From: Octopus vulgaris
Taxonomy: Eukaryota
Reading direction: 5' to 3'
Length of the DNA stretch: 64,000 nt
NCBI GenBank assembly: GCA_951406725.2
Contig: OX597818.1
Coordinates: forward strand, 73,780,001-73,844,000
Of the stretch, positions 1 to 64,000 are shown in pieces; within the stretch, counting starts at the first letter, position 1, and every line of letters starts with the position of its first letter. The notes beneath the pieces are model-generated. The model searched no databases and had not been told where the DNA came from. It worked only from the letters and a program-made list of their open reading frames with translations. A program made the translations under genes and the position numbers.

Positions 1-752
1 TATTTGTGTGTATATGTGTGCGTGTCGTCACGCTCCATGCTTTCGTATTCACACTTGGTGTTTGTACAATTTTTCCATAGTTACGCATGGTTTAGTGTAG
101 TCTTGAATCATGGTATATGTATAAACACGCGCGCGCGTAATTCGTTTATGTTTATGTGCGTGTGCTTTTATTTATAAACAAACTACACTTCTGTGTTTTA
201 TTGCATATACAAACATAAGTCTACATATTTCATGGAATTTATGTGGGCGTAAGTATTAGTATCTGGCATATCTATAAAACAAAAATATTACAATAGTTTC
301 CTAAGCTACTGACGAGAAGATATTGCACTGTTTGACAATTTTGTTGTTCAGAATTGCTTTTTCTTGTAAGGATCGTGCAATGATATTTGCTTAAAATATG
401 ATAAAAAACTAATAAAACAAAATGAGTTTTTAATGCGTTATTTCACTGACATCAAACATATTCTAGCGTGGAATAGGAAACAGTGTTTGTATTTGGAAAG
501 TAACTTTATTTAATATTTCAAATCTTAGAATGACTCACCATGGGTACATAGTTTGTGATATATATTTTTCTTTATTTGTTTCTAATACTTACTAGTCATT
601 GCGCAGTCCAAATTGCGCAGTTTAACATACAAACATAGACGATCATATAATATATACATACTGAAAAACCAACATCTATCACATCTATACGCGTGTGTTT
701 GTTGGTGTGTGTCTATATGTGTATGCATGTGAATATATATATATATATATAT

Positions 753-765
753 ATTATTATTATTA

Positions 766-826
<61 letters not shown>
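753..826. repeat. (ATT)n microsatellite following (AT)n
   Basis: Directly visible; explains the poly-N/poly-I ORFs at 582-980. Confidence 0.95.
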
Positions 827-828
<2 letters not shown>

Positions 829-1080
829 GTAAAAAATACAAACTGGAACAAGAACATAAAACATTTAGAAGAAGATACAAAAAACAATACAAAAAATCTA
901 ATGCTCGTAGCTTAGTTTTTCCTTGGGGCTGGCCGGATCGGAGCGATCTCAATATTAATCAGCCGAAATTGCAACGATGATCCGGTTCTTGACTGAAGAT
1001 TGAAGGCTTCGAATGTCCCGTCCGTTTTTTGTATCTTCTTCTAAATGTTTTACGTTCTTGTCCTAGTTTGTATTTTTTAC
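829..1080 (+). mobile_element. Fold-back repeat (about 57 bp arms), possible PLE-derived terminal repeat fragment
   Basis: 829-885 (gtaaaaaatacaaactggaacaagaacataaaacatttagaagaagatacaaaaaac) is the reverse complement of about 1024-1080 with a few mismatches. The spacer contains a weak CTGAAGA...GAATGTC hammerhead-like remnant. Confidence 0.55.
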
Positions 1081-2084
1081 AAATAATAAGATATATAGCG
1101 ACGCCCGTACCCTCTTTGGCCTTGTATGTAAGTACATATTCCTGTAAATTTGGTACGACTCTATAACACTGTCTCTCTCTCCTACATTTCTCTGCCTTTC
1201 ACACTTTGTGTGTATATGTGTGCGTGCCGGTCTCTCTCTTCTCCCCCTTGGTGCCTTCGTCCCTCTTTGATATCTCTCTCTCTCTCTCTCTCTCTCTACT
1301 TCTCATCCTCCTTTTCTCTTTTCTTGCCATGATTCTTTGGTCTCCTCTTCCCCCACTCTCTCACATTTCTCTGTCTTTCTCACTTTGCACCTCACTGATT
1401 CTGTCGCTAAGCCAATCCTTGGCACGCTCTCTTTCTTCTCCTCTCTTTAATTCCTTCTTTCTCTCTCTTCTCCCCCTTGGTGCCTTCGTCCCTCTTTTTC
1501 TCTCTCTCTCTTGATTCCTTTGCCCCTCACCCTTTTTTTCTCTCTCTCTTCTCTCATGTGACCGCTGGTCAACCAGCCTTTCGGTTTCTAACCAGCGCCA
1601 TGAGAACATCGTTGTCTTCATCTGCCGAAAAAGGCATTTTTTCCAAATACGCCACTAAAACTAGTTGTACTGTCTATAGTCGTAAGACACCCGCTGTTTT
1701 TGTCCTGTTATTACTATTATTGTTTTTTGTATTTATATTCGTGTGGCATCGTCCGTTTTTCTGTCCTTGTTTCGTATACATTCGATCCTTTTTCCAAGAA
1801 ATCTAACACTTGTGTGTATAAACATATATTACCCTCTTATCCTATCACTGTTACATTAATGAGGAAGAATAAATTAGAACTTTCTTATCACTACCACTAC
1901 ATCTGTAAAGGTAGTAATATAATTTCATGTAGTATTTAATGGGATGTATGGTATTGACGAAAAGCAATTGCTTCGAACTTGCTGCCAAATGTGAATAAAT
2001 GTTAAGGACTCGATGATGAAAGTAAAAATTTAAAGAAAGTGAATTTAATAAAATAAATCCGTTAAGATAAAACACTTTACTATC

Positions 2085-2320
2085 TTTTATTTTTTACTTG
2101 TTTCAGTCATCAGTCAGCGGATATGTTGAATCACTGCCAAGTATTTACGTGTTAAAGCCTAGAACCTATTTTACTGGTTTTCTTTGTTGAATCGCTACGT
2201 TTCTCGTACATAAACACAGCAACGACGGTGACTGGGATAAACACACACACACAAAGGAACACGCTATATATATATATACAGCAGGCTTCTTTTAGTTTTT
2301 ATCTACCGAAGACATTCACG
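2085..2320 (-). mobile_element. Degenerate SINE family B copy
   Basis: ttacttgtttcagtcat...acataaacac...gcttcttttagttt matches the other copies in this window (5500, 14356, 34020, 53762). Confidence 0.6.
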
Positions 2321-3099
2321 GCGTAATGAAAATGAATATTTATTTATATAATATAGGCACCGTTCTGTCAAGACTGCTCTTTCCATTCCACATGAGAAAA
2401 CGATGAAACATTTAATGGTTTCTATGTTTGTGTGTATGTGAGTTTATGTGTGTGCATATGACCGATTTCCACATAAAATTTGGGAGATAAAAAACGATAT
2501 CAAGAGATTCATATCACTATGAATAAATGTTGTATAACACATGTGTAGGCTTAAGTTTCCTACTTTGCATGATATTCAAGATTATATTTAGATATTCCAT
2601 CCATTTTTATACATGATGGTTTTAACACAAGAGAGAACCGAGATGAAGTAAAACTAATCTGAATTGATCTGTTATTTTATGGCATTAAACTGATATTCAT
2701 ACCTGTTCAAACCTAGCACAAAATGCCCAACAGGTTCTAAATTATAATAAAGTCTACGCTTTTATTTAAATTTTGTGAGTCTTTACATAAATACATACAT
2801 AACATATACATATATGTGTGTGTTTGCAAGAGTGTGTGCGCACGTGAGCGTGTATGTGTGTGTGCGCGTGTGTGTGTAAGTATATATGTATGTGTTGCTT
2901 AAAATCTGAAAATATATTCATGATTCATTTTACAAGATTGATCAATAAATTTGTATGAAGAGTTGTAAGTGTAAGTAATGGAAACGATGGAGCATTTAAA
3001 TGTTCTATTGCTTTTATACACACTATGTTTATCTTCAATTGAAACTGAAGCGAAGTAAAATGAATCGGAACTGAGTTGTTATGTCGTCACACCAGAATA

Positions 3100-3164
<65 letters not shown>

Positions 3165-4748
3165 TATTGTATGGGTGTTTGAGTGTGCATCTGTGAGTGC
3201 GAGTCTGTAAATGTGTGTGTCTGTGTGTGTACATGTGTTTGTGTGAGTGTATGAGTATGCTTGCATGCATGTCTTCCCGGCTGGTGTTTAAACAAAACAT
3301 TAACACCACCAGATTCAGCCACCACTTCGAAAGCATTTGTGAATAGGCACTTCTGATTCCGGAAAAAAATGGAGAAGCATATCCAACGTAAATTTCCAAT
3401 GAGTATCATTCAGCAATGATCTGGCTGCTTGGCTGGGCTTTGCTGTTCTGAATTTGTCGGGGGAGGCACTGTTATCCGTGCCAAAATATATTGTTATTCA
3501 TTGTGTTTGACACTGTAGAACCTAGGCATCCGCATCTGTTTGCTCTTCTTGAATATCATCGATTTAATTATTGCGTTACTGAATTTATATTACTTCTTTT
3601 CTTGAGACATTATTTGTCATTTAAGGCTGATGTGGTTGTTATCTCTAGCCTGTCGAGTAACCTTAAGTATATGATGCTCACTCGAATAAATGCTTTAAAT
3701 GCAGAACTTGGAATAGATACAGCCATGAATAATAGCATGAAACAGAAAAAGCCGAAGTTAAGACCGACAGTTTCAAAAATGCATAACGAAATTCGAAGAT
3801 TTGCTTTTGGTCAATGGAAGAACATCTATTATGCTTACAGAAAATGTGGTTTCTAGTCAGACGAGTAGCATTTGACTTATAGTAAAATGGATTTTAAACC
3901 AATATTTAAAAATATCATTTATAACATTATCTACCTTGATTTTCGCTGTTATAAGCCAATTATTTCAGGTCTCACGAAGTTGCTAAAATCTCAAGATATA
4001 AACAAATATCTGTTCTAATTTAGTGTGCACTATACGCATAAATCTACTCTGCGAAATGACCAGATCTGTGTTGGGAATATGGTTAGAGATTATGATTAGG
4101 ATTTCATTTAAGGTTAGACTGCGACATAGAGAGTGGACAGCCAGGTAACCTGCATGAAGAAATGGTACGCAACTATTAATATACAAGTTTGATTTCAATA
4201 TATCTCTCCAAATGAATGTAATGTTATTTCTGTTTCTAGACATTAGATATATAGATATATAGTTTGCTGTATTTTACATATTTCTATTTTTTCTATGCGC
4301 AGTTTCCACAAGTAATATAAGAGGTTCAGGAATTGAGACTGACATTGCAAGTCCAGCTGATGTATAATGTAGCTCTTATTGATTTTGTTTCTGCTTTATC
4401 ATGGGAATTATTTTTTGCGAAATGAATAATTTCCGGTATTTTTCCAATACTGGAAAAAAAATTTCCTTATATTTGTTTCTATAAAATTTGAAATAACGAA
4501 ATCATTAATTTTCAGAAATCACCACGAAGAATGGAAACACCATGGTATCCAAATTACAACTGAATTGTTAACGTTGACTCTTCTATTAACAAGAAATTAT
4601 GGAAATGGTCTAAACGGATCTCGATACAAACTTGAATATATCGAACAGATAATCCATCCCGTTATCTTTGCATTTAACAAAATATCAAGCAAAATATATG
4701 ATAAATGTGTTTTAAATTCACAAAATTTTAGTATTAGTGTGCAAATAA

Positions 4749-4953
4749 GGCCGGTGAGTTGACTGGTTTGTTAGCACGCCGGGCAAAATGCTTATCCGCA
4801 TTTCGTGCTTCTAAGTTCAAATTTTGCTGACGTCGAATTTGCCTTTCATCCTTTTGTGATCAATAAAATAAGTACCTGTTGAGCACTGATGTCGAGGTTA
4901 ATGGACTTATACTTTCTCAAGAAATTGCTGGCCTTGAGCCAAAATTTGAAAAC
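4749..4953 (+). mobile_element. tRNA-derived SINE family A
   Basis: ggccggtgagttgactgg...ttagcacgccgggcaaaatgctta...gttcaaatttt...tttgcctttcatcc...aagtacc...aaaatttgaaa, with A/B-box-like motifs; homologous copies at 7706, 23615, 29160 and 61700. Confidence 0.75.
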
Positions 4954-5499
4954 AATATTAGTATGCAAATAATTAGTATTTTCTATTAAGTATTTTTTTA
5001 AAATGTTTATTGTACACTCGCAAATACACACAAACACACGCATGGATATCAATCTGTCTATCTATCAATTTATGTATGTGCGTGAGTGTGTAATTTGATA
5101 ACACATTGTGTATTTGATTGTATGAGGTGCTTCTTGGTTACCCAATTAGCATGGCTTTCATTCTTCTATGACAGGGGTTGCGATATTTCCTATATTTCAT
5201 TGCAATGTGCATTGCGTGTTTTGATTTTCAAAACAGTCATACATCCCCAGCAAATGTGTGGAGAGGGCCGATTTAGTTTTGATAAGCGAGTGGACATGTG
5301 TGTAAAAAAGGTTTCTTATAATTGATGGTCGCAGTCCCAATGTAGTCACATGCAGTTGGGCTGGTAATGACATGACATCTGTAAAAAATGCTTTTCGCGG
5401 ATCAGTTTCCATTAAAAGGGCACGATCGCGTGTAGTTTTAGAAACGCAGTTATTTTTTGGGATGCGGGGATCGTCTAATAGTAGTTTTGAATATTCTTT

Positions 5500-5652
5500 T
5501 ATTCTTTTATTTGGAAGCACAGTCTTTAGCCGAGTAAATCGACCCCAGGACTCATTCTTTGTAAGCCTAGTACTTATTCTGTCTGTCCCTTTTGCCGAAC
5601 TGCTAGGTTACAGGGATGTAAACATACCAACATCAGTAGTCAAGCGACTGTC

Positions 5653-5683
<31 letters not shown>

Positions 5684-5775
5684 CGACAGGTTTCTTTTAG
5701 TTTCTGTCTACCACATCCATTCACAAGTCTCTGGTCGGCCCGAAGCTATAGTAGAAGACACTTGCCTAAGGTGCC
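5500..5775 (-). mobile_element. SINE family B copy
   Basis: aatcgaccccaggactcattctttgtaagcctagtacttattct...ggtcggcccgaagctatagtagaagacacttgcctaaggtgcca, shared with the other copies. Confidence 0.8.
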
Positions 5776-6149
5776 AGCTTGGTTTTTGATATTTCTTCCG
5801 AGTTAGCTGTAGAAATACATATAATAGACGTTAAGGAATGCCTGAATTTTAAACGGCTGGTTGATATCAGTTAAAAGATGTTCAGTAAGGGATTAAGGAG
5901 CGACGGGGGCACAGCATACTATGGTAGTGTCAGGAACATAATGACGTATCGGATGTACAGAATTTGTATTTTTTAATCTAAAATTACATTTCCAGCAATG
6001 GTATATACTAAGTTAGGAATTGTAGAGTACGTTTATATATAGGTAGATAAATATAGATATCGATATATATGCATACCAATAAATATAATTGAATATATAT
6101 ATATATGTGTGTGTGTGAGTATGTGTGTGTGTGTGTGTGTGTGATATTT

Positions 6150-6665
6150 TTAGATGAGCTTATAGCTTATGGCGGTCACCATGCAATGACTAACAAAATA
6201 GTCTAATAAAGCTCTCGACAGACAAAAAGAAGGATTTCCCGTGCGCGTCAAGCACTTATTCCTTAGTTAACGCGACTAAGTGTGCTGCCTTTACACTAGC
6301 GAATCAGACTTCTCCTTCCTGTCAAATCTAAGAACTATATATTAGTTCATATTTTGATTTTATGTAAAGAAATTTTCCATATGCTTCCGGTGCGAATGCT
6401 TTTTTATTGCGGCGCCGAGATTTACAATCCTGTAAATAACAATAATGGTTTTTTTTTTTATATAAGCTTAAAGCTTATGCCGATCACCGTGCAATGACTA
6501 AGGAAAATAGTCTAATAAAGGGGCATATAAGCCCTCGGCAAAAAAGAAGGCCTTCCCATCCACGTGAGAGTGGAACTCACATCCCTATGTTAACGCACGG
6601 AGTAATATATAGTTTATAAATTTGACGTGAAGGTGAGGGCTAATTCGCTGGTGTAAAGGTGACAC
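6150..6665 (-). mobile_element. Small tandem + inverted element containing a tRNA-like segment
   Basis: Direct repeat of about 308 bp period (agctta at 6157 and 6465); 6603-6665 is an inverted copy of about 6280-6345. The minus strand gives TAGTGTAAAGG (A-box-like) and GTGAG-TTCCACT-CTCAC (T-arm/B-box-like). Confidence 0.55.
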
Positions 6666-6700
6666 ATTTAGTCATGTTAACAAAGAGATGTATATATAGA

Positions 6701-6735
<35 letters not shown>

Positions 6736-7705
6736 GTATATATATATATGCATGTATGTATATATATGTGTGTCTGTGTTTATAGTTTATATATATATGT
6801 TTATGTGTGTTTGTGTCTATGTATGTGTTTATATATGAATATTTGAATGTACTTATATATATATGTGTAAGTATATACGCGTTTGCTCTTTCCATCATTA
6901 TTGTCTCCATGGTAAAAAAAAAGTCTATCTTTATTTTATTTGACATTTTTACTGAGCCCTCCTTAAAATTGCGATTGAATTACGAGAAGTAGTTACGGAA
7001 AATTTGTAAGTAAACAACACATAAATGTTTAATCGCCAATAAAACTCCAAACATTCTTTAGTCTCTTGACACAGTTAACCAGTTAACGTTTGTATGTGCT
7101 TCACGTGGTATATGCTCGTTAGTGTCTCTGCAAAATCAATATAAGTAAGAGTTTTTAAAATAAATTTTGTGCTTTTAAGTAAACTACAGCAATATAGAGT
7201 GATTTTAGAATTTACATTTGGAAATTATTTGTATTCATGGTAAAAATTCGAAAGATTTCATGCTTGCGTATAAAGGAAGCTAATAATACTTGAGGCGAAA
7301 AAAAAAACCCATCATTTCCTTTTTTTTTTATTACGCACTAGCGGAAGTGAATATATTCGATAATGTATTCCTGGGTTACCTGTATGAAATGTCTTGTGTC
7401 TGATAGCTATAATACCCTTTTGTTATAAGCGGGTTTCCTCAGATCTGATCGATGACTAAACAACTACAGCAGCTATTCATAAACGTATGATGTTTTTTCC
7501 CTTCACAAATTTTTAGTTTGTTAGAAAAGCGGAAATATTTCTGCAGTTGTTTCCTAATAATCTATTTTAACACTTTCTTCATTCATCTCGCCGTAATAAG
7601 AATATGACTATCATATCAGGAATATCAATATCATATCATTGTCATTATTTCAATATCAAAATCACATAATAGTTTTTATTTCATTTTTCAATACGTTTTA
7701 ATATT

Positions 7706-7905
7706 GTGACGCGCTAACAGAATCACCAGTACGCCGGGGAAAATACTTGCTTGCATTTCTCTGTCTTTACGTTCTGTGTTCAACTTCCGCCGCGGTCGAT
7801 ATCATATGTACCAGTTGAGCACGGGGGGGGGGGGCATATATAATGGACTTACACCTCTCTTCAGCCAAAATTTCAAACACCGAAATTGCTAACCGTGTGT
7901 CAAAA
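7706..7905 (+). mobile_element. SINE family A, degenerate
   Basis: cagaatcaccagtacgccggggaaatac...ttacgttctgtgttcaacttccgccgcggtcgat...gtaccagttgagcac. Confidence 0.65.
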
Positions 7906-8616
7906 TTCGCGAAGATCCTTGGTTTCTACCTTGGTAGAGAGAAATACATGGGAAATGCTGGAGTTGCTATGATTGATGTTCTTTCTCTGTGAATAAGCGT
8001 GATATGAAACCTGAGATCAAGTGATAATAGAAGACGTGAGTCAAAGATTTACGAAGTTTGATAAAGGCTGCAGGCTAGGGTAATCTCTCAAAGAGAAGCA
8101 TGTGTCTCTATCCACATTTCTCTATACCGTTGGATGAAACAATATGTCAGTATTTGAGGCCGAACGGAATATCTGTCTCGAAAACATAATCCTGGAACGA
8201 AATCAGAAGTAGTTTCCATTAACTTTGTTTCGAGTTCTCTCTCTCTTCTACATGAATCATTATTATTTGATAACTACTTAGGGTAACGTGTACATGCATT
8301 TTTATTTTACGTTTCGGCACATAACATCTAAGAAGCGGGAATTATACAGAAGTGGGCACAAGAAAGATGTAAAAGGAAGAGAGAAGGATAGAAAAAGATA
8401 GAGAGGGAAACAATGCGTGATACATAGGTAAAGAGAAAATGATTAAGAAAGAGGCTGAGAGTGAATGACAGAGAGCTTATAAATGGCGATCAGTCAAATG
8501 GGAAAATGATATAGATTGTCACCACTGATATGATGAGTATGGGTGTGAATGTGCGTGCGTACGCGTAAGTGGGTTCGTGTGTGTGTATGCATGTAATTAT
8601 ACAGACATACACACAC

Positions 8617-8680
<64 letters not shown>

Positions 8681-9368
8681 ACGTATGCGTGGTTGTATGT
8701 AATTTTACAGTATACATATACATATATATATAGATATATATACACACATATATATATATATGTGTGTGTGTATATGTGTATGTGTGTGTGAGAGAATGTG
8801 TGTGTGTGTCTGTGTGCGTAAAGACTTACACATACACGCGTACACAAACATAGTTTAAAGTGCATTACGATGTGGTCTGAAACCATAAACTTTCACCTAA
8901 TTTTTCTATCAGATATTTATAATATTCACATTATATACACATGGGAGCTAAATCAAAGTTTCAATGAACAGAACGAAACTAAAATATCTACATATATAAA
9001 TATGTTAACAAACAATAAAACGTGATTTGAAGTATGCAATTGAAAATAGTTAGTGGCAGCTTAGTCGATTGCACGTTACGGGATGTCACATCAACAAAGC
9101 GCAGATAATATATTCTGACAGCAGAACAAAATAACATTATAATTATTACTGCTAAATATCGCATTAAATGCTTATTATCATATAACATAATTGTCACATT
9201 TTATACATAATGGGAACATCTATCATATATATCACTAAGCGTTTGCAGACAAACGCGTATACATACACACGCACACACACACATACACACACTCATTTAT
9301 AATTACTATATATATCGTGATTTATCTATATATGTATTAGTATATATTGCTCTCTCTATCTCTCTGTT

Positions 9369-9417
<49 letters not shown>

Positions 9418-9467
9418 ATATATATATATATATATATATACTACCATAGGTAATAAATGCATGAATA

Positions 9468-9503
<36 letters not shown>

Positions 9504-9689
9504 ATATATATATATATAATATATATATATTGTGCGTAATATATTTGAGGACATATCTATATTTGATATATAACAGATAACATTTATCAAAAAATGCTAA
9601 GAGGGTAAAAATAACCCTTCTCTTCTATAATTTTATTCCATAAAGCCACCTTTAGGCTCATCAGCTGCTTCTATATGAGATCTAAATCA

Positions 9690-10195
9690 TATATATTCTC
9701 GAAGCAAGTGGTCCTGGTTCACATATAGCATTCCATTGCATACACTGTCTATCCAGGGCTTAACAATTATTTCCAGGACCTCTATGTAGGCGGCAGAGTG
9801 AAAAGAGGGAATGAGGCCTCATATGTCCTTCATAGCTGACAACCCCTAAAACAGTGAGAGTTGCAGGAAATTTTGTAAGCACAACACTTGGAACTTCAGA
9901 AAGGTCGGCACATAACCAACTGTCATGTTTTCTGTTAACACTTTGATCTTGACCTAGTGTTTCGCGATTGAGAAAAACCAAATCAAATCTTTTTCTGCTT
10001 GATTTTCCAGTTTGTTTAAAAGCCTTTTAGACCTGATGTAGTGATTATCTTCGTCTTTTTTGGTCATACTGACCTTTCCTCATTGTAGATGACTTATATC
10101 TGATGTCTCCGTGGAAAACATTTCTAACTGTTCCTTCTGACACATAGAGATCTTTCGCAATTGACCTCATGGATTTCTGGGGCTGCAATCAATGT
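9690..10195 (-). pseudogene. Tc1/mariner-superfamily transposase fragment
   Basis: Translations KSMRSIAKDLYVSEGTVR (HTH-like) and QDQSVNRKHDSWLC..SEVP.V..TKFPATLTVLGVVS.EGH resemble the DDE/D domain start of maT/Tc1-like transposases; frameshifted. Confidence 0.7.
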
Positions 10196-10446
10196 TCAGT
10201 TAAAATACATTGGCATCGAATTGGAACTTGACGTAGCGGTCTCCAGTTGAAGAAAGTTTGCTCTTTATGCCAATATTACTGTTGTGGTCCAGTCTTCAGC
10301 AAATATTGATCAGCATTGTCATTTTCTTATATTCTCAGAGGTTCACATCGTGATGTTCTCAGAGATATGGTAGTCCAGCTGATTAGGAGTAATATTACAG
10401 GCACACAGATACATACGCATGCATATATATATATATATATATATAT

Positions 10447-13128
10447 AGCAATAATAATTCTCTAAAAGGGATATAGACAGTAACTGCTCGATAACATAAG
10501 GGACTAAAGCCATCTGAATATGGCTAGGGACAGGGCAGGGTGGTGGGGGTGTTACTGTTGCATTTAGCCCCAGGCGAACATCGACGTCACCAGAAAGGCT
10601 CGACACCGTCACGGTGCCCTAAACCTGCAAAGGGAGGTAATTCCCCGATGAAGCGGAAACCACACACGGACCATGGTTTCAAGGTGTATTGCCTATCATC
10701 GGCGTGTGGTAGGCCTCCGCTTCCTCGACGAATTCTCACTATGCAGGATTTCTTATATAGATTTTCAAGCAAAATACATTTGCTGATTTCGAAAATCTGT
10801 TCGAAAGCAATAATAATTCTCTAAAAGGGATATAGACAGTAACTGCTCGATAACATAAGGGACTAAAGCCATCTGAATATGGCTAGGGACAGGGCAGGGT
10901 GGTGGGGGTGTTACTGTTGCATTTAGCCCCAGGCGAACATCGACGTCACCAGAAAGGCTCGACACCGTCACGGTGCCCTAAACCTGCAAAGGGAGGTAAT
11001 TCCCCGATGAAGCGGAAACCACACACGGACCATGGTTTCAAGGTGTATTGCCTATCATCGGCGTGTGGTAGGCCTCCGCTTCCTCGACGAATTCTCACTA
11101 TGCAGGATTTCTTATATAGATTTTCGAGCAAAATACATTTGCTGATTTCGAAAATCTGTTCGAAAGCAATAATAATTCTCTAAAAGGGATATAGACAGTA
11201 ACTGCTCGATAACATAAGGGACTAAAGCCATCTGAATATGGCTAGGGACAGGGCAGGGTGGTGGGGGTGTTACTGTTGCATTTAGCCCCAGGCGAACATC
11301 GACGTCACCAGAAAGGCTCGACACCGTCACGGTGCCCTAAACCTGCAAAGGGAGGTAATTCCCCGATGAAGCGGAAACCACACACGGACCATGGTTTCAA
11401 GGTGTATTGCCTATCATCGGCGTGTGGTAGGCCTCCGCTTCCTCGACGAATTCTCACTATGCAGGATTTCTTATATAGATTTTCAAGCAAAATACATTTG
11501 CTGATTTCGAAAATCTGTTCGAAAGCAATAATAATTCTCTAAAAGGGATATAGACAGTAACTGCTCGATAACATAAGGGACTAAAGCCATCTGAATATGG
11601 CTAGGGACAGGGCAGGGTGGTGGGGGTGTTACTGTTGCATTTAGCCCCAGGCGAACATCGACGTCACCAGAAAGGCTCGACACCGTCACGGTGCCCTAAA
11701 CCTGCAAAGGGAGGTAATTCCCCGATGAAGCGGAAACCACACACGGACCATGGTTTCAAGGTGTATTGCCTATCATCGGCGTGTGGTAGGCCTCCGCTTC
11801 CTCGACGAATTCTCACTATGCAGGATTTCTTATATAGATTTTCGAGCAAAATACATTTGCTGATTTCGAAAATCTGTTCGAAAGCAATAATAATTCTCTA
11901 AAAGGGATATAGACAGTAACTGCTCGATAACATAAGGGACTAAAGCCATCTGAATATGGCTAGGGACAGGGCAGGGTGGTGGGGGTGTTACTGTTGCATT
12001 TAGCCCCAGGCGAACATCGACGTCACCAGAAAGGCTCGACACCGTCACGGTGCCCTAAACCTGCAAAGGGAGGTAATTCCCCGATGAAGCGGAAACCACA
12101 CACGGACCATGGTTTCAAGGTGTATTGCCTATCATCGGCGTGTGGTAGGCCTCCGCTTCCTCGACGAATTCTCACTATGCAGGATTTCTTATATAGATTT
12201 TCAAGCAAAATACATTTGCTGATTTCGAAAATCTGTTCGAAAGCAATAATAATTCTCTAAAAGGGATATAGACAGTAACTGCTCGATAACATAAGGGACT
12301 AAAGCCATCTGAATATGGCTAGGGACAGGGCAGGGTGGTGGGGGTGTTACTGTTGCATTTAGCCCCAGGCGAACATCGACGTCACCAGAAAGGCTCGACA
12401 CCGTCACGGTGCCCTAAACCTGCAAAGGGAGGTAATTCCCCGATGAAGCGGAAACCACACACGGACCATGGTTTCAAGGTGTATTGCCTATCATCGGCGT
12501 GTGGTAGGCCTCCGCTTCCTCGACGAATTCTCACTATGCAGGATTTCTTATATAGATTTTCAAGCAAAATACATTTGCTGATTTCGAAAATCTGTTCGAA
12601 AGCAATAATAATTCTCTAAAAGGGATATAGACAGTAACTGCTCGATAACATAAGGGACTAAAGCCATCTGAATATGGCTAGGGACAGGGCAGGGTGGTGG
12701 GGGTGTTACTGTTGCATTTAGCCCCAGGCGAACATCGACGTCACCAGAAAGGCTCGACACCGTCACGGTGCCCTAAACCTGCAAAGGGAGGTAATTCCCC
12801 GATGAAGCGGAAACCACACACGGACCATGGTTTCAAGGTGTATTGCCTATCATCGGCGTGTGGTAGGCCTCCGCTTCCTCGACGAATTCTCACTATGCAG
12901 GATTTCTTATATAGATTTTCAAGCAAAATACATTTGCTGATTTCGAAAATCTGTTCGAAAGCAATAATAATTCTCTAAAAGGGATATAGACAGTAACTGC
13001 TCGATAACATAAGGGACTAAAGCCATCTGAATATGGCTAGGGACAGGGCAGGGTGGTGGGGGTGTTACTGTTGCATTTAGCCCCAGGCGAACATCGACGT
13101 CACCAGAAAGGCTCGACACCGTCACGGT
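10447..13128 (-). repeat. Tandem array, 7 full + 1 partial copies of a 359 bp hammerhead-containing unit (retrozyme-like)
   Basis: Units start at 10447, 10806, 11165, 11524, 11883, 12242, 12601 and 12960. They appear identical except one A/G site (G at 11126 and 11844). Left flank is (TA)n. Confidence 0.97.
10659..10710 (-). ncRNA. Type I hammerhead ribozyme (variant core CCGAUGA), repeated every 359 bp, 7 copies
   Basis: Minus strand: accacacg CCGATGA t-agg-caataca-cct-t GAAA CCATGG TC cgtgtgtggt. Stem I cacacg/cgtgtg is extended by gaagcgga/tccgcttc, and stem III is the palindrome CCATGG. Predicted cut after GUC, between 10669 and 10668. Confidence 0.8.
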
Positions 13129-13272
13129 ACCTCCCTTTGCAGGTTTAGGGCACCGTGACGGTGTCGAGCCTTTCTGGTGACGTCGATGTTCGCCTGGGGC
13201 TAAATGCAACAGTAACACCCCCACCACCCTGCCCTGTCCCTAGCCATATTCAGATGGCTTTAGTCCCTTATG

Positions 13273-13276
<4 letters not shown>
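13128..13276 (+). repeat. Inverted partial copy of the 359 bp unit capping the array
   Basis: 149 bp reverse complement of unit positions 10491-10639, followed by (TA)n. Confidence 0.95.
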
Positions 13277-13317
<41 letters not shown>

Positions 13318-13436
13318 AATCAAGGAACGGCCATAATAGGCCATTCACCCACTAGAAATAACAGCCAAAGCTTCAACCGCAAAATAACATTAATTCCGTA
13401 AACCAGGAGAAAATTAAAAAAACATTTACCCTGTAA

Positions 13437-13541
13437 TTTCTTATACGATGCACCGTTTCATCTACTGTTTAATGGTAAACTAACCTGATTAAATTAAATC
13501 AAGCCAATCTTCCATAGGCCCTTAGATTCGTCAGTAAGAAA
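13437..13541 (-). ncRNA. Inverted copy of the 13836-13940 hammerhead
   Basis: Reverse complement lying within the left arm of the fold-back. Confidence 0.88.
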
Positions 13542-13835
13542 TAGCCAGATCGGAACAGATATTTTCACGAGGCATTTCTGTCCCTGCCTCGGCAATATCT
13601 GACCTAAAATTTTTCCCACTAGGCCGCTGGTGGCAAAAAAATTCTACAAAATTTTTTGCCACCCTATATTGATTAATTATGAATTTTCTGGTTAATTCCG
13701 TAATGGAATCGGCGGCTTATATTTATTTGCTGCCGATAAATTTGGCGCGAGTGCGATGATTTGAAAATTTTAGGTCAGATATTGCCGAGGCAGGGACAGA
13801 AATGCCTCGTGAAAATATCTGTTCCGATCTGGCTA

Positions 13836-13940
13836 TTTCTTACTGACGAATCTAAGGGCCTATGGAAGATTGGCTTGATTTAATTTAATCAGGTTAGTTT
13901 ACCATTAAACAGTAGATGAAACGGTGCATCGTATAAGAAA
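13836..13940 (+). ncRNA. Type I hammerhead ribozyme, canonical core
   Basis: tttctta CTGACGA atcta...(long insert)...tagat GAAA CGGTGCATCG TA taagaaa: 7 bp stem I, 5 bp stem II base, near-palindromic stem III, GUA cut after 13933. Confidence 0.9.
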
Positions 13941-14161
13941 TTACAGGGTAAATGTTTTTTTAATTTTCTTCTGGTTTACGGAATTAATGTTATTTTGCGG
14001 TTGAAGCTTTGGCTGTTATTTCTAGTGGGTGAATAGCCTATTATGGCCGTTCCGTGATTGTGATGTTGAACTTAAAAATGGTCTTTGACTATTTAATTTT
14101 TTCCCACTAGGCCGCTGGTGGCAAAAAAAATTCTACAAAATTTTTTGCCACCCTATATTGA

Positions 14162-14233
<72 letters not shown>

Positions 14234-14235
14234 GA

Positions 14236-14267
<32 letters not shown>

Positions 14268-14289
14268 TAGACACACACACACACACACA

Positions 14290-14340
<51 letters not shown>

Positions 14341-14355
14341 ATATGTATATATTTC

Positions 14356-14536
14356 TTTTCTGTTTTCTTTATTTTACTTGTTTCAGTCATTTGACTGTGG
14401 CCATGCAAGACCACCACCTTTAGTCGGCCCGAGGCTAGAGTAAAAAACACTTTCCCAAGGTGCCATGCAGTGGGACTGAATCCTGAACCAAGTGGTTGTT
14501 AAGCAAGCTACTTACTACACAGCCACTCCTGCGCCT
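14356..14536 (-). mobile_element. SINE family B, internally deleted
   Basis: Head on minus strand ggcgcaggagtggctgtgtagtaagtagcttgcttaacaaccac...ttcagtcccactgcatggcaccttggg joined directly to the 3' tail. Confidence 0.8.
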
Positions 14537-14571
14537 ATATACATATATAAATATATATGAGTACACACACA

Positions 14572-14683
<112 letters not shown>

Positions 14684-14689
14684 AGGTCC

Positions 14690-16094
14690 GTAGGTAAAAA
14701 AGTGAGCTTGTAATAGTCTAGAAAATGTTAGAATTCGTAGTATTAGGAACTGTTTGCTTAATTTGTTTTTAAATATTGTTTTAATATAGTATATTTTACT
14801 CTTAAAAACGCTGTCTTTTAGTGCTATATTATAAAGGCGTGCACATTCCTTAAATATTTTTCTTTTGCGGATAAATTAGATATTCTTTTCGATACACCTT
14901 TATTTCCCTAATAACACCTTGGTGATGATTTCATAAAGCGTGGCTATATTTAATAGATTTGTTAGGCTTATGATAGGGGTAGAATAAGACATTATGCAAA
15001 TTTAATGATACATCCAATATGTTAACACATTTAGAGAAGTTTTCAAATAAATCCCTACTAGGTCTGTAACCTGAGCGGAATGCGGTGCTCCCATAGGGAT
15101 ATCAAAAAGATCCCTGGTGTCTTTTCTAGCCCACAATTTATTATTATACCTCATACACGATTTTCTGGCCATTTTACTACATTAACATCATCCTTGGTCA
15201 TTATCACCTTATTCATTTCATATATTAGAGCCTTATTAAGTACAATTTCTTTAATGGATGAATAATAATCATCTATGTCTATTTGGATGAATTTGTAACT
15301 ATTACTGTCTTTAATATTTTAAAACCATTTTAAAGTATTAGTGCTAGTCCAGAGTTTTAGGTAATTCAGATTGTTTAGTTTATTAATATATGTATCTAAG
15401 ATTAATTTACTTAATTCCCCTAAATCTGATTTACTGGGGCATATGAGTCAAACTTTAGGGTCCGAGTAAAACTTTTCTTTATGGTCCTTCAAATTAATTC
15501 TAGGTAGCATTGGTACATAAGTTTCTGTTTTATTGCCTATCTCATATTTTTCCATGAGGCTTTATTAATATTATATATGGTATTTTCCGGAGAATTTTAT
15601 ATTTTTAATTTATTTCCTTTTCCGAAAGGTTATCATATAATTTCGTATCCAACTTATACATGTTGCCAATTTTATCTGATTGTACTACGATTCCTTCAAT
15701 ATTCCACATTTCTTTTATTTTGGTTGCTAAATATATTAAATATTTGTTGTGTCTGTTTGGGTATTTTTAAAATTTAATGTTTTTAAACACCTTCCAAATT
15801 TTGTCTTCCAGAGTCTGAATTTCCCTATTATATGGGGGTTCCCTTTTAAATTTTAAGTTTTGAGCTTATGTAATTGGTATACTCCACATCTTTAATGTTG
15901 GCAATGTTACGATTATTATAGTAGACTGTCCATTTTATTCTATAAATGAAATCCTTTATATTATTAATAAGTTTAAGGATATATTCCCTTTTCGACGGAA
16001 TGGAGATGTCCTTCAATGAAGATCCCCAGAGTTGTGCCGCTATCTTACCAGCAAGTTCCATAATAAACAAAAATTGAAGGTTAAAATTAAACAA
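14690..16094 (-). pseudogene. Penelope-like element reverse transcriptase, disrupted
   Basis: SLKDISIPSKREYILKL...FIYRIKW (PLE N-terminus); LKDHKEKF..DPKV*LICPSKSDLGELSK; FIQIDIDDYYSSI; FDIPMGAPHSAQVTDLVG; LDVSLNL...PYHKPN. It has stops and frameshifts, and the YxDD segment appears deleted. Confidence 0.88.
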
Positions 16095-16433
16095 TATTTG
16101 TTAATTATAAGTATATTAAAGTATTATAATAATAATATTAGGGAATAAATTATTATTCCAAACTTACAGGTAAAATTCAGTATAATAATATTATTCGAAA
16201 TTCTAATATATAATATATAATATATGTATATAACTAATTTAGAGATGAACCACCATTTCACAACTCAGTCAATGAAGGACCCGTCCAAAACCATGCTGTG
16301 AGACATATACCATAGAAAAACAAATATCATACAAAGCAAACATTCATCATAAACATATTAATCTAAAATCAAGTAAAGTATAAATTAAACAAAAATTAAT
16401 ACAATAATTATAATGTATAAAATTACTAGTACA

Positions 16434-16553
16434 TTGACTATGTGCGTTTCATGGCTGACTTAGGACTATATAAAATCATATAATAAAACTTATCCAAGTT
16501 CATTAGAACGGGAAAATGTTTTTACTCCCAAAATCAGTCACTCCTCAGGTCAA
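16434..16553 (-). ncRNA. Hammerhead ribozyme in PLE terminal repeat (partly degenerate)
   Basis: ttgac CTGAGGA gtgactga...tcagccat GAAA CGCACA TA gtcaa; stems I and II pair, stem III is imperfect. Confidence 0.7.
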
Positions 16554-17384
16554 ATTCCTAAAAAACCTAAAACCAATAGATTAAAGTACCTCATAATAAC
16601 ATAATGAATAAACAAAATAATCAGATAAGAATATAATGAGAAAATAATAAGGAATAAAAAATATATATAAAGATACGAAACCTATATGTAATCTCTAAGT
16701 TAAAGTCATTAATATTATTAAAAATTACGAATTAAAAATTCAGATAGAGTATTATTGTGAACATGATTAATTCATTATGGTGAATGTAAATAAATGTAAA
16801 TATGTGTTAGCGTATAAAGTTAATAAAAGACATATGTTGATATTGTTTAAAATAAATTTAAAATTAAAAAAAACATGACTTATCTGCCGCCGAATAACTC
16901 TAGATTAAACCGAAATGATTGTGCTCTAGCATTTATACTAAAAAGTCACGTGATAAATATGGCGTCCATTAACCAGAGATATGCACGTATTATATTTACT
17001 ATAATAATAACGAAGTTATCGAAATAGAAGCTCTACCTAAAGTATAGTATTCATTCAAGATTTAAAATACTTAAAACTTCTAAATCTACAAACAATAAAA
17101 ACTATAATACATACGAAATGTATGTATTACGTAAATAATGGTATAAAACATTGTAATAATGCACACATTATCGTTGGATTCTTTATTAGTAAAAATGTAT
17201 TAATTTATTCTAATTATATATAATAATATAATGTTTACAGTGTATTCTAAGCCAATACTATAATAATGTAAAATTTACATTGTATTCTAAGCTAATTATA
17301 TGTATGTAATGCTATTAATCATAACTATAAATTGGTAATATTTCATGGGTTTAAATAAATCATTACATTATCTAAACTGATTAT

Positions 17385-17915
17385 ATAAATAATTTAATTT
17401 ATGCCTACATTTAATATTACGTTCATCTTGAGAGATAATTTTTTATTAGCTAATAATATTTCTTTAAATTCGTTTGTACGTAATAAGCAAAATTTACTCT
17501 CTACTCTATACGATATAGCCTAACAAACTATTTTCCATTTTAACTCGTATTTTATTCTTTTAGATTTAAGTTCCCAAATGTATTTACTAAGGCCCGTAGA
17601 ATTCATTAAATTTCTGTTCTTAAAAGAATTCATATATTGGGCCACCCGCGATTTAATTTTATTGGAAGTCGATCCTATGTAAGTAGTAATTATGTTGTCA
17701 TTATTACTATTATTATAAGCATACAAAAGCACTATACATTTATGTAGTACGTCCTGAACATTACATTTATTATTAAATTTCCTTTTGGTCTTATTTCTAC
17801 AGTTACAATCAATTGTATTCTGGTTTCCATTGGAGTTATTACTTAATTTATTATTGTAAAACTTATTTAATTTAAATTTATTAAAGAACGAAATGATGTA
17901 TATGTATATATGCAT
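17385..17915 (-). pseudogene. Penelope-like GIY-YIG endonuclease C-terminus
   Basis: CNCRNK...C....V...C.V...YIGST...KSR......F.......TGLSKYIWELK.....ELKWKIV; frameshift near 17520. Confidence 0.88.
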
Positions 17916-17980
17916 ATTTGTATATACGTATTTATATTATATAAATTATACATACATATATGTATGTATATATATATAGC

Positions 17981-18035
<55 letters not shown>

Positions 18036-18045
18036 GTATATATAT

Positions 18046-18078
<33 letters not shown>

Positions 18079-18083
<5 letters not shown>

Positions 18084-18472
18084 ATATATAAAAGTAAGGT
18101 TGTGTGTCTGTCTCCTACGATTTAGATTCCTAACTACTCCCACATTTTGCAGTGCAGTTTAACCAAAACCGGGTATCTTATAGTCGTGATTCATATCGAG
18201 CCCTTCTGTGTATTAGCGCGCGTCTACGATGAGTCTACGATTTAAAAAATAATTTACTATCATTTTTTTCCATTTTAATGCATTTTTCGCTATTATATAA
18301 GGGAAGTAACTCTCTAAAAATGTCTATGATGAGTCAACGATTTTAAAAAAAATTACCATCATTTTTTTTCCATTTTAATGCATTTTCTTGCTATTTTTTT
18401 GCTATAACTCTCTAAAAATGCTTTATAGTTATTTCCCTTACAAACCCGAGCAACGCCGGGCGATACTGCTAG
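18079..18472 (+). mobile_element. Non-autonomous Helitron
   Basis: 5' ctttatatataaaagtaaggttgtgtgtctg. 3' hairpin cccgagcaacgccggg followed by CTAG (18469-18472) then T. Internal duplication of about 90 bp. Sits in (TA)n. Confidence 0.8.
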
Positions 18473-18478
18473 TATATA

Positions 18479-18511
<33 letters not shown>

Positions 18512-18512
<1 letters not shown>

Positions 18513-20035
18513 ACTTAACTTAGAATAACTTAGAAAGCTTTTGGCCAGTACTGGCCCAGGCCATGTCTAACTTAATAGCACCACCTGGCGAAGTATTTCA
18601 ATTCAGGATTTGGGCACCGAGGCCCATTCGAGCAGAGAGTTATTGTTTGCGGAGACATATCCGGGTGTGGGTGGTTTGTCCGGGACTGTTTGAAGGAATT
18701 TTTCCAAAGACTTCTTGAATTTTGTTAGGTCAGTTTCTGTTTTGACGTGTCCTGGTGTAATGTTGAAGAGAGCGGGTCCAGTTGAGGTGAAATAATTGTG
18801 CCGTATTGTCGTTATGTGATGCGATTTAGATTTTTGTTGTGGACGGATGGCACGGGTCCAAGCCTTGGATGTATTTTGAAGGTGATGCCAACATCATTCG
18901 GACAGTGCTGATGGAATATGTTCCACATCATACAGATAATGTAGCGTTCACGTCGCCGTTGGAGTGAATACAGTTTCAGCTTCTCTAGTCTACCCCAGTA
19001 GTCAAGGTCTGACATGCCATCTATCTTTTCTGTGATTAACCTTTGGGGAGCTTCAATTCTCATAATATTTTGTTTTGTGTAGGGAGACCACAGTGGACAG
19101 CGGTATTCGAGGTGGGGTCGGGCAAAAGTGAAGAAGAGAAGGATAATAGTGTGGGAATCTCTCGACTGGAAGGTTCTGAGAATCCAGGAACACATTCTGC
19201 GGGCCATGTCAACTTTGCTGCTTATATCTGTAGCCCAGCTTATGTTATTGTCCACTGTTACTCCCAAGTCTCTGATGTTGTTGGACGCCATGAGAATTTC
19301 TCCAGAAGGAAGGGAGTATGGGAGTTTCAGAGCGTCCTCCCTTCCAAAGTGGATCAGTTCGATTTGTCTTCGTTTAGCAACATGTTGTTCTTTTCCGCCT
19401 ATTGGACAACAGCCAGTAGGTCTGACTGAAGGCTTATTCGGCCATCCACGCCATTGATGACCTTCTGGAGCTTGGAATCATCAGCAATAGTTCTGATGTT
19501 ACTGTGTTTGATGGTGTCAGTAATATCATTTATGTAGATGATGAAGAGAAGTGGGCCCAACACAGTGCCTTGTGGAACACCACTGCTGACTTTGGCTGGG
19601 CTGGATTTGACTCCTTCGACTACAACATGTTGGCTTCTGTTAGACAGGAAGCACTTGATCCACTGCAGCAGCTTTCCAGTGACACCAATATTGGACAGCT
19701 TTCTCAAAAGGATCTCATGATCAACCCTGTCAAAGGCCTTGCTGAAATCAAGGTAGATGACATCAGTGTTGGAACCCTCTCCCAAGGCTCTCAAAATGTC
19801 ATCAAAATGATGCAGTAGCTGCGTCAGGCAATCTCTTCCATTACGGAATCCATGCTGGTTGGAGTTCAGCATATTATGACTTTCAAGGAAGTGAGTCATA
19901 CGCGATCTCAGCACTCTCTCAAATACTTTAATGATATGAGAGGTGAGTGAGATTGGACGGTAATTCACGGCAAGCGATTTGTTTCCTTTTTTGAAAACTG
20001 GGACAACAGACTGGGATAGAAGGTCTTGTGGTATT
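18512..20035 (-). mobile_element. 5'-truncated CR1/L2-group LINE (RT domain + 3' end)
   Basis: NYRPISLTS..KVFER, QHGFRNGRDCLTQL, YLDFSKAFDRVDH, GVPQGTVLGPLLFIIYIND, IADDSKL, RDLGV, RPHLEY..PLWSP; frameshifts; short (ttctaag/ttaag) repeat tail; (TA)n flanks. Confidence 0.92.
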
Positions 20036-20058
20036 GTATATATCTATATATATATATA

Positions 20059-20094
<36 letters not shown>

Positions 20095-20099
<5 letters not shown>

Positions 20100-20352
20100 A
20101 TATTTCGGAATGGTCATATATGGGTACAGGATCTCATCAACTGTGAAAAGAACATGAAGTGTGAAAAAGAACGAGTGTAATACACAATCAACAAGAGAAC
20201 CACCCTTCATCAGTTATCGGCTGTCCATCTACTCTACTTTTCATGCATTCAACGACAATATGAGTATTCGAAGACAGTTGCTCCCATAAGATCCTAAAAA
20301 ATAAGTTTGGTTATTGTGGGATCCAAGTTGGGAACAAAAATAGGACAGTGGA

Positions 20353-20360
<8 letters not shown>
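20095..20360 (-). mobile_element. PLE terminal-repeat-like fragment with truncated hammerhead
   Basis: ccgataa CTGATGA agggtggtt...gaccattcc GAAA, then runs into (TA)n; homologous to 35680-35850 (+). Confidence 0.55.
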
Positions 20361-20400
<40 letters not shown>

Positions 20401-20414
20401 CATGTGTGCATATA

Positions 20415-20467
<53 letters not shown>

Positions 20468-20649
20468 GTATGTTTCAGTTGAATGACTGAAACAGGGGAA
20501 AGGGATATAAAAACACACATATTAATGTGTGAGTGTTTGTGTGCTGTATGTGTGTGCGTGTGAGCGTATATTGTGTTGTATGGATAAATATGAAATGAAA
20601 CTAAAAATGCAGGTGAAAGCATCTAAAGCTAAACAAAAACTAATGTTTC

Positions 20650-20810
20650 TGTGTTTACGCGACTGTAACTTAGCTGTTAGGCAAAACACGACTATGGAAT
20701 AAGTATTAAGCTTACAATGAATAAATCCAGAGGGTCAATTTCATTGACTAAAGCGGTGGCGGTGGTGCAGCATACTTAATCATATGACTGAACCAATTAA
20801 CACAAGAAAA
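20650..20810 (+). mobile_element. SINE family B 3' part
   Basis: gtgtttacg...gtaacttagc...ggcaaaa...aataagtatt...atgactgaacc. Confidence 0.55.
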
Positions 20811-20853
20811 GACTATGCCATTTTAACCCCGAACAACGCCGTATCTCTGCTAG

Positions 20854-20906
<53 letters not shown>

Positions 20907-21231
20907 TATATATATATATGCACTTGTTTGGGTATATATGTGCTTTTGGTACCGCTTAGATGGAAACGTAGCTGTCTGATTTCACTTAAAATTTTTCAGT
21001 GATTCTATACGTTTATATCCTGATGATAGAAATTATTTTATATGTGTGTGTGAGTGTGTGTTTATAAATGAGAGTATATATATGAGTGCATGTGTGTGTG
21101 CATCTATAGGTTGGTAGATTGATGAATACAAGTGTCCATATAAACTTTATATATATACATATATGCATGTATATATATATATGTATATATATACATGTAT
21201 ATATACATATATGTATATATATATGTATATA

Positions 21232-21296
<65 letters not shown>

Positions 21297-21926
21297 CACA
21301 CGGTGACACACTCAAACACTCAAATACATTCTTCATTACAAACGTACAACACACATAATTATGTGTATGTAGATGAATTAGTAAAATATATATTCTTATT
21401 TTTCTATGTATATTTGCTTGCATAACATTATTCATATTTTCATTCGGAATACGAAATTTCTTTTGGAAGTAATATAAATTGGTTTGCGACATGACATTAC
21501 ACAAAGAAATTGTATAATTAACTGGCAAGGCAAGCTAAACTTATTGATTTTGAGTAACATATTTTCTTCAGTACATTATAAGTAGTTACATATGTCAATA
21601 TTTAGTGAAAGTTACTTTTTTCCTATCATATATCTGTTGATGTTGCACTGGATTCGCTGTCAAAAAGGATAATTTACTTTCTACATCACAGATACTAATT
21701 ATAAGGTAACATCAAGAACTACAGATGAATAAATAAATAAATATACAATAAGTGCTCTACTTGCGCACTTTTCACTACTATGTCATATGTATCTATAACT
21801 TAATTTATCTAATATATATATGTATGTGTGTGTGTGTGTATGAATATTTATACGTATATAAACACATGAATATATTTCTACCTACATATATATATCTACC
21901 CATACATATATATATACACATATATA

Positions 21927-21975
<49 letters not shown>

Positions 21976-22012
21976 GTATGTACGTATATATATGTGTATA
22001 TATATACATACA

Positions 22013-22070
<58 letters not shown>

Positions 22071-22280
22071 CAATCGTCATTAAGTGTGACTAAGGTTGCC
22101 GGATATATATTTTTATTTATGGTATCAAATTGATCCTAACTTTTTTATGTTATATATATATATATATATATATATATGCATTTTTATAGTCAATAATAAA
22201 ATTAATTATTAATTAATAATTTTACCAAGTAGTGTTCAGTATGTAAAAAGACCGTTTACGGTATATTTAAAACATTACGG

Positions 22281-22328
22281 TATATAATTAGGGTTCAGTA
22301 AAAAAATTCACTGAACCCTAATTATATA
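22281..22328. repeat. Perfect 19 bp-arm hairpin
   Basis: tatataattagggttcagt / actgaaccctaattatata with a 10 nt loop. Confidence 0.85.
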
Positions 22329-22599
22329 ACTTATTTGCATTTTTATATATATTTATGTCTTACCTATATATGTCTGTATATATATATTTTGCTATGTACA
22401 TACTTTTGTACGTTTTAGTGTATATATGTATATTATACATGGTTTCGTATGTGCATATACTGCTAAATCTATATGTAATCCAACGTGAAAGTTTTTTAAA
22501 CGTATATATGTGTGTATTGCATGTTTGCATTTTTGGGAAATCAGTGAGTTTTTGTCACTGGATAAATAAATATATATATATATATATATACGTATTTGC

Positions 22600-22795
22600 A
22601 TTGAGAACCACTTGCCATCACCAACCACTGATGACCGGTCAATACCCAAAAACTCGGGTCCGTGTGTATCACGTCAGGTTGGAGATGGGAAAGATGACTT
22701 CCATTTGCCAATACTGAAAGGGCACAGAGAGTGTGTCAATAGCCAGCTAGAGGAAATGTCTCCATGGGGCTACAAGCTACAGTAGCATCACATTT
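22600..22795 (+). mobile_element. Diverged single relative of the 359 bp unit, degenerate hammerhead plus downstream domain
   Basis: cca CTGATGA ccggtcaataccc AAAAA CTCGGG TC cgtgtgt, then gacttccatttgc...agggcac...gtgtc...tggggcta..gctacagtagca, colinear with the array minus strand. Confidence 0.7.
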
Positions 22796-23614
22796 AGGGG
22801 GTAAATATAATTCTTGATGACATGAAGGTACTGTTAATACTTCGCTCAGAAATTTATTATTAATTGATTAATATTTTAGAAATATATATTTACACTGAGT
22901 ATTTAGACACTGTCCTTGTTTTTGATTTAAGATTTTCTCCGATCGTATAATAAGATGCTTTTGTATCCAATTTTGTTCATTGCATGCAACTGGTTATTGT
23001 GAAGACCGTTAGTTGAAAGGACCAATTAAAAGAAGACATTTTCAATTATGTATCCATTAAACTAATTGTATATGTTCGCATATAACCCTATTTTGTTCCA
23101 TTTTAAACAAAAATGTCCGACGAACAGGAACGTGAAATATATATATCAGTATTCGCAGCACTGGTCTGCATAACTACCGAACATCAATCGGCAGTAAATC
23201 TTTCAATCTATTAAATGTATATCAGAACTCACCTTCGGATGAGTCGTTAGTAACTTGTCATCTACGAATTTCAGCCGACTGTTCTGGATACCTCTTCGAA
23301 GATCAGATGGAAGATGTCCGTGAGGACTTTGTTCTTAGAACCCACTCAAGATAAATGGGCGAAGAGGAATAAGATGAGATATTTTGTAGTATTATTTCCA
23401 CTGCGTAGCACTTCTCGTACCTCTCTTGAAATGGAAATATTAGGTGTCCATTTTATTTCTGTTCGAGTGTGTGTATTTTTGTGTGTGTTTATATGATGTG
23501 TAAATGTGTGTGTTAATTGCCAACCATATCCCATTACTTCCATGTGTAATTTTTCAAGAATATAATAAAGGTGTCTTAATTCTATTGTTATTACACCATA
23601 GTTGAAATTTGTGA

Positions 23615-23820
23615 TCTGGCCGAATCCTTAGCAAGTCGAACTAACTGCTATGCGGTGGCACTCCTTCCTGCTTTTCACGTTCTAAGTTACACTGAGCAGA
23701 GGACGAATATTTTTTCTTCGTTACCCTTTCAGAATTGGTAAGTACCATTTAAATACTGAGGTTGATTTAATCTCCTTTCTCATTCACTAAAATTTCAGGT
23801 TTCGTGTCAAAATTTGAAAT
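23615..23820 (+). mobile_element. SINE family A, degenerate
   Basis: ctggccgaatccttagcaagtcg...acgttctaagtt...taagtacca...aaaatttgaaa. Confidence 0.55.
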
Positions 23821-24357
23821 AATCATTATTCCTCTGTTGTTCACTTTTTTAAATATGTTTCAATTATATTGTTAAGACTTTAAAGTAATAGGTCCTCTGA
23901 TTTACGTATTGTTCATCGGAGAAAAATATCCACGAAGAGGTTGTGTAAAAGACATTGTTTACATTTATTTGAAGGGTTTAATTCAGTTTTACACGAACAA
24001 GTTTCTTTAGTTCGGTGCCCTTACTGTTGTGTTTCTTTAGTTATAATATTGTATTTAAGTTTCGATATCTTCAAACAACTCGTAGATAACGTTTACATTA
24101 TTTTCATTCAATTTCTAATACATATGGCTGCTACGACAATGGTCATGTTGCATTCACAAAGCATTTCTAGGTATATTACACGTTATACTAACACTAAAGT
24201 CAGAGCTAAACATCATTATCAATTTTTCCTGGATCTATTACATTTTCAATTACAAACTCACACACACGCACACACACATATACACACACACACTCATACA
24301 CCCGAGCACACATATACGTGCACACATATACGTGCACACATATACGTGCACACACAT

Positions 24358-24391
<34 letters not shown>

Positions 24392-24988
24392 ATAAATATA
24401 AAGAAAGAGAGAACAAGGCATAAGCATTCATATATACATTTGTATGCATACACACACATATATGATGCGTGTGCGTGCGTGTTTGTGTGTAAGTCTATGC
24501 ATGTGCGCATGTAACTGCGTATAAATGCGTGTACGTATGCATGTATGTATGCATATATGTATGTATCAGATTTTAAATTTCACATGATATTAACTTAGTA
24601 TCATGTTCGCTCAGGGCAATATCACTATGTGCTAAGATGACGATTCTATAATGAAACTATGGGCATGTGTGTCCTAATAAACATGCATAAAGATATATAC
24701 AATTCAGCTAAGATAAATCCAGGTTTTACATGTTTATAGACGATCGTGTTATATGTTTATGCTGGTGTGTATTAGTTTACGCACATCTTTATATATATAT
24801 ATATATATTTCCAGATATTTTCCAACGATATGCTTAAATTAACCAACGAATTGATATGCTTAAAGCTATATGTCTTCCGTATCGTGTTAGATTTATGTAA
24901 GACAAGTAACATACACAGTGTGTGACAGTGTACACCAATCGCGCACAATACACGTATGCAAATTACATAAATACCCACACACACTCAT

Positions 24989-25019
<31 letters not shown>

Positions 25020-25673
25020 CATACATTTAGATAGATAGAAAGATAGATAGACAGCGTATGAGTGTGTGTGTGTGTGTGTGTGTGTTTGTCAGTGTGTAAT
25101 TAATAGATAGACACAGAAGGATAGACAGACAGACAGATAAATAGAGAGAGAGAGACAAGTATTGACTTTTACAAGGAAATAGTATCCTGTAATTAAAAAG
25201 TTTTGACTTGTTCTGCTTTATCAGACTTTGATGAAGGCGATTAACCTTTTCCTAAAAGAAAGTTAATATATATAAACCATAATAAACATTATTGAATAAT
25301 CCATTTGTTTAACATTAAATAGCTTTTTATATGTAACTTGATATAACAACGAACCGGCACACGCATACGCATAATCGAGTACACACACATATATACCCAT
25401 ATACACACACTTCCACACATACCCACACATATACACATATGTATACACAGACACATACAAAACACACATATACATATATATATTTGAGAAGTACAGACTT
25501 AGACTCTGTATCGGCTTCTAGCCTCTTTTCTCCACTACAGATTTATCTTACCCATTTTCTAAAGCAGTTTTCACAGCCATCCTTCTGCCTTCGAGATTTT
25601 CTTGATTTTCTTCTAATATGTGCATTCACTCAAGAAGCAGTAGCAAACATTTCGTAATACTACAGGTGAAGCG

Positions 25674-25720
<47 letters not shown>

Positions 25721-25863
25721 GCAATAAAGATTCAAGTTAATTTAAATGAATTTACTTGAATATGGTACCTAACTTAGATGCACCAAAAAAAACTATACTG
25801 ATTTAACAATACAGTAATGTGGGGTGATTATAAGCGAGAATGAAGCAACAAGAATGGATAGGT

Positions 25864-25954
25864 TTTTAGTACAATCGTTTCATACAAGGACAGGTTTTAT
25901 TAAAAGTTGCAAAAATTACAGCATATAAACGTGTCCCGTACTCATCAGCTAAAA
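25864..25954 (-). ncRNA. Type I hammerhead ribozyme, canonical core
   Basis: ttttag CTGATGA gtacgggaca...tgtccttgtat GAAA CGATTG TA ctaaaa; GUA cut between 25870 and 25869. Confidence 0.88.
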
Positions 25955-27449
25955 TACATGTGAGTTCTCTAGACATCCTAGTGGTTGAGGCTATACTCAT
26001 GAAGTAATGTAGATAATTAAGTAACATAAACAGATTTCAAAAGTTCATTAAAGTTCTTTAAAGATGATGTACAGTCTTATCACAGAATTTTAAAAAGTCT
26101 TAATAGCATCACAGAGAAGGTGACCTAATCCATAGTGCACATATGAATTTCCAGAGATATGATGAGGGATTACATACTCACAGAAGACAAATTTATCCAT
26201 TGTTAATTACAACGAGGTGGGTTTCAATTCCTGCTTATTAGCATTACAGAGAGGGTGAATTAATCCTTTGTATAGATGCACAATTTCCAATGGTGTAGGT
26301 GTAAATTTCCAAGGAATTTCATATTCACAGGCGATAAATTTATCAATGGTTGAACACAATGAGGTAGGTATCAATTCTTGCTATATGATTAGGTATTTGC
26401 CACATTAATCACATTACTGCTATTTACAAGAGGCTGTAGCTATTTAACTTTTAAAGGCTGAAGGGCTTACTAGAGCTGTATAGAATAGAAAAGGGAAGGG
26501 CATAGAAGAAAAGAGAGAAAATAAAGGAGGAGGGAGCAAAAAGGGGGGGGACTCAAAGAGAAGAGAAAAGGAAAAAGAGAATAAGAAGAAGAAAAAGAAA
26601 AAAGAGAAAAGAGAAAGAAATAGGGAAGGAAGGGAAAAAAAGAAAAAAAGAAAAAAAGAAAAAAGAAGAAAGAAGAAAGAAGAAAGAAAAAGAAAAAAAG
26701 AGGGTTCTAGTTATACAGAAGAATTAGTAGACGGCAAGTCTGGTTTTAATTTACAGGCATCTAGGAATTAGAGGAGAATATTATTCTTTGACCAGTTAAA
26801 ACAGCTAATTTATTGCTGTTGAAATCAGCTATGAATTTAAAGAGAATCTAAAGAGATAACACAGTTAGGGGTTTCGGGGTCAGATGCTAAAATCACCAGA
26901 AAATACATTAGGAAAAACTAGGTATAATCTTATCAAAAAGTCATTAAAATTTACTTATTTAATTTATTCATTTTATTGTCTTAAGGAGTTGCCGTTATTA
27001 TTCATACAATGACGGACTACAGGTCAAATCTTAGAAGATCATTTAAAAGGTGTTAGGGGATTGTCTATCATAATGAAGATAATCATATTATCACCGAGGG
27101 AATAGCCTTATTTATGTAATTTTGAAATAGAATTATGGGTCTATGGTAACTCATTTTAATTAATTAGAGTTATGCTAATTAAATTAGATTAAGTTAGGAA
27201 CTAAAATTAAAAATTACAATTAAGATTTAAAATTAAGAATTTAAAAATTTAAAAATTGTGAGTTTGAAATTAAATAAAGCCTCAATTAAGCAGCGAATAA
27301 GTGCTATTCATTTCCCTGTTCTCAAAAAACTGATGCAGATATAAGGAAAAAGATAACTGTAGTGTGAGAACTCTTAGTTATCTACTTAAAGCAGTGCTAT
27401 ACCAGTAGAAATCAGGTTATATCTATCTATCTAGTTACGAATATTCTAA

Positions 27450-27875
27450 TCATTTAAAATATTTTAAAGTCTTCAATTTAGCGTGGACACAAACTTGACC
27501 TAGTTCGATATGGTTATTCAATAGGTTTCTATGTTTTCTATGCTTTAGAATTTCATATGTCTCCATGGAGCATAGTTGGCAACCAACCCTACTATTTTTA
27601 TACGGAATTGCTCTCCTAACTATTTCCCAATTAAGGTTATAATTTTTATTATTATTTTTGAGTTCCCAGATTTTGTTTGAAAGTGTGGTGGTACCAGCTT
27701 TATGACGTAATTTAAAAGTCGAGATGTGATTTCTAACTCTAGCTAAAAAATTAATTGTACATCCAATGTAATAATATTTGTTATTCTCCGTGGATATGGT
27801 ACATTTATAGATTACATTATTTTCCCCACATAGACCAGGTGCCGGGCATTTTGATTTTATTCTACACTTACACAC
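27450..27875 (-). CDS. Penelope-type GIY-YIG endonuclease domain (C-terminal remnant of PLE ORF)
   Basis: CKCR.K.KCP..G.C....VIYKC......YYIGCT..F..R..NH...F....T.LS..IWELK.......WEIV..A..Y.......C.LC..E...I......LLN.....C.H. Open frame over this stretch but 5'-truncated. Confidence 0.88.
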   Translation of the reverse strand: MCKCRIKSKCPAPGLCGENNVIYKCTISTENNKYYYIGCTINFLARVRNHISTFKLRHKAGTTTLSNKIWELKNNNKNYNLNWEIVRRAIPYKNSRVGCQLCSMETYEILKHRKHRNLLNNHIELGQVCVHAKLKTLKYFK

Positions 27876-28080
27876 AGGAGGAACACCTTCAGGCTTTGGA
27901 TTATTCTTGGGTAGATGTTTTAGGTTCCTATTATTTTGATTATCATTTCTATAGTTGGTGCTGATATCTAAAGTATTGCTATTATTTCTTGATCCTTCTG
28001 TTTCATTATTTAGATCTAAAGTCCTACCATGATTTCTTATATTATTGGTAATGTTAATATTATTGCTAGTCTTTTTATCC

Positions 28081-28131
<51 letters not shown>

Positions 28132-29159
28132 TATGCACACACACGCTGGAAGCATAAGTACTCCGATACATGGGTTTCATGCGAAACAAAATAATACAAC
28201 TTAATCGTTCAGCATTTATTGCAAGCCACAAGCAAGATGGTGAAAGTTATATGTTAACAGGCAAGAAACACCTCCACTCAATAGCTTTCTGTGAGGTATT
28301 TTGCTTTTCAAACTCAAGTCTTTATATGGAGGACTAAAAAGAGGAATTAAAGACGTATTATGAAATAAGATTTGGAAAGAGTCACGTTTCTGTACAGGTG
28401 TCTATATTGGTGTTGTACTCTGGTTTAAATGAAGTGATGTACAGTCATCTATATTCGATTTGATGTTCTTCGTATAAACAGTTGATTTATTTTCAGTAAA
28501 TTCAGTTTTCACAATAAAATATTGCAACGGTGGGATGCATATATCTAATTTTGCATAAATGTACGGACACATGTTCTCACTCAAGCATATGTAAACACGC
28601 GCACACGCACAGGAATATACATATAATGAGACACATATTCACACACAGTATTTGACTTATAAACATCGGCATTTTTCAGTTAACCGGTGTGAGCGCTACT
28701 ATAGACATCAGCTATTCAAATTGCAGCAAAATAAATAAATAGATGCATTTATAAGATGGCCTATAACTCATGCACTGCTTTTGGCTAAACACGACCTCAT
28801 ATTACTAATGCACGAAACTCCATGTGATTAAGCATAAAAAGAGGAAAAAGAAACTTTGGTTTCTGGAACAGACGAAATAATTCTCAGATAACAATGCGAG
28901 AAAGATGATGAAAAGTAAACAGCGAAATAAATATATATTAACTAATATGAAATAAGAGATATAAGATAAATATTGATAACGTGGACAGTGGCTCAGTTAC
29001 AAACATTGAGAATATAAAATTGTATCAGCGTGGGCTGGTTAAAAGTTGAAGGTGAGATCAATATAAGGGGATTTCTAAAATTATTAATTCTATAAAGAAT
29101 TGTTCAGTACTTGAAAATATGTAAATGGGTGATTAAACAAAGAATTAAATAAATCATTA

Positions 29160-29342
29160 GTTTCAAATTTTGACACAGGGTTAGCAATTTAGGGAGTTGG
29201 AATAAGTCGATTACATCGACCCCATTGCTCAACTGGAACTTATTCTATCGATTCCGGAAGAATTTGAACTAGCAATGTAAAGACGCCGACAAATGTTGCT
29301 AGGCCTGATGTGCTACTGATTCTACCAGCTCGCCACCTCAAG
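29160..29342 (-). mobile_element. SINE family A
   Basis: tttcaaattttgacacagg...agtcgattacatcgaccc...gctcaactggaactta...attctaccagctcgccacct is the reverse complement of the 4749 family. Confidence 0.7.
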
Positions 29343-32300
29343 GATTAAATAAATTATTATTAACTAGGAATAATGCAAGAATATATAAAATTTTAAAACG
29401 GTGTAACTATCATTTAGAAATCAAGGGAAATTTTCTAACAGAGAGTAAAGTACTGAAAATAATTGCTACAGATTAAAAATTAATGATTTGAAGACTGACA
29501 TTAAGTTTTACCGCTGCTATTCAAACACTCATCATATATGAATAGTATTAATACAAACATGTCACTAATTGCATTATTGAGTCACGCGATGCTGGAGCAA
29601 AGCTATCTCCATTGTATATGTTGAGTATATTAAAATATAAACTTAATAGCATTGTTAGTTAGTCCTTACATATTACAATGAAATAGATGATTGTTCTAAC
29701 TAAAGCTGTTTCTACATCGAATATGCAGTTAGAGGAAAAGCTTGTATATATATTTTAGGCAAATGTACATACAAACACATCACTTTTGAACTCCTTGAAG
29801 AGCGCTCATGCAGTCGACGCATATCATACCAGTAGCTAACCACATTAACTTTATAGCTGATTGTAGATCATAAAAAATTCATGAACGTATTCTAGAATAA
29901 TACGGTAAACACTACCCAGGAAATAGCTTGATATATCACCATACTGTTTTATGAAGTTCAGGGCATTCGCAAATTAATATATTCCCAAGATATTTACAAT
30001 AGTTTTTTTTTATTCTTCATAATGTTCTGGTCTGTATTTCGGATTATCGGAGACATTTTCTTTCGGATTATCGGATACGTTCTCTCTGTGCAGTTATGTT
30101 GGGTAGTGTGTTCGATAAATACATCAAATTAGATTTTTCTAACGAGATTTCTTCTTTAAAAATATTGGTTTCTGCTGTGTTTAAATTATTTTGTTCAATA
30201 ACAAAATGATATAATGCATATAGTAATATTGTCTACGAGGCTGTTACAGGTATATAATTTTGTCAATTTTCACAAAACACGTTCGTGATTCTTGCGACGA
30301 TTATATTACTTTATTTTGGAATGTGTAAGTTCCATTAATAAAATTCAAGTTCTATAATAATAATTTTTGATATCTTTCACCATTTTTAGTAAAATATTAT
30401 ATTCAACACAGCTGCACACTAAATTTTTCTTGCCTCATCATCATCTCTACACTCTACAATACATTGCTGCGGTTGGCATCCTGTTAAGAGCCATGAATGT
30501 TTACTCTGCAGAATCCACCTAGTCCAATCTTCATGCATAAGCGAGCCAAAACTAACCAAGAGCTAGATACATACTGACTACTCTTATCTGGGTGTAGCCC
30601 GCCAGTCCAAGCCATTTACTCTCAGTGGCCATTATTGTATGTGAACAGACACTTGGAGCCACAGATGTGATTTGGAAGCCAGATAGAGACCAAATAGGAC
30701 GAACTATTGCTTAGACTGCGACTTGTTAGCTCTTCAAAAGTCCAATATAGCTATGATTAAATCGTGTATCCATCAATACATATGTACACGTATGTATGTA
30801 ATATGTATATATATATATGTGTGTGTACATGTATGTAAATGTTATAATGTTTTAGTTGTGTAATATATCATGCTATATGCGATAGGTTGATGAACCATTT
30901 ACACAATATATTTCAAAAGGAATATTTGGTTACATATATTTTTACAGTAATTCATGTATGTGAGTTAGTGTGTGTGTGATAAAACATGTTTCCATTTGTG
31001 TTTGTATATATACACAAGCATGTTCGTTTGTTATTATGTGTATAACTGTATACTTGTGAGAGACTCATACATGTCTGTATATAAGCGTACACTTATATAT
31101 GTGTACGTAGACAAGAGACAAACAGCTCGGATGTCGCCAGTATACAAGTAAATATCTGACTGAAAAGATATAGTTCGTCCTGCAGCCGTCTTTGTGTGGA
31201 AAGTGATTAAATATAAGGCCATAATTTACTGAGTAACGAAATTTTCTAAACTATAAGTATGACCCCATAGATTTAGTATATATTATTAGTACTGCTTATG
31301 TTTTTTCTGGGTTTTTTGTTTTAGTATTTGTAATTTTGATAGGTATGTAGTCACACAAATAGATATGATTACTAATTAACTGAATTCCACACATCGTCTG
31401 AAACAATTAATTCTCACCTGCGTAAAATTTATTAATCTAATATGTTTGGACAATTCAGTCTAGACAGAGCAAGATAGCAAAATTCGAGACATATTTTGAA
31501 ACTGCTAATTCTCATGTTCATAATATACACGACACTAGGGAAACGCGCTCTATTCGAAGAAACAACTGTATTCCAAGTGGGAAACTTCAAAATATCACGA
31601 ATTACCTCCTCAATGTCACTGCTCCAATGCAGCAAATATTCGACAATTAGAATATGAAAATGGTAATTACTGAAGTTCTGACTAGCTGCTATGACGAAGA
31701 ACGATCAACGAAAAATCTATCAAAGACTTAGGGGATAATTTCAGACCAAAATGATATCCCTTGCTACGAATGTGATTTTTCGGTGTTGAAATATAGCTCA
31801 CTATAATGTATGTACGAACAACACTTTCCGGTTTAGGCGTCTTCCAAAAATTATAGGAAAACGTCACAGTAAAAAGAATTGAAAATAGACTATCTAGATA
31901 GGTTCTATCAGCTAGTAAATTATCACGAGAGAACCTAAGACAAATTTTGAACAGAACCAGATGCATTCGTATGAATAAAAGGTATCGCTGAAAACCTGGT
32001 CGTAACACTTGATCTCCGTCTCGCTTCTGTAAAATACTATGAAACCATCTCGGAATAACGAAATAATCTAAATAACATTCGAAGTATGCAAGTACGTATC
32101 CTAAGCTATCCCATCATGACCTAGTTGAATCCAACCGGTCATGCTACTACCCGTCACTAGTATACGACCCCTCTGTACATCTTGGGTCCGCATAATCGAT
32201 AGAATTGATGTGACGTTTTATATTGTACATCTGAACAATGTCAAGGATAGGTGAGTATGAAAGTTTTCCGTTCTAATCTTTCAACTCCTCTTACACGAAT

Positions 32301-32934
32301 GATCACATTTTCACTCTAAAATTACTACATCACACGTCTAGTTCTCATCCTCATTTCATCTATTTTGCTTTTTCTTTTCCCCTTTCTTCCTCTCACTATA
32401 TTCCCTAAGTATGCATACGTGCATTATATCGTGACCTTATGAATTGCAGCCAGTCACTCAAACATACAGGTGGTGAAATTCTGTTGTCTTTTGTTTTCTC
32501 CTTCAAGTATCATGTTCGATGCAAAAAGCACTATCATAGAAAGCAAAATCCGAGTATCAAAATATACAAAACCGAAATATTAGAAAAAGAAAATCAAGGA
32601 AGTTTACACTCTTAGAATTTTTTATGCTTTATTTTTTATCTATTTTCAGTACTAGCTTTTCTATTCGGGTGAACTCACCATCTTGTTACTGTAGCTGACT
32701 TAGAAATACCGTGCGACAATGTAAATTTCATAACTGTAAGGAGAGCTTGGTGATTAGCTAGTTTCAGTAGAATTCGGTGCATAACAATTTCATCATTAGC
32801 TTCAGCTAGTTAAGAAACATAAGTAGCATACATTTTAACAGTTTTAGTTCTTCGATTAGGATATGTGTAAGTGTGTGTGCGTACGTGCGTGTGTATGCGT
32901 GGGGGGGGGGTTATATATATATATATATATAAAA

Positions 32935-33796
32935 TTAAAGGATGAAATCATTAAAGTTAATGAATTTTATCGGTGGTCAGCATATAAAAAATAACGTTTT
33001 GGTTAAAACTCATATATACAGATATACAAAAGTATAGAATACAATTTATAATTAAAGGCACAGAAGCTACCATGCTTGTATGTTAGAAGTAGACGCCAAA
33101 TACGTCCAGCCTCTATAAGTTTTTTTCAATTCATTATACACAGGTTGGAATTGGGAAAGTGGACCGAACGAAAATTCTTAAATTAAGTCAGATAGAGATA
33201 GTTCTGGATTCATCAATTTCTGAATTAGTTTATAAATTTTTCTTCATCAGCAGAACATACTGGGCGAAATAAATGAAAATGTTTATATTTACCCATAGAA
33301 AAGCACTCGCATGATAACATCTGTGTCCTTAATTATTATTGCATTCTATACAAGTATATATCTCTATATGAATTTTACCAAAAATGTTAATTTTTTATAT
33401 GCTGGCCTGGTAAAATTCATTAATTGTAAGAATATTATACTTTAGTAATGTTTAGATGTATCTAATTCACTTCGGGACAGTTAATTTACTTCTGTACTAT
33501 TCTGACCAAATACACACTTGTTGAGATGGACTACAAAATTCGATGCATACATCTTTGTAAATATTAGTATGTACTCACATTTTGCGTCTGCTTTGCTGTA
33601 GGCATGTATAGATATTTTCATTTATCTCGTCAAACATGTTCTGTTGGTGGAAGAAGAGTTATTAAACTAATCCAGAAACTGATCAATCCAGAACTACCTT
33701 TTGTATTATGAAGTGCAAACTTATAATGGCTGCACGTGATTGGCGTCTACTTCTAGCATACAGACATGGCAGCTTCAGTGCCCTTAATTATAATTA
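32935..33796 (+). mobile_element. Old about 455 bp-unit hammerhead element with inverted 5' part
   Basis: 32935-33063 is inverted versus 33323-33443; 33047-33097 versus 33740-33793; 33201-33256 versus 33638-33694. Flanked by (TA)n and (TC)n. Confidence 0.75.
33201..33256 (-). ncRNA. Hammerhead ribozyme (degenerate copy on + at 33638-33694)
   Basis: gttctg CTGATGA agaa...ttca GAAA TTGATGAA TC cagaac; the other copy has GAAA CTGATCAA TC, implying a palindromic TTGATCAA stem III. Confidence 0.7.
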
Positions 33797-33811
33797 AAGT
33801 CTATACAATTA

Positions 33812-33852
<41 letters not shown>

Positions 33853-33876
33853 ACACACACACACACACACATACAT

Positions 33877-33947
<71 letters not shown>

Positions 33948-34019
33948 CATACATATATGTGTATACATATTCAAACAGATGCATATTCGTATATATATGC
34001 ATTATTTATTTTTATGTCT

Positions 34020-34260
34020 TTAATCTTTTAACTTTTCCCTGTTTCAGTCATTAGACTGCATCCATACTGGGGCACCGGCTTCAATTTTTAGTCCAATATA
34101 TATATGACGGGCTTCTTTCAATTTCCATCAGCCACATCCACTCACAAGGCTTCGGTCGGCCCAAGGCTATAGCAGAAGACACTTGCCCAGGGTGCTAATC
34201 TGAACTGAACACAGAACCACGTGGTTGCGAAGCAAGTTTCTTACCACATATCCTGCGCCT
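34020..34260 (-). mobile_element. SINE family B
   Basis: gtttcagtcattagactg...gacgggcttctttca...ccactcacaaggcttcggtcggccc...gaagacacttgccc...cttaccaca. Confidence 0.8.
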
Positions 34261-34292
34261 ACAAAAATATTTGTATCGGCCACTATGGGGCC

Positions 34293-34330
<38 letters not shown>

Positions 34331-34334
34331 ATAT

Positions 34335-34414
<80 letters not shown>

Positions 34415-34870
34415 TAATATTAAAATGTTAATACCTACGTACGTACCTGTGGTGTTTGTCGCACTTAGTTGCAAGGAAGTGGTAAAAAGAGATTAATAAA
34501 ACTAATTAAGCAGAAGTATAGTTCAAGTGAGAGGCAACGCAGCAGAATGGGAGTAAGGGGGAGTTAGAGAGAGAGAATGGAGATTAATAGCGCTGAGAGG
34601 TAAGAGAAATATAACGCGATAAGACGCAAGAGGACGATTAGAGGCAGAGAGACATAGAGGAGGGAGAGGGGAGGGAAGGTGAAGAGCGAGAGGGAGAGAG
34701 AGAGAGAGAGAGAGAGTTAGAAAGATAGACTGAGTGAAGGAAGCGAGTGTATAAAGAATAATTGTGAAAGAGAATGAAACCATTCTCATAGAGAAAACAC
34801 TGGAACACTTTTCGTTTTGAACGATATATGATAAGCCATATGACATGGTAATTGCAAAAAGAAATATTAC

Positions 34871-34925
<55 letters not shown>

Positions 34926-34946
34926 GACATTTATTCTGCCTGTCTA

Positions 34947-34979
<33 letters not shown>

Positions 34980-35373
34980 TTCTGCTTCTGTCTGTCTCTC
35001 TCTCTCAGCAAATAGCTCTGGATGTTACAGATACTTTTCTGCAATTGAAGGGAGAGGTAGAAAGAAAAAGAGAAATAAAAAAGTGTTAAGCAGGGGAAGG
35101 ATAGTTGAAATGAGTGGCAAAGTGAAAGAGAGGGGGTACAGAGCGTGAGTGAGAGAGAAAGAGAGTGAGTGAGAGGTGACTAAAAGAAAGGGGGCGCTCA
35201 TTTTCTGTTTTTAAATGTTTAAGTGTAGATAGACACATAACCACAGCAAACTGTATCCTCCTCCAATATCGGATATTATTTTTACTTTTCTACACTATAA
35301 TTGGATGTTGCATTTGAAGATGATTACATTTTTTGTATTTCGTAGAACTTCCTAAGGAACTGCTTATACATAA

Positions 35374-35480
35374 CTAGCAGAGATATCGGGCATTGCTCGG
35401 GATTAAAATGGCATCGTTTATATATACATTACAATTATGTTGAAACATGTGATACGGGAAAGTGCAGCATTGACGACAAA
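35374..35480 (-). mobile_element. Helitron 3' end fragment
   Basis: Minus strand cccgagcaatgcccga-tatctctg-CTAG, the same terminal hairpin as 18445-18472. Confidence 0.6.
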
Positions 35481-35904
35481 ACGTTGTGGAGTAAATGTTG
35501 GCTAATTCGACACCCGACGTGTCATGCGTCCATCTAAAACTGAAACATGTAAAACTTCCTGAGGACAGGACGTCTTCTATCTCTCTCTTCTATCTTTTCT
35601 CTTTTCAAAGAAAGTATTTCTTGACGTTCACTATTTTACACTCGATCTTGTCTAACAACACACCATGTTTGTTCTGTTTCTTTGTATGCCTCTACTGTCC
35701 TGTTTTCGTTCCCAGCATTGACCATCCATATATCAAAAAGTTTATTTTGGTATTTATGGAAGCAACTGTCTCCGAAGACTCAATGCAACAAAATGAGGAG
35801 TAGATAGAAATCCGACAACTGATGAAGGGTCATTCGTTGTGTTACTGGCGCTGTTTGCCTGGTGGTCTTGTTGTTTGCGTATTTAGCTCATTTGCTTTCG
35901 TATT

Positions 35905-36445
35905 TCCTGAGCAAGAAAGGCACAAATAATGCTGCAACTCTTTTCATTCGCAATTCCTCGCTCAATATTCGTTGGCAGGAACCCTAGGACTGACCAGTCT
36001 TATCAACAAGTTTGTCCTTTGTTCGATGATGGTTCTGTAAGGTCAGTTCATAAATTCTAATGACGTTTTCATTTGTTTAGGAGGTCGACGTTCGCTCTGA
36101 ACAAGATTGGCCTTCAAGCGACAAGTGACTATTCCTAAAGTGCGGAAGCCACTCTTAAACTTGTGTTTTGCTCATGGCAGCATCCTTGTAAGCTTTTTGG
36201 AGCATGACATCTATTTCGGCCGCCGTTTTCCCCGGTAGAATACAAAATTTCACCGTTCCTTCGTTTCAGCGATCGCAAAAATCGACGAAGAGTGGAGAAG
36301 CACTCCAAAGCAAAGACTACCACATGGCAGCATGACCGCAGACATCAATCTGAGAATTGCATCATGTGATTTCTAGCGGTAGAAGCCTGAACTTCAAGGG
36401 GCTTGTCCCACAGAGAACGTTTCCGGTTACTTTTAAGTACCTCAT
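35905..36445 (-). mobile_element. mariner 5' end and transposase fragment
   Basis: TA + gaggtacttaaaagtaaccggaa TIR-like end. LEGQSCSERTSTS*TNENV resembles EDxxRSGRPSTS; GSCQRILSEELRMKRVAALFVP resembles the WVP motif region. Confidence 0.7.
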
Positions 36446-36462
36446 ATATACATATATATTTA

Positions 36463-36499
<37 letters not shown>

Positions 36500-36505
<6 letters not shown>

Positions 36506-36978
36506 TGATTAATTAATGATTTTTTGGCTAATTCTGAAATTAAATCAGCAGTTTATATATGCTGCTGAGAAGTTGGCGCGGTGACGGTAGATTTTGAAAA
36601 TTTAGAATATATATTCTCGAGGCGTCGATGCTGTCGCCTCGTGGATATATATTTCCCTGGCTTCTTTGCTGACGATACAGGCCAGTGGCAAATAGATATA
36701 ATTTAATTTAATTTAATCGGTTTTCCAATATGTATGTCTAAACTATGCATAGTCCAAAAATGATAAGGGTAAATGTTTTTATTTTCCTTTGGTTTCTGAA
36801 TTACAACTATTTAGCGGTTTGAGTTTAGCTGCTCTTTCTAGCGGATCGAATGGCCTATCAAGGCCATTCCTTAATATTGTTGAATGTATATTATATAGTC
36901 TGTTGACTATTTTTTCTTTCTCACTGGACCGCTGGTAGCAAAAAATTTCTCTTGAATTTTTTGCTATCCTGATATTGA

Positions 36979-36985
<7 letters not shown>
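36500..36985 (+). mobile_element. Diverged unit-length copy of the 488 bp hammerhead family
   Basis: Colinear with 13670-14169 (ttggcgcg, tgaaaattt, cgaggc...gcctcgtg, gggtaaatgttttt, ccgctggt.gcaaaaaa, tattgattaat). Hammerhead at 36663-36760: tctttg CTGACGA...TAAA CTATGCATAG TC caaaaa. (TA)n on both sides. Confidence 0.85.
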
Positions 36986-37058
<73 letters not shown>

Positions 37059-37298
37059 TATATATATGTACATATGCATTGAGTACTCCTCCAATGATTG
37101 CTCTTAAATACCACTATGCAGAAAAACAGCTACGTTACTGAAACGAATAAAAGATAAAATATATGATACATAGAAATATTGGCAGTTAGTCGTTTCTTTT
37201 CATCGAGTGACCATTGTTCTCACGAATGTTACACTTTCTCTCACTACATACCATTCAAAATTCCAAACTTGAATTATGAATATATATATATATATATG

Positions 37299-37350
<52 letters not shown>

Positions 37351-37389
37351 AAAATGTGAGAGAGAAAGATATAGAAAGAGAGAGAGAGA

Positions 37390-37446
<57 letters not shown>

Positions 37447-37460
37447 AGGAAAGAAAGTAA

Positions 37461-37492
<32 letters not shown>
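37390..37492. repeat. (AAAG)n microsatellite
   Basis: Directly visible. Confidence 0.95.
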
Positions 37493-38004
37493 AAAAGGAG
37501 GTAAGAAAGGAAAAAATAACGAAACTGTCTTTCAGAAGTAATGCCTGATACTCGCCTAAGTTTTCAAAGAGTGAAAGTAGTATCAGAGAAGAACACATGA
37601 TGATATCTCTGTACATTTTTTTTCTTGTTTGCATATTTCGTTTTAAGCTACTTTCCAGGAAAGCAGACATATAATAGAATCAATATTTGTTTATAATTAC
37701 TATTCTTCGACAGATTCGTGGAAACAGCAAGCGTATATTCAAGAGAAAATAAATATAAGGATACAACTTTCGAAGGAACTATGGAAAAAGTAAAAAATAT
37801 TACGAAACATTTAACTGCGAAGACTCTCAATGAAATTGTACATTTACTTGCATTACTCTGACAATCGTTATATCATATATAAGAGGTGAAAATCAAAGGA
37901 AAATGTGATTCTCTCTCTCCCTATTTCTCGTTCTCCCCATCTCTCTCCCCGTTTCCTTCCTTAATCCTCTGTCTCTCTATTTCTCTCCTTCTTTCTCTGT
38001 CTCC

Positions 38005-38041
<37 letters not shown>

Positions 38042-38045
38042 CATA

Positions 38046-38077
<32 letters not shown>

Positions 38078-38148
38078 ATACATATAAATATGCATACTAC
38101 ATACATACACACATATATATATATACAAATGCATATATATATAAATAT

Positions 38149-38193
<45 letters not shown>

Positions 38194-39061
38194 CACACAC
38201 ACAAACATACACACACACATATATATGCTTACTCTTGCGCGTCCGAGGTCGTTGTGAATTCTTGGTAGGGAAGAAGAAGAAGAAGAAGAAGAAGAAGAAG
38301 AAGAAGAAGAAGAAGAAGAAGAAGAAGAAGAAGAAGAATGCAGGAGTACCATGATTGTATATTAAATGGTCAAGTGTCCTGAACGTGACACATTGTGGAT
38401 GGTAGTAGTGATTGAATTCCTGAAACATCTCTTTTGAATGGCTTGTTTATAAAATTTGCGTAGGTGTTATCCCAAACAGCAATAGTGATAAAGCTAGGAA
38501 GGAGGTGGCGGAGAGGAAGAAGATGAAGAGAAAGATGAAGAAGAAAGAGAAGGGAGAATAAGAAGGAATGTCGGTAGTATAATAGCAGTAAGGTGTTAAA
38601 TGGTCAAGTGACTTAAAATTGGCACGTTATGGATTATAGCAGTGCCTGGAACTGTTTTTTAATGGATTCTTGGGAATCTCTTGAGTGTATCATTTTTAAT
38701 ATTTGCGTCTGTGGCCCATAAGAAAAAATGTAAGAGACCTAATATCTCATTTGTAAGGTCATTGTGTTATTTTTGGTAAGAGGCTTGGGCCTCATTGTAA
38801 GGACTTTGTGCCCAATGGAACATAAGTAAGAGTTTTATTACCACAAATTGTGTGTTTTGTAAAAGAACAATGATTTAGAGAAGCAGCGATGGGCGGACGT
38901 CGTCTGCCTTCTCTCATTAATGCCATCATTCATCTCATTAATGTTATTGTCCAGCCCTCAGCTACTACTTCTATGTAATGCCTTGATCGCAAATTGAATA
39001 AAATAAAGAAGCTTTTTTTCCTAACCATATGGCTCAGGGTTCAGTCCCACTGCGTGGAATG

Positions 39062-39115
<54 letters not shown>

Positions 39116-39291
39116 TATACTAGCAGAGGCACTCGGCGTCGCCCGAGAATGAAAATTTTCCTTACATGTAGGATGAAAAGACGAAATATTTTGTATAGAA
39201 ATTTCTTATTCGAAGTTGCATTTCTTCTTCAATTGGGATACAATTTATACTTTAATTCGGAAATCAATTCTGAATTCATAATGCAAAATAT

Positions 39292-39293
39292 TA

Positions 39294-39354
<61 letters not shown>

Positions 39355-39389
39355 TAATAATGATGATAATAATAATAATAATAATGATG

Positions 39390-39442
<53 letters not shown>

Positions 39443-39508
39443 GATAATAATAATAATAATAATAATGATCATGATAATGATAATAATAATAATGATAATA
39501 ATAATAAC

Positions 39509-39603
<95 letters not shown>

Positions 39604-39613
39604 TAATAACAAC

Positions 39614-39685
<72 letters not shown>

Positions 39686-39763
39686 AAGAAGAAGAAGAAG
39701 AAGAAGAAGAAGAAGAAGAAGAAGAAGAAGAAGAAGAAGAAGAAGAAGAAGAAGAAGAAGAAG
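39292..39763. repeat. Compound (AAT/GAT)n-(AAG)n microsatellite, about 470 bp
   Basis: Directly visible; source of the poly-N/K/I/R ORFs. Confidence 0.97.
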
Positions 39764-39889
39764 CGGAAATACAAAATTTACTACTATGAAAGGAGATAAA
39801 TTGTACCACGTATGTTGAAGGAAATTATGTAAGAAGTTCTGGGTAAACAACATTCTTCGTTTTCTGGTTTGGAGCATAGACAAATAAGT

Positions 39890-41050
39890 CTTGCAAACTA
39901 CTTACCCTGGAGCAACCAATTTAAAGCTGACCACAAGAAAAGCTAGCCAGTAGATTTTAAAACTGACCTTGAGCTTTATTAATAGACTTTGCAAAGCAAA
40001 GTCACACTGGGAATTACGTTCGTTTGAACTCAAATGGTACATCTGTTGGTTTGATTGGAATTCTTGGAATGAAAACCCCTTCCCCGGGGGTACGTCCAGT
40101 GATGATGGTAGCTTCTGTCACGTTAGGTGATAATGTCTTCACAATCAACCTTGTCTCATTGCATAATGTAGGAAGATCTAAATTTCTTAGAAGCATTATT
40201 ATGATTCCTACCTTCAGAAAAATTTATGTGGAGGAATTCCAGTTGGTGCAAGAGATTTAAGGAACTCTGTTGGGAAATGGACAGCTTGATTTTCACCAAA
40301 GACTCAACTGATTTGTGCTTCTTAATGACTGTTGGAATCTTATTCATTAATTCATGGTTAATACTTGCTACTGTCTCATATTTTTGAATAAGAATTGCCC
40401 TTTCACACAACCATTTATGTGAATTATAATTATGACTTAAATCTGTCAATACATTGTTCCTCAATTCAGCTGGGGAATTCACCATGATAGCAATATGAGC
40501 AAAACAGATATTACTATTGGTACTTTCCTATTTCCTAATTGGAGGAGCCAGGTTGAAAAGTGTTTTGTACATTGGTCTCCATGTAATAAAGCTCGCACGT
40601 TAGTATTGAAGCAGAATTTCAGTACTTTATTCCATAGGAGTGAAGACTTAATGCATTTATTTCATCAGATCTTGCTAATATCAGAATGACTGGTAATGTC
40701 TGTCTGAAGTCTCCTGATAAAACTAATGTCACTCCTCCCATAGATTTATTGTCGCGTCTGATGTCCTGTAAGGAATTACCAAGAACTTCCAGTGCACCTC
40801 TATGTGACATGGTACATTCATCCCAAATGATAAGGTGACATTGGCACAACACTTCTGCTGAACCTGAATCTTTACTTATGTTACAAACTGGACTGTAACT
40901 TGCGACCAGGTTTAGTAGTAATTTAAAAGCAGAATGAGCTGTTCCTCTTCCTGGGAGAATAGTGGCAGCAAAGCCAGACAATAGTACAGCAAACACAATT
41001 TTTTGTTGCCTTACCTTGGAGAGATGCAATGTGACAAATGTCAAGGAAGA
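39890..41050 (-). pseudogene. Helitron Pif1-family helicase fragments
   Basis: SG.AATILPG..TAHSAFKL, IIWDECTM.H, GG..LVLSGDFRQTLPVI, ERAIL, MLLRNLD...LCNETRL, VFIPRIP..P.D.PF.FKR; frameshifted. Confidence 0.92.
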
Positions 41051-41096
41051 AAATTCCCTTGCGTTTTTCTGACGAATGTGGAACGCAGCAAGCACA

Positions 41097-41140
<44 letters not shown>

Positions 41141-41983
41141 AGGATACATATACATGCAGTATCAAAAATCAGATAAAATGGACGTGTGTGTGAGAGAGAG
41201 ATGGAGAGAGAGAGAGAGAGAGAGGGATCGTGTATAATGGTGTGATGTCATGTACACGTACATACATAAATAAATAGGCATACATCTTGATAATATGTGT
41301 GCGTGTGTAAAACAGAGAGAGAGAGAGGGGGAGTGTCACTTAGACATTACACTCTCACTCTCTCTCTCACATACAAACATACATACATATGTATTTATAG
41401 GTGTACCTATTCTTGAAATCACACCCCTTCACTCACTCACACATACACACACATACATAAATGTATATAAACGTACATTAAAAAACACACGTGTGCGTGT
41501 GTGACTGCCTACAAATACATAGAGCTGAACACGGCGTGAAAAGGAAAATAAATAAAAAATAGACAAATAATGAACGAGATGGACATAAATAAAAGCACGT
41601 TTAAATAAAGAGGAGCAAGTTAAAGCTATCTCGTACCGTATATTTAAATTTGTGAAATAATTTTTTTCAGTAATTTATCGTTAGCTGTTTAAAAATAGAG
41701 AATAAAAACTTGGAATGAAAGCATTAATATTAGGCAGGGACAGAGTTCAATGTTTTTACATCAATACTGTATGTTGACATTGCGACACCTCTTTAAAGAA
41801 GTGAATCATAAATATAAAGCAATATTTTATATTTTTAATAACAAAAATCAAGTTGTGAGCCTATGATTTGTCCAAGGTGGAATTATTCATGCGTCACAAG
41901 TATGGAAGCAATTGATGAAGCCGTTTTCGCGTGAAAAGAGAATACACACACATCTCTACTTTATATAATATTAGAATATTAGA

Positions 41984-42094
<111 letters not shown>

Positions 42095-42099
42095 GATAT

Positions 42100-42137
<38 letters not shown>

Positions 42138-42139
42138 TT

Positions 42140-42345
42140 TTGTGTATTTGTCCCACCCAAATATCGCTTGAGAACCGATGTCGTTGTGTTTATGTCCCAG
42201 TAACTTAACGGTTCGGCAAAAGCGCTAGATAGAATAAGTACAAGGCTTACAAAGAATATCTTTTGGAGTCGATTTGCTCGCCTGAAGGCGTTGCTTCAGC
42301 ATGGCTGCAGTCAAATGATTGAAACAAGTAAATGAATCAAAGAAT
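42140..42345 (+). mobile_element. SINE family B 3' half
   Basis: atcgcttgagaaccgatg...gtaacttaacggttcggcaaaa...gatagaataagtac...cagcatggctgcagtcaaatgattgaaacaagtaa. Confidence 0.8.
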
Positions 42346-42363
42346 ACATATATATGTATATAC

Positions 42364-42411
<48 letters not shown>

Positions 42412-42810
42412 AAAATACCGTGTACATTAAAACACATTAAGAAGCTTCCATCATAGGAATGCCTTGCGCTAGAAAGAACAGTTAAATACCAATCCACTAA
42501 TTAAGGATAAATTCTCGAAGGGAAGGAAAAATAAAAACATTTAGTATCTAATTAAATTCCCGGACCATGGTTTCTGACTGATTCAGTAGGATAAAATTTT
42601 ACTGAAATAAGTTAGAAACCATGGTCCGGGAATTTAATTAGATGGTAAATGTTTTTATTTTTCCTTCCATTCGAGAATTTATCCTTAATTGGTGGCTTGG
42701 TCTTTAACTGTTCTTTCTAGTGCAAGGCATTCCTATGATGGAAGACTCTTAATGTGTTTTAATGTACCCGGTATTTTATATGAATAATATATAGTCTATT
42801 GACTAAATCT
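42412..42810 (+). mobile_element. Fold-back remnant of the 488 bp family, centred on hammerhead stem II
   Basis: Arms 42412-42575 and 42614-42777. The right arm starts GAAA CCATGG TC cgggaa and shares ggtaaatgtttttatttt, tctttctag, aagg(c)cattcct and tatagtct.ttgacta with the 36500 and 13764 copies. Confidence 0.8.
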
Positions 42811-42983
42811 TTTACGCTAGACAATTGGAAGTAAAAATTTCTATATTTTTTATTACCCTGATATTATTTATATATATACATATACGTATACACACGCGCG
42901 CACGCATACACACACACACACACACAAATATATATGCATATATATGTATGTATTCATGTATATATGTACCTATATATATTATT

Positions 42984-43032
<49 letters not shown>

Positions 43033-43049
43033 ATGGGGGGGGGCGTGTG

Positions 43050-43670
43050 TGTGTCGTTACATAAAGCAATCATCCCATCACACAGAACATTTTCATCCAT
43101 CACATATGTATTTACTCGATCCGTTGACGTCAGGAGACGTTGAAAGGCTATATAATTTTGAACTGTTTGTGACTCTTTAGTCAAGGGTACCTCCTGATCA
43201 TTGGAACTTTACAAGAGAAGTGACAATCAGTTGTCGAATCATGGCTATTATATGGCAGTGAAACATGGACACTGACAAAGTAATTATCAAATTATCAAAT
43301 GTACTAAATGGATGCTATACAAGGATGTTACCCATGGCCCTAAATGTAAAATGGAAGCAACATATGACAAATAAATGCCTTTATTGAGACCTGCCGAAAG
43401 TTAGCGAGAGGATCAGAGAAAGACGTATGTGACTACTTGGTCACTGGTGGCGCCATTCTGAACTGGAAACATCCAAATTAGTCATTTGGAACCCACTTTA
43501 TGGTGATGTAAAAAGTGGAAAACGTCGTCACACTTACATCGACAACTTGATTGCAGACACTGGGCTGGAATGTATTCAGGACATCAAGGCAGTGATTACG
43601 GACCGAGAAGTGTGGCGGGTAGAAATTGCTAGTACAGCCCGGGTTGGAACCCGGCAATAATAATAAAAAT
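43050..43670 (+). mobile_element. RTE-type LINE 3' end, degenerate
   Basis: YGSETWTLT, GCYTRML.MALNVKWKQHMTNK, LPKVSERIRERRM, GH..RH, TYID, DREVW; short AAT tail. Confidence 0.75.
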
Positions 43671-44104
43671 AATTTGATATCCAATAAATTACTTTGTGGT
43701 ATATGGTATTATCTGCAAACTAACAATAAATAGTCACGTGTACGCAGAACAGCAAATTCCAAAACAATGATGCAGACATTTTAGTAAGTTCGGACGTTTT
43801 AGAGTGTCTGAATAAATTTATGTGCTGCAAATATTAGTGGGTGGCGGGTGGTGAGCTGATATAATTGTTGGGGCGTCTGAAGTAATGCTTTAGCTTCTTA
43901 TTTCATTTAATATTTTTCTTTTAATTTCGGTTTTGTTTTTTTTCTTTTCTTTCATTTTTTGTTACTGAATTGAAATCTCTCAGAGTTCAGTAAACAATAC
44001 CTTTCATTATTTCTAGGTGGATATGATAAAGTACCAGTGAAGTGCGAGGATCTATGTTGCTGAAAACTGCCATTCCGACCTATCAAAGTTTTAAAACAAG
44101 TGTG

Positions 44105-44490
44105 GAAGGTAGTAAGAAGTATGGTTCCTATCCACATGGTTTCAGGTCCAGTCCCACGACGTGGCATCTTGGGTAAGTGTCTTCTACTAAACCATCGTAC
44201 GGACTAATACCTTGTGAGTGCATTCAGAAGACGGAGAATGAAAGAAATCCGTCGTATATATATGTGTGTGTGTCTGTGCATGTGTCTATATATGTGCGTA
44301 TCTTTGTGTATGTGTTTGTACCCCACCAAAGATTAACAATCGGCGTTACTGTGTATACATCCCAGTAATTCAGCGGCAGGGGAATAAAGAAACAATAGAA
44401 TAAGTACCAGGCTGAAAAATGTGTATGTACTGGGATCGATAATTTCGACTAAAATCCTTCAAAACTACAGTATGGCCGCAGTATAAAGAA
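44105..44490 (+). mobile_element. SINE family B, near full length
   Basis: ggtagtaagaag...ccacatggtttcaggtccagtcccacgacgtggcatcttgggtaagtgtcttctacta...aatagaataagtaccaggct...atggccgcagt. Confidence 0.75.
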
Positions 44491-44847
44491 GGAAGGTTAC
44501 TAGTTTTAGAATATAGAATAGATATCATAATGTCGTAGTGACATATTTTCAAAACCTGAGTGCTGTGATACACATTTTAACACTCGATCCCATTTGCGAG
44601 GTAAAATACTTTCAATAAAGAATAAGTTTTTGATGGAGATGGCCTTAGAGAAAATCATAATTGATTTTTCTCTCTGTCCATATGTACAAACACTCACAAA
44701 CACATGCTAATGTGCATATACACATATATACATGTATTTAATGATATAAACATTCTCACACCTGTGCATATTTATACACATATATGCTCAGATGCATACA
44801 TGCGTATATATATGTATATATAAAGATATATATACACTCGTATATGA

Positions 44848-44893
<46 letters not shown>

Positions 44894-45669
44894 GCAGAAT
44901 ACATTCTTGTACATACGTGTGTATATGTTATGTTTATACGTATGCATATATATGTATGTATGTATATATGTATGTATGCATATATGTATTCATGTACGGC
45001 CATCTTTATATGTCTATATATCTTTGTGTGTGTGTGTATCTTTGTAATCAACGTTCCTTAAGTAATTTATGACAGTGGTGCGTAGCTTCATTGCGGAATT
45101 TCAAAAATATGACACTAACGTTGACATTTTTAGTGAGATGTGTTAAAGATTTATAATGTAAAATCCCTTTGCGACAAGTCTCTCATTCCAGGATAAATGA
45201 AGGAAAATATTGCATGCATTATATATGTAATATGGGACTGGTTAGATGAATTTCGAAAATACTGTGTTAATATTCTTGTGTTTACTGGAAATATGCTCCT
45301 TCTTCAAATTACAATATTTTCGATGTGTTCTAAAATCAATATATTTCTGCATATGAATATACCTTGAATTTCAAGGAACGGCTGCAGTTGAGAGTGCTTG
45401 TTCGAAGTTTTACTGTTCAGCTCTCCTCATTTAATTATATAATATGCTACTTTCAAACTTACACACACAGACACATACACACATACACACACATGTATTT
45501 ATATATATACATTCATATATATATATATATACACACATATATATACGTATATATATACATACATATATATATATCATATATATACATATACATACATATA
45601 TACATATATATATGTGTGTATGTATGTATGTATGTATGTATGTATGTATGTATGTATATGTATGCATTC

Positions 45670-46030
45670 GATATATTTGGAGATATTTTCAATTGTTGTA
45701 GCCCTCCATCCTTTATGTGAACCTCCATAGACGTCCTCTAATAGGAAGATGTTCAGGATTTTTGTCATAGCCTCCGTCGTCTTCTTCATCAGCTTGGAAA
45801 ACAAGCAAAACTGATGCGCAACAATATTTTCATTGTTATGAGTGTGAGGGACACATCTCTGTCAAGATGGATTTGCTAACTTTTATATTATCCTGGTGCT
45901 GTTCCTCTGGCTTCTTTCGACGAAATTTCTCTTTATCTTCTTCAAAGTTTCCTAAACATTGCTCAGTATGTGATCGGGGGTTACGAATAGGTACAGATGA
46001 AGCCCTTGTTCTCGGAAAAGGAGTTCACCA
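45670..46030 (-). pseudogene. mariner transposase C-terminal fragment
   Basis: FRRKKP..QHQDN and [17 protein letters not shown] resemble the mariner HQDN and C-terminal helices; heavily decayed. Confidence 0.55.
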
Positions 46031-46671
46031 CGAATCTCCCTTTGCTTGACCTGATATCCATGCAAGAAATATATGCAGATCATATCAGTTAATCCCAAAG
46101 TATTCTGGTACAATTCATAAGTTTCTTAGCTCTTCTGCCCAGTTTAACAGAAAATTTATTGCGTAGCTAGCTTCTGATTTGCCTTCATATATATAAGATG
46201 GACAGGAATAATAAGTTGGAAGGGGAAAAATTTGTTATATACAGTAACGATATCAACTTATTCGCAAGTCGTGTGATAAGAATATCAATCTACACATATC
46301 GCTTTGAGAGAAATGGTCGACCTACAAACTCAAAGGTAGTATCAAATTTGGAAAGTGTCACCGAAATCCGTTGACGTCCCATAATATATGTGAATTACGG
46401 CGGTGGTATCCATGTTGAAATATTACATATGTAGATGAATACTGCATTTATGGAGAGTGCCCACTAAAGTATGTTCTTTTATATTTGTTCTTTTACTAGC
46501 AGTTCATTTTCTAATAGCCATCAACGAACTCCAGCAATCAAGTCATTCCAATAATTTCTACATTCGGTAATCTGAGTCTAAACCAGTCAGGTCTTTTCTT
46601 AGGGGCTTGCAAAACTTGAAGCACCATGAAGCTTAATCAATCTCTTTTAAATTGTGTGTGTGTGTGGGGGG

Positions 46672-46713
<42 letters not shown>

Positions 46714-47266
46714 AATACAGAACCAAGAGAGCTAGTAATAGTTTCATGATACGTTAAATGGACATACCTATAAAACACGCCATGTATTACCGAGCGATAT
46801 TCCACGCTCCGTTTATGCATTATATATATAATTTTAAAAAGTCGCTAGACAGTGAGTAAATTAAACACGTGAAACAAAAACGTGAAGCGGACTGATTGAC
46901 GTTTCCATTTTATGCAATCTACCAAGGAAGATAACCGCACAAAATAGTGATATTCGATAGTGAATCACATGTAAAGTTTACATAATTCATGATGTTTTAA
47001 TGGAAACACTTAAACATACTCTCTTCTTTTCTAGTCACGTGTATATAAAGGTATATGAATATATATTCCTGTACGTATATATACATACATATTTATATAT
47101 GTGTACATATATATGTAGGTATGTGTGTGCGTCCATGCCTGCGCGTTAGTGTTCCACTAGTTGTTATATATATATACACACACACGCACATACATACATA
47201 TATACATATATATGCATATATATGCATATATATGCATATATATATAAATATATGGAAACAACACAT

Positions 47267-47363
<97 letters not shown>

Positions 47364-47391
47364 AATATATATATGCACACATACATATACT

Positions 47392-47432
<41 letters not shown>

Positions 47433-48058
47433 GTGATCTAATGAAAGTGCTTCTCATAACCTCAGAATGACCAGAAAACTGTCTAGGAACATTTAAATGC
47501 TATAAAATTTTGCAGACAATAGATTTATCCATTTATTTAATTTGGCAACCTTTTAATATTTTTTTAGTTTCCATTTATTTACTTATCTTTTTATTTATTG
47601 CATCCATTTTGTTTCTTCAGAGATATATGCACAAATCACACAACCATTAAAAGTCAACTTTGACAATCACACAAATATTACAGTAAGTATTTTGGTATTT
47701 TGTCTGTGGCAGGTGGCCGCGATGGTGGGGCGTTTTGATTAGTTGTCTTTTGTTGTTGTTTCATATAAAGTATCTAGTGGATTTTGATCGGTTCATCTCT
47801 GTCATCACGATGTTAATGCAAAAAGTAAAATGAAAAAATGACAACTTTGTTAAAAGGAAACACGCACACTATTATAAACCCAAGCACGTAGGCCTGATAC
47901 ATGCATACACACATACATGTATACATTCATTATTTACTAAAATGCGTTTGTGATGCGCGTTTTATAATTGATTCCCTGATAATATTGCATGTGTGTGTGT
48001 ATAATATACGTATATGTGGGTGCCTGTGTATAATTGGTTTCTGGTATTATATATCCGT

Positions 48059-48169
<111 letters not shown>

Positions 48170-49689
48170 CATACATACACCAGCATATATCTGTATATTT
48201 ATGTTTAGCTCTATAGACAAAGATATAAAAAATCGATTAAAATGTTTTTATAAATACTTTGTGATTCTCTGAGTGTTTTTTTTTTTACAGAAATGATCAT
48301 ACACACGTATACATGTTTGTGGATTTTGTTTCTAGCGTGTGTGCGATTGTGTATGTGACGTGTGTATATGTGACTTATATTTAATATATGTATGTTTATC
48401 GTAACATACATATATCACTGTCAACTTCTGTATAAATGTTTTCGTCTCCAGCCAGTCTTATAATGCGGTACGTCTAATATTATGTGTTATGTACTGCATT
48501 GTGGCTACAATTTTACGATGTTCAGCTAGTATGCTTTGTGACTATATACATGTATATATATTTTTTCCCGTTCTTTTCCATGTAACAACCTATCGTTAGC
48601 TTAATCTCTCCATCCATATACTTCTCCATTTTCTTTTTATATTTAAGTATTCGTATTCGCATTTTCATTAGCATATATATCCACATACGCTCGCGCGCAC
48701 ACACGCATACGCACACACACATATATATGCGTGTATATATATATATATATGTACGTACATATACTTATCTATATATATGTGTGTGTGTGTGCGTGCGTGT
48801 GTGTGTGTGTCTGCTTGTGTGCATGCGTGCTCGTGATTGTGTACGTTTGTGTATTTTAACTGACCTAGAAAAGGAAAATAAGGAGAAAAAATATTCATAT
48901 CGTAGATTTGTTTCGTGTGCTTACTTACAGGTATATTACCAATTTACATAAATTTAAAGCAGAAACGTTGGGCCAGTTAGGTTTTCAAAGGATGTAGTAA
49001 CTAGAATTGACAAGCGCATTACTGGACGTATTCGACTTTAGCTTCCGAACCTTAAATGTAACAACAGTTTTAACTGATAAATAAACAAAGAACAAAAAGG
49101 CATACTTTCTGTAGAACTTCATTCTCATTCCTATTATTGATCATATTAGTTAATAATATTTAAATCTACCGTGTGAAACAAATAAATTCAGATTAAACAC
49201 CATGTTTCATGAATTGAACCGACAGCCTAATGATCTTGAAGAGAATGCACTAAATAATAAGCCACACTTGTCCATATTTAATGTTTCTATGTCCCTCGTA
49301 TACGTCTTAAAGGGTCATTGGGTATTAAATTCAAAATAAATTAATGAGCTATTTTTAGTTGTATTTTCATCATATTTTCTTTGCAATTATCAACGATATA
49401 ACCTAAAATGCAGTGGTATGATATACGTTGGCAAAAAAGCAAATGTATAATTTTAAATACATAATATACGCTTTCACTGATTCAATAAACACAGATCTTT
49501 AAATATTTATTTTATTGGATTAAAAACGGAGTTATTTTTCCAGTAAGATACATAACACTATAACCTGCAATAAAAACCCATTAATATGAAAGTCACGATC
49601 TAATTTTGTGACAAATAAAGACAGAACAAACGATTCACTGAAGCACAGAGTTTATACATATCGTCCACAGGACATCCTGTCCTTTTGTT

Positions 49690-49998
49690 TTTAGTTTTTA
49701 TGTGTTTCTGTCATTAAAATGTGGCCATGCTGGAGGACCGCCTTCAATTTTTAGTCGAATGAATCGACCTCAGTATTTACTTTTAAAGCCTGGTAACATA
49801 TGGTAACGAGCTCTTTTTGCTGGACCAAAAAGTTGCGGTGACGCAAATACACCAACATCGGATGTCGGGCGGTGATGGGAAACACACACATGCACGCACA
49901 CACACGTCCAAACACACACACACACACATATACATATACGACGGTCTCCTTTCAGTTTCTGTGTACCATATCCACTCAGAAGGCTTTGGTGGGCCTCG
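49690..49998 (-). mobile_element. SINE family B
   Basis: tgtggccatgctggaggaccgccttc...gtcgaatgaatcgacc...acaccaacatcgg...tttcagtttc...ccactca.aaggctttggt. Confidence 0.75.
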
Positions 49999-51630
49999 CA
50001 TATATTTTTTTCATGAAAGCCAAAGTTGACCTTCCACGATTCAAAACATTTTCTCCCTCCTGCTCAGTATCAGTATATTATTGGCCTATATACTTTATGT
50101 TACATCAGAAGCAAGGAAATGCTCCTCTCTTATTCACCAGTTAGGTTTTGAACCTGGTTATAAGCCAAGAGATAAACAGCAAATAATATTCCTCAGATAT
50201 TTCTACTTCAAAAAGTTGAAAAGAAATTGAAAAGTTGGCTTTTTAAATATTCATTCATGTCGTCTTATTCTAAATTATATAAAAGAAGGTAAGAAAGAAA
50301 GACAGCAAAGTAAATTGCTCAGCGTTCTTGACTTTCTGACAAACATAACTGCCAAGTCTGGTTAATATAAGATGTAACTCTTTGTAGATATAATCCAATG
50401 AGAGTTACACGGTACGTGTACCGTACTCTATAAATGATTTAGCAATTCGTAAATACACGCCAACTGCTTGAAAGTGATTATATAAGATCGACTTGACCTC
50501 ACTCTATACTTGTTTTGATTTCTTCAGCATTATAGATAGTAAGGAATTAACAATATTTTTGCACTCGAATTTAAATAGATTCTATACCAAGATTCTTTTG
50601 CTGTTCCGTACATTTTATATCATTTCAAAATAAAACAAAATTACTGAAAGGGAAAAAATATATAACATATTGGAGAAAATAAGTGTAACAAAATAGAAAA
50701 AGCGAAATGTGGAGGAAATTACAAATAAATCGTCAATAATTATAATCAAAGTCACCAAGGTAAAGGATGATGTCGTAGATATTTTTAGAGAAACTGTTGT
50801 TTACACAAGCTCTTTCCTAACTCTACAAGATATTTTTATCATAACAAGAATCAATTCAGTAATAACCTGATAGACAATTTTGTCCAGGTCTAAAATATCT
50901 AATGTAGTCTTCTGTTTTTTTAAACGATTGAGTGTAACTTGAGGATGATTCAGCAGCTTTTTGCTCGGAGGAAATACTTCTAAATCCTCGGGCGCAATGC
51001 TTAGCAAGATATCGTCCGTCTTTTAAGTTGCGATTTAAAATTTGCCTGTTATCATTTCGAAGTCGATAAAATAAGTACGAGATGAGAACTACAGTTGATG
51101 TATTCCCGAAATAGCTAGCCTTGAAACAATTTAACGTCAAGCTAGCAACCATCGAAGGACGGGTGATAAAATATATTCCAGTTGAGATATTGACGTCCCT
51201 TTTCGGTATCTTAGACCATATTATTCATGACGACATAGTGAAATTTAGCTGCTATTTCCTGAAAAGAAAACAATAAAAAAAAACTCCCGAGGTTTAGAAA
51301 TGCGAAAGTTAGACTAACTTATGAAAACAATATACGATTTTATTAATATACAGGCTTTAGTCCTTTGTCTCAAATACCAGATTTCAAATCACACCAAGAC
51401 TGGTTGCACATCAATCTCTATCGATAGCATTCAAAACGGAATTAATATATTGGAACTGGTTACAATACCTTTAGTACCAATATAGCATGGCTACTGTGAG
51501 ATAAGAGAATACTGATAATATATGACTAGACAAATTTATGAGCGAAAATAACACAGCAACATATATAAGAACGTATGTGTTCACACATCTCTCTATCTGT
51601 ATATGAATACATACATATTTATACATGTAT

Positions 51631-51700
<70 letters not shown>

Positions 51701-53761
51701 ATATATATATATGCCTAATACATGTATGGGACGAAAAGTATTTGTAAATATATTTAAATAAAAGGCAGTGAAGCTTGGCTAATTCGATCCATAGTGTTGA
51801 TTTATTTGACATGAAAGCAAATGTGAAATATTTCATAGGATTTTGAAAGAATTGGAGTATAAAACACATCACAAATTTACCAGCGTTCAGCTATTATACA
51901 CGCTTGCGTAAGTATTTATATGAATATGGATGTTCTTTTTATAATCTAGTCAAATACACACACACTTACACACAAATACAAATTCACATATATACGTATG
52001 GTGATTCCTATATATAATGTGTGTATGCAAATATATATGTGTGTGTTTATTTGTATAAGCAAAAGTATATGTACATATATGTATATGTATATGTGTGTAG
52101 GTGTATACGTTCGGTGGTATATATGTCTGTACGTTGCTATATGTAGTTACATATTCATAAAATGTATTCAATCAACCTAACAATTGCAGCTCAACGCTAA
52201 TTCTTCTCTGGTTATTCATTCTCTAGACAGTACTATCATATTTTTCCATACTGGTTGCAAACACATACAGACACACACACATACACACACAAACATTTAT
52301 ACACACACTTGCACGCACACACACACACACACATCACACACAAACAGACACAAACACACACAAACACAGACAGATATACACACACACAAAAACACACACC
52401 AAAGCACACCCACACAAATACACACACACACACACACATTATAACCTCAGTTTTCTTTTATTCAACAAATTTGCATGAAAGTATTCAGAAATTGTAGATC
52501 TTTGTGGCCGTCTTTTATAATATCTCGTATCTCTCAAAATATACCCATCTATGTAAAAAATATGCATGGCAAATATAGACCAAGATATACAGCACGTCAA
52601 GACGTCAACGGCTTGAATAGCTTAGAGCATCATCTCAATCAGGGATAATTTGGAGCTAAGCAACAATAAAAACAACAATGACGACGGCGGTGGCGATAAT
52701 GATACTACATAGGATATTAAGAAAATCCTATAAGAATTTAATAGATTTATAATAGAGGAAATACTTTGGCACTCATATTTATTGTCGATAAAATTATTGA
52801 GTCACTGGAGAGAGAAGGGGCAAACCACCACTTGATAAACTGTACATCTTCGTGCATCACATACGAGGCAGGGCATCCAGCAGGATTTTAAGCGATTAAT
52901 TTAATCATGAAAATGAATCAGCGTGATACAATGTAGCAACGGGACCCTTTCATGCAACGCTACTGTACATTAAAGAATGATTGCCATCGTGTTAACTCCC
53001 CAGTTTTAGTGACAAAAAATGGGGTAACTTGAGAATATGGCAAATATATTTTTCAGTATGCCTCGAAATAGGAACGACCCGAATATTAGATGATTACAAA
53101 GCAAAATTCTTAAATACCCAGCAAGGTATTTGCCCGTGTGTTTATATGTATAAATTTGAAAGACACAATTTATGATTTACTCAGATTTGGCATCAAATAA
53201 TTACAAGAGTTACTGGTACATTTATGGAAACCAAAGAAATCCATGCCCCCTTACATTGCCGCAACTTGTGTGTGTGTGTGTGTGTGTGCGTGTGTGTGTG
53301 TGCGTGTGAATGTGAGCCTGTATGCGTGTATGTACGAGTACATATTCTTGTATGGCTTGCGAGTATGTGTAAGTACCTAGCTAAAAAAGCAAGTGAGTGG
53401 TAAATAGGAGTAGGATAAAAGAGCAATTTTAATGAAGTATGCATGACAAATAATGAATGACAATGCTAACAATATATCTGAGCTTAACTTGGTTTCAGTA
53501 CCTGTATTTTTCATTCTTTCTATTTATGAAATTTTTATTTTGATAAATTGGATCTAATGAATTTCGATGAAACAAATTATCAGAAAATGATCTCCTTCTT
53601 TCCATAAAAGAAAGCAGAAAACAAGAACCATTGCGTTCTCTTAGTTATGTGCACTTTAATTTCAGTATTCAGGCACCTAACCTATGAAACACAAACTCAC
53701 GTATAGATAAACATACATACATACATACTACACACACACACACACATATATATATATGCAA

Positions 53762-54088
53762 GTTTTTCATTCATTTACTTGTTTTAGTCATGCTGGAGCA
53801 CCACCTACAGTCGAACAAATCGACCCCTGGAGCCAAGTACTTATTCTATTGCTTTCTTTTGCCAAACCGCTAAGTAAAACAACATCGGTTGTCAAGCGAT
53901 GGCGGGGAGACAAACACAGACACACAAACAGGCTACTTTCTGTTTCCACCTACCAGATCCACTCACAATGAATTGATTGCGCCGAGGCTATAGTAAAACA
54001 CACTTCCCAAAGTGCTACGCTGTGGGACTGAACCCGGGACTATGTGGTTGGTAACCAAGCTACTTACCACACAGCCACTTCTGCACCT
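53762..54088 (-). mobile_element. SINE family B, near full length
   Basis: tgctggagcacc...gtcgaacaaatcgacccc...ggttgtcaagcgatg...gtgggactgaaccc...caagctacttaccacacagccact. Confidence 0.8.
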
Positions 54089-54433
54089 GTATATATTATT
54101 TAAAGAATAAAATACATATCTCTAAATGTTACTAATAGCATCATATGTTGCGAAATTTCTCAAAAATATATTCATCAGACACAAACGACATATCTATCAT
54201 AAAGAATTAAAAAGAAGTTGAATAAGAGAAAGAACTCGAAATATCTGAGGTAGCTGCATATAGAAACGCGGAATGCTAAAGAGAAACGGAAAACGAAAAC
54301 ATAAAAGCTAAAATGTAAAAATTAAAAACAGAGTGATTTTTGGTTGAATTCTTTTTATCATGGAACAGTATATTATATATGTGTATTTATGTATATGAGT
54401 ATATGTATGTATATATATGTGTATGTATATATA

Positions 54434-54568
<135 letters not shown>

Positions 54569-55023
54569 GAATGATATGTGTGTGTACATACGGTTATGGC
54601 TTTTAGCTTAAACTTAATACAGGTTGGATGTTGCTTATTCGATAAGGTGAGTTTATTATTGCATTGTATCAGCTTCGCAAAGTATATTTATTGCTCACAG
54701 AAGATTAACAAACATTTCACACAGCATATATTTTTTTGTGTATATATAATATAATTGTCCACCTCCTGTGTTGTGTATCTTGGTTTCTTGAATGTTAAAA
54801 TGCCTGTCATGTCGACAGATGTATGTTTGTGCCCCTCAGGCCAACTTCAAGTTTTCTATCCAAAAGGAATTTTCAAACCAATGTTTATATGCTCTGTGTG
54901 ACATGCTTCGAGAAACAATATTCCGAAAAAGATTAATTTCGGTTTCTATCGAAAGTTTATAAAATTCTCATGACTTCAACACACACACACGCACACATAT
55001 GCACACACACACATGTATGTATG

Positions 55024-55057
<34 letters not shown>

Positions 55058-55547
55058 TGTATGTATGTATGTATGTATGTATGTATGTATGTATGTATGC
55101 ATGTGTGTATAACACTATGCGCTGTAATAAACATAATTTGCGAAAATTATTCATCTTATCGAATAAGCTACATCCAACCTGTGTTAGGATTACAGTAAAC
55201 GATTACATCTATTCCGTTAATAAAGTAAAACCCGTTTCAAAACGAGAGCGCCGCTCACAATCCACTAACAAATACGAAATAGCTGCAATACTTAATAGAG
55301 TTAACCTTCGATGGAAATTGCAGTCTTTTAAATCGCTTTCGGTATATTCTCGTGTGTTTCTGTTGGAGGTTCTGATACTATGGAAATAACTTCATTCTTT
55401 CTTTCAAAAGAATATTACTGATATTTTGCTGCTCAACGTAATTTTTTACATACATATGCGGATGTAATCATACACACACACATTACTAATATACTTATTT
55501 ACATTCGTACAAACATATTTACACAAATACACGCACACACACATACA

Positions 55548-55631
<84 letters not shown>

Positions 55632-58437
55632 TATATATATATGTATATATATATATATTCATATGTATATATACATATGTATACACACTCACAAATGTAC
55701 GATGTATGTGTATGTGTGTGAGTGTGTGTGTGGACACTATATGTTAAATTTTACATAAATATTTAAGCACACTTACTTGCAAATATATATGTACATATAT
55801 GTACAAACATCCACAAATACATAGGCATATAAATATATACGCCTGTACATATACTAATGTTACATAACCAAAATCTGCAGTCACAGAATTAAACTTTATG
55901 AGATATATACTTTTTTTGTAGCTGTTCATCTGTCATTCATTTTCTGTCTTTCGTAATATTTATTTTTGGAATGTTCTGAAACTATTTCCGTGTTCTCACG
56001 AAATTCCTTTTTCAGAACAACATAATAGCATCGAATCCAGTCACTGATGGATGTTAATTCACATTGCACTCACAAAAATGAGAAAAGCTGAGTACTTAAC
56101 CAAAGAAAAATAGCACATTTTACTTTTGAATGTACGTAATTAGCTTCTGTTTATTGCATGTAGTTGAAATTCTTTCTCTATATAAGTATCGAGGAAGCTT
56201 TTCTTCTGTCCATGTAAATGATGACCGAACTTTATGATGAAGATTGAACAATCCAATTATTATGAATTTTTAGTTTTTGTCGCCGCAGAAGATGACTAAC
56301 TTCTCATTTTACGTATTACTTTATAATGAACATACACATGGCACACGAGTTCATGTACAGCTGGATAAATGTAATTTTAATCATATTTTTAATGAGTTTG
56401 ATCCAAGGTAAAGGACTGTGTACATTGTTAGGTAATACTATTTACACTGCGCTTAGATGATGCCAGTCGACTCATGGAGAAAGATATGTGCAAAGAGTAC
56501 GAAACTAAAATTGCCTAAAACGGCTATATACGACCAGGTACCATTGAAAAATAAAACAATATAATAGGTATAATTTCAGCGAAGGGAGGCAGCAATTTTT
56601 TGTGTAGAAATTTAAGTGTGTTTGTGAGTAGCTCAAAACTAGTTAGCTGACTGGCCTTTCTCTGCACGATATCGACATCTGTGTGTATAACACCAGTCAC
56701 ACAGGTGGGCACAATACTCTATTATCAGCTTCACCTGAATTTCAAAAGGATCTATAGATATTGCGGGTGAAAGCAAATTCTGGTCTGCAATCTTTGCAAT
56801 GTTAAGGATGAACCTTCATCAGAAAAAACACATCAGTGATAATGAAACTTTGTTGCGACTTATTTATGCTTAAAAAGGGTGATGAGCGATCATGTATTAT
56901 TCATATGTGCAATGTCTGAGTATTTTGTCGTTGAAAGGGACAAGATTGGCATGACCCGATTGGAGTAAGTTTAAGACGTTTTAATTCATATATTTAATGC
57001 ACATTTATTGAGAGATGCATGTGGATGAAGCTTAGGCAGAAACATTTATGGAAGAATGAAAGTTGATATCTGTGTGGAAATGAGTGTTGTGGGTTGTGAT
57101 GACAATTTAATCGTTAATGTACAGGAGGAATGATATGAAAAAGAAGACTGAACGTTAGGGTGCAATTAGATTTGGTTTGTTATTAGTGTGAGTCAAAGAG
57201 AAATCTATATACCAGAAGAGATTGCAATCTGACGGAAAGACACCGATCCGAGACATGGTGTGAGAGTAGGGGTGATTCTTTAATTGTGCAGTTTTGACAG
57301 ATTTCCTTTGCCAGACAATGTCGAACGATCGCTTCATTTTGAATGTTAAAATTAAAAAAATAGAAATTGCTTCTGTCAGTTTTCTCGAAGGTGAAAAATT
57401 AAAAATGAATGGCGTAGAGAAGTGAGATTTCAGTACATCTAGTCTCGAAAAAAACAAAAACGAAAGATGAAACGTACTGATTATCGTTAAGAACGGAGAG
57501 AGATAAGAGTGGTTGTCTCCATCACGGTTGGCAGTGAGTGGGCTGAGACCAGTGTCACAGGAATTGCAATCGCCGTAGTGCATTAACTTGGAAATTAGCT
57601 TAAAATCTTGCAATAGAGCTAAATGCACACATGGGCTAGGCGGTAGTGTTAAACAAAAGGAAGTGATGCTACTGTTCAAGAAGTTATTAAGGTATTTTAA
57701 AAGAGGAAAACTAATTTGATGCTAGGATCCTTGAACTGAATCTATATTTCAATTCACTCTATATAAAATTAAATATGCTTAATGATATAAATTTCTTTAT
57801 AGAAGTTATAATGGCCTTTAAGCACGATAACGTTTAGATGTTTCACAAAAAGCAATTAATAATCACAAGAGATCAGTGAACGGACACCTGAACTTACCGC
57901 CCTTCCATTATACAAGATTTGAAATATGTCTCATTTTAAATTTTAATGCATTGTCATTTCCTAATGAAGGAACATTAGAAATGATTGGATGCTACCTCAT
58001 AAAGCATTACATTCTATAGTTATTTAGAGTTAGTATTAGAAATATCAACGAATAGTTTGTGAGTTTAGGGAATTCATCTTTTTATAGCCGTTTTCTTAAT
58101 TACATTTACAACATTTTTATTAATTTATTTTGTAGGAATCCCCTTAGGCAACGAAATGAGTAATACACAAACGCATACATACATACATAAGCATTCATGT
58201 ATATCATGTATATCATATATAGGAAACGGAAAATTTTAACACATATAAGAATTGGTCGTTCAAAAGAAGACGGAGCAAACATGCCAATTCGGGTTCGATT
58301 CAACAAAGCTAGTGTATAAAATGTGTCTTCTACCTTAGCCTCGGAAGAACGAAATTGTTGTGAATGAAATTGAGTAGCGTCTGCCTACTGAATTTCAGTA
58401 GGCAGACGCTATACAGAAGAACGTCGGACACACACAC

Positions 58438-58490
<53 letters not shown>

Positions 58491-58609
58491 AACACACACA
58501 CACATACACACACACATACACGCACACACACACGTACGCACAGACACGTGCACACACACACATAACTACGCGAAGCTGTTTGTTGGCTACATAGAGGTAC
58601 AAATATTTT

Positions 58610-60335
58610 CATGATTCACTGGTCCCAATCACGAACTATACGATCATTATATTGATGGCTGTATCGGTGTGACCTCGCTCTCCCTGGAAAAACTAGTCTC
58701 CGTTCTCTCTTTTGTCCAATCTTTCCATTCTGCCCTTGAATTCTTCTGCACCGTTTCCAACACTTCTGTCACCTTTCTCGACATTTCGGTCAACATACAC
58801 AACTCCGCTCTCACTACCTTTATCCACTACAAACAAAGCGACTCACATTCATACCTTCACTTCTCCTCCTCATAACCTACCCACACCAAGCTTTCTATCC
58901 CCTAATCCGGATTCCTCCGTCTATGCAGGCTCTGCAATGACAACCATGACTTTGTAACTCAGTCTCAACTCATGGCTCACAATTTCATCCTTCGTGGATA
59001 TCTCCTCACCACTACCCGTACCGCCATTCCCAGAGCAAGTTCCGTGGACCATGAAACTGCTCTTTCTTCTCACACTCACCCGGCCGTTGCCCGTCTCCCA
59101 TTTTCCCTCACCTACTACCCCTCCACCTTGCCCCTCCAACGCACCATTCCGAGCCTTCTGGCGACTCAAGTCCGAAACCTCAACTTCGTACATTTTCCAC
59201 AACCTACCACTTCTCTCCTTCAAACGAACCCACAACCTATAAGACATCATGGCACACAATTTTTTCCCTAATCCCACCTCCCAGCTTGGCTCGTTCCTCT
59301 GCTCGCACCCACGCTGCAGCACTCCTCCTCACAAGTACCCATCGTCCCTCTCCTGTTCTTTCCATTCTTCTCTGAACGTCAGTCAAGCAGGACGTCCCTT
59401 GGCTGACTAGTTCGCGGAGCACCTCCGAGACATTAGACTCGGCAATGACGCCCCAGTCTTGCGCCATTTCCGCTCTACCTGTCATTAATTGCAACACCTG
59501 TCTGTGTTCAGATTGTCTTTGAACAGGTGCCATCCGGAACCCCCTTCGCCGTGAACAGGAAATAATCTTCTCTCTTCGCTCCTTTGTGTCACATGGACTC
59601 CACTGCCCTCCCCCTTCATCTGACTCCCCTCCTCTCCTTCCTTCATCTCACACCTTTTTCTCTTCGCTCTTACCCACTCTCTCCTTTCATCGATACCCAC
59701 TCCATCCATACCCCACCCCTACATCCTACACCCACATCCCCCATTCCTACGCCCACATACTCACCCCAAACCTACATCCCACCTCACATCCTACACCCAA
59801 ACCTCACATCACCAAATCCCACACTCACATCCCCACACACCAACAAAGCCACATCAAACCACACACCAACACACCACCACACCACATCACACCACTCCGC
59901 ACACACTAGGACTAACCGTTTCCCAGCAACCAGTGCATAAACCACATACCCACACATTACAGACGCACGCACACACATACATGCACATTCACACGTCAAA
60001 GTCACCAGCCCCTCTCCTTCGGCACACACTCATATATACATATATACATTTATATATACATATATAACCCTTCGGGTTGGGCTCACCAGTACATCAATAT
60101 CACCCCTTTTTCCTAACTCTTCTGTCTAACTACTTTTGTCCAACCAGTTGCCATGGTTGACCGTTAGATCCAAACTTTTCATTGTTTATTCTCTCTGTTT
60201 ATTTCCTCGTGTTCCTTTCTGTTGAAGACCGTAGGATTGAAACGTAAAATATTTTGTCCCCTTCTCAAACATTAAACTAATACACCTGCTTCTTGTTTAC
60301 CTATATTCGTCGTTTGTTTTTCTTTTGGAAATTTC

Positions 60336-60340
<5 letters not shown>
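58610..60340 (+). mobile_element. 5'-truncated Penelope-like element (Neptune-like RT C-terminus, GIY-YIG relic, pLTR)
   Basis: YIDGCIG, FH.AL.F, VTFLDISV, HYK.SDSHSYL.FSS, FLRLCRLC, GRPLAD*FAEHLRDIR, then a C/A-rich 3' region and a degenerate minimal hammerhead CTGTTGA-agaccgtaggatt-GAAACGTA at 60219-60246. Ends in (TA)n. Confidence 0.82.
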
Positions 60341-60402
<62 letters not shown>

Positions 60403-61066
60403 CTAAGTCTCTCTAAAGGAGACTAAGGCAGCATTACAGGATATCAATAGTTATCGCCAAGCTAACATTACAGTCCAGGACTATAGGACGAATGCTATCG
60501 CTGATTAGCTCCAAGAGGCCATCGCTTCTAGCAATCTATGTGACATCCAGACCAGCAAGGTGAGGCGGCTGACCCCTCCTGTTCGAAGGTTATAATGGAA
60601 ACAGGTTCGTGCGTCACATAACTAGCTAGAGGCGATGACCTCTTGGAACTAATCAACGGCAGCATTCGTCCTATGTTCATGGACTGCCTTGTTAGCTTGG
60701 CGATAACTATTAATATCCAGTACTGCTGCCATACTCTCCTTTAGAAAGACTTAGAAATATTAATATTTCTATTTTTGAAAACCAGTATATGTATTCCACT
60801 GAATTTAGGTAAATAATCCTTCGAACAGACGGTCAGTAGTGACGCCTGTTGAGTTCGGCTGCTCTACATTCATAAGGGGTAAATAGCCCGAAACTAGTCT
60901 GTACATGCCAGACAAGCAAAGCGGCTGACTTCCCCTGTTCGAAAGTTATAATGGACACAGGTTCGTGTGTCACATAGCTAGTTAGAGGCGATGGCCTCTT
61001 GGAGCTAACCAACGGCAACATTCGTCCTATTTTCCTGGACTGCCATGTTAGCTTGGTGGTAACTAT
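60403..61066 (+). mobile_element. About 356 bp-unit element (relative of the 359 bp unit) with inverted 5' arm
   Basis: 60403-60546 is inverted versus 60613-60756; direct repeat 60565-60710 / 60921-61066. Decayed hammerhead taca TTCATAA gggg taaata gccc GAAA CTAG TC tgta at 60865-60903. Confidence 0.8.
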
Positions 61067-61198
61067 ACACACACACAGCGATGTGGCGTCATTCGAAGGC
61101 TAAAACAATGCAAACGCATTGTGACCAGCGATGTGTAGCAATATCTGGTCGGTCACGTGATCACGTTTTATATATACGCATATAGATATAGAGATGGC

Positions 61199-61261
61199 AG
61201 ATAACCGAAGAGATGATGATGTGGATTTCCACCTCAGCATCCGAAACTCAGAGTTTTATCT
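61199..61261 (+). ncRNA. Hammerhead ribozyme with CCGAAGA core variant
   Basis: agataa CCGAAGA gatg.tga.gtgg-attt-ccac.tca.catc c GAAA CTCAGAG TT ttatct. Confidence 0.65.
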
Positions 61262-61369
61262 TGGCTATTGAATAATTGTCACATATTATTTTACAGATAA
61301 ATTTCCTCTATTTACATAATATTGAGGTCTCTTTCTTTCTTTTGTTATCTTACCCTTTTTATCAGTATA

Positions 61370-61420
<51 letters not shown>

Positions 61421-61524
61421 TATATATATATATTTATATATATATATGTGTGTATTCTATATATATGTGTGTGTTGAATACATGGATTCATTCACAATGA
61501 AACGCACGCCTGTGTGGATAGATA

Positions 61525-61546
61525 TATAGATAGATAGATAGATAGG

Positions 61547-61627
<81 letters not shown>

Positions 61628-61628
61628 C
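61525..61628. repeat. (GATA)n microsatellite
   Basis: Directly visible. Confidence 0.95.
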
Positions 61629-61699
61629 TCATCGCATTCAATACATGCACTACGTTCCTACATGAAGCTGTTTCATGAGAAAGTTAGGAAGAACTTATT

Positions 61700-61905
61700 T
61701 TGGTCTCAAATTTGGTATACAGCCAACAATTTCTGGGAAGAGTTTTAGTCCATTAGATCAACCTCAATATTGAACGGTTACTGGTTTCGTCGTCCGCAAA
61801 AGGATGAAAGGCAAAGTCGACATCGAGGTCCAATTTGAACTCAGAACGTAAGATCGGACGGGAGTATATGGGTCGTGTGCTGACGATTCTACCATTTCAC
61901 GGCCT
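61700..61905 (-). mobile_element. SINE family A
   Basis: aaaggatgaaaggcaaagtcgac...atttgaactcagaacgtaa...gtgctgacgattctacca. Confidence 0.7.
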
Positions 61906-62225
61906 TGAAGCAAATAATAAACAAGGTTTATTATTTGCTACAACATTTTATAAAGTATTCTCTAACTTTTCTTTGTATATCTCCCTAAGTTATGTACAAA
62001 AGTCCTTTAGAAATCATCAGAATGAACACTGGTATACTTCAGGAAAAAGTTTATATGTAAAGCAATCACATTATGCATTCTTTTTGATTCCAGGTGCACT
62101 TGCAAATTCTTTATAGGTTAAAATCTCTATAGCTTAAAATGCAGCCTGAAAGACCTAATGATTAATAGAATATCGTTGTACACAATGTATACGTGTATAT
62201 ATATGTGCGTATGTGTGTGTGTACA

Positions 62226-62313
<88 letters not shown>

Positions 62314-62439
62314 CAAGAGAGACTTGTACATTTACATATACACATACACATATTAGAGTGTTTATGTGCTTAATAGCGCATCTGCAGCTGTATGGATCAC
62401 TCGTAATGTATTCTCTTCAAGCTATATCAGTCTGTTTTT

Positions 62440-63030
62440 TTTATTACATCATCTACGTTATTATTTCTGTTTTACATGTTAGTATATATTTTACTTGTAT
62501 TGATAAAAGATTCGTTTGTTCTCTATTCCAGAAGTTTATTATTTAATTCGAAGAAATCTTGTCACTATATGTGATATGTTATATTTCTTTATATAGTAAA
62601 CCCCAGGTTCATCTCACAATCTTTTTTCATAATATCGATAGCTTCCAGGTCATCAAGTCCACATCACCTACTATTACGCAAATGAAACTATTATCGGTTA
62701 TTTCTCAACTATGGATCATGCCAAATTCCATGCCTGTATCTTTGCTGAAGCGTCTTACAGTCTATATTAAGGAATCTATCTCTTTTTCATTCTTACTAAA
62801 TAAACTTCAGATCATCCATGTAGAGCACGTGGTTCATTTTCCTCTTACTATTTCTGAACTGATACCCTGCCTTTGCATTCCTTAATACAAAACTGGGGAA
62901 GGGGGATCAAGATACGACAAACATAAAACGGGACAACGAGTCCCTTTGGAACATTCCTCTTTTGATATTAACTTTCCCTATGAGTGTGTCACCTGAGTAG
63001 AAATCTACTTTCCATTGTTTCATGCTAAAC
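62440..63030 (-). pseudogene. R4/Dong-like (RLE-clade) non-LTR RT fragment
   Basis: VNIKRGMFQRDSLS resembles RGIFQGDSLSP; MNHVLYMDDLKF resembles NHLLYMDDLKL; multiple stops; adjacent to (TAA)n. Confidence 0.7.
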
Positions 63031-63040
63031 TATTTAATTC

Positions 63041-63117
<77 letters not shown>

Positions 63118-63118
<1 letters not shown>

Positions 63119-63805
63119 TTAGTGAGCGAGCAGAGCATGCCATCAAAGTGACACTTGTGTAAAATATACGAAGCCCAGTATATCCATCATGACTACCCGT
63201 CTGATAAGGGTACACCAGGCACATTATTCTTCTTCTTATTATTATTATTATTGAGTGAGAGAGCAGTTCGTGCCATCAAAGTGACACTGGGGTAAAATAT
63301 ACGAAGCCCAATATACCCATCATGACTACCCGTCTGATAAAGGCACACCAGGCACATGCATCACAACCATGTGTGCGCGACATGGTGATCTCATATCAAG
63401 ATAAACAGCACATGACCTTGCAGGTGGGGCCCAGTTAGAATTTTCTTCAGGTTGAGTAGCCCATCCCGCTCAAACGGTCCCTGAATAAGGGTTGTTTAAG
63501 GATGTTGAAAGAACCACCCATGTTTCCAGAGGTGAATTATTCAAACCCCAAAGAATTCCTCTCAACACATGGCTATGATGCTCCCCCACTACTTCTGCTC
63601 GTGATCAGAGATGCACATATCGTCAGCCACTAAGGGACAAGCTCAACTGGTTAAGGTCAAACAACTGACAAGCAAATCTGTGGTATTGAGCAGAATATTT
63701 GCTGTAGCCCATCTTTTATACCAAGACAAAACAACGTACATGATAACATTTCCAATCAGTTAAGATCAGAAGCCATGAGAGCCATTGCCTGGTACTGCAT
63801 CAGGG

Positions 63806-63807
<2 letters not shown>
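63118..63807 (-). mobile_element. Non-coding interspersed repeat (about 555 bp) in (TAA)n plus a short duplicate of one end
   Basis: 63253-63807 is flanked by (TTA)n; 63118-63223 duplicates about 63253-63356. Strand inferred from a presumed TAA tail. Confidence 0.6.
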
Positions 63808-63866
<59 letters not shown>

Positions 63867-64000
63867 TTCCGATTGACTTGCATTTTATTTCATCTTCTGA
63901 CCGTGTCTCAATTAGAGACCTAAGGCAAGTATATATTAGAGGGAGAGAAACCTCATGAGAATGTGAGCGTTCGATGACAACACAGTCTTTTGAGTCTCAT

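Follow-up and report, generated by a model that had tools for sequence, protein, structure and literature searches.

A dispersed 359-nt hammerhead repeat family of Octopus vulgaris with two fixed insertion ends, likely mobilised by PLE-type priming

The window, that is, the whole 64,000-nt stretch of Octopus vulgaris DNA analysed here, contains a tandem array of a 359-nt unit that is a member of a young dispersed repeat family, whose two-armed insertions carry two different, fixed outer ends. This family is likely mobilised by PLE-type priming from both target strands with the protein acting in trans, a reading to which we assign a probability of roughly three in four, and the junction evidence for PLE-type two-strand priming is unusually clean. 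The family offers hundreds of readable insertion junctions, a rule that pairs one end of each type (A and B, below), variants amplified across both arms, and near-identical intact PLE ORFs in the same genome. In the literature, the enzyme that moves animal retrozymes and the status of circles as a true transposition intermediate are described as open (PMC7761336; 10.64898/2026.07.22.740005), as is the way in which PLEs produce tandem and inverted copies (10.1101/2021.04.23.441226).

Anatomy of the window array and its predicted hammerhead

TRF delimited an array at 10447-13128 (period 359, 7.5 copies, 99%). This array, arm A of the insertion, comprises seven full 359-nt units followed by a partial unit of 169 nt; its hammerhead-sense RNA corresponds to the minus strand, and its outer end is unit position 1 (putative start site A). 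The unit has a GC content of about 46%, and the seven full copies differ only at unit position 321, which is G in units 2 and 4 (plus-strand positions 11126 and 11844) and A in the rest; across the assembly, this variant was found in these two units only. At 13128, unit position 169 meets position 193 with one shared base, within the junction hot spot of the family (160-195), and the plus-strand arm B begins, a 149-nt segment (13128-13276) that is the exact reverse complement of unit positions 45-193, runs from 193 to 45, carries no hammerhead and has putative start site B as its outer end. Sites A and B are separated by a 44-nt "tail" (10447-10490, minus strand) that is present at one end of the insertion only. 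(TA)n repeats lie at 10423-10447 and 13274-13314. The target remnants proper are taken as 10423-10446 and 13277-13312, the latter being common to an adjoining insertion of a second hammerhead repeat family. The 7.5 near-identical 359-bp units, the 149-bp inverted copy and the TA repeats on both sides that the first-pass annotation had described were all borne out by this analysis.

A coding role for the unit was considered and rejected, as the longest ATG ORFs of the circularised unit are 35 aa (sense) and 58 aa (antisense), and no ORF combining RT and GIY-YIG domains was found in the unit or the array.

Several other elements were observed in the window. The adjoining array (13313-14166) is an insertion of a second tandem family with a 490-nt unit and 701 candidate places, in which a hammerhead-like motif with a long stem II was read by eye near 13836-13940. 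Its layout is also two-armed, with fixed ends 105 nt apart, one of each being present in 4/4 two-armed loci seen whole, and a diverged older copy (68-79%) lies at 36503-36983. A reverse-transcriptase fragment, likely from a LINE, occupies 18812-20043 of the minus strand (RVT_1, E=4.7e-26 for 19399-20040), and at 58567-59400 there is a PLE-like reading frame in decay, interrupted by several stops and showing 25-27% identity to the PLE proteins. Solitary hammerhead-like motifs are located at 61204 (plus strand) and 33250 (minus strand), the former recurring at other loci.

The first-pass annotation had also placed a minus-strand type I hammerhead in each unit. By consensus match and folding, this motif is present in 7/7 full units at 359-nt spacing, and it is absent from the partial unit and from the inverted arm. 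In unit 1, the minimal motif spans 10663-10708 (minus strand), with stem I formed by 10708-10703 and 10668-10663, the core CCGAUGA at 10702-10696, stem II at 10695-10681, GAA at 10680-10678 and a palindromic 8-nt stem III at 10677-10670. This assignment of stems and core puts the predicted cut at 10669/10668, the same position as proposed before. The core is a U4C variant. On the plus strand, a core-like match at 10645 was rejected as a hammerhead, because stem II would not fit there and the match corresponds to the complement of the long stem I. Rfam reported no hammerhead at its gathering score in the window, and up to E=10 it returned only microsatellite-driven miRNA matches in 10400-11200; the hammerhead call therefore rests on consensus matching, folding and variant patterns.

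Folding of the circular minus-strand monomer gave a z-score of -5.0 against 100 shuffles (-2.4 for the plus strand). For two natural adjacent units, the double-hammerhead fold (-166.4 kcal/mol) is 16 kcal/mol better than two single hammerheads (-150.4 kcal/mol) and lies 4.8 kcal/mol above the free minimum (-171.2 kcal/mol). The cross-unit stems I and III have a pairing probability of about 0.9; part of the core is mispaired in the free fold, where stem II as drawn has a probability of 0.03. Cleavage as dimers had been suggested earlier, and dimer-type folding is supported computationally by the double-hammerhead fold and the cross-unit stems, as a predicted fold; in this model, the stem III palindrome would be needed only in the dimer. 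The palindrome is retained in 5 loci of older subfamilies with a double change from CAUG to CUAG. Also in older subfamilies, UU replaces CC at core positions 3-4 in 8 loci, and G8 is replaced by A in 3 loci (one of which, L170, also has U3), these core and stem III variants representing few independent events. Pair counting on 8 sequences gave covariation that comes from one sister sequence and is too thin to use. U4C has been reported to reduce activity in vitro while permitting viroid infectivity (PMC3088659), and 8/9 predicted retrozyme dimers of Xenopus failed to cleave (10.64898/2026.07.22.740005). Self-cleavage of the hammerhead of the 359-nt family is given here as a prediction.

Two fixed ends across a dispersed family

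We searched the assembly from which the window derives (2.8 Gb, 227 contigs) for the 359-nt unit and obtained 255 matches among the 40 of 640 candidates that were scored, many at 100% identity. Exact patterns in which TA is joined to unit position 1 (site A) occur 438 times, and those joined to position 45 (site B) 531 times, versus 0 for control patterns. These counts, together with the fold z-score, show that the array is not a chance pattern. We then analysed 120 loci, namely the window and 39 others picked by identity, 44 picked as A/B pairs and 36 picked by one end (the first 36 of 75 single ends). Several subfamilies are present, with 40 variants common to at least 3 loci.

On two contigs and the first 70 Mb of a third (C1, C2 and C3), where 79 A ends and 100 B ends were listed, 49/49 convergent end pairs within 12 kb combine A with B. 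The 120 loci contain 98 two-armed junctions, of which 90 are A+B, none A+A and none B+B, the remaining 8 having one end untyped because of rearrangement or truncation. The same combination was found in 28/30 and 20/24 junctions of the two locus sets that had not been picked for both ends, and TA repeats abut 58/66 outer ends in the set not picked by ends. Target duplications of 12 nt, both outside microsatellites, were detected at 2/14 loci examined (L052 and L069). We infer that both outer ends are priming sites, because the tail of a PLE spans in vitro two RT start sites and both target strands are extended.

That the array might be an ordinary local satellite or an assembly artefact deserves mention, as near-perfect repeats and palindromes are prone to misassembly and the copy number at the window locus comes from the assembly alone. 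This explanation is nevertheless barely credible, given that hundreds of loci across the genome share the two ends, differ in arm length and show locus-specific variants and target duplications.

Arms are mostly short, with 86/146 stopping inside the first unit, and the longest reach up to 15 units. Centre junctions are scattered over the whole unit and have 0-4 shared bases in 52/90 cases; a hot spot at 160-195, beside a small palindrome, holds 47 junctions versus 21.8 expected. Near-mirror centres occur at 12/62 loci versus 3.9 expected, and the lengths of the two arms are correlated (rho 0.69). Arms of equal length (offset +44) were looked for and not seen, the excess being at offset 0 and only among arms of at most one unit.

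These features bear on the origin of the inverted arm, which the first-pass annotation had called a "fold-back cap". Such an arm would be a self-primed fold-back of the first cDNA, with a single end primed by the target, and fold-back has been suggested as the origin of inverted junctions in PLEs (PMC3846280). It would account for private variants common to both arms (see below), for the near-mirror centres and for a hot spot beside a palindrome; fold-back or later symmetrical deletion could also yield the near-mirror centres together with the correlated arm lengths. However, the two outer ends of an insertion are fixed and never alike, either arm may exceed the other by more than one unit (A in 14/90 cases and B in 18/90), single-armed copies begin at site A or at site B, and the order of variants is unmirrored in L146 and L154. 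We thus consider fold-back quite improbable; the A+B junctions (90/98) favour reading the inverted segment as a second arm, primed on its own from a fixed position.

An older sister family (L199-L218, and 22658-22787 in the window) was also observed, with a 355-nt unit, about 71% identity over unit positions 1-191 and 2030 candidate places. It has the same two ends and a hammerhead core of UUGACAA (U3/A8).

The template copied into the arms

Arms read through the predicted cut position 356 times, whereas 5/213 arm ends fall at 219-225, where 3.8 are expected. No excess of arm ends at the cut was thus found among 213 ends (p=0.33), so the genome provides no proof of cleavage in vivo; as there is no stop at the cut, RT would meet no 5' end there. 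The first-pass annotation had taken the fact that neither array end lies at the cut as an argument for rolling-circle reverse transcription. This observation does not discriminate, as two fixed putative start sites within the unit determine where the insertion ends. The same holds for PLEs, whose dominant in vitro template is the uncleaved RNA (PMC11167929).

Sequence variants were more informative. Arms within one locus differ by 0.35% versus 2.3% between loci (87 loci). Substitutions private to one locus number 149: 108 are confined to a single unit, 17 occupy all units that cover the site, 14 of these being in both arms, 9 are mosaic, and 15 lie at sites that only one unit covers. Two of the 17 were searched genome-wide: the variant of L060 gave 13 matches, all in L060 and in both arms (13/13), and the variant of L057 gave 10 exact matches, all in L057 and again in both arms. 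Unit-wide private variants imply a bottleneck of one unit followed by amplification into both arms, both of which a monomer circle would supply directly; alternatively, the variants could have come from a source array that was lost or escaped sampling, or have spread by later expansion and conversion. On the other hand, mosaicism recurs in 8/58 loci with at least 4 unit pieces, and mosaic variants, including the 9 private ones, cannot be made by one monomer circle. The window array, with its variant in units 2 and 4, belongs to this class: it does not fit a pure monomer circle and requires either that the template was multimeric or that two units were duplicated later. The earlier proposal of a rolling-circle or monomer template therefore gains from the unit-wide variants at other loci and loses at the very array for which it was made.

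Block duplication or a multimeric template explains mosaic arrays simply, the window array included, and PLE-type priming could accordingly act on an uncleaved linear multimer, with homogeneous long arrays arising by later expansion or conversion at the DNA level and the circle playing no part. The U4C core and the competing fold also speak for this alternative. Against it, genome-unique variants occupy all units of both inverted arms, as at L060, with no source array in the assembly, and array length is not correlated with the load of private mutations (rho 0.11, n=80), so that long arrays do not look older. We regard the linear multimer as rather unlikely.

A pool of cleaved linear monomers, with RT jumping from the 5' end to the 3' end and so imitating a circle, would cover both homogeneous arrays (one RNA re-used) and mosaic arrays (a jump to another RNA). 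At L174 (304-1876; C1:70528252-70531252), a 359-nt-family arm starting from site B stops at position 221, beside the predicted cut, and is followed immediately by an inverted 490-nt-family arm, whose start is the other site of that family. Jumping between monomers would accommodate this fusion, which reflects either the copying of two distinct RNAs into a single insertion or the loss of DNA between adjacent insertions. A pool of linear monomers is improbable as the template, given the lack of an excess of arm ends at the cut (5 stops versus 356 read-throughs) and of any recurring insertion there in the list of most frequent variants from the first 40 loci. A foreign block at L044 also spans the cut without a switch.

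This block (L044:3294-4004), the third unit of both arms, comes from another subfamily; it could stem from a trimeric template, from a start unit common to both arms or from mirror copying.

Sequence records were also inspected. Parts of the stretch are contained in 20 sequence-record rows from 11 studies, none of which is on record as RNA. Contigs from 4 runs (4 studies) cover the complete unit and run on from its end into its start, a configuration that a tandem array or a circle would give alike. Two single contigs are noted as leads only. One terminates at 10729 in adaptor-like letters that we take to be a cDNA template-switch adaptor, in the orientation of the hammerhead-sense strand; the other departs from the unit sequence at 10670, which is 2 nt from the predicted cut.

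Taken together, the case for a circle as the usual template of the 359-nt family is evenly balanced, and for the window array the likelihood of a circle is lower than for the family at large. In the mechanism that we propose, the hammerhead-sense strand would be transcribed as a multimer in which adjacent hammerheads, as in the computed fold, could form a double hammerhead and release 359-nt monomers that host ligases could circularise. The PLE protein would make a nick in each strand of a TA-rich target, the two being some 12 nt apart, as the two 12-nt duplications suggest. Site A would serve one DNA end for priming and site B the other; the pairing of ends is observed, and the priming is modelled on the in vitro behaviour of a PLE. 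Both cDNAs would pass the cut position unstopped and extend over as many as 15 units. Their template would most likely have no ends; it may be a monomer circle for homogeneous arrays and a multimer, or later unit shuffling, for mosaic ones such as that of the window. The cDNA ends would then be joined centrally by repair, with little or no shared sequence at most of the junctions observed.

We propose more tentatively, at somewhat less than even odds, that one PLE dimer on a single hammerhead-derived 359-nt RNA circle primes from the two cut strands of a (TA)n target, with one active site at each of the two fixed positions, and produces two inverted multi-unit arms per event, the insertions then being a record of rolling-circle retrotransposition. 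If true, this would link animal retrozyme circles directly to PLE enzymes, and the tail and inverted-repeat architecture of PLEs would be explained as coupled two-site priming.

Candidate PLE helpers and comparison with known systems

We searched the genome for GIY-YIG domains and obtained 148 matches among the 150 of 6136 candidates that were scored. A first PLE family encodes a 765-aa RT+GIY-YIG ORF, preceded by a 466-aa ORF without a Pfam match, and its linker, CxxxxCxxC, is the motif described for Neptune/Nematis (Craig preprint, 10.1101/2021.04.23.441226). In 19 loci mapped, its copies end at either of two points 40 nt apart, followed by TA, and the inverted insertion L105 has one of each end. 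A second RT+GIY-YIG family has a 775-aa open frame that is identical in protein sequence (100%) across 110/110 scored hits. The core of its hammerhead begins with CCGA, like that of the 359-nt unit, and its two fixed ends lie 30 nt apart, one of each being present in the inverted insertion L115. Both intact families (L100-L114, L115 and L234-L263) are very young and lie in (TA)n. No homology between the 359-nt unit and PLE pLTRs was detected in 79 PLE-bearing loci or in local alignments compared with shuffles, and the family has no assignment to a named PLE. These loci represent only a small part of the 6136 and 18487 candidate PLE places, so that a homologous helper may exist; the sole unit match among these loci is a separate sister-family insertion, and none of 25 unpaired arms is joined to a PLE ORF. 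The two intact families, neither of which shares sequence with the unit, are candidate helpers. The question of circle versus multimer and the coupling of start sites are now testable with the 359-nt RNA and the 765-aa protein.

At the level of sequence, the 359-nt family falls within the definition of a non-LTR retrozyme, of which it appears to be a new family, and it seems to behave like a non-autonomous PLE rather than an autonomous one; the kinship with retrozymes and PLEs noted earlier is supported computationally. As in metazoan non-LTR retrozymes (PMC7229834; PMC7761336; 10.64898/2026.07.22.740005), the units are tandem, non-coding, within 150-450 nt (350-390 nt in mussel retrozymes) and below 50% GC, with one type I hammerhead per unit, target duplications of more than 4 nt and co-occurring PLEs. 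Stem III is short and palindromic, like that of amphibian retrozymes and PLE pLTRs, whereas most invertebrate retrozymes are described with a stable helix III, and the U4C core also sets the family apart from the metazoan non-LTR retrozymes described in these sources. Retrozyme repeats are reported to contain no motif indicating a helper (PMC7761336), and their mobilisation by PLEs and the synthesis of multi-unit cDNA from circles are published hypotheses (PMC7761336; 10.64898/2026.07.22.740005). We found no description of two-armed retrozyme insertions with two fixed start sites in PMC7229834, PMC7761336 and 10.64898/2026.07.22.740005, and none of two fixed start sites or the A+B rule in a retrozyme in the literature searched, although supplements may list this family or similar ends. 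The words "hammerhead", "ribozyme" and "retrozyme" are absent from the main text of the repeat annotation of one octopus species (PMC13282606).

Canonical PLE insertions carry an inverted 5'-truncated copy and a one-sided tail of 30-40 bp (10.1101/2021.04.23.441226; PMC3846280). The 359-nt family resembles them in its inverted arm, one-ended tail, (TA)n target (a bias of Neptune-type elements) and minimal hammerhead; its tail of 44 nt is slightly longer, and its 12-nt target duplications are close to the 8-10 nt of rotifer PLEs (10.1101/2021.04.23.441226; PMC3846280). Unlike canonical PLEs, it has no ORF, each of its arms repeats a single small unit in tandem (up to 15 units), and homology to the sampled PLE pLTRs is undetectable.

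Similarities also exist to the Poseidon PLE of Anolis, in which the tail was found in vitro to be the stretch between two internal RT start sites, with both strands cut and extended, and whose protein is a predicted dimer (PMC11167929). Both systems have two adjacent internal RT start sites, putative in the 359-nt family, downstream of the hammerhead, and an AT-rich target. In the bulk assay of the Anolis element, no difference in start site was seen between strands (PMC11167929), whereas the 359-nt family uses one site per end with no exception among typed pairs. Such strict partition would point to coupling within one complex. In L1 twin priming, both target strands prime, which leaves an internal inversion with a microhomology centre, and the second site is variable, so that the two cDNAs copy different parts of one RNA. 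The 359-nt family shares with it the apparent priming of two strands and the inversion, and differs in that its second site does not vary and the same unit positions are copied into each arm.

Follow-up and report, generated by a model that had tools for sequence, protein, structure and literature searches.

A covarying two-hairpin segment behind the hammerhead ribozyme in retrozyme families of Octopus vulgaris

Hammerhead repeat families that carry the segment

A 64,000-nt stretch of the Octopus vulgaris genome (contig OX597818.1, positions 73,780,001 to 73,844,000; hereafter the window, numbered from its first letter) contains three sites at which a segment of about 90 nt follows a hammerhead ribozyme. 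A sequence-only reading of the window proposed that this segment is a multiway-junction RNA element under selection, which raises the questions of what carries it, how it folds, and what it might do. The motifs and pairings described in that reading are present at the positions given there. The segment, which had been placed 25 to 35 nt past the cleavage site, was measured to start at +31, +37, and +29 relative to the predicted hammerhead cut in families A, B, and C, respectively.

These three sites represent three abundant hammerhead repeat families with a unit of ∼350 nt. They are non-LTR retrozymes: the unit is noncoding, tandem, and within the 150 to 450 nt of that class, and a pattern for the core and its stems finds one type I hammerhead in every unit. 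They resemble the metazoan non-LTR retrozymes of Cervera and de la Pena (2020, PMC7229834), noncoding tandem units of ∼350 nt (350 to 390 bp in mussels) with one type I hammerhead each, for which PLEs were proposed as mobilizers. In contrast, the cited parts of that work contain no cross-family helix-level fold, no module like the hairpins P2 and P3 described below, and no fixed copy ends, while circles and cleavage were shown there and the octopus families are known from sequence alone. Retrozymes and their link to PLEs are already published. In the main texts of openly accessible papers, our literature search found no description of the shared helix-level fold with P2-P3 or of octopus retrozymes.

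Family A forms an array of 7.5 units of 359 bp that are 99% identical (10447 to 13128, minus strand). The type I hammerhead core, in which stem III is short and palindromic, recurs in every array unit; in the last unit (10669 to 10702, minus strand) the core is a CCGAUGA variant with a predicted cut after 10669. The P2-P3 segment occurs in all 7.5 units and in the second, inverted arm of the insertion (13129 to 13276, plus strand), which terminates on (TA)n at the copy end called E1 below. Genome-wide, 192 matches to family A were listed, and those shown are 99 to 100% identical; family A is young. The family B copy (22628 to 22861, plus strand) is decayed and ends near the second copy end, E2; its hammerhead lies at 22628 to 22660, P2 at 22721 to 22737, P3 at 22741 to 22771, and the 5′ strand of helix P6 at 22779 to 22786. 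A decayed family C copy (60818 to 61066, plus strand) ends at E1, with the hammerhead at 60869 to 60899, P2 at 60954 to 60971, P3 at 60976 to 61006, and the P6 5′ strand at 61012 to 61019. Ahead of it is a partial C unit (60570 to 60773, plus strand) with P2, P3, the P6 module, and the E2 region. This unit provides a second copy of the C segment (60570 to 60670), accompanied by an inverted piece, the inverted arm of the insertion (60383 to 60548, minus strand), which spans P3 to E2. The window copies of B and C are 86 to 91% identical to the best-scoring other copies, and a first look at the 2.8-Gb genome yielded 1,754 candidates for B and 1,945 for C.

Two patterns built on the second hairpin matched 168 and 1,541 times genome-wide, and their reversed controls did not match at all (0 and 0). 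Clustering of the matches gave families A, B, C, D, E, F1, F2, and H (the F2 consensus was built from 13 fragments), and A3, a sister family of A, was recovered from the loose ends of contigs. Monomers are 349 to 359 nt long in eight families, and the superfamily with the P2-P3 segment comprises at least nine. The loose ends of sequencing runs contain several further P3-bearing sister families, some of them absent from the assembly sample.

The segment was also searched for from the hammerhead side. A hammerhead pattern matched 4,413 times versus 275 times in the control. In 12 of the first 29 distinct loci of this search, R1, our covariance model of the P2-P3 segment, matched with an E value of <0.001 directly behind the hammerhead that had been sampled, and in 2 more a match of this quality lay at another place in the locus; the positive loci include clade K, which lies outside the training set. 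In 20 further regions, selected to favor other hammerhead types, the module was present in 4. Family X (L505 to L534) is an abundant hammerhead family unrelated in sequence, with 1,734 first-look candidates and both tandem and inverted copies, and R1 found no match in 20 of its loci (best E value, 0.23). Since family X spreads without an R1 match, not every element of this kind requires the P2-P3 module. In a fold of six family X copies, a similar position is taken by a small hairpin and a long bulged one.

Further hammerhead families unrelated in sequence were seen, namely, Y (L488/L496) and Z (L486/L498/L478). Within the superfamily, the core consensus of C, H, and A3 pairs a U at position 3 with an A at position 8, a compensatory change (60869 to 60875 in the window); D and F1 vary at positions 6 and 7, and A has a C at position 4. 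The Rfam hammerhead models gave no score for the unit cores found by pattern.

Fold and conservation of the segment

In our structural model, the segment consists of the hairpins P2 and P3 and one half each of two long-range helices, and it sits on the central junction of a unit-wide fold of ∼350 nt. In the last unit of the family A array (all on the minus strand), the 5′ part of the segment (ACYUCCC, 10624 to 10638) is modeled as the 3′ strand of a long arm that bears the hammerhead, with a predicted partner at 10742 to 10747 in circular folds; complementary upstream partners, read from the folds, are family specific in A, B, C, D, and H. P2 (10602 to 10618) has 5 to 7 bp and a variable loop, and four of its six pairs have changed on both sides. 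P3 (10566 to 10600) is built from a lower stem of 4 to 5 bp, an asymmetric internal loop, an upper stem of 5 to 6 bp, and a GAUG-containing loop. The 5′ strand of helix P6 (ACRGYARCA, 10551 to 10558), in which five of eight pairs have changed on both sides, ends the segment. Its 3′ strand (10477 to 10484) closes the helix ∼70 nt downstream around P4, P5 (10509 to 10524, with a 6-nt loop), and the small hairpin P5b (10487 to 10498), and the unit is completed by the P7 3′ strand and tail (10447 to 10463). In A and A3, P4 is replaced by an unpaired C-rich tract of ∼24 nt (10525 to 10550). We first considered a closed three-way junction joining the two segment ends and abandoned it, as each end covaries better with a partner outside the segment. 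Of the multiway-junction element originally proposed, the separate closed junction is thus lost, while the selection is upheld by covariation and by the conservation of P3.

Across 26 real copies from ∼12 families, 92% of cells pair, with family A, which is misaligned across P3 in this alignment, scored against the pairs. Changes on both sides are found in 11 of 17 pairs, a count that overstates the number of events because copies within a family are not independent. None of 500 shuffled alignments reached the covariation score and four reached the pair count, a significance that this control overstates since related families share pairs by descent; sliding the partner strand gave 36 to 57% pairing. 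In a held-out hammerhead sample of 26 model-aligned matches, whose rows were fitted to the model and seven of which are weak, 11 of 17 pairs were again changed on both sides. Furthermore, when the inner stem was left unconstrained in the pattern, all five of its pairs were present in 99 of 120 distinct octopus matches versus 0 of 61 distinct matches in metagenomes. The latter came from a scan of 78 loci that found no relatives outside the octopus genome and served as the chance control. The covariation first read from three copies was thereby recovered on a larger set. Together with G-U pairs on the sense strand, it points to selection at the RNA level and supports a structured RNA element under selection.

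These data also bear on the idea that the segment acts in DNA, as a promoter or enhancer for the next unit. A TATA-like box (11111 to 11119, minus strand) precedes a candidate transcript 5′ end at 11088 by 30 nt; this end is that of one contig, whose loose letters resemble an adapter. In tandem arrays P3 lies ∼195 to 230 bp upstream of the next candidate start, a distance like that of snRNA distal elements. The two-sided changes and G-U pairs preserve the stems and not the sequence, however, and we regard a DNA-level element as very improbable. AT-rich boxes occur at the equivalent aligned place in other families. Contigs from eight runs, which we guess to be RNA, cover the unit, and two of them join units head to tail, a joint that tandem DNA would give as well; the contigs are compatible with transcription and with circles.

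Outside the segment the units had been called barely alignable, which was not confirmed: the consensuses of seven families can be aligned over their full length, with 45 to 73% identity. Mean identity among them is 0.63 in the segment and 0.50 in the rest, with the hammerhead at 0.62 and with P5 (0.67) and P7 plus tail (0.65) as conserved as the segment. The claim that the segment is more conserved than the rest of the unit applies to P3, in which 13 of 36 columns are invariant versus 45 of 308 elsewhere (P = 0.003), and not to the segment as a whole (22 of 95 versus 36 of 249, P = 0.075). P3 is the only part clearly above background and the most conserved window outside the hammerhead. A and A3, which are 76% identical overall, share an exactly identical 37-nt stretch over P3, while P2 is altered on both sides.

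The modest contrast over the whole segment, the homology and similar folding of the entire unit, and the loop nucleotides that differ between clades would all suit a folding scaffold, in which the hairpins hold the circle in a compact shape with its hammerhead and start sites correctly folded, and in which similarity mostly reflects shared ancestry. The excess conservation of P3, its unpaired positions kept within large clades, and the 37 nt shared by A and A3 argue against this reading, which we think unlikely.

The P3 upper stem is predicted with pair probabilities of 0.86 to 1.0 in six families, 0.42 to 0.78 in A, and ∼0.3 in the sole A3 copy in single-sequence circular folds. At the family level P3 occurs in five upper-stem and three lower-stem forms. 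The unpaired bases vary between clades (bulges AG, UUU, UU, and GA; CU/UG versus CA/UA; loops of 3 to 7 nt), as does the size of the internal loop (2 to 4 by 1 to 3 nt). This variation argues against a catalytic core and limits the sequence specificity of any binding site.

A second, undescribed self-cleaving or ligating ribozyme had been among the functions suggested for the segment, which adjoins a known ribozyme and keeps its unpaired bases within clades. Rfam gave no match in the whole window at the gathering score and nothing relevant at permissive thresholds for the window family A and 14 loci of other families. Over the segment, no ribozyme or small-RNA model matched (HDV-like, twister, twister sister, pistol, hatchet, hairpin, snRNA, SRP, and 7SK), in keeping with the earlier impression that it does not fit HDV or twister. 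Below threshold, the matches were for the most part to miRNA models, located on repeats or at inversion junctions, and none was to a ribozyme. Readings as HDV, twister, pistol, or a split hammerhead were tried on both strands and discarded, with no Rfam match and no conserved GAAA in the segment. Twister-sister-like ribozymes have an internal loop of 5 by 6 nt (PMC11620745) with a conserved CA, which P3 lacks. The active family A alters the bulge and loop, clade K alters the CU/UG step, and no copy ends cluster in the segment. We therefore consider a second ribozyme extremely unlikely. SINEs with a Ceph or CORE domain have a tRNA-derived head followed by the central domain (PMC5786205); the retrozyme units contain no Rfam tRNA match.

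Copy ends and autonomous PLEs

Mapped 3′ ends of copies from seven families fall largely (152 of 169) into two clusters, E1 at ∼+160 to 179 and E2 at ∼+205 to 240, neither of them inside the segment. In the last unit of the family A array, E1 (∼+175) is in the loop of P5b and E2 (∼+220) abuts (TA)n at 10423 to 10447; more generally, E1 falls in the small-hairpin loop and many E2 ends are directly on (TA)n. The ends lie 61 to 120 nt 3′ of the segment, and the distance from the end of P3 to E1 is ∼61 to 75 nt in six families. A run of 4 to 5 U lies within ∼10 nt after E2 (∼+221 to +235) in all seven family consensuses.

The window insertions have inverted arms, and the family A insertion ends at E2 on one arm and at E1 on the other. 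Two fixed 3′ ends, an inverted 5′-truncated arm, and a microsatellite target, the footprint of PLE mobilization, are thus all present. The PLE tail and inverted arm were described by Craig et al. (PMC8557442), and the tail corresponds to the interval that separates two internal RT starts (Frangieh et al. 2024, PMC11167929). In the anole Poseidon element PAc studied there, two internal starts likewise leave a tail of 30 to 40 bp, both strands of an AT-rich target are cut, and the template region lies just 3′ of the hammerhead. PAc differs in being autonomous and in starting within a stem-loop, rich in AC, inside its own ORF. The corresponding gap between E1 and E2 is ∼44 nt in the retrozymes and 56 nt in the octopus element PLE2, and the PLEs tested contain nothing equivalent to P2-P3.

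Three young autonomous families with an RT and, at the C terminus, a GIY-YIG domain were found in the octopus genome: PLE1 (1,025-aa frame), PLE2 (1,312 aa), and PLE3 (781 aa). Their Cys-rich linker makes them Neptune/Nematis type by the definition of PMC8557442, an assignment made from this feature and without a tree. All three end on (TA)n. PLE2 has a hammerhead variant, and 44 of its 46 ends are at ∼+127 and +183, most of them on (TA)n; the variant hammerhead and two fixed ends make it a good candidate mobilizer.

PLE2 is very young, with many intact frames of 1,310 to 1,312 aa (e.g., L195, G000:C5:115840523-115845895; L191 to L220). Its terminal repeat carries the variant hammerhead, the two fixed ends are inside the start of the ORF, and it offers a ready enzyme for in vitro work. 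PLE3 (L439 to L448) has two overlapping frames, of 479 and 781 aa, and a single end cluster; CCAAT- and CRE-like boxes recur in its 3′ region, which also contains a TATA box. PLE1 (L171:2471-5545, minus strand; L141 to L170) has an unusually long (∼1.1 kb), microsatellite-rich 3′ region that ends in an abundant repeat, and a scan of this region found no canonical hammerhead.

P2-P3 is absent from PLE1 to PLE3, as judged with our models. R1 did not find it in six PLE1 and PLE2 loci (best E value, 1.3) or in the PLE3 terminal region. In 30 plus 16 GIY-YIG loci R1 gave four strong matches, all to separate retrozyme copies, which lie 1.3 to 4.6 kb away from the ORF or domain and in two cases on the opposite strand. 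A tblastn search with four PLE proteins against 287 loci returned, at the level of the match list, scattered fragments only and no PLE ORF joined to a retrozyme. The PLE2 terminal repeat folds by eye into a junction similar to that around P6, with E1 in a hairpin loop, and reaches E1 ∼48 nt sooner, about the size of P2 plus P3. R2, a model of the P6 module, did not match this repeat (its best PLE2 match, E value of 3.8, is elsewhere); the likeness is a lead only. A by-eye likeness to the PLE1 3′ UTR was likewise set aside, as R1 did not support it.

The retrozymes thus show no similarity to the terminal repeats of PLE1 to PLE3 by R1 or R2, with Naiad and Poseidon types lying outside the sample. 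Vertebrate retrozymes (Li, Clavereau, and Pollet 2026, 10.64898/2026.07.22.740005) are similar in being nonautonomous partners of PLEs. In Xenopus, 24 of 57 retrozyme families match known TEs, mostly PLE termini, whereas the octopus families match none of PLE1 to PLE3. Because three PLE families are fully covered and Naiad and Penelope/Poseidon types are unsampled, a partner that carries P2-P3 may exist.

Candidate roles of the P2-P3 segment

The reading that we tentatively favor is that P2-P3 may serve as a handle to which a protein binds, most likely an RNA-binding protein of the host, and thereby aid the copying of the noncoding RNA in trans by a PLE RT. The retrozyme unit would be transcribed, cut by the hammerhead, and probably circularized, as has been shown for coral, mussel, and axolotl retrozymes. 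The PLE protein would nick both strands of (TA)n, and reverse transcription would begin internally at E1 and E2, both of which lie 3′ of the segment in the P6/P5/P7 region. P2-P3, between the ribozyme arm and this start region, would supply stabilization and delivery to the enzyme, a role filled in Alu by the SRP9/14-binding domain. Cutting, circularization, and PLE copying from E1 and E2 are steps that we infer.

That P2-P3 is kept across families that are 45 to 73% identical while PLE terminal repeats have no such sequence would suit a conserved host partner. Points against such a handle are the possible partner PLE beyond PLE1 to PLE3, the internal and apical loops of P3, which vary by clade and are loose for a sequence-specific site, and the spread of family X without an R1 match.

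The Alu 5′ domain (PMC12199147) is alike in function, being a structured domain of ∼46 nt that is absent from the autonomous partner and needed for trans-mobilization. It has no sequence or Rfam similarity to P2-P3, it works with a different enzyme, and octopus retrozymes have no poly(A) priming; binding in the octopus would be by analogy only. In shape, P3 is like the bulged stem-loops of similar size in 7SK SL4 and Tetrahymena telomerase stem 4, which the xRRM of LARP7-family proteins contacts at a purine bulge of two nucleotides or at a loop containing GU (PMC5175362). P3 has no Rfam match to 7SK or telomerase RNA, its bulge varies in identity, and a circular RNA would have no 3′ oligo(U), so the likeness is one of shape and serves as a lead only. 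That P3 is a host-RNP handle, a Penelope-world counterpart of the Alu domain that possibly mimics the LARP7-bound stems of telomerase RNA, is in our view distinctly unlikely. If true, a parasite RNA would be capturing telomerase's closest relative among retroelements through an assembly route like that of telomerase.

It is only slightly less likely, and plausible if on balance doubtful, that the PLE protein itself docks on P2-P3, by shape or in a partner family outside the sample, and that this sets both start sites. The minimal PLE template begins near the hammerhead cut and extends slightly beyond both RT starts (PMC11167929); in the anole element this active interval is +20 to +172 of the ORF with the cut at +26, and P2-P3 lies in the matching interval, 3′ of the hammerhead cut and ahead of the second RT start. 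The RT-recognition signal suggested in the sequence-only reading agrees with this position and is at odds with the lack of the hairpins in three autonomous PLE families. The distance of ∼61 to 75 nt from P3 to E1 in six families, the resemblance of Xenopus retrozymes to PLE terminal repeats (10.64898/2026.07.22.740005), and the small and long bulged hairpins of family X also speak for direct docking. In contrast, R1 has no match in PLE1 to PLE3, R2 misses the PLE2 terminal repeat despite the similar junction around E1, and PLE2 reaches E1 sooner by roughly the length of the two hairpins. The main point that separates a host handle from direct docking is whether the module occurs in a PLE outside the sample.

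The sole in vitro study of how Penelope-type enzymes select their RNA only brackets the binding motif. These retrozymes offer a natural alignment for this question: at least nine noncoding substrates for which the helices are modeled and two start points mapped, in a genome that also contains young intact candidate enzymes, so that helices that serve the enzyme and helices that serve the host become directly testable. A parasite-only module would explain how a noncoding circle competes with the autonomous RNA.

Two other features were observed in the window. A fragment of the C terminus of a LINE-type reverse transcriptase lies at 18815 to 19477 (minus strand) in a 221-aa open frame. Two copies of a 133-bp repeat, presumably an abundant dispersed repeat, adjoin a (TAT)n tract at 63090 to 63357.
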